Part shown: in pieces, positions 1-64,000 of the stretch
Layout: each line of letters opens with the position of its first letter
Numbering within the stretch: position 1 is the stretch's first letter
Source of the DNA: Octopus vulgaris
Lineage: Eukaryota
Assembly (NCBI GenBank): GCA_951406725.2
Contig: OX597824.1
Span: 68,138,001 to 68,202,000 of the forward strand
Direction of reading: 5' to 3'
DNA length: 64,000 bases
Translations under genes and position numbers: made by a program
Notes under the pieces: model-generated
What the model saw: the letters and a program-made list of their open reading frames with translations, nothing else
The model's database searches: none
What the model was told of the DNA's origin: nothing

Positions 1-755
1 ATGGAAGAGCTGCTATCAGGAAACCTCTGCTTTCTCATCAAAACATTGAGAAAAAGCTGAACTGGTGTAGAGATCACAAGGGCTAGTCGACAGATCAATG
101 GAAGCAAGTATTATTATCCGACGAGTCCAGTTTTTCTCTTCCCCACTGCAAGGCGAGTTTATATGTAAAAGCAGTCCAGGGAAGCTTTTTATCCTGACTG
201 CTTTCTACCTACAGTGAAGGATTGAGGAGAATCTGTGATGGTTTGGACAGCTATTTCTTGGAATTCTCTTGGTCCCATCGTTGCCCTGCATGGTAGGATC
301 AAATGTAATGATTATCTGAATATTTTGGGAAATCAAGTCCTTCTCATGGTCCAGACATTATTTCCTGATGTCGAGTACAGCTTCCAAGATGACAACGCTT
401 CAATACACACCTCTCGTATGGTTATGATTCGGTATGAAGAGCATAGTAGTGAGCTACAAAATATAGAGTGGCCCCACCTCAATCTCCAGATCTTAATACT
501 ATTGAGCATCTGTGGTGCAACTTGGAGTGACAAGTTAGAAATCGTTACTCTCCATTGTCGTATCTGCAACAGCTGGAACAGGTTTTGCAGGAAGAATGGC
601 TCAAGTTTCCTCTCAAAGAAGTCAGCAAGCTGTAGGAATTCATTCCTAGACGCACTGAAGTTGTTCAAAATACTAAAGGAGGACCAACTCAGTATTAAAT
701 CAAATCAATATTCATTGAATTTAACTGGTGTTCCAATTATTTTGTCCAACCCCTA
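1..755 (+). mobile_element. Tc1-family DNA transposon, 3' part (decayed DD34E transposase plus right TIR)
   Basis: Translates across stops and frameshifts to GRAAIRKP..., W..VLLSDES, MVW..IS...LGP, FQDDNASIH and WP..SPDLN.IEHLW-like motifs. Right TIR ggtgttccaattattttgtccaacccct (727-754) matches the left TIR at 27845 in reverse complement. Confidence 0.85.
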
Positions 756-762
756 TGTATGT

Positions 763-808
<46 letters not shown>

Positions 809-842
809 TACATAAATATATATATCCATATATACATTTATA

Positions 843-960
843 GTGAGGAGCATGACTTAGTGGTTCGGTTGTTGCAATCACGATTGCAAGATCGTGAGTT
901 CGATTCCCAGACAGGGTGTTGCATTGTGTTCTAGAGCAAAGCACTTCAGTGCACGTTGCT
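843..960 (+). mobile_element. tRNA-derived SINE head (family A, CORE-like), truncated
   Basis: A box tgacttagtgg and B box gttcgattcc, followed by ttgtgttctagagcaaagcactt; homologous to 5100-5420. Confidence 0.75.
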
Positions 961-967
961 GTACGAC

Positions 968-1330
<363 letters not shown>

Positions 1331-1352
1331 TTCAGTTTAATCGCCGTTGTCA

Positions 1353-1398
1353 GACAGTCTGATGACGGCAAGTAAATTGAAACTTCGAAATCACTGTC
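1353..1398 (+). ncRNA. Candidate minimal type I hammerhead ribozyme
   Basis: gacagt-CTGATGA-(imperfect stem II aagt/actt)-GAAA-TC-actgtc. Stem I is a perfect 6 bp; stem III is reduced to A-U. Confidence 0.45.
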
Positions 1399-1445
1399 AA
1401 TCTGTTCCTTGTAAAAGTTAATAAACATATACACACATGCACACG

Positions 1446-1551
<106 letters not shown>

Positions 1552-1921
1552 CAGACAGTGAGGGAGAGAATGAGTTAAGGGAAGAATGAAGAGAGGACGG
1601 TGCTCATACGTATGTTTATGCATACGCCACCTTTCTACAGAATTTATACTTACAAAATCTCTAAGATGCAGTATATTGAGAGAAGAGCATTGAATAAGTG
1701 AAACACATCCCAATTATAATCTTTCAGTAAGTAAGCTGTCCATCCTGGGAATGAGTTAGCTAGGCTCCAAAGTGCAGCCGACATGGAACTCATTATAATT
1801 CGCTTTCTTTTCGAGTATAGCTCGGGTATAGCAGTAAAAGTGGTAATCGTGTACGCCTGGAAACGGTATAGAGTTGGTCTTCTTTATTATACATACATAC
1901 ACACATACATATATATATATA

Positions 1922-2725
1922 CGAAGGTGGGCCGAACAGTTCATAGGCTAACTAAGAAGGACTTAGCATACAATATTTAAACTTGGCATGCATTAAATTC
2001 AATATTTACTGATGCTAACTGCATTTTTTCTTTCAAGATAAACCCACATTGGATACTGAATTGAGAACTTGGAAAAGTAATACTAGAGACATTTCGTGAA
2101 AATGCATAAAATTTGGCACCGTGGTGTTATCAAATATCTGCAGAAAAAGGAGTTAGCCCCAAGGACATTCATGCTGACGTGGTTTCTACATTAGGGGATG
2201 ATGTTCCAGCTTTATCGGCTGCGCAAAAGTGGGTCTGTGAATTCAAAAAAGGTAAGGGATCCAAGATCCGGGCGTCCTGCCACAGCCACCACCCATGAAA
2301 ACATCGACTGGTGATGGATGACAAACGGTTAAATGTTAATCAGACGAAGGGGGCCCTGCTTCATCAGGACAATGTTCCTGCACGCAAGTCTGTGATTGCA
2401 ATGGCTGCTGTGAGCGACTGTGGCTTTGAACTGGTTCATTATCTTCCATATTCTCCTGAATTGGTACCATCTGACTATTTTCTACTCCCAAACATGAAAA
2501 AACTCTTGGCTGGGGAGCAGTATCAGGCCGATGATGAAGTCATATCTACTGTTGAGGACATTTTTGGGGGGTAGGGTCAGGATGAGAGTTTCTATATCAC
2601 TGGAATCCAAGTGCTGCAACACCAGTGGAAGACGTGTGTGGACCGCGGGACGACTATGTCGAAAAATAAAACGTTTGGCCAAGTTCGGCCATTGCATTGC
2701 GTATGAAATCTTCAGCCCACCCTCG
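1922..2725 (+). mobile_element. Internally deleted mariner element with both TIRs and TA flanks
   Basis: TIRs cgaaggtgggccgaacagttcataggc and reverse complement cgagggtgggctgaagatttcatacgc. HTH remnant, LHQDNVPA and PYSPELVPSDY mariner catalytic motifs; the first catalytic Asp region is absent. Confidence 0.85.
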
Positions 2726-3096
2726 TATATACATATATATGTTCCTTATGCATTCCAAAATTGGGTTGCCCATTTTGACGTATGGAATATCAAAATATTC
2801 AGTTATTTTTTTGCTACCAAACAAACTATATTTTCATTTACATATATATTCTACGTTATCTCAACAACCAGCTATAATTCTTTGAAAGACACTGCTCTAC
2901 AATGACCAGTTTTATTAGAAAGTGAAAATAGTTTCACACTTACAAAATTACAAAGTGTTGAATTACAAGACTGAGGATGTTTTAATAATGAAAGTAATGT
3001 TTCGCCGAATTAGTTACATCTACTACAATAAAGAAAGGTGCTTATCATTAGTAATGTGATAAGGCTATAATAGTGTTTCACTTTCATTCTTTCTAT

Positions 3097-3330
3097 CGTT
3101 GAAACAGTCGTTCCCGCAAAGCAAATTAAATAAAATTTGGGATTTTTCGCGTATTGTCCTTGCCTTCTTAACGCGGAGTAGATGAAACAGGGACAACTGA
3201 TGAAGGGAAATATTCTTTATGCTGCATGTCTCTTTTCTCTGTTGTTCCGAAAATAATTCGTTTCTACGTTTTTGTTTTTATGTTTTCGCTTCTCGTTGTA
3301 TTCAACTTTTTTTGATGTCCTGTACCCATA
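3097..3330. mobile_element. Dispersed repeat (probable Penelope-like terminus) with internal inversion
   Basis: Same family as 19320-19680 and 59180-59600. Segments 3097-3146 and 3148-3330 lie in opposite orientations. Confidence 0.6.
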
Positions 3331-3332
3331 TA

Positions 3333-3378
<46 letters not shown>

Positions 3379-3440
3379 TATGTAGGTATGTACATATATG
3401 TATGTATATATGCATATATTTATATATATATTTATATTAT

Positions 3441-3503
<63 letters not shown>

Positions 3504-3563
3504 TGTATGTATATGTGAGTTACTGACCAAAAGAAAGAAATTATCCCTCAACATACTTGGTTA

Positions 3564-3666
3564 TTGATAACAATTTGACTCAGTTCTGCATGATTTAAAG
3601 TTTCGTGGGCCTGCCTTACTCGTCTACGAAACTTTAAGTCACCTAGAGCTGAGTCAGTGTTATTAA
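3564..3666. repeat. Imperfect inverted repeat / hairpin
   Basis: gactcagttct..tgatttaaagtttcgtgg pairs with ctacgaaactttaagtca..agagctgagtc. Confidence 0.75.
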
Positions 3667-3689
3667 ATACATATTCACGCCTGTGTATG

Positions 3690-3735
<46 letters not shown>

Positions 3736-3793
3736 ATAATTGGGGACTACAAACGTTAAAGCAAGACAAACATCTCAAGTCATATACATTATA

Positions 3794-3829
<36 letters not shown>

Positions 3830-4121
3830 GGAAAAAATTCAGTCTTACAGCTCTTTCTGGGATATCCCATATTCTGGAATATCCCAGAAACAGCTGTAAA
3901 ACTTGGAATTTTTTCCAGTAATAATAATGTATATGACTTGAGAGATTTGCCTTGCATTAACGTTTGTTGTCTTTAGCAAATATATATTTGCTATATCGGA
4001 AATCTGCAATGGCTCCATAACTACCGTCTCAGCTACAACCCTGGACCCTTAGTAATCCGTTACGGTACTTACTTAGCGTACTTATTCGTTTAGATCACTT
4101 GTGAACTAAACCCCCATACTT

Positions 4122-4183
<62 letters not shown>

Positions 4184-4619
4184 GGGAGAGAAAGAGAGAG
4201 AGATGGTGGAGAAAGAGAGGCGTTGCAGGGTGGTGACAAATTATTGTTCTGTCAGAATGCTAAAAATGAATGATTGTTGATTCCAGTAACAGATCAAAAC
4301 CTTGCTTTCTTCCTGTGCACAGCTTAAAGATATCAGCAATCGGAGAACTGCATCTCAAAGTTGATAGACACGTGATTTTCTTCGGAAAACTACACCAATA
4401 GTTTCTCATTGCTTTTGAGATATTTTTTTACAGTTTGATAGTCTTCTGCTCTCTTGAGCTAACTCTTGAGGCAAAGGGCCTGTTTAACCTTTGGGGAGGG
4501 ACACAGTTCACTGGACATCAAAGTATCACCCCACACTAGTTGCCCTGTGTGGTATATGTCTAGAAGACTTGTATGCCTTAACCATAAAACCTTTTCCTGC
4601 TATTTTGACACCTAACTTA

Positions 4620-4850
4620 TGCCCGTGGAAGATACTACTACCCTGGGATAGTGTAAACCTGGGAACAGTGGTGAGATTACAGAAATTGTTCTTTGTGGCG
4701 TTGGAGAGAAAATTTCTCCCTTCTAATAAATATAGGAAAGTCCTTAATTCCCAAGCAGCTAAACTACTGTATTCCATTACAACTAGCCTAGCGTATATAA
4801 TAGCTACAATTAATAGTAGACGACTGAATAACTTACTCAGGAATAATGTA
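4620..4850 (+). mobile_element. Possible Penelope-like ORF relic (RT-endonuclease linker)
   Basis: FFVALERKFLPSNKYRKVLNSQAAKLLYSITTSLAYIIATIN resembles the PLE motif FL.LI.KHF...K..KIFN...VK.SYS...N...II..HN. Confidence 0.4.
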
Positions 4851-5099
4851 GGCGAAATTAATAAAGTGAATTCTAGGCCTTGGAACATATCGGGCATTCC
4901 TGCGAATCTCTGAGGACCTGGTGCGTTAAATGATAATGATTCTTATTTAACTGCTAAGTCGATTGAATAATGTTTGACCTAATATAAGTGAATAGGATGT
5001 TACACACATAAATAGTAATTGTAATGATAGGGAAGTTACTAATAATAAGTATAGCTTGGTTAATATGAATATCAATATTAACAACGGTGATGCTCTTAA

Positions 5100-5420
5100 A
5101 GACTCCGCCGGTTACGACGACGAGGGTCCCAGCTGATACGATCAACGGAACAGCTTGCTCGTGAAATTAACGTGCAAATGGCTGAGCATTCCACAGACAC
5201 GTGTACCCTTAACGTAGTTCTCGGGGATAATCAGCGTGACACAGAGAGTGACAAGGCTGACCCTTTGAAATACAAGTACAACTCATTTTTGCCAGCTGAG
5301 TAGACTGGAGCAACGTGAAATAAAGTGTCTTGCTCAAGGACACAACGCGTCGCCGGGAATCGAACTCACAACCTTACGATCATGAGCCGAATGCCCTAAC
5401 CACTAAGCCACGCGCCCTCA
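5100..5420 (-). mobile_element. Full-length SINE family A (tRNA head plus CORE-like domain)
   Basis: Minus strand has A box tggcttagtgg, B box gttcgattcc and CORE-like gtgtccttgagcaagacactt. TSD aacaacggtgat at 5080-5091 and 5425-5436. Confidence 0.85.
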
Positions 5421-6021
5421 CAACAACAACGGTGATAGACAGTTACCAAATTGCAAGATAATCCGTCAGTAAGTCGTGCAACTGTAAGCATCCCTCTATT
5501 TACCCATTAGATAGTACGCGTTTTATTAACGATATTGTTTACAAATATGAGGCTACTACTAGGTTATCTAAGTATGTCCACATAGGTGCATCTTTCAACG
5601 ATATCAAATCATTTCCTCTCTAGAAAAATTTAGAAGTTCAAATTCCGCCGAGGTCGACTTTACCTTTCATTCTTTCGGGGTAGATAAAATAATACCAGTT
5701 GTAATCGACTTGCCCCTACACTAAAATTGGTAGCCCTGTGCCAAAGTCTGAAACCAATTATAATAATGGTTTCGAATATCAAGACCAATAGTTTTTCATG
5801 GGAGGGGCTTAGTCGATACCATCTGTTACTCTATTCTAATGTCTCTGAAAGGATGAAAGGTAATGATGCCCTCGGTGGGGATATGAATTCAGGCGGTTAA
5901 GGGCCAGAATAAAAACCACAAGACACTTTTCCGATGCTTTAACAATTCTGTCAATCAACTGTTCTTGCATGAAAACAAATGTATAATCGTCTTATAATAT
6001 AACCACAAATCAAAAGCTTAC

Positions 6022-6252
6022 CTCTCTAAAAAATCCTATGAGAAACCTCATCGCAGCAAAGAGGCCGTAGAACGGTGAAAATGCACAAATCAGGTTCAAA
6101 ATTATCAAGAAGAAATTGCTCAATATACGGGTGGGTTTTCGTCCATATTTGTCGATAAAGTACGTCGATAGAAATCCACTTATAAGTTGTCCAAAAGTAT
6201 ATAAAGTTTGAGTGGTTTCTGCCAAACCTTCTTTGCTACATACCAGATCCCA
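6022..6252 (-). CDS. SLC22: SLC22/organic cation transporter-like gene, coding exon 3
   Basis: ttttcag acceptor and gtaagc donor; 231 nt, phase 0/0. Translates WDLVCSKEGLAETTQ...FIDKYGRKP...FAAMRFLIGFFRE, with the SLC22 WDLVC and MFS D..GRK motifs. Confidence 0.9.
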
Positions 6253-7152
6253 CTGAAAATATAAATATAGGTATACGATTTTTTATCATTGCAACGAGTT
6301 ACAGAATTTTTTAAAGGCGAGTTATAAACAATTGAATTGACCCCAGTAAGTGGGAATGTTACTTATCTTATCGACCAATGTGGGATAAAAACTAAAGTTG
6401 AATTTTACAAAACTGGAATCCAGAACTAAAGGAACATAGGTAAATGTGTTAATGCAGTTTGATATTTTACCAAATATGCCATTTCGATACCTGGTTTCTG
6501 CTTTTTACAAAAGTTACGAATGGCAGCCTTTTGTGTGGTTTTTACTATTACAGCATACAAACCATGTAATGTATTTTCTGAAATAGTACACCACGTTCCT
6601 TATTGTATCAGGATATTCTCCCCTGGGTATAGTAAAATATATGAGACAAATCTGCTTCCCATATACTTCAACACCCATTTTCAATTATTTGAGGCAATAG
6701 CTCTGTAGTGTAAATAAAAAATCTACCCGTCTTAGAAAATAGTAATGGAAACATGCTATAAAACTTTAGCATAGAGATAGACTCCAAAAAAGTACATAAT
6801 AAACCTGATACCATTTTTCATAGAGAAAATGACAATAATGTGCTGCTGACAAACATCAAACGACTAAAATGCGGGGAAAAGGTGACCTAAGAAACTATGA
6901 AATTACACTGACCAAACTGCTTAATTAAATAAAGTATAAGAGTTAAGGAATATATATCACTTCGTTCGTAATTAGTGCTTCTTGTATGAGTAAAAACAGA
7001 CGTAAACAAAAATACGGCTTCAAACTCAGATAAACAGTATACTAAAAACGTCATACATTTTAGTATAATAGGTAAAAAAATTTTAACAGCACTTAACACA
7101 TACAGACCTCGGCCGTATTTGGGCGGTGAAAACATGCAATTAAATGAACTAC

Positions 7153-7240
<88 letters not shown>

Positions 7241-7260
7241 CAACAACGACAACAACACAA

Positions 7261-7792
7261 TGTCCTGATGCAGTACCAGGCAGTGGCTCTCATGGCTTCT
7301 GATCTTAACTGATTGAAAGTGTTATCATGTACATTGTTTTGTCTTGGTATAAAAGATGGGCTACAGCAAATATTCTGCGCAATACCACAGATTTGCTTGT
7401 CAGTTGTTTGACCTTAACTAGTTGATCATGTCCCTTAGTGGATGACGATATGTGATCACAAGCAGAAGTAGTGGGGAAGCATCATAGCCGTATGTTGAAA
7501 GGAATTCTCAGAGGTTTGGATAATTCACCTTTGGAAACATGGGTGTTTTGTTCATCATCCTTAAACAACCCTTATTCAGGGACCTTTTGAGTGGGATGGG
7601 CTACTCGACCTGAAGTAAATTTCAATTGGGTCCCACCTGTTTATCATGATATGAAATCACCATATCGCGCATATATCGTTGTGATGCATGTGCCTGGTGT
7701 ACCCTTATCAGACGGGTAGTCATGATGGGTATACTGGGCTTCGTATATTTTACCCCAGTGTCACTTTGATGGCATACACTACTCTCTCATTC
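7261..7792. mobile_element. ~530-bp non-coding repeat flanked on both sides by (AAT)n
   Basis: Highly similar copy at 29362-29904 that is also embedded in (AAT)n. Confidence 0.8.
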
Positions 7793-8089
7793 AATAATAA
7801 TAATAATGATTTCATTTGCCAAAACGACGAAGAATGAGAGGTACAGTACAAAGACAGACATAAAGTGTGGAGGGTTACATATAACGAAATGATAAAAAAG
7901 GGAAACGAAGGAAAGTATACACGATATACACTGGAAATGAAGGGACATATGCATAGGATACAAAGGTTTAAATTTTTTTTAATAAAAGGAAAGGTGGCAG
8001 GGAGGATGATAGAGATGTGGCTCTCCTTATACAGGAAGTCCTCTAGGGATAATCGAGAAAACCTACTGTCCGAGATTTCCCTGAAACCC

Positions 8090-9048
8090 CAGGAGTAAGT
8101 GCCCTCTCCAATTCCTTCTCACCGACTCACCGGTCTACACTTAGAGAGATACCATCCACTCTCACCATTTTCGCAACTTTCACCCACCTTTCAATAAACT
8201 CACTCGAGGACAGCACTTCTCTCTCCACTCTCAATTTCCTTTTCAAATATAACTTGAAGAGAGCTCGACAAAAGAGGAATGTATCTGTTCACATTCCTTT
8301 CAGCCTTGTCCACCAAACTGCCTTGCCTTCCCGATTGAAGGAGGGCGGCGGGGCGATCATAACTACAGTCTCGGCTGACAGCTGACAGACGTATCCGTCC
8401 CACCCATGATATAATCCCACAAATCAGGAATGCCTGGACACTGAACGAGGGAGTGCAGAACGGTTTCATTACTCTGCGCACACCTCAGACAAGCCCGTCT
8501 GATAGCGCATCCGTGCCTTTAGAGTTTATCTCGAACCGGTAGCGTACCCCGGTAGCACTGCCAGGCCAAGGACACATGGAAATTATTCATGATAGTTCCC
8601 GACCGGAAAGTCCTCCGGAACAGACTAGTCAGTTCGTTCTCGTCGGTGCCCAGAGTCTCCCCGAGGACGTCATCGCACTTACCCACCACTAATTCTCTAT
8701 AAATTTCTAAAGTGGAACATCCACCGATCCCATTGCCCGATTAATAGAGGACTCTGTGAACGCCTGACGACGACATTCTAGGTGCCAGGCACCTAGTCTC
8801 GGTCATTTCTTCACACAGGACTGCAACTCCGTCAAGGAGACGAGCTGCGAAAAGACGAGCCTCACAAACGGAGCCCAGACACGCTCACCGTTCAGAAAAC
8901 GTTGCAGGTGGCGAAACCTAAGAGCGTTTCTGCACATTAGGAGCCAGAGCATATCTAATCCGCCACTCAGAGGATGCTGGCAACAGACTGACCGCTTGAC
9001 CATTGGAACGCGTCCCTTCCTCAAGAATTTAAATAAGAGACTCTCCAA
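8090..9048 (-). mobile_element. L1/Tx1-clade non-LTR retrotransposon, ORF2 C-terminal relic
   Basis: CCQHPLSGGLDM post-RT motif and CLRCAQSNETVLHSLVQC zinc knuckle; frameshifted. Confidence 0.75.
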
Positions 9049-9314
9049 TAATAATCCTTTCTACTATATCCACAATGCTTAAAGTTTGGTGAGGGGGATA
9101 GTCGATTGCATCGACCCCAGTGTTTCCCTGGTACTTAATTTATTGACCCAGAAAGGATGAAAGGCAAAGTCGACCTCGGTGGAATTTGAACTCAGAACGG
9201 AACGGCAGACAAAACATCGCAGAGCATTTCATCAGGCGTGCTAACGTTTAAGAAGAAGAAGAAGAAGAAAATAAGGATAATGATGATGATTATAACAACA
9301 ACAACAACAATAAC

Positions 9315-9394
<80 letters not shown>

Positions 9395-9404
9395 TTAATT
9401 AAAC

Positions 9405-9613
9405 CTCTGAAATGATTGATCGTCTAACAGGTGTTGAATAGTGATAACCATTCAGGCAGGGTAGACTTCGGTTTTGGCCTGGAAACATTCCATTGGTATT
9501 TATAACTTGAATGGAACATTTATCGTATATTAGATCAACTTCACTGCTCGATATATTGTATTGATCAAGTTGAATGTCTGTCAAGTTCTGACATCTGTAT
9601 TCTGGAGAAAGGG
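9405..9613 (-). CDS. SLC22: SLC22-like gene, coding exon 2 (large extracellular loop)
   Basis: ttttcag acceptor and GT donor; 209 nt, phase 1/0, which joins exons 1 and 3 in frame. LSPEYRC...DKC...PCLNGYHY...SIISE has the Cys residues and N-glycosylation sequons expected of the SLC22 loop. Confidence 0.88.
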
Positions 9614-9690
9614 CTGAAAATATATAATTGGAAACTTCTTTGTAAGGAGCAAGGAAACTACTTTGTGTGTGTTTGTGCATGTATATGCAT

Positions 9691-9741
<51 letters not shown>

Positions 9742-10139
9742 AACACACATATATACACACACAATTTTATGTACGTATATGTATATAGCGCTAGCACAAT
9801 TCGTCATCAGCATTCAAGTTAGATATCACTAGATAGCTTGATTGTTATTCTGGTTTCATTCGTAATATCTAGTTTGGTTTTTGTTCAAATAGCATACGAG
9901 CAAAAGATAATTGTTTTTTAACACAGGGAATCGAGCGGGTTTCGAGTCTTTGCTGTGTGTGATTCTAGCAAGGGAGATAATGTTGAGAATAACTCATATA
10001 ACAAAAAGTATTTGATTCTCATTACGGAGAATATGGTGATCACAAACAAGTGCTAGCTAGCATTTAAAACGTAATAGATAATTATATTGTGTCAAGAATT
10101 GTTTTATTGCCTTCAAGTTTTAGCAGAAGGCTACTATTT

Positions 10140-10503
10140 CGGGGGAGGGATAGGTAGATTAAATCGACCCCCAATGCTCAACTGTTACTATTTTGTTGTT
10201 CCCAAGAGGATGAAAGGCAATGCTGACCTTGGCGGAATTTGAACTCAGAACGTAAAGACGGACGAAATACCTATTCTGTACTACCCACAAGGGGTTACAC
10301 ACAGAGGAAACAAACAAGGACAGACACACGGATTAAGTCGATTACATCGACCCCAGTGCGTAACTGGTACTTAATTTATCGACCCCGAAAGGATGAAAGG
10401 CAAAGTCGACCTCGGCGGAATTTGAACTCAGAACGTAACGGCAGACGAAATACCGCTAAGCGTTTTGCTAGGCGTACTAGCGATTCTGCCAGCTCGCCAC
10501 CTT
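10140..10503 (-). mobile_element. SINE family B (Nin/Deu-domain-like), one full copy adjacent to an older partial copy
   Basis: Reverse complement of gaggtcgactttgcctttcatcctttcggggtcgataaa. Further partial copies at about 5635-5700, 5810-5950, 9100-9250 and 55380-55540. Confidence 0.8.
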
Positions 10504-10559
10504 GAATCAAAAGGTAATTTATTGAAAGCAGTTTGCTCATAATCTAAAGCTTTGATGTC

Positions 10560-11768
10560 TTTGACAAAATTAGTTTAAGACAATGTAATATGTATGCAAT
10601 TTGTTTTTGCCGAAATGGGTGGTCACACAACTAATCTAAATGCACTATATAGTGTTATAATTTAACGTTATTATACAATTGATTAATAACGGGAAAACAA
10701 CGTAACCTCAGCCCTGTGACGAGAGCAAAAATCGTATTACTCCACCAGCAAAATGTTTCCTTTCAAAACATCAGCAAGCAACTAAAGTGCAGTAAAACGG
10801 TTTGCGTGCAAGCGTGGAAGTTATACTCGGAGACTGGTCAATATAAAGATTGGCAAAGGACTGGGGCCCCAAGCAAAACGAAGGTGCAGTTGGACCGTCA
10901 AATCCACCGACTTTTGAAAGACAACCAAATGCTGACAGCCGTTGACATTTGTAAATAATTGTCAAACAAGAATGGTGTTTTTTTTTCACCACGATTTGGA
11001 CTACGTGGACGAATCGCTAGGAAAAAGCCAATAATATCCGAAACAAATCGACTCAAACGCCTTAATTTCGCAAAAAGCTATGCTCAATGGACTGACGAAG
11101 ATTGGTGCAGGGTCCTTTGCAGTGACGAGTCACGCTTCTGTATATTTGGATCAGATGGTAAAACATATGTCAGACGTCTCCCAACCGAGGAATTCCATCC
11201 GAAATGCGTGAAAAAGACGTCGCAAGCGGGGGTGGAGGTGTGATGGTGTGGGTGGCATTTAGTAGCTTTGGTGTTGGCCCTCTAGTTAAAGTTGATGGAA
11301 AGCTAAATAGTGTAGGTTATATGAATCTACTAAAGGATAATGTTGTGCCATATTTGACTCACCAAATGCCTCCGGGGGCTATTTATCAGCAGTACAATAG
11401 TCCTGTGCACAAAGCCAAAAAGGTTATGGAATTTTTTGATCACCATAATATTGACGTAATCGAATGGCTTCCCCAGAGCCCGGACCTGAATCTGATCGAG
11501 AACTTGTGGAATTATGTTTCCAAAAGAGTCCATGCTAAAAAACCATCTAATGTAAAACAATTATTCGATTATATCAATGAAATATGGCAAAACATTCCCA
11601 TAGGATTTTGTAATCACTTAGAGAATTCAATGCCGAGGCGTTGTTCAGCAGAATAAAGGCTACGGCACAAAGTACTAATATGTATTTCATTCTTGTTGCT
11701 AATTTTTGCTGCAATCTTAAGTTTTAAATAAAATTATAACGATACGATCTTAAACTAATTTTGCCGGT
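10560..11768 (+). mobile_element. Near full-length Tc1-family transposon, pseudogenised, in SLC22 intron 1
   Basis: HTH, GRIARKKP, VLCSDES, GGGVMVW and WLPQSPDLNLIENLW motifs; second catalytic Asp mutated (QQYNS); frameshifts. TIR remnants gacaaaattagtttaaga and tcttaaactaattttgcc. Confidence 0.88.
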
Positions 11769-12075
11769 AAATTTGAAACGTTTATATTAATTTAGCATTA
11801 GAATTCTTCAAGTTGTATAAAAATAATTATTGATTTGCATCGTTCGAAAGAGAAAAAAATTCTACATAAGGTGTAAAAGATAAAAATATTTTGTATGGTG
11901 TTAGTAACAAAATATTTTGTAAGAAATAGAACTTTTATCATCGGTCTTAAATTTATTTTCACCAGTGTATGTGTGTGTGCATGCGTGCACGTATGTGTGA
12001 ATGCGTGTGTGGGGGGTGTATGTGTGTGTAAGTATGTGTGTATGTGTACGTATGTAAGAATAGAGAGATAACTCC

Positions 12076-12165
<90 letters not shown>

Positions 12166-12174
12166 GATACTTAC

Positions 12175-12313
12175 TTGTAAACACGTAGAAATAAGTGTTA
12201 TAAGCAGATATCAGCAAGGAAGTGCTGAATATAATATACTGGGTGGTATGGAAGAATTTACCATCTCCAAGATTGTCCATAATTTCATCAACATTTACTT
12301 CGGAAGCCTTCAT
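12175..12313 (-). CDS. SLC22: SLC22-like gene, coding exon 1
   Basis: ATG at 12313 in aaaATG context. MKASEVNVDEIMDNLGDGKFFHTTQYIIF... matches the SLC22 N-terminus (D.I...LG..G.F). gtaagt donor; 139 nt, phase 1. Confidence 0.85.
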
Positions 12314-13078
12314 TTTTTTTCTTTGTATTTTTGTACGTTTGCTTTTCTGATCTCTGTAAAGTTTTTCAGAATCTTATTCAGTCGTTAATATTTAAAGGTT
12401 CAGTATCATCTACTGCAAGCTGCGATCTATTATTATCTTATTCGCTAATATTCAGTAATATGATTATATTGTTATATAACGAATTCCTGGGATACATTTA
12501 TATATTCACACTTCACTTTCAAAACGGCATTGATAATTGTGAAACTGCTGAACTGACGAAAATAATTGGGAATGAGAAAGAGAGGGGGAGGGGAGAGAGC
12601 GGGGAGAGAGAGATAGTGGGGGGTAAAGGAAGAGAGAGGGAGAGAGACACAGACAGACAGGCTGGCAGGCAGGCAGGCAAGTAGGCAGATAGGTAGGTAG
12701 ATTGTGAAAAAAAAATGAGAAAGAGAGGAAAGCACTGGTACATCGATGTTGCTTCTTTTCTTTTTAACTCAACTGCTTAAGAATTTGGATATTAAAAACA
12801 TCCGAATCAGTTTTTTGAAATTGCATGTATCTATCATTTAGCAATAAAGTTTAAAACAGCTATACTAGTAACATGCTAAAATCAAATTAGCCGTTTGGGT
12901 TGTTGTACAACTGTCTTTCATGTGGAAGCAATATGGTACTTCAGGAAAGTTATTTAATGGTTTTTTCGTTCCTTTTTAATATTTATTGGACTTCTTGATA
13001 ATTTTTTTATTATTTCTGTATGTCTGTAATTGCTTTACGAATTACTCATGTTTCCAACAGTTTAAATGATATTCCGAA

Positions 13079-13182
<104 letters not shown>

Positions 13183-13194
13183 CAATAATAATTA

Positions 13195-14310
13195 TTACAG
13201 CAAACAGGTTGCAGTGATGGGGTACCATACTACTATACAACTACCACGCAATGGAATACTTACCTTCGAAAAAGCCAGGACATGCTAACGACCTATCCAG
13301 GTTAATACCCAGAAATGGCGATACATTCGAAGACACAGTAATAGCAGCCCTAAGAGTCGAAGAGGAATTTCAACACATAATGTGGAACATTGTATGAGAG
13401 TTACCAATAACTCTGGAGAAAATAAAGCGACACGCATCAAAAGAGAAGTTCATTAATGAAACAAGAAAAAACTCAGTGGCCAGCTCAAGAAAACAAAAAT
13501 AGGTTCGATAAGAAAAAACAGCAACAAGTAAATATAGATTCAACATACGACGGCGTACTGATGTATGACGAAAGGGTAGATATACCTGAGACTTTACAAA
13601 AGATGTTGAAAGAATTCCATATGCACAATTATGTGTATTGGCCGAAGATGGACAAAGAAGTGGAAAATGTAGTAAACAGCTATAGAAGATTACTTTGGCA
13701 GCGAAATGCCTACTTAAAAATGGGAGCCTTGGCCAGAAGTAAAAAGTCCATGGTCAAGACTACATATTGATTTTGCGGTTTCGTTTAATGGTTATTACTA
13801 TTTAGTAGTAAACAGTTTTACAAAATGGCCGGAAATTGCTAAGTGAAAAATGCCAACTTCCGAAACGGTAATAAATTTTTTGCACGAATTATTCACAAGA
13901 TTTGGAATCCCAGACGTGATTTATCTGATAATGAAACACAATCTGTGTCCAGTGAATTTAGAAAAGTCTGCGAAATGTTCATGGTAGAGCATAAAATGAT
14001 AATGCCTTACCATCCCAGATCAAATGGACAGGCAGAGAGGTTTGTGGACACTTTTAAAAGAACTTTGAGAAAAGCAAACAAAGAAGTCACAGACGAGGTC
14101 GCTCTGCAGCAATTCCTACGGGTATACAGGGTGACACCGAACCCTGATACACCAACGGAAAGCTCAGCAGCAGAGCTGATGTTCGCGAGGAAGTGAACTC
14201 AGTTTTTGACACACTGTTAACTGGTGAGGAAAGAAAAAGTACTAGGAAAGACAATCCAAAATTTTTCAAAATTGGTGATAAGGTGTACTTGAGGTGGTAT
14301 AAATCAGGGT
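13195..14310 (+). mobile_element. Ty3/Gypsy pol relic (RNase H end plus integrase)
   Basis: ANRLQ*WG, GHANDLSRL, YVYWPKMDKEVE, PWSRLHIDFA, FGIPDV.SDN and PYHPRSNGQAERFVDTFKR motifs; stops and frameshifts. Confidence 0.85.
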
Positions 14311-14334
14311 TAAATATATACACGAATTAGCTAA

Positions 14335-15060
14335 ACTTATTAGATAAGTAATTTAACTTATGTCTACATTTAATTTTTCATTCATCTTGGCAATTAATTA
14401 TTTTTTTATTATTGGATAATATTATCTTCATAACTTCATTTGTACATAGTAAACAAAAATCATTACCTATTCAATAAGATTTAGCTTTACAAACTATCTC
14501 CCAATTTAAATTATACTTAATCCCTTTAGATTTCAATTCTGATATATATTTGCTAAGGCCAATAGAATTAATCTATGTTGTATTCTTAAATGAATGCATG
14601 TGATGAGCCACCATTAATTTAATTTAATTAGAAGTCGACCCCACGATAATCGCATTTAAATTATAACTATTCGTATTAATATTATCATCAATCAAAATCA
14701 CTACACATTTATATACCACATCATCCAAATTACATTTATTTTTAAATTTACATTTTGTATTATATCTACATGTACAATTAACTACATTCTGGTCTTTATT
14801 ATTATTGGAATAATTATTTAATTTGCTACTGTAAAACTTATTAAGCTTAAATCTATTAAAAGAAGAAATAATGTTACCAACATTATTAGTAGTAGAATAA
14901 CCAACTCCAAAATTATTACTAGAAAAAATGTTATATATTTTATTATCTATAATGAATACTTCAATTAATTTTAATATCTCTTTAATAATGTTCGTTTTAA
15001 CTTGAACCCCATAAGGAATAATTAACCAAATTTTCTTATTATCAACATTATTTTTATTTA
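14335..15060 (-). mobile_element. Penelope-like element relic (Cys-rich linker plus GIY-YIG endonuclease)
   Basis: Minus-strand translation gives KIWLIIPYGVQVKTNI, YSTTNNVGNIISSFN, NCTCR...KCNLDDVVYK, LSKYISELK...YNLNWEIV, CLLCTNE and CRHK. Confidence 0.75.
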
Positions 15061-15498
15061 TTATATTATATTTATTATTATGACAAAAATTTAATTTATT
15101 CTTATCTTTTAGACTATTATTATATTTATTTATTGTATTATCTTAATACCTATTATTAAAAATTATAATTTCAGTTAACTGGAATTCTTCAATAAGATTA
15201 GTTATGATTTTATTTTTCATTAATATTATCATATTTTCTTCGATTATTTAGTGTTTAGATTCATATATTTCTATATTTATTTGATAATTTATTATATGTT
15301 TAGATACATACATTTATTCTATTATTATTTTAGACCTGAAGAGTGGCTACATATTGTTAAATCGAATTGAATTTTAAATCGAATTTAAGTGAGATTTTTA
15401 AAATAATATTTATTATGATATATTTAAATTTTTTCTATATGGTGTGGATAATGTTTCACTATTGAATTACTTAATAGAGGTTATTTCTCTTAATTATA

Positions 15499-15559
<61 letters not shown>

Positions 15560-15632
15560 CCACATATATATATACATACATACATACATACATACATACA
15601 TACATACATACATACATACATACATACATACA

Positions 15633-15664
<32 letters not shown>

Positions 15665-16082
15665 AGGCGTGGCTGTGGTAAGAAGCTTGCTTCCTAACCA
15701 CATACCTCCGGGTTTAGTCCCACTGCATGACAGCTTGGCCAAGTGTCTTCTACTAAAGCCTCATGCCAACCAACGCCTGAAGCCCGTCGTATGTGTGTGT
15801 GTGAATGTGTGTGTGTCTGTGTCTGTGTGACTGTAGGTTTGTGTTTCTGTGTTTGTCCTCACACCTTTGCTTGACAATCGATGTTGGTGTGTTTACGTCC
15901 CCGTGACTAAGCGGTTCGGCAAAATAGCTCGATAGAATAAGTAATAGACTTGCAAAGAATAAGTCCTGGAGTCGATTGTTTCAACAAAAGGCGGTGATAA
16001 TGACACAAACAAGTAAAAAGAATAAAAAGAAAAAAGAATATATATATATATATGCATGTATATATGTATGTATCTATGTATG

Positions 16083-16145
<63 letters not shown>

Positions 16146-16515
16146 AGAGACACAAACGCAGGAGTGGCTGTGTGGTAAGTAGCTTGCTTACAAACGACAT
16201 GGTTCGGGTTCAGTCCCACTGCGTGGCACCTTGGGCCGGCCAAAGCCTTGTGAGTGAATTTGGTAGAACGAAACTGAAAGGAGACTGTCGTATATATGTG
16301 TGTGTGTGTTTGTGCATCTGTGTTAATCCCCCCACCATCGCTTGATAGCCGATGCTGGTGTGCTTACGTCCCCGTAACTTAACAGTTCGGTAAAAGAGAC
16401 CGATTGAATAAGTATTAGGCTTACGAAGTCCTGACAGGGGTCGATTTGTTCGACTAAAGGTGGTGGCCCAGCATGGCCGCAGTCAAATGACTGAAACAAA
16501 TAAGAGAAAGAAAGA
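15665..16515 (+). mobile_element. Two adjacent SINE family C copies
   Basis: Heads ggctgtggtaag...gggtt(t/c)agtccc at about 15665 and 16159; shared body and tail ccagcatggccgcagtcaaatgactgaaac. Confidence 0.8.
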
Positions 16516-16947
16516 AATATTAGTGTTTTATGTTCTTATGTAAGTATGTATGCATGTATGTATGTAAGTATATATGCATGTATGTACGTATGTATGTATG
16601 CGTATATGTTAGTGCACATGCATTTGTTGTAGGTAAATAAAAATGGACGAACAACACTTAGTAACCAAAGTATGCAATATATTTTTATGAAATTGAGAAG
16701 GTCACCTCAAAATTTGGTTCGGTTTTTGACATTGGTGTTTACGATGCAATAAAACAGAAACCAAGTAATAACTTGCTGAAATATACGTGAATGAAAGTGA
16801 TACGTTTTTCATTGTTGCTTGCAAAATACCAGACTGTAGTTGCTGTCCAGATAAAGGGCTATGCTGGGGCACCGCCTTTTGTTGGACAAATCGACCCCAG
16901 GACTTATTCTTTGCAAGCCTAGTACTTATTCTATCGGTCTCTTTGTG

Positions 16948-17170
16948 CATAAAACAAAACATACAAATATGCACGTATACATACATACATACATACATAC
17001 ATACATACATACATACATACATACATACATACATACATACATACATGCATGCATGCATACATACATACCCTGTTGTTGATATTGAAATTCCAATAAAGGA
17101 GCCTTGGATCTAGGTTAGAAACCGGCTCTTTCTCTGTTGGTAAGAAATCTTGAAATAAAACTGAATAATG
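16948..17170 (+). mobile_element. 3' UTR fragment of an R4-type RLE retrotransposon ending in (CATA)n
   Basis: Matches 50455-50677. Its start cataaaacaaaacata matches the 3' UTR after the RLE ORF at 57291. Confidence 0.65.
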
Positions 17171-17284
17171 ACATACATATATACATACATGTATACATAC
17201 ATACATACATACATACATACATACATACATACATACATACATACACATGTTGTTTGGTTCATTCATTTTATTTATATTTTCTAT

Positions 17285-18030
17285 TCCTTGTATAGGCTAT
17301 TTTATTGCTTATATGAGAAGAATTCTTCATCATGTCTTATTTCGTCAAAGAAACGCGTAGTACACTGCAATTACCAAAATGTATTGTTATCGAAATAAGC
17401 AAGACAGCAAATAATAAACGAGGTACCTTTTGAAAAGTCACCTGAGAGGATCCATCAGCACATAAGATACACCACGACTGTTTGTACTGTATCTCACCTG
17501 CAAGGTACCGGTACATGACGGGTCGAAACGATTGTAATGGATAAAGAGTCTCGTGAATTCCATTTTCTTTCTCTCATATTTTTAAAATAAATTCTTGGGG
17601 CACAAAAGAATCCCCAAAATAAATTCAGCAGCATATACCTCCATACTGTTGTTGACATCAGGTAGCCGAAAACTGTGAACGGGATTTAACAGTATACTAC
17701 AAGGTGTATAGTACAAGAATTTAAAATACTACTTATTCCGACAAGTATCCGATACCCAGAGAAAGTTGCTATCCAGTAGCGTGCCTCGAAAATGGAAAAA
17801 ATTGCAGTCGACGTTTCGTTGACACATATTCCAATACCCAGCAAGAATAAATACATTAAGAAATCCTCAGAGAAAACTAACTATTGTAGGATGCGGTGGA
17901 AGGCATTCTTCTTCGATCGAGAAAGGACAGTACATAAGATGAACAAAAAGCCGATGATATACTTAGATCAGAATTTATATCACTGAAAAACCCACTTACT
18001 AACCAACACTTAGCAAAATTCGAAGAATAA
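17285..18030 (+). mobile_element. Penelope-like pseudo-LTR plus ORF start (decayed)
   Basis: C..CLYEK-like endonuclease tail, then a degenerate hammerhead (17495-17541, ...gtcGAAACGATTGTA), then MEKIAVDVSLTHIPIPSKNKY...RMRWKAFFF, which is typical of a PLE ORF N-terminus. Confidence 0.6.
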
Positions 18031-18039
18031 CTTTTAGGT

Positions 18040-19140
18040 TGACATGCAAAGCCCCAAACGTCGACTTTTTATGACCATCATCAAGCAACTACTTCAAATT
18101 CTCACGTATTATTTAGAAATATAAAAGTCATCCCTCAAACTTGACAACCGTAAAAGTTGCACATTTTATTTTCAAAAATTGAGAAATGTGAGAAAAATAA
18201 GTCAACTTTCCAGAATAATCGTAAACCAACCAACATGGTCGTTTAATTTGCAATTTGGAAGATGATTCCTATGTCGACCAATCATATGCCTCGTTGCATT
18301 CACTGCTCATAGTAAAAATTGGCGGTGCACATGTAGTTTGCGTTGTCTTCTGATGCGAACGATTCCGAGGGGAAAATCTTCGGCATTTTGTTACATGCAT
18401 GTGATTAAGACTTACGGAAGAGTTCTCCCATTTTCAGAGAAAAGTTTCAATAAGTTCAAAGAGTGTGCTACATTGTGGAAAGAATTAAAAAATCGTCGGT
18501 AAAGTGTCATCGCGGAAAAAGCAGATACTGCTCTTGCTAAGCGCCAGCTTGCCTTGGGTAATCGGATACTTCCCCCTGGTGTTCAGCCCATCTTCACCCT
18601 CATTTATGGCAATAATGAATTTGGCGAAGAAACTTGTTAGCGGGAACGGTACTACACATAATACCAATGGCATCATTATACAGCACCCCACCAGCCAAAC
18701 AGAGTATGAGCTTCTCAAGATCGCCATTCCAAAGGCCAAGAAGATAGCATTTGAAATAGCCTCCAGTGAAGCACAAAACGCACTATGGACGCAAGAAGAT
18801 TAGACCCCAGCAATTCAGCAAACTCGGCCTTAAGTGTGACGAACACCAATATGTACAAATAAGTGCACAGGATATTGATGTTGTACGCAGGCTGCTGAAG
18901 ACAGTGGAGGTTGGTGAGAAATTGCTCCCAGGATAGACAGGAATGAATGTAATTCTGAGTAAACCTGTTCCAAGGCTGTCTACAGTCTGCTACATCGATG
19001 CCAGTCCTACAGAATTCGACACTATTGTACATATTCATCTTGCCATATTAAAGGGTATGTTCCTTTTCGTATGGGAAGGATGGCAAGATCTAAAGTCTAA
19101 TCGACTTTCTAAAAAGGTTCTTTTCTCAATCTTAACTCTT
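18040..19140 (+). mobile_element. DNA transposase relic, possibly Academ-like
   Basis: SGNGTTHNTNGIIIQ, LPG*TGMN (W.GFN) and YIDASPTEFDTI motifs recalled from large invertebrate transposases; the superfamily assignment is tentative. Confidence 0.4.
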
Positions 19141-19167
19141 TGAGAAAAAAATCTTCTCTCCAAATAA

Positions 19168-19229
<62 letters not shown>

Positions 19230-19319
19230 GGAAAAGGATGCGTGGCGTTCGATCATATAATAATATAAATAATATATAAATATATGCATATATACAGACA
19301 TATATGTACATACCTACAT

Positions 19320-19680
19320 GGGTATATATGCATAAATACATACATATATGTACATACCTACATGGGTATAAGACATAAAAAAAAACGTTGAACACAATGA
19401 GAAACGAAACCATAAAAACAAAAACATAGGAAACAATTTTTTTTCGAACAACGAAAAAAAAAACCAAAGAAACGATACATGCAACAAAAAGAATATTCCC
19501 TTCATCTGTTGTCCCTGTTTCATTTACTCCGCGTTTGGAAGGTAAGGACAATACGCAACTTCGTTGAAATAGTCCTTCTCGCAAAGCAAATTAAATAAAA
19601 TTTGGAATTTTTTGCGGTGGTAACAAGAACAGGACAATGAGAACAAGACAGTAAAAACAAACGGTGAGGGCTGTTGAGTC
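19320..19680 (+). mobile_element. Dispersed repeat, same family as 3097-3330 and 59180-59600
   Basis: Shared block ggaaggtaaggacaatacgcaacttcgttgaaatagtccttc...aaagcaaattaaataaaatttgg. Confidence 0.7.
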
Positions 19681-20324
19681 AAGATGATAGAAAAATTCTT
19701 ATGAACGCTAGGAGGACGAGCTATGAGAGCAGACAGGTATAAGTACGTCTTGTCTTTAGGAAGGAAATGGACAGAAAGATAGATTCCCTTTCGTCACGTG
19801 TCAGCGACGAGAGAGTCAAGGAGGAAGAGTGAGAGAGATGGAACGGTGAGGAGGAGAGGAGAAGAATAGGGAAGTGTGGAGAGAAAACCATAAAGGATGA
19901 AGAACAAGAGAGAGAGAGAGATATAGAAAAAGAACATATCTCTCCTCTTGTTCTTCATCTTTTCTGGTTTTCTCCTCTCCTCCGGTGAAAGTGTTTTTTC
20001 GGTGGGGGCGGTATTTTGGCTAGTGATTTTGGCAGCTGTATGCATTTTCTTCTTTAATGCCTCGAGTGTGTCAGTGGTCATAGTAAAGTGAAGTCTTTCG
20101 TATGAGTTTCCATACAGTTTAAATGTTTACTCTCACCCACCTAAGCCGACATCAAAATTTTACTTAATTTCCTTCGTTCTTCATTTTTTTTTTTTTTTTT
20201 TTTGCTTGTAACATAAGTAAAACGCTTTCTCTGTTTTTACTTTCCGCCGTCGAAAAAAAAAAAACAATAACTGAAACATTAGATTCCACCCACTCACCCA
20301 CCCTCACATCAAATCGACGTACTG

Positions 20325-21026
20325 AGATATTTTAGGATTTCTTGTAATATTATTTGCTTTAATTGAATTAAGTTTATTGTTTCCAAATATGTTGTGGGAT
20401 GCTGAGAATTTTATTCCTGCAAATCCTTTGGTTACTCCTATTCATATTAAACCTGACTAAGGCGGCGAGGTGGCAGAATCGTTAGCACGCCGGGCGAAAT
20501 GAGTAGCCGTATTTCGAGCGCCGCTGCGTTCTGAGTTCAAATTCCGCCGAGGTCGACTTTGCCTTTCATCCTTTCGGGATCGATTAAATAAGTACCAGTT
20601 ACGCACTGGGGCCGATGTAATCGACTTAATCGATTTGTCTGTCCTTGTTTGTCCCCTCTATGTTTAGCTCCTTGTGGGCAATAAAGAATTAAATATTAAA
20701 CCTGAGTGATGTTTTTTTTTGTTTGCTTATGCTATTTTACGTTCAATTCCTAATAAGTTAGGGGGTGTAGTTAGTTCGGGTATATCTATTGTTGTGTTTT
20801 TTGTTTGTCCACTTTTACATATTAGAGGGTGTATAGGGTTAAGTTATAATTTTCTAGGACAATTTTGTTTTTGATTTTTAGTTGGTGTATTTTTTATTTT
20901 AACTTGAGTTGTCATGTAGTGTATCCATATGAAATACTTGGTCGAATTTTTAGAGTTATATATTTTGCTTGTTTTTTAGTTCGACCTATTTTAGATATGG
21001 TATGAATATATATATTAGATTATTAG
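20325..21026 (+). pseudogene. cob: Nuclear mitochondrial insertion (NUMT): 3' part of cytochrome b, interrupted by a SINE
   Basis: Invertebrate mitochondrial code gives DILGF...[20 protein letters not shown]|[21 protein letters not shown], with TGA read as Trp; frameshift near 20915. Confidence 0.93.
20457..20692 (+). mobile_element. Full-length SINE family B inserted into the NUMT
   Basis: 13-bp TSD atattaaacctga at 20444-20456 and 20693-20705. Confidence 0.9.
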
Positions 21027-21088
21027 GTTATATTGGATAAATATGGATTTTGAAAACCTTTTGTAAGTGTTCGATTTACTTGTAACCT
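21025..21088 (+). tRNA. trnS2: Mitochondrial tRNA-Ser(UGA) copy within the NUMT (pseudogene)
   Basis: Acceptor stem aggttat/gtaacct, anticodon loop ttTGAaa, T arm gtaagt-gttcgat-ttac; lies directly after cob. Confidence 0.8.
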
Positions 21089-21097
21089 TTAAGAATA

Positions 21098-21139
21098 AAG
21101 TTATAAAAATAAGATATTTAATTTTGGTTTACAAGACCA
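21098..21139 (-). tRNA. trnT: Partial mitochondrial tRNA-Thr(UGU) at the NUMT end
   Basis: Minus-strand anticodon arm tggt-ctTGTaa-acca; the 5' half is missing. Confidence 0.6.
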
Positions 21140-21691
21140 GCTCTTCAACACCGGTGTCATTTATTAGGTTTTGCAGAAGCTGGTAACCACTCGCTCCTTG
21201 GAATTCGAAGAGTCAACCGTTGGCTGTCAGATTGGTTGGTTAGTTGACAGGTTGATTTCCCTAGTTATGTTTGTTGAGAGTTTGAGAAGCAGAGAGTAAG
21301 TAAAAGAGAGGTATAGAAAGAGTGAAAATAAGGGGAGCAGGATAAGTACATACAAGGCTTGGAGCCAGGCAGCAAGTAAAGGAATGCTATGCATACCAAG
21401 AGAGAAAGAAATATAGAGACAGGAGCAGGGGAGGAGGAGAAGGAGGACAGAGAGTATATGAAAGAGTGGTTATCAGAGGAGTTATAAAAAAATAATTTTA
21501 ATTTTAGTTTATTTCAAGATAATAAATATTTTATTAACAGTAATCGCCAAGCTAATATGGCAGTCCAGAAATATAAGACGATTGCTGCCGTTGATTAGCT
21601 CCAAGAGGTCATCACCTCTAGCTAGCTATGTGACACACGAACCTGTATCCATTATAACTAATATTTTGTTTTCCGCAAATTTGTATTCACA

Positions 21692-21850
21692 GGCGAGGCT
21701 GAGTAGTAAGTAGTTTGCTTTCCAGCCATATGGTACTGGGTTCAATTCCACTGCTTTGCACCTTAGGCAAGTGTCTTCTACTACAGCCCCGGGCCGACCA
21801 AAGCTGTATGAGTGGATTTGGTCGATGGAAACTGAAAGTAGTCCGTCGTA
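21692..21850 (+). mobile_element. SINE family C, 5' part
   Basis: Homologous to 48688-48850. Confidence 0.75.
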
Positions 21851-21894
21851 GACATACACACATATATATAATTATACATGTGTGTGTGTGTGTT

Positions 21895-22950
21895 TTAGCG
21901 CACAGGCCTTAGCTCTGACAACGCACACTTCGTGTTTCACCTCACAGAAATAGTCAATGGCCATCGTCGGCGCTAACAAGTCGGTCGCGATGCCGTTACT
22001 AATAGCCTCTTCTAGTTTGCTAACTAGTTCTCCCTCTAATCTATTTCTTTCTGTTGCTAAATCTTTGCTAAACACGATCGATTCTACTTTAATCGCTCTC
22101 TTCGGAGCAATCCACCACCGGTTGTTGACGATAGCCTCCGTCAATTGCCGCTTAACTAGTTCGCTAATCCGGTCCCTGTAGTCTTCACGAGCCGGTAAGG
22201 ACGCATTCCACTTCCAGTAACCGGGTCCCTGTCTACGGATCCTATCTAAATCGACTGAGCATATCACAAATTTGTGATCTGTGTAACCGACCAATTTAAA
22301 TTGTGGACAACCTATGTTATCCCTATCCTCTAACCTCTAACCTAACAAATACTCTATCTAAATATGATCTAGATGACCCGCTGTGGTTGCTCCAGGTCCA
22401 CACTGGCACATCAGGGAAATCCAGTCGGTACCTGTCAGAAAGCTGGAAAGTCCTGAGCAGGTTTCGAGGCTTTTACACCCCCGTCTACTATGTACTAAAC
22501 CCAAACAGACCTTCCGTATGTCTAAAATACTATTCCAGTCGCTCAGAGGCACTAAAGTGGGAGACGTTGCCAAGAATGTTTCTAGACGTCTGAAGAAATC
22601 TGGCCTTCCAGACCCTGCTGGAGCATAAACCGCCACCAGTCTAAAGGTCCCGCCTTCGCTGCTGTTCACGTCCAGGATCACCATCCTACCATCCGGGTCC
22701 AGGAAGATAGCCCGTACTTGGAGGTCTAAAGCAGCACTGCTATACTGCCACCCGCTCCCGATAGACCACAATATGAGAATACTTCGTAGTCCTCGAAATT
22801 GAATGCTGGGGCGTGTTTACCGGAGTTTCTTGTTTCACTAATGGCAGCCACGTCCAAATCAAGTGACCTGAGATCATTGAGCAAGTGACCTTGCTTCCAA
22901 GTTGATCCTAGGCCACACACATTTACACATCCTATTCTCAGTACAGCCAT
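21895..22950 (-). mobile_element. L1/Tx1-clade ORF2 N-terminal APE endonuclease relic
   Basis: IGCVNVCGL, DVAAISET, DPDGRMVILD, LVAVYAP, SDWNSILD, TDHKFV and GPGYWKWNASL motifs over three frames. Confidence 0.85.
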
Positions 22951-23003
22951 GTTAGAGGGAAAAAGAAAATGAGGAGAGGTTACTCACCTTGGTTTTCGAG
23001 AAG

Positions 23004-23170
23004 CCGATAGTTGTTGTTGACAAACAACGGCAGTAGTTTTATTCAGCTGAATACACGTCATTCACTGGTTGAAATTACCGAAATACGACAATTTTAACAC
23101 AAAATAACTTCGTAAATATAATCTTTTCTCAAAAACCCCAAGAGTAAAAGATGTTTTATATGACACATTG
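23004..23170 (+). mobile_element. Fragment of the TIR of the TTAGGG-bearing element
   Basis: Matches about 37900-38068. Confidence 0.8.
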
Positions 23171-23282
23171 TAACAGTGTCCGAACGTGTGTATATATGTA
23201 TACACACACACACACACACACACACACTTGTTTGTAGTTTATACACCTGTCTTCGTCGTTTGTTTTTCTGTAAATTCCAAAC

Positions 23283-23311
<29 letters not shown>

Positions 23312-23321
<10 letters not shown>

Positions 23322-24329
23322 ATTTGGAGATGGTCTTGCTGCCAGTTTAGCCAATAAAAACACGCGCACTATATATTTGGCGTTCACTTGCTTCAGCTTT
23401 ATTTTATATTAATCGTATTTCGGCTAGAGGTCTTTCGTCACACTTCTGTGACCTCATCATTGGTCCTTTGCTTTCATCCTTCTTTTTTGAGTGTCTTTCC
23501 TTACAAATGATCAGTCATTTTGTATTCCTACTGTATGTGTCTTTATTTGCTCATGCGTATATCCCTGTGTGTGTCTATGTTTAGTAAGTGGGGGAAACGT
23601 GCCTGTATTATCAATATCCCTTGTTTATATACACGTTCGTTTAATTTGGTTTTATTTATTTTGTTCATTTGTTTATTTATATCTACTTATTTTTTCTTTC
23701 CTTTTTTGTATTTAACTTAATTTAATTTATTTTGTTAATGTATGTAGTTATTTAGTTCCATTTATTTATCTGTGTATTGTATTATATTCATATTATTATC
23801 AATTTATGGGGATCTTATTCTGTCATAGGTTGTGGTATGTTGGAGGTGTGTGTTAGTGTTCCATTCTAGTTTCCTATTCAGGCTAGGTTGTCTTCTATTA
23901 TGTGTGTAGCTTCCGTAATTTGTCTAAGCGTTGCGTCTGTTCTATGAGCGGACAAAATTTTAACTTCTATGTTGTTGAGCGAGACCCCGTGTTCCTGCTC
24001 GGCGTGTTCCTTAAGTTCCCTCCAATGCTCATTTACCCGCTCTCCTATGCTCCGTTCTGTTTCCCCTACGTACATCGTTATCTTGTTACTGCACCGTCCC
24101 TCTGTACATCTTATATTATAGACTACATTCCTAGCTTTACATTTTGTATGTGGGGTAAATCTACATAGAGTACAGTTTCTATTAGTACAAGTGTTTCTAG
24201 TGACGAAAGAACTCTGGCCGAAATACGATTAATATAAAATAAACCTGCAGCAAGTGAACACCAAATATATAGTGCGTGTGCTTTTATTGGCTAAACTGAC
24301 AACATGACCATTCCCAAATACAACAATAT
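23312..24329 (-). mobile_element. Penelope-like element 3' relic with inverted terminal duplication
   Basis: GIY-YIG motif NVVY...YVGETERSIGERVNEH (23878-24130). About 128-bp inverted repeats at 23312-23441 and 24200-24329. Degenerate hammerhead at 23421-23466. Confidence 0.8.
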
Positions 24330-24385
24330 CTGTTTCAACACATAAATTCACATTCTTAGAACGTATGAAGTCCAAAATTCAAATA

Positions 24386-24887
24386 CCGTAAATACTCGAG
24401 TATAATGCGCATTTTTTTCCCAAAATTTAAAGATCAAAATCCTTAACATTAGGTTAAAAATGAAAATTATTTTCTAAGCAATGTCCGAGTCTCTATTTGC
24501 TGTCCGGCAATGTTTATTCAGACGCATTTTATGATGTCGGGCGCGAAAATATCTTAAGCTAAGCCTGAAAGCAATGAAGTCATAAAAGAATCATCTATAA
24601 CTTGCAGTTAGCAACATTTATTACACGTTGTTACTATTATTTCTTTATTTTCTGTAAACAAAATACAAAAGAAAAGCTACACTCTTGCATTATGTTATAT
24701 ATACAATAATAATAAAGTACGTTACCGTATACATTTTTACAAACCAAGGACGTTATATAGACCTCCTTGGCTCAAGTTAGAGAAGGGGTGCGTATTATAC
24801 ACAAGGTTTAGGTTTTTCAGAGGTACAGCCCCCTAAAAATCCCCTGCGTATTATACTCAAGGGCGGACTATACTCGAGGATTTACGG
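24386..24887. mobile_element. pogo/Tc1-type MITE (~500 bp)
   Basis: TIRs ccgtaaatactcgagtata and tatactcgaggatttacgg, TA on both flanks, no ORF. Confidence 0.85.
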
Positions 24888-25788
24888 TACTCCAGATCAG
24901 TACTCACGTATTGATAAATTTTCTTATAGCTTCACTGATAATGTTTGCAAGGGAAATAACTCTCAGCCACACTTACCCGGAAAATTACAAGTTATTTCCC
25001 CGGAAAATGAAGCGCTGCTATAATTTTTTTGCTTCCTTCATGTATACATACGTATGTATAACTAAGGGTATACATATATGTACGTACGTATGTATGTATG
25101 TGTCTTTGTGCTTGATTCCTACTACCGCTAGACAACTGGGGTTTGCAAATCCAGTACGCAAGATACACTTTCAGTTTCATAGCTATTATTATTGGAGCAA
25201 CACAACACATACCAATCCGTCTGGGACAGAGTATGGCTGAACATGAGATCTTGGGGAGAGAATACAAGTCCTTAATTTATATGTTACAAATGATCGCGAT
25301 ATGTGAGACTATACAAATCTGAGGCTGTAGAAAATGACAATGCAATGGGACCGAACCAATGACCTTGCGATTCCAAGGCGAACTTGTTAACCATTTTACC
25401 ATGTTGCATAGAAGAAGAAGAAACAACCTTACTTGTAATTGTGTATGATTTGGTAGCATGTACCATGCTTTCGCTATTTGCTTTCGGTGCCGTTATCGAG
25501 GCGAGCAAGCAGGGACATCTTCGTAGAGAGAGAAAGAGAGAAAAAGAAAAGCAGAGAGAGGGGGTATCAGAAAGGGGGTGGAGATAGGAGGACGGAGAGC
25601 TAGGGGGAAGTGACAGAGATAAGGGGAGGGAAGGGAGAAGATGGAGGGGAGGGGATCGGATGTAGCATTGCCGAGCTTGTACTCAATTTTCCGAAATAAT
25701 GTCTTCACCACTTAACCCTTTCTAACCTCTTCTACTTCACTAAATGCTAGAATAGAGATAACAAGATCACCAACTAAATCTATTGTTC

Positions 25789-25828
25789 TCAATGATATAT
25801 CTATCCTTCTGGATAGATATATCATTGA
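25789..25828. repeat. Perfect 18-bp hairpin with 4-nt loop
   Basis: tcaatgatatatctatcc-ttct-ggatagatatatcattga. Confidence 0.9.
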
Positions 25829-26119
25829 TGACAACGAATATATCATTGGCGACAATATCATCGGTGACAACGAAGTCTGGCTGACCTCTGGGTCAGAGGG
25901 AGAAAAGAAATTTACTGTCAGCAACTGTGAGACAACACCCTACAACTCTCACTAGCTCTAATTCTGTTCTCTTACAACATTATTCTATCTCTCTCTGTAA
26001 TTACTACTAAACAATGAAGAGGACACAAACACAAACTTTACGTCGCATGCTTTTGGATTTATCATAACCTGCCCGTCGAGGCAAGGTATTGTAACGTAAC
26101 AGTATATATATATTTCCTG

Positions 26120-26358
26120 AGGGGCGGCGAACTGGCAGAAACGTTAGCACGCCGGGCGAAATGCTTAGCAGTATTTCGTCTGCTGCTATGTTCTGAGTTC
26201 AAATTCCGCCGATGTCGACTTTGTCTTTCATCCTTTCGGGATCGATTAAATAAGTACCAGTTACGTACTGGTGTCGATGTAATCGACTTAATCCGTTTGT
26301 CTGTCCTTGTTTGTCCTCACTGTGTTTAGCCCCTTGTGGATAGTAAAGAAATAGGTAA
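26120..26358 (+). mobile_element. Full-length SINE family B
   Basis: TSD atatatatttcct on both sides; A/B-box head and Nin-like domain. Confidence 0.88.
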
Positions 26359-27018
26359 ATATATATTTCCTTAAAATTTCATGCATTGTTCAACTTTCAC
26401 ATCATACAACATGCAATTATAACAACAATTTTTTATCGTTACAACTGCTGACTCCGACATTTCATATTGTTTACTAATCAATCTTACCCGTTACAATTGG
26501 TAACTACACTAATTAAAACTGAACTTTATCGAAAACTTTATCGTTACAAGTGTAACCTAACTACTCATCACGGCAAGCCAATATGCTAGGGCTCACTGTT
26601 TGGGATCACTGAAATAGTGTAAGCTGCCTCGTTAGTTTGAGGACAGTACTACAAAGTAACACTGGGTATTGAGCAGATATTTCTGAATCGTACCGGATAT
26701 TCTTGGGTACAAAAGGTGGTTAATTATTAATATGCTGCTTGTCATTGAAAATGGATTAAGTTCTAGAAACTGGTTGTCAGGATGTTAAGGTTGTCATGCC
26801 ATAGAGGTGAGTGTAGGTCAACGGAAAAAATAACAACAAAAATGACGACGACGATGACAACGACAACAACAGCATAGATTATTGGTGTCTGGGTATGATA
26901 CAACAATGGTATGGAGGTGGGGTATTTGGGGTTTACAACAACGGTATGGGGTTGGGGTGAACTGGAAATCAGAAAACATATCCATAACAACAAAAATATT
27001 CTGAATTTCGCGCGAATG

Positions 27019-27087
<69 letters not shown>

Positions 27088-27107
27088 TGTGCATGTATGT
27101 GTGTGTG

Positions 27108-27153
<46 letters not shown>

Positions 27154-27512
27154 GGTTGCGTGCGGGCGGTGTTTCTGTTTGTGGGCTGACTTGCGTACGT
27201 GCACGTGGTGTGTTTTTTTTTATAGTGAATGTTGTGTGTTTCTTTTATTTTCGGTGTGGTTGTGTATGCGCGTGTTTATTTTGTGTGTGTGCATGTCTAG
27301 GTCTACGTGTGAATGTGTGTAAATGTGATACATGTTTGCGTATGTACTTATGGTTATGTAACCTGACTGGGTGCACATGCACTAGACAATCCAGGTTGAA
27401 ATTGTGTGTATAGGTACGCACGCATACATGTGGCTATGCCCATATATATATATATATATGTCTATGTATGTGTGTAAGCATATGAATATACATGTGTATA
27501 TGCGTGTGTATG

Positions 27513-27550
<38 letters not shown>

Positions 27551-27741
27551 AATATATATATACATATGCATATACGTAACGCATGCATAAATACACACAC
27601 ACGCATACACATACACGCATAGTAAACATTTTTATACATCCTGTATATTCCGAAAGTATCCTAATGTAATCCTATTTTCCTAATAGGGTATTTAAAATCC
27701 CTATAGGAGGTTTGAATATCCTCATTATGACTAGTATATAT

Positions 27742-27800
<59 letters not shown>

Positions 27801-27844
27801 AACATACATACATATATACGTATATAAACACACACACATATATA

Positions 27845-28378
27845 CAGGGGTTGGACAAATTAATGGAAACACCTAGCATCATAGCATCATAATTTTGAAA
27901 TATCTATAAAAGCGTCAAAAGCTTGTTTATTTTTGTTTTTTGGTTATTATTATTAGTGTTGCTTAATATGTTTTGCTAAAATTGCTGTTTCTTTTCAGAT
28001 ATTATCAGAAAAAGGTAATTAAAATACATTAAAATGACAGATTTATTAGGCTTCTAAAGAGATCAAGTTGTTGGTGCTCGCATGACATGTGCTAGCGTAA
28101 CGAAAACAGCCGAAAGGTTTGGTGTATCAAGAAGTACTGTCTCGAAAGTAATCACATCCTTTGAAAAAGAGGGAAAAACCTCGTCGAAACAAAACTCCGG
28201 AAGAAAACCAAAATTTTCAGATAGGGAGCGTCGGACTCTTACGCGAAGTGTTAGAAAGGATCACAAAAGTACAGCTCCCAGAATTACTGCAGAGCTTAAT
28301 GACTACCTCGGGAACCCAGTTTCCAAAAAATGGTTCGCCGGGAGCTGCACAAAGCTGGATTTCACGGGAGGGCTGCTG
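27845..28378 (+). mobile_element. Tc1-family element, 5' part (left TIR plus HTH), truncated
   Basis: TA|caggggttggacaaattaatggaaacacc TIR; ASVTKTAERFGVSRSTVSKV...SGRKPK; ends at GFHGRAA. Confidence 0.85.
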
Positions 28379-28699
28379 ACATTAAGCTTAAGGATTATAT
28401 AATACATAAAGAAAGAATTAAAGAAAAAAGGACTCATTATATTGAATGTAATCGATAATATCGGGTGGAAATAGGGGGTGATGCTATTCCACAGTGCCTA
28501 TACACGAACCGCCTCTGATGTGTGCGTAATACTCACACCAGAAGATATAGTAGAAGATACTTGCGCAAAGTGCCACGCAGTGGAACTGAACCTGGAACCA
28601 TGTGGTTGCGGAGCAAGCATCTTACCACATAGCCACATACACAAGTATATGGGTAGATAGGTAGGTAGGTTGATAGATAGATAGATAGATAGATAGATG

Positions 28700-28790
<91 letters not shown>

Positions 28791-28830
28791 CTACTGATAT
28801 ATATCATGCATACTGACATGCGTGCGTGCG

Positions 28831-28862
<32 letters not shown>

Positions 28863-28875
28863 CGCGTGTGTGCGC

Positions 28876-28916
<41 letters not shown>

Positions 28917-29313
28917 CGCGTGTGTGTGTGTGCACAGGATAGAAAACTATGGAGAGGCAGACGGAAAAAGGAACGAGCAGAAATGTTGGGTGGTGAGGTA
29001 AAAACAATGAGATTACGAGAGGAGGAGGAGAAGGAGAGATAAGGAGAAGAGATGAAGGGTGTGGTTATTTAAAGGCGGTGCGGTGTTGCGGTAGGGTGTA
29101 GCAACTGAAGCGACAATAGGAGAATGTGTATTGGTTTAGGGTTTACTCTAACTTGATTCCACCCTGATTCCAACTGCCCTTACCGCCATCCGACCTGGGT
29201 ACTGTAGCTTGGTAACAGAGACGTGTGTTGTCATGTACTGTTGCTAGGCTGAACACAACTGTAGCACCAGCAACTACTACTACCACTACTACTACTACTA
29301 CTACTACTAATAC

Positions 29314-29361
<48 letters not shown>

Positions 29362-29904
29362 TACCAGACAGTGGCTCTCGTGGTTTCTGATCTTAACTGA
29401 TTGGAAGTGTTATCATGTACATTGTTTTGTCTTGGTATAAAAGATGGGCTACAGCAAATATTCTGCTCAATACCACAGATTTGCTTGTCAGTTGTTTGAC
29501 CTTAACCAGTTGACCATGTCCCTTAGTGGCTGACGATATGTGCATCTCTGATCATGAGCAGAAGTAGTGGGGGAACATCATAGCCGTGTGTTGAAAGGAA
29601 TTCTTAGAGATTTGGATAATTCACCTTTGGGAAGATAGGTGGTTTGTTCAACATCCTTAAACAATCCTTATTCAGGGACCGTTTGAGCGGGATGGGTTAC
29701 TCGACCAGAAGAAAATTCTAACTGGGCCCCCACCTGCAAGGTCATGCGCTGTTTATCTTGATATGAGATCACCATGTTCCGTACATATGACTGTGATGCA
29801 TGAGCGTGGTGTACTCTTATCAGACGGGTAGTCATGATGGGTATACTGGGCTTCGTATATTTTACCCTAGTGTCACTTTGATAGCATGCACTGCTCTCTC
29901 ACTC
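29362..29904. mobile_element. Second copy of the (AAT)n-embedded ~540-bp element
   Basis: Co-linear with 7261-7792, with (AAT)n on both sides. Confidence 0.8.
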
Positions 29905-29905
29905 A

Positions 29906-29974
<69 letters not shown>

Positions 29975-30419
29975 GCAGCAATAATATCTACTACAATTAC
30001 TGCTATAACAACGACAATAAACTGTACAAAACGAAAATAAACAAAACATACACAAAATGTTTCAAGAATCATATTCGTCTCTTATAGTTTACTACCAATG
30101 AAGGTGCGTGTCCTAGTGGTTAGGTTGTTTTACTCATATTCATAAGGCCACGGTTTCGATTTCTCAAACTGGGCGTTGTGTTTCGTTTCACGTTGCTCCC
30201 ACCCACTCAGCTAGCAAAAATTTGTCACCTTGCGACAGACCGTGGAAAATACTCGGCGAACTTGGATGTCCTGATCTCTTTGTAGTGACGATCAAATCAC
30301 TTCACAGTGGGTTGGAAGCATAGGTCAGTGTTGGTGGTAACGTGAGCCAATATACGTGTGTGTGTATGTGTGTGTGTATGTGTATGTGTATGTGTGTCTG
30401 CGTCTGTGTGTGTGACTGT

Positions 30420-30616
30420 GTGTCTGTGTGGTAAGACGCTTGCTTCCCAGCCACATGGTTGAGGGTTCAGTCCCACCACGTGGCACCTTCGGTGTCTTCT
30501 ACTATATATAGCCTCGTGTCGACTAAAGCCTTGTGAGCCTTCTGAGTAGATTTGGTAGACAGAAACTGAAAGAAGCCTAGCGTATATATATATATATATG
30601 TGTGTGTGTATGTGTG

Positions 30617-30658
<42 letters not shown>

Positions 30659-30893
30659 TGTGTGTGCGCGCGCGCCCTTGTGTCTTTGTTTGTCCCCCCC
30701 AACATCGCTTGACAACCGAGGTTGGTGTGTTTACGACCCGTAACTTAGCGGTTCGGCAAAAGAATCCGATAGAATAAGTAGTAGGCTTACAAAGAATAAG
30801 TCCCGGGGTCGATTTGCTCGACTAAAACCTTCTAGGTGGTGCTCCAGCATGGCCGCAGTCAAATGACTGAAGCAAGTAAAAAAATAAAAGTAA
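30420..30893 (+). mobile_element. SINE family C with expanded internal (TA)/(TG) microsatellite
   Basis: Homologous to 48688-49086. Confidence 0.8.
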
Positions 30894-31467
30894 AACTATA
30901 CATCATCGTTTTATGAACGCTTTCCATGCTGACACGGATAGATTGTTTTAATGGTCCGAATCGGTTCCCACTCGGAGTTAGTACCCTCTTAGACATGTCT
31001 TTGGAACACGTCTTGCTCCCCTGTTCTGTTCTGTTCTGCTAGGGTTTCTATAGCTGGAAGCCTTTTCTAACACCAGCCACTTTACAGAGTGTACTGAATG
31101 CATTTTATTAGAACATCGGCACCTGACATGTTGACATGTCTTCAACAAGGCAAGACTCAAGAACCCTCTCCCGATTTCGTTCAACATACTTTCAGGGTGT
31201 ACTGAGTGCATTTTATCAAAGCACAAACATTAATCTAACACCTCATTGCTCTGCTCTTTCCCTGCTCGTTCAAGCCAAGGAAACTAACAGAAAAGAAGGT
31301 AGAAGACAGAGCAGAAGATGGATTAAGGTGGACGATAGAATGAAGCTAGAATATAAGGGGCAAAGCAAAGCGAGTGGTATGATTGAATGGCGGGAGAAAT
31401 GAGACAGTGTTATAAACAATAATGGACAAGTAGATAATGTAATGAGAGAGGCAATAATGATAAAGGA

Positions 31468-31500
<33 letters not shown>

Positions 31501-31501
31501 T

Positions 31502-31798
31502 GTTCCTTTTCAAGTCATGCCTGGCTCATAAGGCCGGTTTCCCGGTTTCCTTGGCGTATAGATTCCCCACCTGGAGGGGACGCCAGTCCGCCGCAGGTGA
31601 GCTGCAAGGTGCAAGAGAAAAGAGTGAGAGAAAGTTGTGGTGAAAGAGTCAGCAGAAGTTCGCCATTACCTTCTGCCGGAGCCGCGTGGAGCTTAGGTGT
31701 TTCGCTCATAAACACACACATCGCCCGGTTTGAGATTCGAACTGGCGATCCCTCAACCGCGAGTCCGCTGCTCTAACCACTAGGCAATGTTCCTCCAC
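31502..31798 (-). mobile_element. SINE family D (tRNA head, V-domain-like 3' part)
   Basis: Minus strand has cctagtggttagagcagcggactcgcgg...gttcgaatctc and cctgcggcggactggcgtccc.ccagg. Other copies at 36320-36604(-), 53629-53808(+) and 59666-59942(+). Confidence 0.8.
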
Positions 31799-32143
31799 AA
31801 TGATAAAGGTTAACAGGAGAAAAATACTAACGGCTGTTATAGGCTTGCTGGACTAATAATTTTTGTAAAGAATGAGATTCTATCATTAATGTGTCATATA
31901 GAGAAGAGTGGTGGGTAGGAGTACAGAAGGGCGACAAAATTTTGTAAGAGAAAAAGATAGATAGATAGATAGATAGACAGACAGACGAAAAGTCGCGACG
32001 GCCATTGAAAGAGAGCCAATAATTGTCAATAAAAAGTGTGACGTAAGGAAGAGTGAGTGATAACTGGTATTATAGAAGGGCTGGAAGTCATAGCTACCAG
32101 TACGAGAAGGTGGGTATCAGACCCCAACATATCCAGTGCAATA

Positions 32144-33016
32144 TCAGCTGAATAAACATTGCTGTTGTTTGTCAACAACAACTATAGGCGGTGTATATTC
32201 GTTTGTCACTGTTATTTATGACAACATTCGTGCATTTGTACAGGTTTTAGCTTTAAGGCTTTAGGGTTAGGGTTTTAAGGTTAGGGTTAGGGTTTTAGGG
32301 TTAGGGTTAGGGTTCTAGGGTTAGGGTTAGGGTTATGGTTTTAGAGACAGGGTTAGAGCTATCGTTAAGGTTTTAGGGTTAGGGTTAAGGTTTTAGAGTT
32401 AGGGTTAGGGTTAGGGTTAGGGTTAGGGTTAGGGTTAAGGTTTTAGAGTTAGGGTTAGGGTTAAGGTTTTAGAGAGTTAGGGTTAGGGTTAGGGTTAAGG
32501 TTTTAGGGTTAGGGTTAGGGTTGAAGTTTTAGGGTTAGAATTACGGAAAAAAGTGAAAAATGAAGAAATTGGAGGGTTAGGGGCAGGGACAGAAAAGTCT
32601 TTCCGAAAATAGTAGCTGAAAAACAAGAAAAAATACTAAAAGCAATAGAAATGCACGAACAATTATGGTGGTGTCATGAAGTAAACATGCTTCAGATGCA
32701 CTCGTTTATTCATACAAAGATAACTGAGATGAAATATGTCATAAATAACAGTGACAAACGAAATATACACTGCTGGAAGTTGTTGTTGACAAACAACAGC
32801 AGTAATTTTATTTAGCTGAATACACGTCATTGATTGGTTGAAATTACCAAAATACGACAACTTTAACATGAAATAACTTCGTAAACATAAACTTTTCTCA
32901 AAAACGCTAAGAGTAAAAGGTGTTTTATATGACACATTCTACCAGTATAAGAAGTTTGAAAGTGTTTAGTTACAAAAAATTATTTTCTAAATCTGCCGGT
33001 CAATAGGTAAAGATCC
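32144..33016. mobile_element. Long-TIR non-autonomous element carrying a TTAGGG array (left end truncated)
   Basis: Co-linear with 37198-38146; ends ggtaaagatcc. Confidence 0.85.
32247..32538 (+). repeat. Interstitial telomere-like array (TTAGGG, TTAAGG and TTTTAGGG variants)
   Basis: Directly visible. Confidence 0.95.
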
Positions 33017-33019
33017 ACT

Positions 33020-33725
33020 TGCTGTTCTTTATTGTCATGACATAAAAGCAAACACTTTTTTGCATAGTAATGTTACGTGTGATGATAAATGGATTCTTTT
33101 CAACAATAGCAAACGTTCTGCATGGTAGTTGAATAGAAACGAAATGCCAAACCACAATCCAAAATACAGTATTCACCAAAAGAGCTAATGATGTCTGTTT
33201 GGTGATCCAGCGCTGATGTCATCTACAACAGCTTCATGAGACCTGATAAGTTAATTACAGCGAATATATACATCAACCAATTGGATGAAATGATGAGTAA
33301 ACTTGCAATTAAACAACCGAGATTGATCAATAGAAACAGGCGAATTCTCTTTCAAAACAAAGCTCGACCACATGTTGGACAAAGAACGCTACTCAAGTTA
33401 CAGGAACTGAACTTGAAAGTACTCTGTCATCCACCATATTCACCAAACCTTACACCAATTGACTATCACGTTTTCCAGGCATTAGACAACATTTTACAAG
33501 GAAAAATCTTCAAATCTGAAGAAGATGCAAAAACAGCCTTTCATGATTTCATCACCTCTTGTTCTCCCAAATTCTTCGCTGTCTGCATAAATAAGCTAGC
33601 AATAAAATGGCAAAACTGTGTTGATAATTTAGGTGCATATTTTGATTAACTGCGTAGCATTTTGTTGAGATAAAGTAAAATAAACTTTCAGTTCAAAATC
33701 GGACATTTCATTCTTAATGACCTGT
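33020..33725 (+). mobile_element. mariner transposase 3' relic plus right end
   Basis: VTCDDKWILFNN, FQNKARPH and HPPYSPNLTPIDYH motifs; ends in a TA run. Confidence 0.85.
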
Positions 33726-33889
33726 TATATATATATATATATATACACACACACATATACATATACATATATATATGTGTGTATGTATGGAAAGAGAGGG
33801 GGAAGAATGAGAGAGAGAGAGAAATAGGTATAGATACATGCATACATACATACATACATACATACATACATACATGCATACATACATAA

Positions 33890-33920
<31 letters not shown>

Positions 33921-34199
33921 CATACATACATACATACATACATACATACATACATACATACATACATACATACATACATACATACATACATACATGTACA
34001 TACATACATAATTTTGCACTCAGTCGTAGATAATTTAGTTTGTTAAATCAGAGTCAAACAAGATTAATTTTCTAAGGCGGAATAACATAAACAGTGACTA
34101 GTTGTACCGGAGCTCTTTTGTTCTGGGAAATGGCTGCGGTGTCTTTCTTCGCACTTTGTAAAGTCAAGGAGATTATCTTGGATGAATGGGATTATATCG

Positions 34200-35112
34200 T
34201 TGCTGTTTGTGTCGGTTGTTGTTGATAGTGGTGCTGGCTGTGGCGGTAGAGATGTGGTTGTTGTTGTTGGTGGTGGTGGTGGAGGTAGTAGTGGTTGTGG
34301 TGGTTGTGGTGATGGTGGTGGTGGTGGTGGGTGCGGTGTCATTTGTGTAGGTGGTAGTGGTTGCAGTATTATTTCTGTTGTTGCTGTTATTAGTATTGCT
34401 ACTGTTGTTGGTGGTGACAGCAGCGGCGGCGGCGGTGGCGGCGGTGGTAGCAGCGACGGTGGTGGTGGTAGTGATGGTGGTGATGGAGGTTTTGGTGGTG
34501 GTGGTGGTAGTGGTGGTGGTGGTAGTGGTGGTGATGGTGGTGGTGGTATTGTGGTGGTGGTGATTTTGGTGGTGGTGGTTTGGCCATGTTTCTTATAGGC
34601 CCTTCCCACGCCTCAACCCGCCACTACAGATTGCTGGCACCTCTACTGTCGCCATGGTTACTCATTGAATCTTTCCTCACCACCTTCACCAACACCACCA
34701 ACACCAACCACAACAACAACACTAATACCACCACCAACCACAACAACAGCATCACTACTTCCAGCACTAACACAACCACTACCAACACCACTACCACCGA
34801 CACAACTGCCTCTACTATCACAATCATTACCACCATTGCTAATACCACAACCATTACCTCCATCACTACCACTACCACTACCACCATAGTCAGCACCATC
34901 ATTACCAACAGTAATACTACCAACACCACGAAACCACAACCAATACTACCACAATCATCACTACAACTACCACTATCACCACTGCAACTACCATTGTCAC
35001 CATCACCCTTACCACCACTCTCAACATTACCACCATCATTCCACCACCAACATTACTACTACTGCTATCATAGACATCGCCAAAATCAACAACACCAATA
35101 CCACCATCACCA
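34200..35112. repeat. Degenerate (GGT)n tract followed by a degenerate (ACC)n tract
   Basis: GGT-rich at about 34200-34580 and ACC-rich at about 34675-35112. Confidence 0.85.
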
Positions 35113-35213
35113 TTACAAGTCAACAAAAGGACTATTAGCCAACAGAGAAACGTTTTTGCCATCTCTTCAGCCCGTTTGAAATAGCAACCAAATCTCTCTC
35201 TAAGCAATCGCCA

Positions 35214-35806
35214 CTAGAGCCGAAGCAAGGAAGTGCTGGGCCAAACTAGAGAATTGTCAGTTGGGCCTTCTACTCTACAAAAACTTAAAATTGATGTTTT
35301 ATGTTTCGTCTAGTACGCTAGACCGGTACAAAAAGCGTTGAGGGCTTGGAGGCGCCTCTGTTAGCCACAATGATATGCTAAAACTTGAAAGCTCACATGA
35401 AAGTTTTAATGTTTTATTACAAGTCAAGATAATTAGTGATATACTGCTTGTGAACAGGCCTTGTACTTGAGATAATTCAGCTGAGCTGACTATGAAACCT
35501 TACCTATCAGACGTTGCCAGGCACTCATTTTACAGAAAATTCTCTTAAATAAGACGTCTTTCTAACGCCATGAGGTATATCCGCTTGTCGTCCGAAAAGA
35601 TAAAAGAATCGTGTGGGTACTTTTGCTTGATGCAGTCAAAGGGTTTAATTCATCATAGCGTCCGCCGCTTGAGTGTGTAGGCGGGGGAGGCCTCCTTTGG
35701 TGTGTGGCAATTTCTTAGTGTGAGGTTCTCTCTTGGCGCGGGGTCCACACTTGGCACGGTGCCCAATTTGAAAAAAAATTGCCAAATTGTCTTAAAACCA
35801 GCTCTG
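35214..35806. mobile_element. Possible old hAT-type non-autonomous element
   Basis: Ends tagagccg... and ...ccagctctg resemble CAGGGCCGG-type TIRs; no TSD recognised. Confidence 0.3.
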
Positions 35807-36810
35807 CTTGGAAAAGAACATTTTGTATACTATTAGTTTTGATGGGGTCTACCTACGACAAAGATGGAAATGCCATGTTGAGAATAACTTTGATTATAAC
35901 TCTGATATTCAATTATGGCAGATGTGGAGCTAAACAACAATAAAGCAACAACAGTCAAAATGGCTTCGGCACAAACGATGCTATCGTTATCTCAAATACA
36001 AATGTATGTTGTTGGTTGACCTGCTAGAAACACCAGCCAAATCTCCTTTAAATTACATCTTAGCATCTTGAATAGAGGAGGGATAAAACATATTGAATAT
36101 TGTAATTCTGGATATGCAACGCGTTAGAGAAAGGTGAGGTGGCTACGGCTAGAATGCCACTGATCGTAGTCATTGGTAGGATTGATTTTGGTTTATATAT
36201 TCTTATCTTTGATAGTTCATGCGTCAAAGTTTACAATGACCTGAGAATTGTCAAATAAGAAAATAAAGAAAGAAAATATCACACTAACCATATTTTTTAT
36301 TTTTTTATGTGTTCTTTTCAAGCCTTGCCAGGCTTATGGGCCCGGTTTCCCGGTTTCTGTGGCGTATGTATTCCCCCCAGCTGGACGAGACGCCAGTCCA
36401 TCACAGCGTTACCCAAGAAACAGGAAGAAAGAGTGAGAGAAAGTCGGGGCGAAAGAGTATAACAGGGGTCGCCACCACCCCCTGCCGGAGTCTCGTGGAG
36501 CCTTTAGGTGTTTTCGCTCAATAAACACACACAACTGGGAATCGAAACCACGATCCTCCGACCGCGAGTCCGCTGCCCTAACCACTGGGCCATTGCGCCT
36601 CCACACACTAACCATATACACAGTCATATTTGATTTACATATGTACATCATTATTGAATGACAAGAGATTCCTCTAAATTTATCTGCCCTTTGATAGAAT
36701 TGTTTTTCATACTGCAGGATTCCACAACCCTATCATGAAACAGGTTTGCACTGGATCACGTCATAAGTAGCGCTCACAAACGACACGACTCACACACGCG
36801 CACGCCTCCA

Positions 36811-36880
<70 letters not shown>

Positions 36881-37197
36881 TTTTAATACTGGGCTGGATT
36901 TATCATATACACTGAAGGGGCAGGGGAGAAATTATTTTATGTTCATAAATATGCGACAATTCTATCACGGAATGGAAACTACTTTTAATTTCAAATTCAA
37001 ACAAAGGTTCGGCGGCTTCTGTATTTCTATTGTGAATGGGTCACAAGTTCGGCTGTTTTAATGTTTCTATTGTGAACAGGTCATGAAAACCTAAAAAATA
37101 ACCTGATCTTTATCTCTTGACTGGATTTGTTGCTAATAGTGACAGTTGTACTTTCGTTCTTGAATTGTAATATATTTGTTAATCTAGCATATATCTG

Positions 37198-38146
37198 GGA
37201 TCTTTACCCTTTGAACGACAGATCGAGAAATTAATTCTTTTTAACTAAACACTTTCAAACTTCGGACACTGGTAGAAGGTGTCATATGAAACATCTTTTA
37301 CTCTTAGTGGTGTTCAGAAAAGTTTATATTTTCAAAGTTATTTCGTGTTAAAGTTGTAGTATTTCGGTAATTTCAACCAATCAATGACATGTATTCAGCT
37401 GAATAAAATTATCGCTGTTGTTTGTCAACAACAACTATCGGCGGTGTATATTTCGTTTGTCACTGTTATTTATGACATCGTTCGTGCGTTTGTACTGGTT
37501 TTAGCTTTAGGGTTTTAGGGTTAGAGTTAGGGTTTTAGGGTTAAGGTTAGGGTTTTAGGGTTAGGGTGAGGGTTTTAGGATTAAGGTTAGGGTTTTAAGG
37601 TTAGGGTTTTAGAGTTAGGGTTATGGTTAGGGTTTTAGGGTTAGGGTTAGGGTTGGGGTTTTAGGGTTATAGTTACGGAAAAAATGAAAAATGAAGAAAT
37701 TGGATGGGTAGGGCAGATGGGGGGAGTCTTTCCGAAAATAGTAGCTGGTAAACAGGGAAAAAAACCTAAAAGCAGTAGAAATGCACGAACAATTATGGTG
37801 GTGCCATGAAGTAAACATGCTTCAGATACACTCGTTTATTCATACGAACGTAACTGAGATGAAATATGTCATAAATAACAGTGACAAACGAAATATACAC
37901 CGCCGGAAGTTGTTGTTGACAAACAACAGCAGTAATTTTATTCAGCTGAATACACGTCATTGATTGGTTGAAATTACCGAAATACGAGAACTTTAACACG
38001 AAATAACTTCGTAAATATAAACTTTTTTCAAAAACGCTAGGAGTAAAAGACGTTTTATATGATACATTCTAGCAGTATCCGAAGTTTGAATGTGTTTAGT
38101 TACAAAAAATTATTTTCTAAATCTGCCGGTCAAAAGGTAAAGATCC
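37198..38146. mobile_element. Complete 949-bp long-TIR element with an internal TTAGGG-type array
   Basis: About 280-bp imperfect TIRs (37198-37478 and 37866-38146) with termini GGATCTTTACC...GGTAAAGATCC; array at 37507-37668; no ORF. Confidence 0.9.
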
Positions 38147-38479
38147 GGAATTTCCTATTAGAAACTCTTCAGACAGAGAAATTAAACAATGTTATTTAAT
38201 CAACTATTTAATTTCTAAGAGGAAATGTTTTACATTTTTATCTAACATATAAATTTCTGTAATTCCTATTCGTAAGCGAAACACGAGTAATGGTGAGTAA
38301 ATGATACCAATAAATTTTCCAACTTCCTCTTTTGTTATACAATAACTCTGCAAACAATATTTTCAAAATGTTCAACTTTAATATATACCATCAACACATA
38401 TGGATTGCAGTAATAGAATATGATGTACGTCAAGAGGAAACAGGTGGGATTTACCCTACCTACCAACATAATACATACA

Positions 38480-38538
<59 letters not shown>

Positions 38539-38661
38539 ACGCGAATAACAGAAAATGGAATGAACTGTCGATGTGCTTTGCATAGTGTACAAGTGTTTTT
38601 AGCCAAATCGTATTTCAGTATGTGTATGTGCGTGAGCATCATACATACATACATACATACA

Positions 38662-38697
<36 letters not shown>

Positions 38698-38706
38698 TAT
38701 ACATAT

Positions 38707-38776
<70 letters not shown>

Positions 38777-39286
38777 TCTTATTATAAAAGGCAGATTTTA
38801 TCTGCCTCCCTTTGGGAGTTATACAAATCTACAATATAGGATTTCTTCAATTACAATTTACCTGGCAGTTTTAAGAGTACAATGCATCGCGTCATGCCAG
38901 GTCCAGTTTTTAAAATTTAAACTCCAATTAAGCAAAATTTACAGAAAACTCACATTCTGGTGTGTGTGTCAAATGCTTTTCTTAGTCTGGTTTACAGCAC
39001 ACGCAAACGCACACACACAGTGGGCAACGAATAAAATGAAAGTAATTGACTTACTGTAGTGAGTGATTCTTTCACTCTGCCTCCCAATTCCTCTTTCAAC
39101 ACATAGACACACAAATATATAAATAAAATTGTAAGCTAACGTGCGTGTGTGTGAGTGGGTGTGTGTGGGTGTGCACGTGTGTGTGTGTGAGGGTGCGTGT
39201 CTGTGTGTGTGTGTGTGCGTGTGCGTGAGTGTGTGACAGGAAAGTTTTTTACGACGAACATAACACCTATATCCAAGTAGCAGAAA

Positions 39287-39660
39287 GATAAGACAGTAAG
39301 GTGTGATTTGAGGGAGATTTGGCTGCTATTTCTACCATGTCTAGCTGCCATGTAGGGGTCTCCCTCATAGGCTCATACATACATATATACATAGATAAGA
39401 CAGTAAGGTGTGATTTGGGGGAAATTTGGCTGCTATTTCTACCAGGTCTAGCTGCCATGTAGGGGTCTCCCTCATAGGCTCATACATACATATATACATA
39501 GATAAGACAGTAAAGTGTGATTTGGGGGAAATTTGACTGCTATTTCTACCAGGTCTAGCTACCATGTAGAGGTCCCCCTCATTGGCTCATATATATATAC
39601 ATACATAAGACAGTAAGGTGTGATTTGAGGGAGATTTGGCTGCTGTTTCTACCAGGTCTG
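39287..39660. repeat. 107-bp minisatellite within the Helitron units
   Basis: Unit starts at 39287, 39394, 39501 and about 39605. One more unit in the second Helitron copy (41340-41817) and one fewer in the later copies. Confidence 0.9.
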
Positions 39661-40020
39661 TTAGGCCTTCTCGTGTAAACTCAAGCTTTCTCATGCCTTG
39701 AACATAAGACCAAAGCAGAGAATGTATTCTTTTATTCTTCTGCTTTTTCCAGCCATTGGTCTGTGGCCATGCTGGGGCAATGCCTTGAAGAATTGTAGTT
39801 TAATGAATCAACTCCAGTTTTATTTTTGTAAGCATTGTACTTATTCTATCTGTTTCCTTTGTCAAACCACTAGGTGACAGGAATGTAAACAAACCAACAT
39901 TCATTGTCAAGCAGTGGTGGAGGACAATCACAAGCACAGACACGCACACACACACACATACATGCATACACATATACACACATACATACATACATATATA
40001 TATATGTGTGTATATATATA

Positions 40021-40279
40021 TTGCAGCCTGGAAGGTATTTGTAAGCCATTTAAGAAACACACAAAAACCGTTACATTCACTTCAACATTTAAATTTAATT
40101 TGCCAAAATATTTTCGTCGCTTTGAGACCGCGACCTGTTCACTGACAAAAATATCGTGCTAACAGGTCGCGGTCTCAAAGCGACGAAAATATTTTGACAA
40201 ATTAAATTTAAATGTTGAAGTGAATCTAACGGTTTTTGTGTGTTTCTTAAATGGCTTATAAACACCTTCAACGCTGCAA
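40021..40279. repeat. Long inverted repeat (119-bp arms, 21-bp spacer); repeated at 42160-42418 and 45971-46229
   Basis: Arms 40021-40139 and 40161-40279 are near-perfect reverse complements. Confidence 0.92.
40099..40149 (-). ncRNA. Type I hammerhead-like fold with G3-C8 core swap (copies at 42238-42288 and 46049-46099)
   Basis: tttgtca-GTGAACA-g-gtcgc(ggtctcaaa)gcgac-GAA-AATATT-T-tggcaaa: 7-bp stem I, 5-bp stem II, palindromic stem III. Confidence 0.6.
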
Positions 40280-41214
40280 CTGTTTTCGTTCCAGCACACG
40301 ATCTCAGATCAAGTCACTTGCTATGCAAGTACATCTCTGTAACTATATATATATTTATATATATATATATATGTATATTGGTAAAAACAGTAAGATAACA
40401 AAAGAAAGAAAGAGACCTCAATATTATGTAAATAGAGGAAATCTTTATATATAAAAGTGAGGTTGTGTGTCTGTCTCCTACGATTTAGATTCCTAACTAC
40501 TCCCACATTTTGCGGTGCAGTTTAACCAAAACCGGGTATCTTATAGTCGTGATTCATATCGAGACCGTCTGGGTATTAGCGCGCGTCTACGATGAGTCTA
40601 TGATTTTAAAAAAAAATTTACCATCAATTTTTCCCATTTTTAATCCATTTTTGACATATATAAGGGAAGTAACTCTCTAAAATTTATTATTAAATCTCAG
40701 AACGTAAAAAGCTACAGTAACACCCTCCCCCTTTGTGGTTAGCCATATTGAGATGGCTATTATACTTTACATCTCTAAAAATGCTTATATAATTATTTCC
40801 CTTACAAACCCGAGCAACGCCGGGCGATACTGCTAGTCTTATTATAAAAGGCAGATTTTATCTGCCTCCCTTTGGGAGTTATACAAATCTACAATATAAG
40901 ATTTCTTCAATTACAATTTACCTAGCAATTTTAAGAGTACAATGCATCGCGTCATGCCAGGTCCAGTTTTTAAAATTTAAACTCCAATTAAGCAAAATTT
41001 ACAGAAAACTCACATTCTGGTGTGTGTGTCAAATGCTTTTCTTAGTCTGGTTTACACCACACGCAAACGCACACACACAGTGGGCAGCGAATAAAATGAA
41101 AGTAATTTACTTACTGTAGTGAGTGATTCTTTCACTCTGCCTCCCACTTCCTCTTTCAACACATAGACACGCAAATATATAAATAAAATTGTAAGCTAAC
41201 GTGCGTGTGTGTGA

Positions 41215-41250
<36 letters not shown>

Positions 41251-42491
41251 GTGAGGGTGCGCGCGTGTGTGTGTGTGTGTGTGCGTGTGCGTGAGTGTGT
41301 GACAGGAAAGTTTTTTACGACGAATATAAGTAGCAGAAAGATAAGACAGTAAGGTGTGATTTGAGGGAGATTTGGCTGCTATTTCTACCATGTCTAGCTG
41401 CCATGTAGGGTCTCCCTCATAGGCTCATACATACATATATACATAGATAAGACAGTAAGGTGTGATTTGGGGAAATTTGGCTGCTATTTCTACCAGGTCT
41501 AGCTGCCATGTAGGGGTCTCCCTCATAGGCTCATACATACATATATACATAGATAAGACAGTAAGGTGTGATTTGGGGGAAATTTGGCTGCTATTTCTAC
41601 CAGGTCTAGCTGCCATGTAGGGGTCTCCCTCATAGGCTCATACATACATATATACATAGATAAGACAGTAAGGTGTGATTTGGGGGAAATTTGGCTGCTA
41701 TTTCTACCAGGTCTAGCTACCATGTAGAGGTCCCCTCATTGGCTCATATATATATACATACATAAGACAGTAAGGTGTGATTTGAGGGAGATTTGGCTGC
41801 TGTTTCTACCAGGTCTGTTAGGCCTTCTCATGTAAACTCAAGCTTTCTTATGCCTTGAACATAAGACCAAAGCAGAGAATGTATTCTTTTATTCTTCTGC
41901 TTTTTCCAGCCATTGGTCTGTGGCCATGCTGGGGCAATGCCTTGAAGAATTGTAGTTTAATGAATCAACTCCAGTTTTATTTTTGTAAGCATTGTACTTA
42001 TTCTATCTGTTTCCTTTGTCAAACCACTAGGTGACAGGGATGTAAACAAACCAACATTCGTTGTCAAGCAGTGGTGGAGGACAATCACAAGCACAGACAC
42101 GCACACACACACACATACATGCATACATACATATATATATATATGTGTGTATATATATATTGCAGCGTGGAAGGTGTTTGTAAGCCATTTAAGAAACACA
42201 CAAAAACCGTTACATTCACTTCAACATTTAAATTTAATTTGCCAAAATATTTTCGTCGCTTTGAGACCGCGACCTGTTCACTGACAAAAATATCGTGCTA
42301 ACAGGTCGCGGTCTCAAAGCGACGAAAATATTTTGACAAATTAAATTTAAATGTTGAAGTGAATCTAACGGTTTTTGTGTGTTTCTTAAATGGCTTATAA
42401 ACACCTTCAACGCTGCAACTGTTTTCGTTCCAGCACACGATCTCAGATCAAGTCACTTGCTATGCAAGTACATCTCTGTAACTATTTATAC

Positions 42492-42543
<52 letters not shown>

Positions 42544-43623
42544 TGTTAAAAACAGTAAGATAACAAAAGAAAGAAAGAGACCTCAATATTATGTAAATAG
42601 AGGAAATCTTTATATATAAAAGTGAGGTTGTGTGTCTGTCTCCTACGATTTACATTCCTAACTACTCCCACATTTTACGGTGCAGTTTAACCAAAACCGG
42701 GTATCTTATAGTCGTGATTCATATCGAGACCGTCTGGGTATTAGCGCGCGTCTACGATGAGTCTACGATTTAAAAAAAAATTACCATCAATTTTTCCCAT
42801 TTTTAATCCATTTTTGACATATATAAGGGAAGTAACTCTCTAAAATTTATTATTAAATCTCAGAACGTAAAAAGCTACAGTAACACCCCTCCCCCTTTGT
42901 GGTTAGCGATATTGAGATGGCTATTATACTTTACATCTCTAAAAATGCTTATATAATTATTTCCCTTACAAACCCGAGCAACGCCGGGCGATACTGCTAG
43001 TCTTATTATAAATCTCTTATTATAAAAGGCAGATTTTATCTGCCTCCCTTTGTCACTTATAGAAATCTACAATATAGCATTTCTTCAATTACAATTTACC
43101 TAGCATTTTTAAGAGTACAATGCATCGCGTCATGCCAGGTCCAGTTTTTAAAATTTAAACTCCAATTAAGCAAAATTTACAGAAAACTCACATTCTGGTG
43201 TGTGTCAAATGCTTTTCTTAGTCTGGTTTACACCACACGCAAACGCACACACACAGTGGGCAACGAATAAAATGGAAGTAATTCACTTACTGTAGTGAGT
43301 GATTCTTTCACTCTGCCTCCCACTTCCTCTTTCCACACATAGACACGCAAATATATAAATAAAATTGTAAGCTAACGTGCGTGTGTGTGTGTGTGTGCGC
43401 GTGTGTGTGTGTGTGAGGGTGCGTGTGTGTGTGTGTGTGTGTGTGTGCGTGTGCGTGAGTGTGACAGGAAAGTTTTTTACGAAGAATATAAGACCTATAT
43501 CCAAGTAGCAGAAAGATAAGACAGTAAGGTGTGATTTGAGGGAGATTTGGTTGCTATTTCTACCATGTCTAGCTGCCATGTAGGGGTCTCCCTCATAGGC
43601 TCATACATACATCTATACATAGA

Positions 43624-44338
43624 CTAGCAGTATCGCCCGGCGTTGCTCGGGTTTGTAAGGGAAATAATTATATAAGCATCTTTAGAGATGTAAAGTATAA
43701 TAGCCATCTCAATATGGCTAACCACAAAGGGGGAGGGGGTGTTACTGTAGCTTTTTACGTTCTGAGATTTAATAATAAATTTTAGAGAGTTACTTCCCTT
43801 ATATATGTCAAAAATGGATTAAAAATGGGAAAAATTGATGGTAATTTTTTTTTTAATCGTAGACTCATCGTAGACGCGCGCTAATACCCAGACGGTCTCG
43901 ATATGAATCACGACTATAAGATACCCGGTTTTGGTTAAACTGCACCGCAAAATGTGGGAGTAGTTAGGAATGTAAATCGTAGGAGACAGACACACAACCT
44001 CACTTTTATATATAAAGATTTCCTCTATTTACATAATATTGAGGTCTCTTTCTTTCTTTTTTGTTATCTTACTGTTTTTACCAATATATATATATAAATA
44101 TATATATAGTTACAGAGATGTACTTGCATAGCAAGTGACTTGATCTGAGATCGTGTGCTGGAACGAAAACAGTTGCAGCGTTGAAGGTGTTTATAAGCCA
44201 TTTAAGAAACATACAAAAACCGTTAGATTCACTTGTGGCAAATTAAATTTAAATGTTGAAGTGAATGTAACGGTTTTTGTGTGTTTCTTAAATGGCTTAC
44301 AAACACCTTCCACGCTGCAATATATATATACACACATA

Positions 44339-44369
<31 letters not shown>

Positions 44370-45041
44370 GTGTATATGTGCATGCATGTATGTGTGTGTG
44401 TGTGCGTGTCTGTGCTTGTGATTGTCCTCCACCACTGCTTGACAACGAATGTTGGTTTGTTTACATCCCTGTCACCTAGTGGTTTGACAAAGGAAACAGA
44501 TAGAATAAGTACAATGCTTACAAAAATAAAACTGGAGTTGATTCATTAAACTACAATTCTTCAAGGCATTGCCCCAGCATGGCCACAGACCAATGGCTGG
44601 AAAAGCAGAAGAATAAAAGAATACATTCTCTGCTTTGGTCTTATGTTCAAGGCATGAGAAAGCTTGAGTTTACATGAGAAGGCCTAACAGACCTGGTAGA
44701 AACAGCAGCCAAATCTCCCTCAAATCACACCTTACTGTCTTATGTATGTATATATATATGAGCCAATGAGGGGGACTTCTACATGGTAGCTAGACCTGGT
44801 AGAAACAGCAGCCAAATTTCCCCCAAATCACACCTTACTGTCTTATCTATGTATATATGTATGTATGAGCCTATGAGGGAGACCCCTACATGGCAGCTAG
44901 ACATGGTAGAAATAGCAGCCAAATCTCCCTCAAATCACACCTTACTGTCTTATCTTTCTGCTACTTGGATATAGGTGTTATATTCGTCGTAAAAAACTTT
45001 CCTGTCACACACTCACGCAGACGCACACACACACGCACCCT

Positions 45042-45072
<31 letters not shown>

Positions 45073-45450
45073 TCACACACACGCACGTTAGCTTACAATT
45101 TTATTTATATATTTGCGTGTCTATGTGTGGAAAGAGGAAGTGGGAGGCAGAGTGAAAGAATCACTCACTACAGTAAGTGAATTACTTTCATTTTATTCGT
45201 TGCCCACTGTGTGTGTGCGTTTGCGTGTGGTGTAAACCAGACTAAGAAAAGCATTTGACACACACCAGAATGTGAGTTTTCTGTAAATTTTGCTTAATTG
45301 GAGTTTAAATTTTAAAAACTGGACCTGGCATGACGCGATGCATTGTACTCTTAAAAATGCTAGGTAAATTGTAATTGAAGAAATGCTATATTGTAGATTT
45401 GTATAACTCCCAAAGGGAGGCAGATAAAATCTGCCTTTTATAATAAGAGA
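43624..45450 (-). mobile_element. Composite Helitron copy inserted in reverse orientation into array unit 3
   Basis: Removing it restores cataga|taagacagta exactly (A|T site, no TSD). It has its own TC and CTAG termini. Confidence 0.85.
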
Positions 45451-46301
45451 TAAGACAGTAAGGTGTGATTTGGGGGAAATTTGGCTGCTATTTATACCAG
45501 GTCTAGCTACCATGTAGAGGTCCCCCTCATTGGCTCATATATATATACATACATAAGACAGTAAGGTGTGATTTGAGGGAGATTTGGCTGCTGTTTCTAC
45601 CAGGTCTGTTAGGCCTTCTCATGTAAACTCAAGCTTTCTCATGCCTTGAACATAAGACCAAAGCAGAGAATGTATTCTTTTATTCTTCTGCTTTTTCCAG
45701 CCATTGGTCTGTGGCCATGCTGGGGCAATGCCTTGAAGAATTGTAGTTTAATGAATCAAATCCAGTTTTATTTTTGTAAGCATTGTACTTATTCTATCTG
45801 TTTCCTTTGTCAAACCACTAGGTGACAGGGATGTAAACAAACCAACATTCGTTGTCAAGCAGTGGTGGAGGACAATCACAAGCACAGACACGCACACACA
45901 CACACATACATGCATACACATATACACACATACATACATACATACATATATATATGTGTGTATATATATATTGCAGCGTGGAAGGTGTTTATAAGCCATT
46001 TAAGAAACACACAAAAACCGTTACATTCACTTCAACATTTAAATTTAATTTTCCAAAATATTTTCGTCGCTTTGAGACCGCGACCTGTTCACTGACAAAA
46101 ATATCGTGCTAACAGGTCGCGGTCTCAAAGCGACGAAAATATTTTGACAAATTAAATTTAAATGTTGAAGTGAATCTAACGGTTTTTGTGTGCTTCTTAA
46201 ATGGCTTATAAACACCTTCAACGCTGCAACTGTTTTCGTTCCAGCACACGATCTCAGATCAAGTCACTTGCTATGCAAGTACATCTCTGTAACTATATAT
46301 A

Positions 46302-46352
<51 letters not shown>

Positions 46353-47985
46353 ATTGGTAAAAACAGTAAGATAACAAAAGAAAGAAAGAGACCTCAATAT
46401 TATGTAAATAGAGGAAATCTTTATATATAAAAGTGAGGTTGTGCGTCTGTCTCCTACGATTTACATTCCTAACTACTCCCACATTTTGCGGTGCAGTTTA
46501 ACCAAAACCGGGCATCTTATAGTCGTGATTCATATCGAGACCGTCTGGGTATTAGCGCGCGTCTACGATAAGTCTACGATTAAAAAAAAAATTTACCATC
46601 AATTTTTCCCATTTTTAATCCATTTTTGACATATATAAGGGAAGTAACTCTCTAAAATTTATTATTAAATCTCAGAACGTAAAAAGCTACAGTAACACCC
46701 CCTCCCTTTGTGGTTAGCGATATTGAGATGGCTATTATACTTTACATCTCTAAAAATGCTTATATAATTATTTCCCTTACAAACCCGAGCAACGCCGGGC
46801 GATACTGCTAGTCTTATAATAAAAGGCAGATTTTATCTGCCTCCCTTTGTAAGTTATAGAAATCTACAATATAGGATTTCTTCAATTACAATTTACCTAG
46901 TATTTTTAAGAGTAGAATGCATCGGGTCATGCCAGGTCCAGTTTTTAAAATTTAAACTCCAATTAAGCAAAATTTACAGAAAACTCACATTCTGGTGTGT
47001 ATGTCAAATGCTTTTCTTAGTCTGGTTTACAGCACACGCAAACGCACACACACAGTGTGCAACGAATAGAGTGAAACTAGATGTAATATTTGTTTCTGTC
47101 TATCACGCTGATAGATACATGAGTAAAATGTATGGGAAGCTAACAGATAAGTGTGAGTGAAAATGTTCTTGGAAGAGAGTAAATTAGCGACAGAGTGATT
47201 TGATGAAGACTAAACTGAAAGTATGAAACAGTGTTTATGTATAAACAGACGACACTTATATAAACCCTTTCGTTACCAAACCGCCCGAATTTACCTATTC
47301 ATATTTAAATGAGAATATCAGAGTAAATCTCTTTAGTACATTCGTGAAAACACGTATTATACTTCGTAAACACTTCAAATACAGTTTTGTACAAAAATCG
47401 AAGTGTAATTTTAATTCCGTGAATTATGGGAGATTTTTTTCCGAAATTTGTTCCTATTGTGTTTTCAAAATTTGTAATTCTGACAAAAAATGGATACGAA
47501 TTTCATTATATCAAGCAGCGAGTCAGAATTCGAAGGATTTTCTACTGAAGACCTTCATAAATCTAACTCTATGACTGAAAAAAAAAGCATCTTTATATAA
47601 GAGTGAAGTTGTGTGTTTGTCCCCTTCGATTTAGATTCGTAACTACTCCCACATTTTGCGGTGCAGTTTAACCAAAAGCGGGTATCTTATAGTCGTGATT
47701 CATATCGAGCCCTTCTGGGTATTAGCGCGCGTCTACGATGAGTCTACGATTTTTAAAAAATTTACCATCATATTTTTCCATTTTAATGCATTTTTTTCGC
47801 TATTATATAAGGGAAGTAACTCTCTAAAAATATCTACGATGTGTCAACGATTTTTTTAAAAAATTTACCTTCATTTTTTTTCAATTTTTAATGCATTTTT
47901 TTGCTATTTTTTTGGCTATAACTCTCTAAAAATGCTTATATAGTTATTTCCCTTACAACCCGAGCAACGCCGGGCGATACTGCTA

Positions 47986-48035
<50 letters not shown>

Positions 48036-48036
48036 T

Positions 48037-48086
48037 TAAAAGCAGCAGAAATTTAACAAAAATTTGTTAAATTTCTGCTGCTTTTA
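48037..48086. repeat. Perfect 24-bp inverted repeat with 2-bp spacer
   Basis: taaaagcagcagaaatttaacaaa-aa-tttgttaaatttctgctgctttta. Confidence 0.92.
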
Positions 48087-48162
48087 TACCTCTGGTATTT
48101 GAGTACTCTTTTTTTCACCTTGTTTCACATTTATGTGTTTACTCCGGTATACATACATATCT

Positions 48163-48246
<84 letters not shown>

Positions 48247-48687
48247 TATAATTCACTGTGCGTGTGTGTGTGTGTGTGTGTTTGTGGGTCTCCTTTATGT
48301 ACGGCCAAACCGGTGGATCAATCTGTACCAAATTTGGCATGAAGGTTTTTCATTCATCGGGGAAGGTTCTAGTGGGAGTGGGGGGCAAATTTTGGCCCTT
48401 GCCCATATGGGGTGGGTAGTAACCCCCTTACCCCGCCAACAATCGATCTTATCGATTTTTTTTTACTTTTCAGCGGATTCCTATGTTTTCAAAGACAGCG
48501 ATTCTGAATATGCAAAAAAAAAAAAAGTTTACAAAATTTTAAATTCTCTCTCTCCCCCAAATTTTCAATTTTTTACCTTTTTTCAATTTTCTTTTTCAAT
48601 CTACGTGAGAAAATATGGAGATTAAGAATATGGAAAAGAATTTTTTTCTTCTTCAAATTTTCTATGAAGAACTCCAAAATTGATCCA

Positions 48688-49086
48688 CAGGAGTGGCTGT
48701 GTGGTAAGTAGCATGTTTACTAACCACATGGTTCCGGGTTCAGTCCCACTGCGTGGCACCTTGGGCAAGTGACTTCTACTATAGCCTCGGGCCGACCAAA
48801 GCCTTGTGAGTGGATTTGGTAGACGGAAAACTGAAAGAAGCCCGTCGTATATATGTATATATATATGTGCGTGTATGTTTGTGTGTCTGTGTTTGTCCCC
48901 CTAGCATTGCTTGACAATGTTTATGTCCCCGTAACTTAGCGGTTCGGCAAAAGAGTTCGATAGGATAAGTACTGGGCTTACAGAAGAATAAGTCCCGGGG
49001 TCGAGTTGCTCGATTCAAGGCGGTGCTCCAGCATGGCCGCAGTCAAATGACTGAAACAAGTAAAAGAGTAAAAGAGTAAAAGAGTA
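48688..49086 (+). mobile_element. Full-length SINE family C
   Basis: Head ggctgtgtggtaag...gggttcagtccc, CORE-like gtggcaccttgggcaagtg, internal TA/TG tract, and (gtaaaaga)n tail. Confidence 0.88.
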
Positions 49087-49384
49087 CATACATCGCCACC
49101 CCATCCCGTTGCCTAAAACAGAAGATGAACTGCTAAAAATAACAGTTAAATGTCGGGAAATTTTTTGTGTTTGTATAATTAGAAGAGAGAATACGTTGTT
49201 ATCAAAAGCGTTAAAACTTTATTTATTTGATCGATCTGTTACTCAGGCTTTTGATTTCATCTGATACACACTTTGCTATCATTTATAGGGAGAATTGCAA
49301 CAGCAACACAAGCTACCCTGTGGTGAGACGGTACCAAATGTCAATGCATGTGTTACCGAACATTGCATAAAACTTTAGCAAGAG

Positions 49385-49980
49385 TCAATGACTATGTGAG
49401 CGAGCCATCTTAGCTCCACGTAGTGATACTGTTACTGTCGACAAAATCAATGGGGATCTCTTGCAGCTGTTGCCAGGACAAGAACAATCTTTCAAAGCCA
49501 TCGACACTGTCATTGACCAGGACCAAGCTGTAGTTTTTCCATCTGAGTTCCTGAACTCTCTACAGCCATAAAAAAGGGGGGCTCCGATCATGCCGCTCAG
49601 AAATCTGGATCCGCTTCCTTTGTACAATGGCACCAGATTGGTGGTGAAAGCGATGAAACCCATGTCCTAGGAGCAGCTATTATTGGGAAATATAAGGGTG
49701 AGGATGACTTTATTCAACGGATCCCATTAATGCCATCTGACCTCCGCTTTGAATTTAAACGGCTCCAATTCCCAATGAAACTAAGTTTTGCTATGTCGAT
49801 AAACAAATCTCAAGGACAATCTCTCAAGGTGGTTGAACTTAACCTTGCTTCTCCTTGCTTCTCTCATGGGCAATTGAATGTAGGATGTTCGTGAATTGGA
49901 AGGCCCCAAACTTTTTTTATTTGTACCCCAATTAAAGGACACACTGAAAACATTGTATATTTAGAAGTTCTACAAAATTA
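49385..49980 (+). mobile_element. Helitron RepHel PIF1-like helicase C-terminal relic
   Basis: LCERAILAP, FPSEFLNSL, PIMPLRNLD, NGTRLVV, FKRLQFP, FAMSINKSQGQSL and CFSHGQL motifs, with stops and frameshifts. Confidence 0.9.
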
Positions 49981-50137
49981 AATTGTGATTGATTTCAGAA
50001 TTTGTTTTAATAACTTAGTTTATACTCACGTCATCTGATAGAATTTTTATGAAAATATATTTTTTATCAGAATAAATATATTCATTATTTACATCATTTA
50101 CATTCAACGGATATTTGTCCTCATCTTGTTTGTTGTT

Positions 50138-50183
50138 AATACGACGTTTCGGCTGATATACCTTCCAGCCTTCTTCAGATGTC
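50138..50183 (-). ncRNA. Minimal type I hammerhead ribozyme (Penelope-type)
   Basis: gacat-CTGAAGA-a-ggctg(..)cagcc-GAA-ACGT-C-gtatt: canonical core, GUC triplet, palindromic ACGT stem III, one stem I mismatch. Confidence 0.65.
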
Positions 50184-50249
50184 TTGGGGAAATTTCGAAC
50201 CTGGGTTCTCATTCCTAAGTTATTCTTCGATGTTATTATTATTATTATT

Positions 50250-50285
<36 letters not shown>

Positions 50286-50304
50286 CAGGTCACTGCTTGG
50301 AATC

Positions 50305-50403
<99 letters not shown>

Positions 50404-50454
50404 CAACAACAACATCGAAGAATACCTTAAGAATGAGAATCCAGGTTCGAAAAT

Positions 50455-50677
50455 ACATACATAAAACATACAAATCTGCTCATACATACGTACATACAGA
50501 CAGACAGTCAGACAGGCATGCAGACAGACAGACAGACATATATACATACATACATGCATGCAAACAAAAATACCCTGTTGTTGATATTGAGATTCTAACG
50601 AAGGAGCCTTGGATCTGGGTTGGAAACCGATTCTTTCTCTATTGGCAAGAAATCATGAAATAAAACTGAATAATGAT
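50455..50677 (+). mobile_element. R4-type RLE element 3' UTR fragment ending in (CATA)n
   Basis: Matches 16948-17170. Confidence 0.65.
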
Positions 50678-50718
50678 ATACATACATACATACATACATA
50701 CATACATACATACATACA

Positions 50719-50749
<31 letters not shown>

Positions 50750-51179
50750 TTACATACACGCATATGCATGCGTGTAGTTACATATATAGATATAGATATG
50801 CATACACACACACACACACACACGCACATGCACATACATACCCACACATACGCACGTATGTACACACGCATACACACATACGTACACAGAAACCAGCGTG
50901 CACGTGCAGATAACGGCCCAAGTTTGTTTCAGCTTAATCAAACAATCTAAAGACAAGATTAAGAAAAAGATTAGTTAAGAACCAGTATTTGTTCACTAAC
51001 CACACTATCACCACTAACACCACCCTATCTGACCATACCAGTGGCAAACTGTAGCAAAAACAAACAAAAAAAAAAGAAAATACAGTGAATATATAAAACC
51101 TCATTCAGTGTTGAACTTACATCAGAAATGAACCTCAAATCATTATATTATGTGATTTATTATTATATCTTTATATTTA

Positions 51180-51617
51180 TTTCTTTATTGGCCACAGGGG
51201 ACTAAACATAGAGGGTGTAAGAGTTAGCACTTCCTTCTCTAAGCTTGGATTCGAAATCGAATCCAAGAATCATCGGTCGTCAAATACCAATGCATGCAAA
51301 GGCGCGAAATTAAGATTCCTTTGTTCTGACAAAAAGTGATTGATCGTCTCCCTTTGACCTCCGACCTGAGCCATGTCAGGCGAAGTTCAAGTGGACGAAC
51401 GATGACCTACTTAAACAGAGAGGGGACAAACAAGGACAGACACAGGGATTAAGTCAATTACATCGACGCCAGTGCGTAACTGGTACTTATTTAATAGACC
51501 CCGAAAGGATGAAAGACAAAGTCGACCTCGGCGGAATTTGAACTCAGAACGTAACGCCAGACGAGATACAGCTAGGCATTTCACCCGGCGCGCTAATTTT
51601 CTGCCAGCTCGCCGCCT
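51180..51617 (-). mobile_element. SINE family B split by a ~200-bp insertion (51216 to about 51415)
   Basis: SINE tail at 51180-51215 resumes at about 51412; taaaca.agaggg is duplicated. Confidence 0.7.
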
Positions 51618-52559
51618 TATATCTTTATATTGTTTATTACATAGGGATGAGACGGGATTAAGTCGGTCGGATTACTGACTTCCTGTGTGTATTATGCACT
51701 GCTCTGGAGTTGAATTTCTATTACTACTACTGCTGCTGCTATGACTTCCATTACTACTGTTGCTGCTGCTACTGTCTCTAGTACTATTTCATTTGGTGGT
51801 GGTGGAGGTGGTGGTGGTGATGGTGGTGGTGGTGGTGGTGGTGGTGGTGGTGGTGGTGGTGGTGGTGCTACTGCTGCTGCTGCTGCTACAACTACTACTA
51901 CTATTGTTTTCCAAGTCTGGTACACGTTCACAGATTTGGGTGAAAGTGGTCATTCGAGTAGATTAATTTCGGTTTTTGATTGGTTCAATATCCGTCTCGA
52001 GCCTAGACGGACAAAAGGTTATGTCGACCTTGGTAAGATTTGAACTCGAAACTCGAAAGAGCCAGAACTAAATATAAAGCATTGTTGTCCTAAACTCTAC
52101 CGATTTTGTTAATCCACCATCCTGGGAGCCTCATATGATTGCTTGAGCTATTAACAATAACAGCCAAATGCTCCTGAAATCATGCCCCTGAAATCATGCC
52201 CCTGAAATCACGCCCCATCATCATATTAAAATAAGATGCATCAGATAATGTCAACTGGATTATAACATTGTAGAAGAAAAAGAAAGTTTGGCATGGCTGG
52301 AAAGGCCTTTCATCGTAGATTTTTCTGTCTGCATGTATGTCTATTTGCTCTGTCACTAGATATTACAAACAATTTCTTGAAATTATCCTTAAGTCGGACT
52401 GAAAGCCCTCCAGAAAAAAACAGCCAATTGATTGTCATCGTTGTCCGAAATTCTCCCCCAAAACGTTATCGCATTTACCTGCCACAAATCATCTATACAA
52501 CGGTAATGTGGAGATTCCATCGACCGTATTGCCCGTCTGGTAGAGAGTTGTGAGCACTC

Positions 52560-53615
52560 AACGACATTTTAAGTGCTAAGCGTCCTCCTCGAGCTTCGCT
52601 TGACCCACAACTACAGTTCTGTCAAAGAGACCAGCTGATGAAAAGCGTGTCTGACAAACGGCAACACACAAATTCCGCCAAGGAAAGGATAGAGATACCC
52701 GCAGCTTCGGCACACATCCGCACATCCTTAACATCAACATGTCTAGTCCTCCACTCAACGGGTATTCACAGGAAATGCAACACCTAACCAGTGGAAAGCA
52801 TCCTCTCCACAAGAAGCGCAAAGAGTAGACTCCCCGGTCGATCAAATGTGAATTGAGACAAAGCGCAATAGTCAGGTCGTTGTAGATGACGGAAGCTATG
52901 TATACGCTCGCGACATCAGCCCATCTTACAAGGATAACTACATCGCTACATCTTACAAGGATAACTTCCTCACGGCCCATTTAGCTTGAGATTCAATACT
53001 CTGCTCATCACCTCACCTCAGCTCTTCTCCACTTAGAAGTCTAGACAAAACGAGACCCCGAGAAATTTAAAAGGTCAGTCCGTCCAGCACCCCACAACGC
53101 TGTTGAACTGCATAGACCTGCCACTTCAGTTTACGAGCTGCAAGCCCACTGGCATAGCTTAGTTGATTTTTACTCCTATCCCCGCCTCGCAGTTACTTAG
53201 AACGGTGACGATCACCTCGATATGCACCATGATGGTAACTTTGTCTACGTGTGCCGACTCGGATATTCCACATCCTGGTTCGCGTGGGATGCCTCTCAAT
53301 ATCTCTAGTAGCTCAAGAGTTGGTACATTCAGAAGAAATACGAGGGAACAACCATGGTGGGCTGAGTGCCTGATACAGAATGGGTCTGATAGATGGCCAT
53401 TCACCCTAACCACCGAACTGGTGCCATTGTACATTGCAGTAATTATATCGCAGAAGAGACTGAAACTGACTGCCGTGAGAACAACGGTCAAATATTGGTG
53501 GTCGCCCACAACAAAAGCTTTCGATTAACAAGAGCCCCATCCATATAAGGCTTCTTATACATCCTTTCTTTGATGTATCACATGAGATGGAGATGGTGCA
53601 TGTCCGCACATTATC
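52560..53615 (-). mobile_element. L1/Tx1-clade reverse transcriptase relic
   Basis: ITAMYNGTSSVVRVNGHLS..F, decayed RQGCPLS (AHHGCSL) and YADD (AHVDKV), and YPLSGGLDM shared with 8803-9048. Confidence 0.75.
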
Positions 53616-54851
53616 AATGAAACTATCGAGTGGAGGCACAATGGCCCAGTGGTTAGGGCAGCGGACTCGCGGTCGTAAGAACGCGTTTTCGATTCCCAGA
53701 CCGGGCATTGTGTTATTGAGCAAAAAACCCCTAAGCTCCACGAGGCTCCGGCTGGGGGTGGGGGTGAACCCCGCTGTACTCTTTCACCACAACTTTCCCT
53801 CACTCTTCCCTACTGCTTCTGCTACAAAGCAGAGGAAGCATGGTGTAACCCACTATGGTGTGGTAAACTTTCAGATCCTAGTCTAGATTGCGAATCCGCT
53901 GTACCCCCTGATGGTTCAGCTCTCCACCATTACTTTTCGACTCACAGAACTGAGAAATTCTCTCGTCCCGCTGCCAGATGCAGCTGATATTTGTCAAGAG
54001 ACCACCGAAGAAGTCGGGCATATAAAAGTAAAGCTCAACCAGTGAAGCCAAACATTGCTTCCTGTATTTCTGCAAATGTTTTCGGTTTTTTGTAACACTT
54101 TGCCTCCTTTGCCGATAGTCGCGGAGGTCTGTCCAGCCTGCGATTCTATCCGCCACTCGTACCGTACAGTCGAGCGAAGTACTACTAAAGAGACTTACAA
54201 TTCTGCTAGGAATAAAGTAACATGAGTTCATCATGGTCCACGAAAGATAAAATTGCGAATTTGTTCGAGATAAGCTCTTCAGACATGGAACTACCAACAG
54301 CCGAACTTATCCGAGACGCATGCAGGGGGACGAAACCGTCCTGAATGCAATCATTCAGTGTCCGCGCAATAGAAACTTGTGGCCTCGTGTAAGATGAATC
54401 CAGCTGTCCACCGAGTGTATAGTGAAGATACACGCCCCACTTCCTTTAGCAGAGAAGTAAGGTAGATCTTTCTCTGGTTAGCAGCTATGACAAAACAGTC
54501 TGTGTGGTGAGCCCGTCAGAAAAGTTTGAAAGCAAGAACTTTCCTTTCTGGCCAAACTTTCACCTATTTCTTCAAATAGCATTTGAAGAGGAAGGTGAAT
54601 GTTGAGAGTGAGGTGCTGCCTTCTAGTGAAATTATCAAAAGAATAGACGAAAATGGAAAGACTGGTGAAATTGAATGAATCTACTTTGAGTATGCTTTTG
54701 TTAGTAGGATGGAAGAAACTGGAAAATGGCACTTCCCATGCCTTGGTGATAGCAGAGTAATCCGGAATTTTTGCGTGAGGTTTACCCCGATTTACCCAAG
54801 TGGACTGCTTCGCTAGTGGGGATCCTGTTTATTGATTATTCATTTCTCTAA

Positions 54852-54969
<118 letters not shown>

Positions 54970-55770
54970 AAAGTACAAAGTGAGATAGGGGTTATGAGTG
55001 TAACCCACTATAGGATATCATTTATCCAATATACTGCCAGTGAAGTACCCAAAAGGCTAATCATCAACTTACAGATAATACCAATTCATATAATTTATTA
55101 ACTAATTAAATACGAACATCCAAATACAACAGAATAAAACAGAATAAAACAATACACATCAATTAGTAAGATATTTTTATGGTATATCCTTTGTTATATC
55201 CTTTAATGTAGCGTCTCTCTTTGATGGGTGTAAATACCACCTGTTTTGTGTGTCATATTTCATCCGTTGGTATTGTCCACCATGTCTTTGGCCCTTGTGG
55301 CCAATAAGAGAAATCATCATCATCATCATCACCATCATGGTCGTCGTCGTGGTTGTTGTTGTTGTTGTTGTTGTTATTAAGGCAGCAAACTGACAGAATT
55401 GTTAGTACACTGGAAAAAAATGCTTAGCGGCATTTCTTTCATCTTTACGTTCTGAGTTCAAATTAGGCCCAAGTCGACATTGACTTTCATCCTTGGGGAT
55501 CGATGAAATGATTATCAGTTGAGGACTGGTGTCGATTTAACCCACGAGTTCTCTTCTACTACAATGCCTACAGTAGAAAAGATAATTATTATTATTGCTG
55601 ACGTCATCATTTCATTTTCTTTTCTCTTCTTTTCTTTCCCTTCTTTTATCGTGATTCTCTTTTTTTTTTTTATTTCTTGTCCTTTTTTTTCTTTCTCCCA
55701 AAACAAACAAACAAACAGCTTTCTTTCACCTATTCGAGTTGCTATGATATACAATGCTGGGCAGCTGATC

Positions 55771-55962
55771 TGAAGAAGAAGAAGAAGAAGAAGAAGAAGA
55801 AGAAGAAGAAGAAGAAGAAGAAGAAGAAGAAGAAGAAGAAGAAGAAGAAGAAGAAGAAGAACTACTGCTACTACTGCTGCTGCTGCCGCCGCAACTGCCG
55901 CCGCTACTACTACTACTACTACTACTACCACTATTACCACCACTACCATCAACACCACCACC

Positions 55963-56022
<60 letters not shown>

Positions 56023-56068
56023 GCCGCTGCTGCTGCCGCTGCTGCCGCCGCCGCCGCTACTACTACTA

Positions 56069-56099
<31 letters not shown>

Positions 56100-56119
56100 C
56101 GCTGCTGCCGCCGCCGCCG

Positions 56120-56158
<39 letters not shown>
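55771..56158. repeat. Compound trinucleotide array (GAA)n, (TAC)n, (TGC/CGC)n
   Basis: Directly visible. Confidence 0.95.
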
Positions 56159-56385
56159 CGCCCCGACTCCAACATCTCAGAAAGCACATAGCATTGCTTC
56201 CCTCAGTATGTCTGGCTTTCAAAACTGGTTTATGCGGTATGTAATACGAGAGGCACCAAATTATAATAATTTCTCTTTTTTCCTAAAGCATACAAAAATC
56301 TCAAATTGAATAAATATCTTTAAAATTTCTTGCTTCTGAGGTTTCATCGAAACTAATATGCTTTAATTTATGTGCGATTCTCCCT

Positions 56386-56422
<37 letters not shown>

Positions 56423-56433
56423 ACATACGTAAA

Positions 56434-56750
56434 CTGGCACTCCGTCGATTGCGACGACGAGTGCTTCAGTTAATCCGATCAACGGAACGGCCTGCTCTTG
56501 AAATTAGCAAGCGGCTGAGCACTCCACAGACACGTGTATACGTAACGTAATTCTCATGGGGATTCAGCGTGACACAGAAGGTGACAAGGCTAGCCCTTTG
56601 AAATACAGGCACAACTCATTTTTGTCAGCTGGGTGGACTGGAGCAACGTGAAATAAAGTGTCTTGCTCAAGATCACAACGCGCCAGGCATCGAACTCACG
56701 ACCTTACAATCATGAGCCGAATTCACTAACTACTAAACCAAGCTCCTTCA
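56434..56750 (-). mobile_element. SINE family A copy
   Basis: Co-linear with 5100-5420. Confidence 0.85.
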
Positions 56751-56840
56751 CTTGTATACATACATACATTCACACATACATACATGCATACATATATGCA
56801 TGCATGCATACATACATACATACATACATACATACATACA

Positions 56841-56874
<34 letters not shown>

Positions 56875-56875
56875 C

Positions 56876-57320
56876 GTACATAAAACCCCAATAAAATGTA
56901 AGCACAACAGACCCGATATAATGATTTGGGATAGAGAAGAGAAACTGCGTACAGTTGAGGAAATTAGCTGCTCAGCGGATGTTAACATAAAGCTGAAGAT
57001 CAGTGAAAAAGAGTATACCTACGCTGAACTGTTGAGACATCTGCAGTTATTCTATCCAGATTACAAGTTCAGGTTTGTGCCTGTAATTATTGGGGCCCTG
57101 GAATATGTAATACTGCCTAAATACCAAATTTGAGAAATTAGGGTTCTCAAATCCAGAAAGGAAAAAGCTGATTCGAAGACTACAGATCCGATCCATTATG
57201 GAACTGTTAAAATATGTAAAACTTTCCAGAGGTTTATCATTTAAGTATATATGAGCATATCTAGATATGCAAGTATATGCATGAGATATACATAAAACAA
57301 AACATAGAAATATGTTCATA
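56876..57320 (+). mobile_element. 5'-truncated non-LTR retrotransposon with restriction-like endonuclease (R4/Dong-like)
   Basis: HNRPDIMIWDREEK...EISCS.D.NI..KISEK...Y..L...FVPVIIGALE is a PD-(D/E)xK RLE C-terminus; (CATA)n on both sides. Confidence 0.8.
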
Positions 57321-57376
57321 TACATACATACATACATACATACATACATACATACATACATACATACATACATACA

Positions 57377-57406
<30 letters not shown>

Positions 57407-57407
<1 letters not shown>

Positions 57408-57929
57408 GTATATTTAAAGGGCTAAAAACCACTATGTGGTCAGCCATATGCTCGAAGTAGATCACCTACGATCAAACTACAAAGAAACGAATGTTCTCTA
57501 GAGAAAAATTCAGCGGACACCAGAACAATATGCGGCAAGACAGATGAAAATTATATAAAAAACAAGAATTAATCGCAGACCGGCGATTTCGCCTATTAAC
57601 GAATAAATCACTTACGTAATCCCTTCGTCCGTAGGGCTCGTCAGTACGATCGTTCCACAAGCAATATAATTTGTAAAACTAACCACCAGTTTTCCGTATA
57701 AAAACAGACATGTGCTTAGTTTCACCTATTACATTGGAGTTAATTTCAAATGTTTGAGTTCTGGCGCGATAAATTCCGGAAACAAAATCTGCAGTAAAAT
57801 ATTTCACTGCAGTTAATGCTGCCTATTAGAGAACATATTTATTTTAACATTTAAATAATGAGGGAGATAAATTGAATATTAATTTAATTAGGCTGACCAC
57901 ATAGTGGTTTTTAGCCCTTTAAATATACA
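57407..57929 (-). mobile_element. 523-bp non-coding element bounded by perfect 39-bp inverted repeats and containing a hammerhead
   Basis: tgtatatttaaagggctaaaaaccactatgtggtcagcc at 57407-57445 and its exact reverse complement at 57891-57929. Confidence 0.8.
57572..57650 (-). ncRNA. Intact type I hammerhead ribozyme
   Basis: atcgta-CTGACGA-gcccta...(GUAA-capped extended stem II)...taggc-GAA-atcgccggt-C-tgcgat. All core nucleotides are canonical; predicted GUC cleavage between 57578 and 57577. Confidence 0.82.
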
Positions 57930-59067
57930 CATGTATTAGAATTTTCTCTGATTTTTCAGATTTTTGTGTGCTAGGCTACTGGTTTTAAATTGATATTAAT
58001 TAAATTCCACGATCGTGAGTGCAACATTCTTGCTTCTAGGCCATACGCCCTCAAACTCAATAACATTGAATAATCATCGACCATGTAGTCATAAAACAGT
58101 CATTAATTAAGCTAACACCGTAGTAGATAGCTCCAAATCATATTTAAACTTTTAATAGCTCGTCATTAACTAAACAATATACTAATCAATATATATTTTA
58201 TGCGCACGCAATACTCTGAATACTCTGTAGTATTTATTGGGGAAATAAAACGCACGCGTGCAATTTTAATTTATGCATATAAAATGTCCGGTTTAATGAC
58301 ATGGTTAACCACATTTTTAATTAGAATCGAAGGAAAAATATCTTTCAATTATTGATTTGATACTGAACGTATTTTTTTGAAAGCTATGCAATTAACCAGA
58401 TTATTCGAGTAGGCAGTATTGGCTGTGTGTGTATGTGTGTGTATGTGTATACTTGCGTGTCTTTGTGTGTGTTTGTGTATGTGTGTGTGTGTATGTATGC
58501 GTGTGTGTGTGCGAACAAACATACGCATACAGGTAATAAGTATACATATATGCATGAAAATATAAAGGTGGGTGTATGTATGTGTGTGTTTGTGTGTGCT
58601 TGTGTATGTCTGTGAGTGAGTATGACAAAAAAAATCTTGTTTAACTGGTTTCTACATTTCCCATGAGATGAAAATTTTCTTGGACGAAAACGTAAAAGAG
58701 AGAGGGCGGTAAAGAAAGAGATAGAAGTAGACACAGAGAAAGTGGGTGGGAGAAAGAAAGGGCGAATGTGTAGTGTGTACATGAAAAAGGTTTGTTTTGT
58801 TTATCTGTTAGTCAGATACTGAATGAACAGTACTCTTGATTTTTCGGATTCCACCAAACTGGAGAAATCAATGTCCAGTTTGACCATCTTTCGATCGATA
58901 TCTGAAGAAAAAATAATATGATTGGGTTTTGGGGATCGAATGATTGGAAAAGTGATTGAATCAGATATCTTTGTGAGTGGAAGAATACTAAGACGCAACG
59001 GAGGTGGTGATAAGCAAAAAAGAGGAGTGTATCAGGAGGCTTCAATGGATGAAATATATACGAGTTG

Positions 59068-59120
59068 TTGGTACAGAAATATAGGAACTAGCAATAATAG
59101 TTCCTATATTTCTGTACCAA
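59068..59120. repeat. Perfect 23-bp hairpin with 7-nt loop
   Basis: ttggtacagaaatataggaacta-gcaataa-tagttcctatatttctgtaccaa. Confidence 0.92.
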
Positions 59121-59179
59121 ATCATATTTTTTAAATAATTTTTCAATCGTCTTGACTTAACAACAACCCTCATCGTTTG

Positions 59180-59599
59180 TTTTTACTGTGTTATTCTCCT
59201 TGTCCTGTCTTTTGCTGTTTTTATTTGTATTGTTTTTACTGTCTTGTTTGGTTTTTATTGTCCTGTTCTTGTTACCACTTTTACCACTCGGCAAAAAAAT
59301 CCCAAATTTTATTTAATTTGCTTTGCCGGAAGGACCGTTTCAACGAAGTCGCGTTTTGTCCTTACCTTCGTAACGCGGAGTAGACGAAACTGGAACAACT
59401 GAAGAAGGGGAATATTCCTTGTGTTGTATGGCTTGTACTCTGTTTTTTCGCTGTTTGAAAAAAAGTTCGTTTCCATGTTTTTGTTTATATGTTTTCGTTT
59501 CTCATTGTGTTCAGCGTTTTTTTGGTGTCCTGTACCCATATATGCATGTATATATACATAGATGTAGGTATGTACATATATATGTGTATATATGCATAT

Positions 59600-59600
<1 letters not shown>
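59180..59600 (-). mobile_element. Dispersed repeat, same family as 19320-19680
   Basis: Reverse-complement match. Confidence 0.7.
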
Positions 59601-59665
<65 letters not shown>

Positions 59666-59668
<3 letters not shown>

Positions 59669-59942
59669 AGAGCAGCGGACTCGCGGTCGAGGGATCGCGG
59701 GTTCGAATCTCAGACCGGGCAATGTGTGTGTTTAAGAGCGTAACACCTAAGCTTCACTCGGCTCCGGCAGAAGGTAATGGCGAACTTCTGCTGACTCTTT
59801 CGCCACAACTTTCTCTCACTCTTTCCTCCTGCACCTTGCAGCTCACCTGCGACGGACCGGCGTTTCATCCAGGTGGAGAACCTATACGCCAAGGAAACCG
59901 GGAAACCGGCCCTTATGAGCCAGACATGGCTCGAGAAGGAAC
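59666..59942 (+). mobile_element. SINE family D
   Basis: Reverse-complement match to 31502-31798. Confidence 0.85.
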
Positions 59943-61796
59943 AAACTATATATACTCTAACACTCTTGCACCCTTTTCATTTTATTAAGTAATAGCACAA
60001 CCGAATAAAATAAACCGGAAAGCGCCCCCCCCACACACACATACACCCAGGGGTCTCATTTAAAATTTTTATTGAAATCCAATTAACCTATAATTCAACT
60101 GGATGTTAGTTTAACATGTATGCAAAGTTTCGTTAAGGTTGATTCACTGGTGTAGGCAGCAAGATGGTAACAAACAGAAAAACAGATAGAAATTGCCATT
60201 TATACATATGATGGTAAGAGAAACTGCGATTCGCTTAATTTGTAGTAATTTCGAAGGATTTAGACCGATAATGAAAGTTTTAAGAGTTTCTAAAGTCTCC
60301 CTTGGTTTTACTAAAGTATCATGTATATCATTATGCAATATATGTTGCGTGTTCTTTTGCGGAAGTAACAAAAGAAACTAATTGTAAAATAACAGTACAA
60401 CTTTATTCCTTTGTAAAATGATACAGTGGATCAAAGCAAGAAACATTACAAATTCTGGCAGTTGCTGTTCATTCATCGTTTGTATAATTCACCTTTGGTC
60501 GTGGTTGATTGCGTGGGCTCCGTTATATTAATTCTCCTCTGAAAAACGATAGGGATCCATGTAACTCGCCTTGATGAAAAACTCTCACCCAACTGAACTA
60601 TAAATAGTTTGCCACACCAATGTTGGGAGGGATGAGGTCCAGACCTTCGATTCAATTCCAAATCAATACTCAACCAAACACAACACAGGACCCAACAAAT
60701 GTCCAAACACTCACATAGTAGGTATGTTGACCAATCAATATAGATTAACGTGATAAGCTATAAATCAAAATGTTTTTAATATGCTATAATAGAAAAAGGG
60801 TCTCGCTATAAAGCATAACAATGCAATACTTTTTCCCTTAGGTAAATGTAGCAGTTTTTATTGTTTGGGAAGATTGCGTTATCGAGTCTTCGTTAAAGTT
60901 GTTGTTGAGTGTTTCAATTGTAGAATCAGTGGTTTGAGGTGTACAGATAATGTCTGTAAGTGAAAACTTGAAGAAGGTTGAAGTGCAGAAGTGTGTGTAT
61001 AGTCAGGAGTGGCAATAAGTCAGTCATTTGTGTAAACGAAGTGTGTGGAAGCCACAACCTAAACCTAAGGTCCACCAGAGTTGATAGTGACTTAAAGATA
61101 TCTCAGCTGGTGCAAACTGTAATGGTGTGATCTAGAGGGAAATATTTGATTCGAGAGATAAGAAACTTTGAATGTATCGGCTGGGTAATAAGGTGGCAAG
61201 TTCTTATCTCAAACACAATTGTTATTGTGTATTCCCAGGTGAACTCAGATTGAATGGAAGGATGACCAAAGACATTCCGGCTGTTACTATCCCGTTTTCG
61301 TTCTAAGAGAGTGTTTTTAGAACTAAATTATCTAACACTAGCTTAAGAGCTGCACTCCGTGCAGAGTTTGAAGCTAGCTCCTGCAAGGGGCTGATTGGGC
61401 CTGCGGCCCAAAACTAAAGACATAAAAAGCATGACTATAATGCGTCTATAATGACTATATGCTCTGGTGGTGTTTGATCAGAGGTTAAGGACAGATGAGA
61501 ATTAATTCTGTAATGCAATCATTCTATCGTTCCAGTCCCAATCTGAATTCCAACTGTTGGCTAATTTGTCCCAAAGTTCTTATCTCAACGTAAAATTAAC
61601 GAAGCGAATGTTATTTATCTCCCCCTTGATCTCTGAAGTCATCTGACAAACGTCAATCAACCAAACTTTACCTGTCAGAAATAGCAAACCAAATGCTTTT
61701 AAATCAGATCCGAATGCTGAATGTTCAAGAACCAAATGAAGAGCAGGTTTTCAATTCCAGGATCAACCTGATTCCAAAACGGTATAATATTTCTAT

Positions 61797-62026
61797 GGCG
61801 GCGAGCTGGCAGAAACGTTAGCGCGCCGGGCGAAATGCTTTACGGTATTTCGTCTGCGTTACATTGTGAGTTCAAATTCCGCCAAGGTCGACTTTGCCTT
61901 TCATCCTTTCGGGGTCGATAAATTAAGTACCAGTTACGCACTGGGGTCGATATAATCGACTTAATACCTATGTCTGTCCTTGTTTGTCCCCTCTGTGTTT
62001 AGCCCCTTGTGGGTAATAAAGAAATA
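61797..62026 (+). mobile_element. Full-length SINE family B
   Basis: 17-bp TSD ggtataatatttctatg at 61781-61797 and 62027-62043. Confidence 0.9.
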
Positions 62027-62477
62027 GGTATAATATTTCTATGTAGAGCAAGTGTTGACTGAGATACAGGGGTCCCGGACAGACAGAAAAAATTTTGCTT
62101 GTATTATTATAGATGGTTTAAGTTGATAAAGTGTGATCGTGAGACCACACACAGGGATCCTTCTTTGGTTTTTGCCAGATACATTTAAAAGCTTCGATGA
62201 TAGGAAGGACAACCATTAGTTTTATCTTCATTGAAATTCTCAAGGATCTTATATCACTGTTCATGATTAGACTCAAATGAATCTGGCTCTATGAAAGCTG
62301 TATTGGTGGTCACTCAGAATGGAAAGAAAGTTGACTGATTTTAATCGCCCTGTTTATTTTTAGGATGTTAGATAATAGATCAGCTGTTTACAGGGTCAGA
62401 GAAGTTATTATACTTCTTGGGGAGGTCCGTTCACAGAAAATAATTAATGAATCTGTGATTTTGAAAAAGTGATGAGT

Positions 62478-62700
62478 CATCAACTTTATCATTTAATGTC
62501 TGTTTTCCATGTTTGTATGAGGCGGAGATGTCTGCCCCATTACGGTGTATCACCACTTGTTGCGCTCCATTGCCATCATCTTCGTGAAGTTTACCAACCC
62601 GAGATCATCTATTTTGCAGACTACTATTTCGGTCATTTGTTTCTTCATCTTACAGAAGTTTTTCATACGCATCAGTTGTCCATGCCAACAGTTTTCCCTC
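62478..62700 (-). mobile_element. Probable RTE-clade LINE 3' end
   Basis: DDLGL..MAMERNKW* followed by the tail catggaaaacagacattaaatgat; a related tail occurs at about 30900-30940. Confidence 0.45.
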
Positions 62701-62762
62701 TTGAACATTAGTGACGATTCCTCAAATGCTAATTTTCTCTATAAGTTCACTTTATTCCTTCA

Positions 62763-63152
62763 CTAGCAGTAGCGCCCGGCATTGCTCGGGTTTGTTTCGA
62801 CCCTTTAGAATTGGAATTTTTGAAAAGTAAAAATTTTGCATTATGTAGCTTGTTATTTTCTTTAAGTGAATATTTTTCTGGTTGAAATACACCGAAAAAT
62901 GGCGACACAGCAGTAAAAAAATCGTTAAAAATAGGGATTTTCATAGAAAAAAAGCACCTTTTTGATGTTAATAATTTTTGGTGTTAACATGGTCCGATTT
63001 GAATTTTATCTTCTACGGAAGGAAGAACAAGCCTTCTTCTATCATACTCTCAATTTTGGTCAACTTGCGCTGCAGGGTTTCGGAGGAGATAGTGTTAGTC
63101 GAAGGCTACCAAACCTGCCATACACAGACAACTTCAGCTTTATATAGAGAGA
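62763..63152 (-). mobile_element. Solo non-autonomous Helitron (390 bp)
   Basis: Minus strand reads A|TCTCTCTATATAAAG...cccgagcaatgccgggcgctactgCTAG|T, with no TSD. Confidence 0.85.
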
Positions 63153-63891
63153 TTTACACTGGAGTATGACCGCATCAGTTGTTCCTGGATTTTGCGCATC
63201 CTCCCCATTCAGTAAGTGGATTATTCAAGGGAAACGCAGAGAAAGAAAGAGAGAGAAGAGGAAGAGAAAAAGAGAGATTGTGACAGAGAGATTGAGTGAG
63301 AGAGAAGGAAAGCAAGAGTGATATAGATTGAAAGAACAAGAAAATAAAAGACAGAAAAGAAAAGAAAAGTCTGAGGAAAAAAAGAGAAATAGGTAAATGC
63401 GGAAAAGTTAGTTAGAGAGAGAGAGAGAGTAGTAAGTGTGCAAAAGTTAGCCAAAGAGGGAAGAAGAGGAGAAAGAGTAATAAGAGTGTAAGAGTTAATG
63501 AGTGAGACCGAGAGATTCAGAAAAAGGTAAAGCGAGAGTTGGAGAGAGATAAAAGTGGAAAGAGAGAGATATAAAGAGAGAGGGAGAGAGAGAGTGTGAG
63601 AGAGAGGTGTTAGACTGCGTGCGTTGTTGCATAAGTATGTGACAGGAGAGTGAATGTATGTGTGAACACGTTGAAAAGTGAACGTGTGAGTCAGTTTGAA
63701 AGACAAAAACAATGAATAAATGAATGAATGAACTATTGGAGAGAAAGACTAGGAAATTTAATAGAGAAAACAAGCGAAAATAATAACAACAAAGAACAAG
63801 AGAATGACAGAAAGTTATAGGAATAGATTGGTAAAGAGAGAAATAAAAGAAGATAACTCTGTCTCTTTCCTTTCCGAAGCAGACGACATTA

Positions 63892-63939
63892 GTGCGCATG
63901 CGCACAGGATGACGTGAGTGGAGTCCCAAGATGGCTGCC
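63892..63939 (+). promoter_or_regulatory. Candidate housekeeping promoter cluster: NRF1-type, CRE-like and YY1-type motifs
   Basis: gTGCGCATGCGCAc palindrome (63892-63905), TGACGTGA (63910-63917) and CAAGATGGCTGCC (63927-63939) within 50 bp of locally CpG-rich sequence. Confidence 0.55.
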
Positions 63940-64000
63940 GTCGTGTTGGCAAATTTGAGTTGGAAAACTGTTACATCAGCAGTGTGTACAGGAGCTGTGT
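63931..64000 (+). CDS. Possible first coding exon of an unidentified gene (runs off the window)
   Basis: aagATGg Kozak context; MAAVVLANLSWKTVTSAVCTGAV is open to the window end. Confidence 0.35.
   Translation, partial: MAAVVLANLSWKTVTSAVCTGAV

Follow-up and report, generated by a model that had tools for sequence, protein, structure and literature searches.

Five non-autonomous Helitrons in the Octopus vulgaris genome form an array probably stacked by successive insertion at resident 5' ends

Canonical Helitron1 transposons, represented by Helraiser and Helibat, start with 5'-TC, end with CTAG-3' downstream of a subterminal hairpin, insert between A and T and acquire new ends by read-through (PMC4778049). 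The preference of Helraiser for AT-rich DNA is strongest 3' of the insertion (PMC4778049). Head-to-tail Helitron arrays, reported by Xiong et al. (2016), have been read as rolling-circle concatemers (PMC5876387, PMC12628747). Tandem dimers of transposable elements can also arise by double insertion, as described by McGurk and Barbash (2018) in a paper where the word Helitron does not occur (PMC5932611). In Fusarium, a FoHeli4 copy had inserted at a distance of 2 bp from another's 5' end, and three tandem Helitron copies were read as the product of either double insertion or rolling circle (PMC5148889). On how Helitrons choose and cut their targets, the papers examined go no further than "A|T in AT-rich DNA".

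The array described here lies in a stretch of 64,000 nucleotides from contig OX597824.1, hereafter the window. It contains five Helitron elements placed end to end, versus the four counted earlier. The original prediction had proposed a head-to-tail array with CTAG|TC joins at 40836/7, 43000/1 and 46811/2. These joins are present, and the unit borders are real Helitron termini that match the ends of dispersed copies, but a whole inverted unit inside the third element had been overlooked. On the left, a (TACA)n/(TA)n microsatellite constitutes the host target tract (38641..38776). It is followed on the forward strand by U1 (38777..40836), a composite non-autonomous Helitron of subfamily A with the 5' tag GGGAG, which lacks the first base or bases of TCTCTT and has its nearest full-length relative elsewhere at 0.93% divergence. 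Next come U2 (40837..43000, forward), also of subfamily A and with a start 2 nt short, and a 12-nt stub (43001..43012, forward) with 11/12 identity to the U4 start, the single mismatch being a private base of U4 that the stub does not carry. U3 (43013..46811, forward), of subfamily A, has a full TCTCTT start at 43013 and the older tag GTCAC, and U4 (46812..47986, forward) is a 1175-bp element of subfamily B with a 2-nt-short start, bordered on the right by (TA)24 (47987..48035). U3 is interrupted at 43623/45451 by the inverted unit (43624..45450, reverse strand), which belongs to subfamily A, has a collapsed foldback centre and is nested in the U3 minisatellite. This unit entered at A|T and left no duplication, CATAGA|TAAGAC rejoining an intact repeat, and its 3' flank, T-N7-ATAGA, resembles the target motif presented below. 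The last unit does share its ends with the others and carry different cargo, as had been noted; U4 represents a separate dispersed subfamily, found solo at other loci (L023-L025, L027, L029), and is likely the oldest resident.

All five units have a 3' CTRR with a hairpin about 11 nt upstream. In agreement with the predicted hairpin-CTAG end, the hairpin CCCGAGCAACGCCGGG precedes every CTAG, and its folding energy is -4.5 kcal/mol. The family start, obtained from 2767 copies preceded by A, is TCTCTTATTATAAAAGG; the full 5' TC terminus is kept in U3 and in the inverted unit, and shortened in U1, U2 and U4. Dispersed copies with identical termini were found in a genome search. The array units are canonical Helitron1 elements of the non-autonomous type. 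The hairpin and CTAG are supplied by a 395-bp Helitron (40442..40836, forward), for which an own TC start at 40442 had been correctly identified; this internal start recurs at 42607, 46418 and 47590. The element is also mobile by itself: among the first 100 copies of about 395 bp, 48 have other flanks and all 100 are preceded by A. Since this part inserts independently elsewhere, the long unit is composite, with a 5' end of its own and that of the 395-bp element.

Most of the cargo described in the original prediction was recovered. The 107-bp minisatellite is present in 3.5 copies in U1 (39286..39659, forward) and in 4.5 copies in U2 (41339-41816), and dispersed copies of the unit contain 2-7. 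A fragment at 39727..39990, which we take to be SINE-like although the analysis itself shows only a dispersed repeat, is 66-80% identical to other such copies at many places in the window and in the loci. The MITE-like foldback (40021..40279) has 119-bp arms with 6 mismatches between them and a 21-nt loop; diverged copies of the arms (88-90%) are present outside the Helitron, and the best foldback matches that could be placed all lie within a Helitron context. The ribozyme fold attributed to this foldback was not recovered: an Rfam search of 36000-52000 at E<=5 gave 117 matches, none of them to a ribozyme family and all of them generic hairpin or microsatellite miRNA-type models under the gathering score. 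A self-cleaving ribozyme was rejected as unsupported, no ribozyme covariance model having matched at this threshold. The units do carry captured cargo, but it was not captured at this locus: the search for dispersed copies of the long unit found 51 other subfamily A copies in the sample, and capture is a single event in the ancestor of this dispersed subfamily. The PIF1-type helicase relic announced downstream also exists, outside the array (49250..49990, forward), broken by stops and frameshifts; one of the three pieces scanned matched the Pfam Pif1_2B_dom (E 6.5e-7, 49572-49658). It belongs to another Helitron-like element, with a TC start near 48160. Since its 5' end is different and no 3' end of the array family was found behind it, the relic is not demonstrated to be the mobiliser.

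The array had been interpreted as a rolling-circle concatemer, in which repeated copying of one circle gives a block that is inserted as a whole, with later divergence and later addition of the inverted copy and U4. The exact CTAG|T joins and the likeness of U1-U3 in subfamily and orientation fit this interpretation, which is the usual one in the literature (PMC5876387), and near-identical neighbours with full junctions do exist at L185 and L182. However, the units come from different donor lineages. They are 1.0-2.2% apart, the same as unrelated copies (median 1.37% over 1472 non-local pairs), and their tags differ at sites polymorphic among dispersed copies. Moreover, a lineage-marking 13-bp deletion in U2, common to 7/51 dispersed copies, does not occur in U1, U3 or the inverted unit. 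The closest relative lies elsewhere in the genome for U1, for U2 and for the inverted unit; for U3 it is the inverted copy within it (1.27%). One unit is inverted and nested, the last belongs to another subfamily, and the joins are 2 nt short or bear a stub, in contrast to the precise junctions of Helraiser circles. Thus the array has neither common lineage markers nor complete RTS-LTS junctions, nor a single orientation and element type. For U1-U4 as a whole a concatemer is largely refuted, and we consider it very unlikely.

The same mixture is seen genome-wide, where 55 of 68 adjacent pairs of sampled neighbours belong to different subfamilies and differ in structure. Short-junction pairs have a common structure in 7/44 cases, versus 11.6% of random pairs, and among the 44 pairs none sharing structure was below 0.5% divergence. 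Neighbouring units are independent copies, as a tandem array made by double insertion requires. Note that the window array is more uniform than most, with all four long units in subfamily A, versus about 27% of sampled units; since there are four such units, and U3 is closest to its own nested inverted copy, local copying may have contributed. Four subfamily A units at one place would also fit a tandem duplication of a first dimer by unequal exchange, with dispersed copies later converting the units until they looked unrelated. Unequal exchange does act on the family, as seen elsewhere in a homogenised array, where 10 or more units have kept their (TA)7 spacers and show 0-7 differences per 2.18 kb. 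Here, however, the three junctions are unlike (short, full with a stub, short), markers along whole units would need to be replaced by conversion, and the inverted copy, U4, the motif and the polarity would be left unexplained, making this route unlikely.

The window junctions are not full LTS-RTS joins: two are 2 nt short and one has the 12-nt stub. The first 2 nt of TCTCTT are likewise missing at 196/255 exact junctions. Long (TA)n left flanks track short junctions (22/33 versus 1/18, p=2e-5), and pure (TA)8, counted by eye, stands ahead of 79 among the first 100 of 397 short starts; 271 full starts lie behind (TA)8. A G precedes 37 among the first 100 of 658 short starts and 76/2848 full starts. 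The short start is not a separate lineage, being present in all subfamilies, nor is the inner, 2-nt-short register general, because in the 395-bp family the full-length form accounts for 69 among the first 100 of 225 junctions. Nicking of full-length residents at their third base does occur (L286, L291) but was rejected as the general route: TCTCTCTT starts would then be common and only 5 exist, with a short junction following 1/5, and long (TA)n flanks are found at most short-junction arrays. Where a stub precedes a full start, the next junction is short in 4/5 cases found, and the L286 stub carries a private base of the resident. The 12-nt stub of the window is likely a duplication of the resident 5' end produced by the insertion of U3, although the missing private base of U4 speaks against this. 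A stub with a short start was rejected as an insertion scar, since a junction follows in 1/8; these are in-place duplications.

Could the array be an assembly artefact? In the read check the flank was found in 4/21 rows, four runs at 42900-43720 were dominated by family copies, and neither the contigs nor 3% of a single read set, examined also for partial arrays in the population, gave a locus-specific span of a junction; reads thus did not confirm the locus in other individuals. Against this, the units have 1-2% private differences and distinct indels, and the junctions are clean, biological and of types known from 255 other places; an artefact is extremely unlikely.

The insertion sites of the family read A|T-N5-7-ATAAA, which is how the element itself begins once its first 2 nt are removed, and the junctions agree with this preference. 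A T follows CTAG in 145/147 non-junction flanks. TAAA starts at +7 to +10 in 32/69 non-TA 3' flanks, versus 10.3+-2.9 in shuffled flanks (maximum 21 in 1000), and ATAAA peaks at +7/+8; in the element itself, ATAAA stands at +8 when the start is short and at +10 when it is full. With such a motif, a resident 5' end is a likely landing place for newcomers, and arrays would be extended to the left. General target duplication was rejected, as it is absent at ordinary targets: non-microsatellite duplications occur in 4/227 elements, every one at a resident 5' end. Leftward insertion likely duplicates, on occasion, 8-12 nt of the resident start. Our literature search, of limited reach, found no prior description of a target motif mimicking the element's 5' end. 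In maize, Yang and Bennetzen reportedly found Helitrons inserted near or into related Helitrons, with an oriented A/T bias at the insertion sites, which may anticipate part of the motif.

Relative age also points to growth to the left. Using the nearest neighbour among 198 sampled units (from about 3500) as a proxy for age, the left unit has the closer relative in 27/39 short-junction pairs (p=0.004), and in 21/30 when one pair per locus is taken (p=0.008). A young tag stands left of an old one 14 times, versus 2 in reverse. Polarity at full junctions was not significant (13/22, p=0.15), and 8 spacer pairs gave no age trend. Mixed multimers might instead have been built off the chromosome, by recombination or template switching between circles, or by dimer read-through, and inserted as blocks. 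Read-through did produce the composite units themselves, and short junctions, if poorly re-cut, might travel intact. However, the younger-left polarity, the long (TA)n left flanks that go with short junctions and the stubs derived from residents all point to events at the chromosomal site, and we regard preformed multimers as highly improbable.

We observe, then, mixed donors, a nested inverted copy, a target motif, 2-nt-short junctions and a younger-left polarity. Probably, five non-autonomous Helitrons of separate origin were stacked here by successive insertion at the resident 5' end, at sites (A|T, with ATAAA 7-8 bases on) that resemble the family's own 5' end minus 2 bases. In such a stack U4 would have come first, into a (TA)n tract, followed by U3 with the 12-nt duplication of the resident start, and then, to its left, by U2 and U1. 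At some point, the inverted copy would have entered a motif-like site within U3. The Rep nuclease may use one site to read both target and 5' end, nicking the resident top strand at its first or third base. The CTAG-3'OH of the newcomer would be joined to the nicked T of the resident, and the 3'OH of the flank, sometimes first extended by 8-12 nt, to the 5' T of the newcomer. The ideal target would be a resident without its first TC beside long (TA)n, the TC being lost before or during insertion. More tentatively, Helitron transposases in general might pick targets by the read-out that defines their 5' end (T-N5-7-ATAAA), making resident 5' ends capture sites for polar, self-targeting arrays; the nick would prime 8-12 nt of synthesis, giving short duplications and longer (TA)n, and many cited rolling-circle arrays would be insertion stacks.

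A motif at a fixed position that imitates the 5' end can be tested directly by biochemistry, and it could help to predict where Helitrons insert. Caution is called for when head-to-tail arrays are cited for rolling-circle concatemers, as they can consist of independent insertions stacked together; where such stacks are polar, they preserve the sequence in which subfamilies were active. Neither double insertion nor the AT-rich targets of Helitrons are new. As occurs with Helraiser and Helibat, our elements have the same termini and hairpin, A|T insertion, AT-rich preference on the 3' side and ends gained by read-through; here, however, the 3' preference takes the form of a positioned motif that repeats the element's 5' end with the register shortened by 2-3 nt, and duplications of 8-12 nt accompany some of the insertions at 5' ends (PMC4778049). 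The arrays of Xiong et al. have the same CTAG|TC joins and one orientation, whereas ours has full-length units of mixed subfamilies and ages, polarity and short junctions (PMC5876387, PMC12628747). With the tandems of McGurk and Barbash it has in common a site preference that yields tandems of unlike copies, later expanded by unequal exchange; in those the target survives as a TSD, whereas here the own 5' end is the target and is renewed at each insertion (PMC5932611). The Fusarium Helitrons likewise insert into themselves and carry multiple 5' ends, but they are single cases of non-canonical elements, for which the available text gives no target motif, polarity or counts (PMC5148889).

Our results confirmed that the array is a real feature of the window, where Helitron-ended repeats are bounded by a (TA)-rich tract on one side and by (TA)24 on the other; an assembly artefact is barely credible. 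Three units of subfamily A (U1, 38777-40836; U2, 40837-43000; U3, 43013-46811) are followed by one of subfamily B (U4, 46812-47986), all on the plus strand. The original prediction was accurate on the three CTAG|TC junctions and on the TC start inside the first unit at 40442, and its minisatellite, foldback and unlike last unit were likewise found as described. Overlooked were a whole subfamily A unit on the minus strand (43624-45450), which sits between the A and the T of a U3 minisatellite copy with zero duplication, and a 12-nt stub (43001-43012) directly before U3. A ribozyme fold had also been claimed; Rfam returned 117 matches at E<=5, none of them a ribozyme. Diverged foldback arms occur outside the Helitron at two other loci (L010:1697-1834 and L241:2827-2935), each itself struck by a Helitron insertion. 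The predicted downstream PIF1 relic is indeed PIF1-like (Pfam match in one of three pieces), but its 5' end differs from that of the array. Besides this relic, the old Helitron-like element at 48160-50110 includes a TC start and a SINE-like insert; its 3' end is apparently cut by another repeat. Elsewhere in the window, two element copies (37198-38146 and about 32130-33019) carry inverted arms of ~286 bp around a TTAGGG/TTTTAGGG telomere-like core, and exon-like frames on the minus strand (6010-6282 and 11798-12373) presumably resemble an organic cation/MFS transporter gene, judging from a motif.

Every end feature tested fits canonical Helitron membership. The 5' 190 bp, used as query, retrieved 604 candidates genome-wide, 40 of which scored at 99-100%. 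Exact-pattern searches found 2767 starts of the form A|TCTCTTATT, 81 full starts preceded by another base (76 G and 5 C) and 658 starts without the first TC (among the first 100 matches listed, 61 followed A, 37 G and 2 T). From these counts, TCTCTT is the family's true start; the junctions in the window fall 2 nt short of it, as do 196 junctions genome-wide, and another 59 are full. Many subfamilies have their first 240-420 bp in common, vary in cargo, and terminate in a Helitron element of ~395 bp. This element is mobile alone: among the first 100 of 2198 starts listed, all preceded by A, 48 had other flanks and 52 the fixed subfamily A flank. U4 was also found as solo copies. Thus, the composite structure proposed for the units holds, although the cargo capture dates to the ancestor of a dispersed subfamily. 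Note that the younger 5' tag, the variable 5' bases, forms a second small hairpin (CTCCC...GGGAG) at 38807-38820 and equivalent positions; older tags lack it.

The units came from mixed donors. Their pairwise divergence in the window was 0.98-2.16% (1341 non-repetitive columns), and the median across 1472 non-local subfamily A pairs was 1.37%. For U1, U2 and the inverted unit, the closest relative lies at another locus, while the nearest to U3 is the inverted unit; a 13-bp deletion of U2, present in 7 of 51 dispersed copies, is in none of the other window units. The array failed the concatemer tests, and the rolling-circle concatemer first put forward, now very unlikely, was the wrong mechanism. 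We also sampled neighbours at 60 loci, 40 of them taken from the short junctions that were listed first and the other 20 from full junctions, excluding units with another terminus inside. Adjacent pairs were unlike in structure in 55 of 68 cases. Structure was the same in 7 of 44 short-junction pairs, near the random-pair value of 11.6%, with none less than 0.5% apart, and in 6 of 24 full-junction pairs, including one near-identical four-unit array that is possibly a genuine concatemer. Loci L185 and L182, where neighbours are near-identical and junctions full, are the strongest candidates for genuine rolling-circle multimers; for the window, multimers made off the chromosome are highly improbable. 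Unequal exchange with conversion is an unlikely origin. In a homogenised array elsewhere, at L293-L294 (G000:C2:206.16-206.18 Mb), neighbours are 0-7 differences apart and (TA)7 spacers are retained; its near-identical 2.18-kb subfamily A units, at least ten in number, are a double-insertion junction amplified to an incipient satellite. L295 (G000:C24:3.317-3.328 Mb) is a 5.5-kb higher-order repeat holding nested and inverted Helitron units.

We consider it likely that the array is a stack of separate insertions. The target carries a positioned motif. From 245 loci we drew 158 distinct 3' flanks; removing 11 junction-type and 78 TA-repeat flanks left 69, with both families pooled and two near-duplicates and two flanks derived from element starts still included. 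Of the 69, 32 had a TAAA beginning between +7 and +10, compared with 3 at +19 to +22 and a shuffled expectation of 10.3±2.9 (1000 shuffles). ATAAA peaked at +7 (15) and +8 (10), with only 1 at +10; in the element's own start it lies at +8 if short and at +10 if full. In TA tracts, CTAG and the next full start were most often 12 nt apart (25/85). Pure (TA)8 precedes 79 short starts after A (among the first 100 of 397 listed) and 271 full starts, and the array left edge lay behind (TA)8 or longer in 22 of 33 short-junction versus 1 of 18 full-junction arrays. The generality of the short register is weakened by the 395-bp family, since 69 of the first 100 of its 225 junctions listed were full, 17 lacking 2 nt and 14 lacking 3 nt. 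Twelve of those 17 share one contig, G000:C8, perhaps as one amplified composite or through local hopping.

The short-junction arrays are polar. As a proxy for age we took how far each of 198 sampled units lies from its closest copy of like structure at a different locus. By this measure, 27 of the 39 short-junction pairs that had data placed the younger unit on the left (p=0.004), as did 21 of 30 when one pair per locus was counted (p=0.008). The younger 5' tag was in the left unit only in 14 pairs and in the right unit only in 2. In full-junction pairs the left unit was younger in 13 of 22, and polarity was not significant. The window values were 0.93 (U1), 0.65 (U2), 0.88 (inverted unit), 1.55 (U3) and 1.46% (U4).

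Ordinary insertions were precise (227 elements). Non-microsatellite duplications of 10-11 nt were found at 4 of the 227, each at the 5' end of a resident, an element already in place. A stub followed by a full start occurred in 5 cases, with a short junction next in 4 (window U3 and loci L285-L287) and not in the fifth, L136. Since the L286 stub bears a private base of the resident, it is a copy of the target that begins at the target's third base; in the window, one base separates the stub from U4. A stub followed by a short start was rejected as an insertion scar: these are in-place duplications, with a junction next in just 1 of 8. At L255-L256, two 303-bp Helitrons are flanked by a 14-nt duplication of non-element target.

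The chemistry proposed for this stacking is less certain than the stacking itself. Established HUH chemistry, in excerpts of PMC4778049 and PMC5876387, comprises a nick, a 5'-phosphotyrosine, 3'-OH priming and strand transfer. We propose that target and element 5' end would be recognised alike, so that the resident start would be nicked and a newcomer joined on its left. Stubs would arise by priming ahead of joining, and loss of TC beside (TA)n, through slippage or faulty nick repair, would yield the best target. This self-targeting model is testable and replaces the mechanism of the original prediction.

In the abstracts and excerpts covered by a full-text literature search, among them excerpts of PMC13286980, PMC11934779, PMC12628747, PMC3789558 and PMC12001565, no Helitron was described with a target motif that resembles the 5' end at a set position, with arrays that are both polar and mixed, or with short duplications; a prior description of any of these features in Helitrons is possible. 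Excerpts of other papers describe related behaviour: tandems via double insertion are known for TSD-making elements (PMC5932611), Fusarium has single Helitron self-insertions near 5' ends (PMC5148889), and Helraiser prefers AT-rich sequence on the 3' side of its target (PMC4778049).
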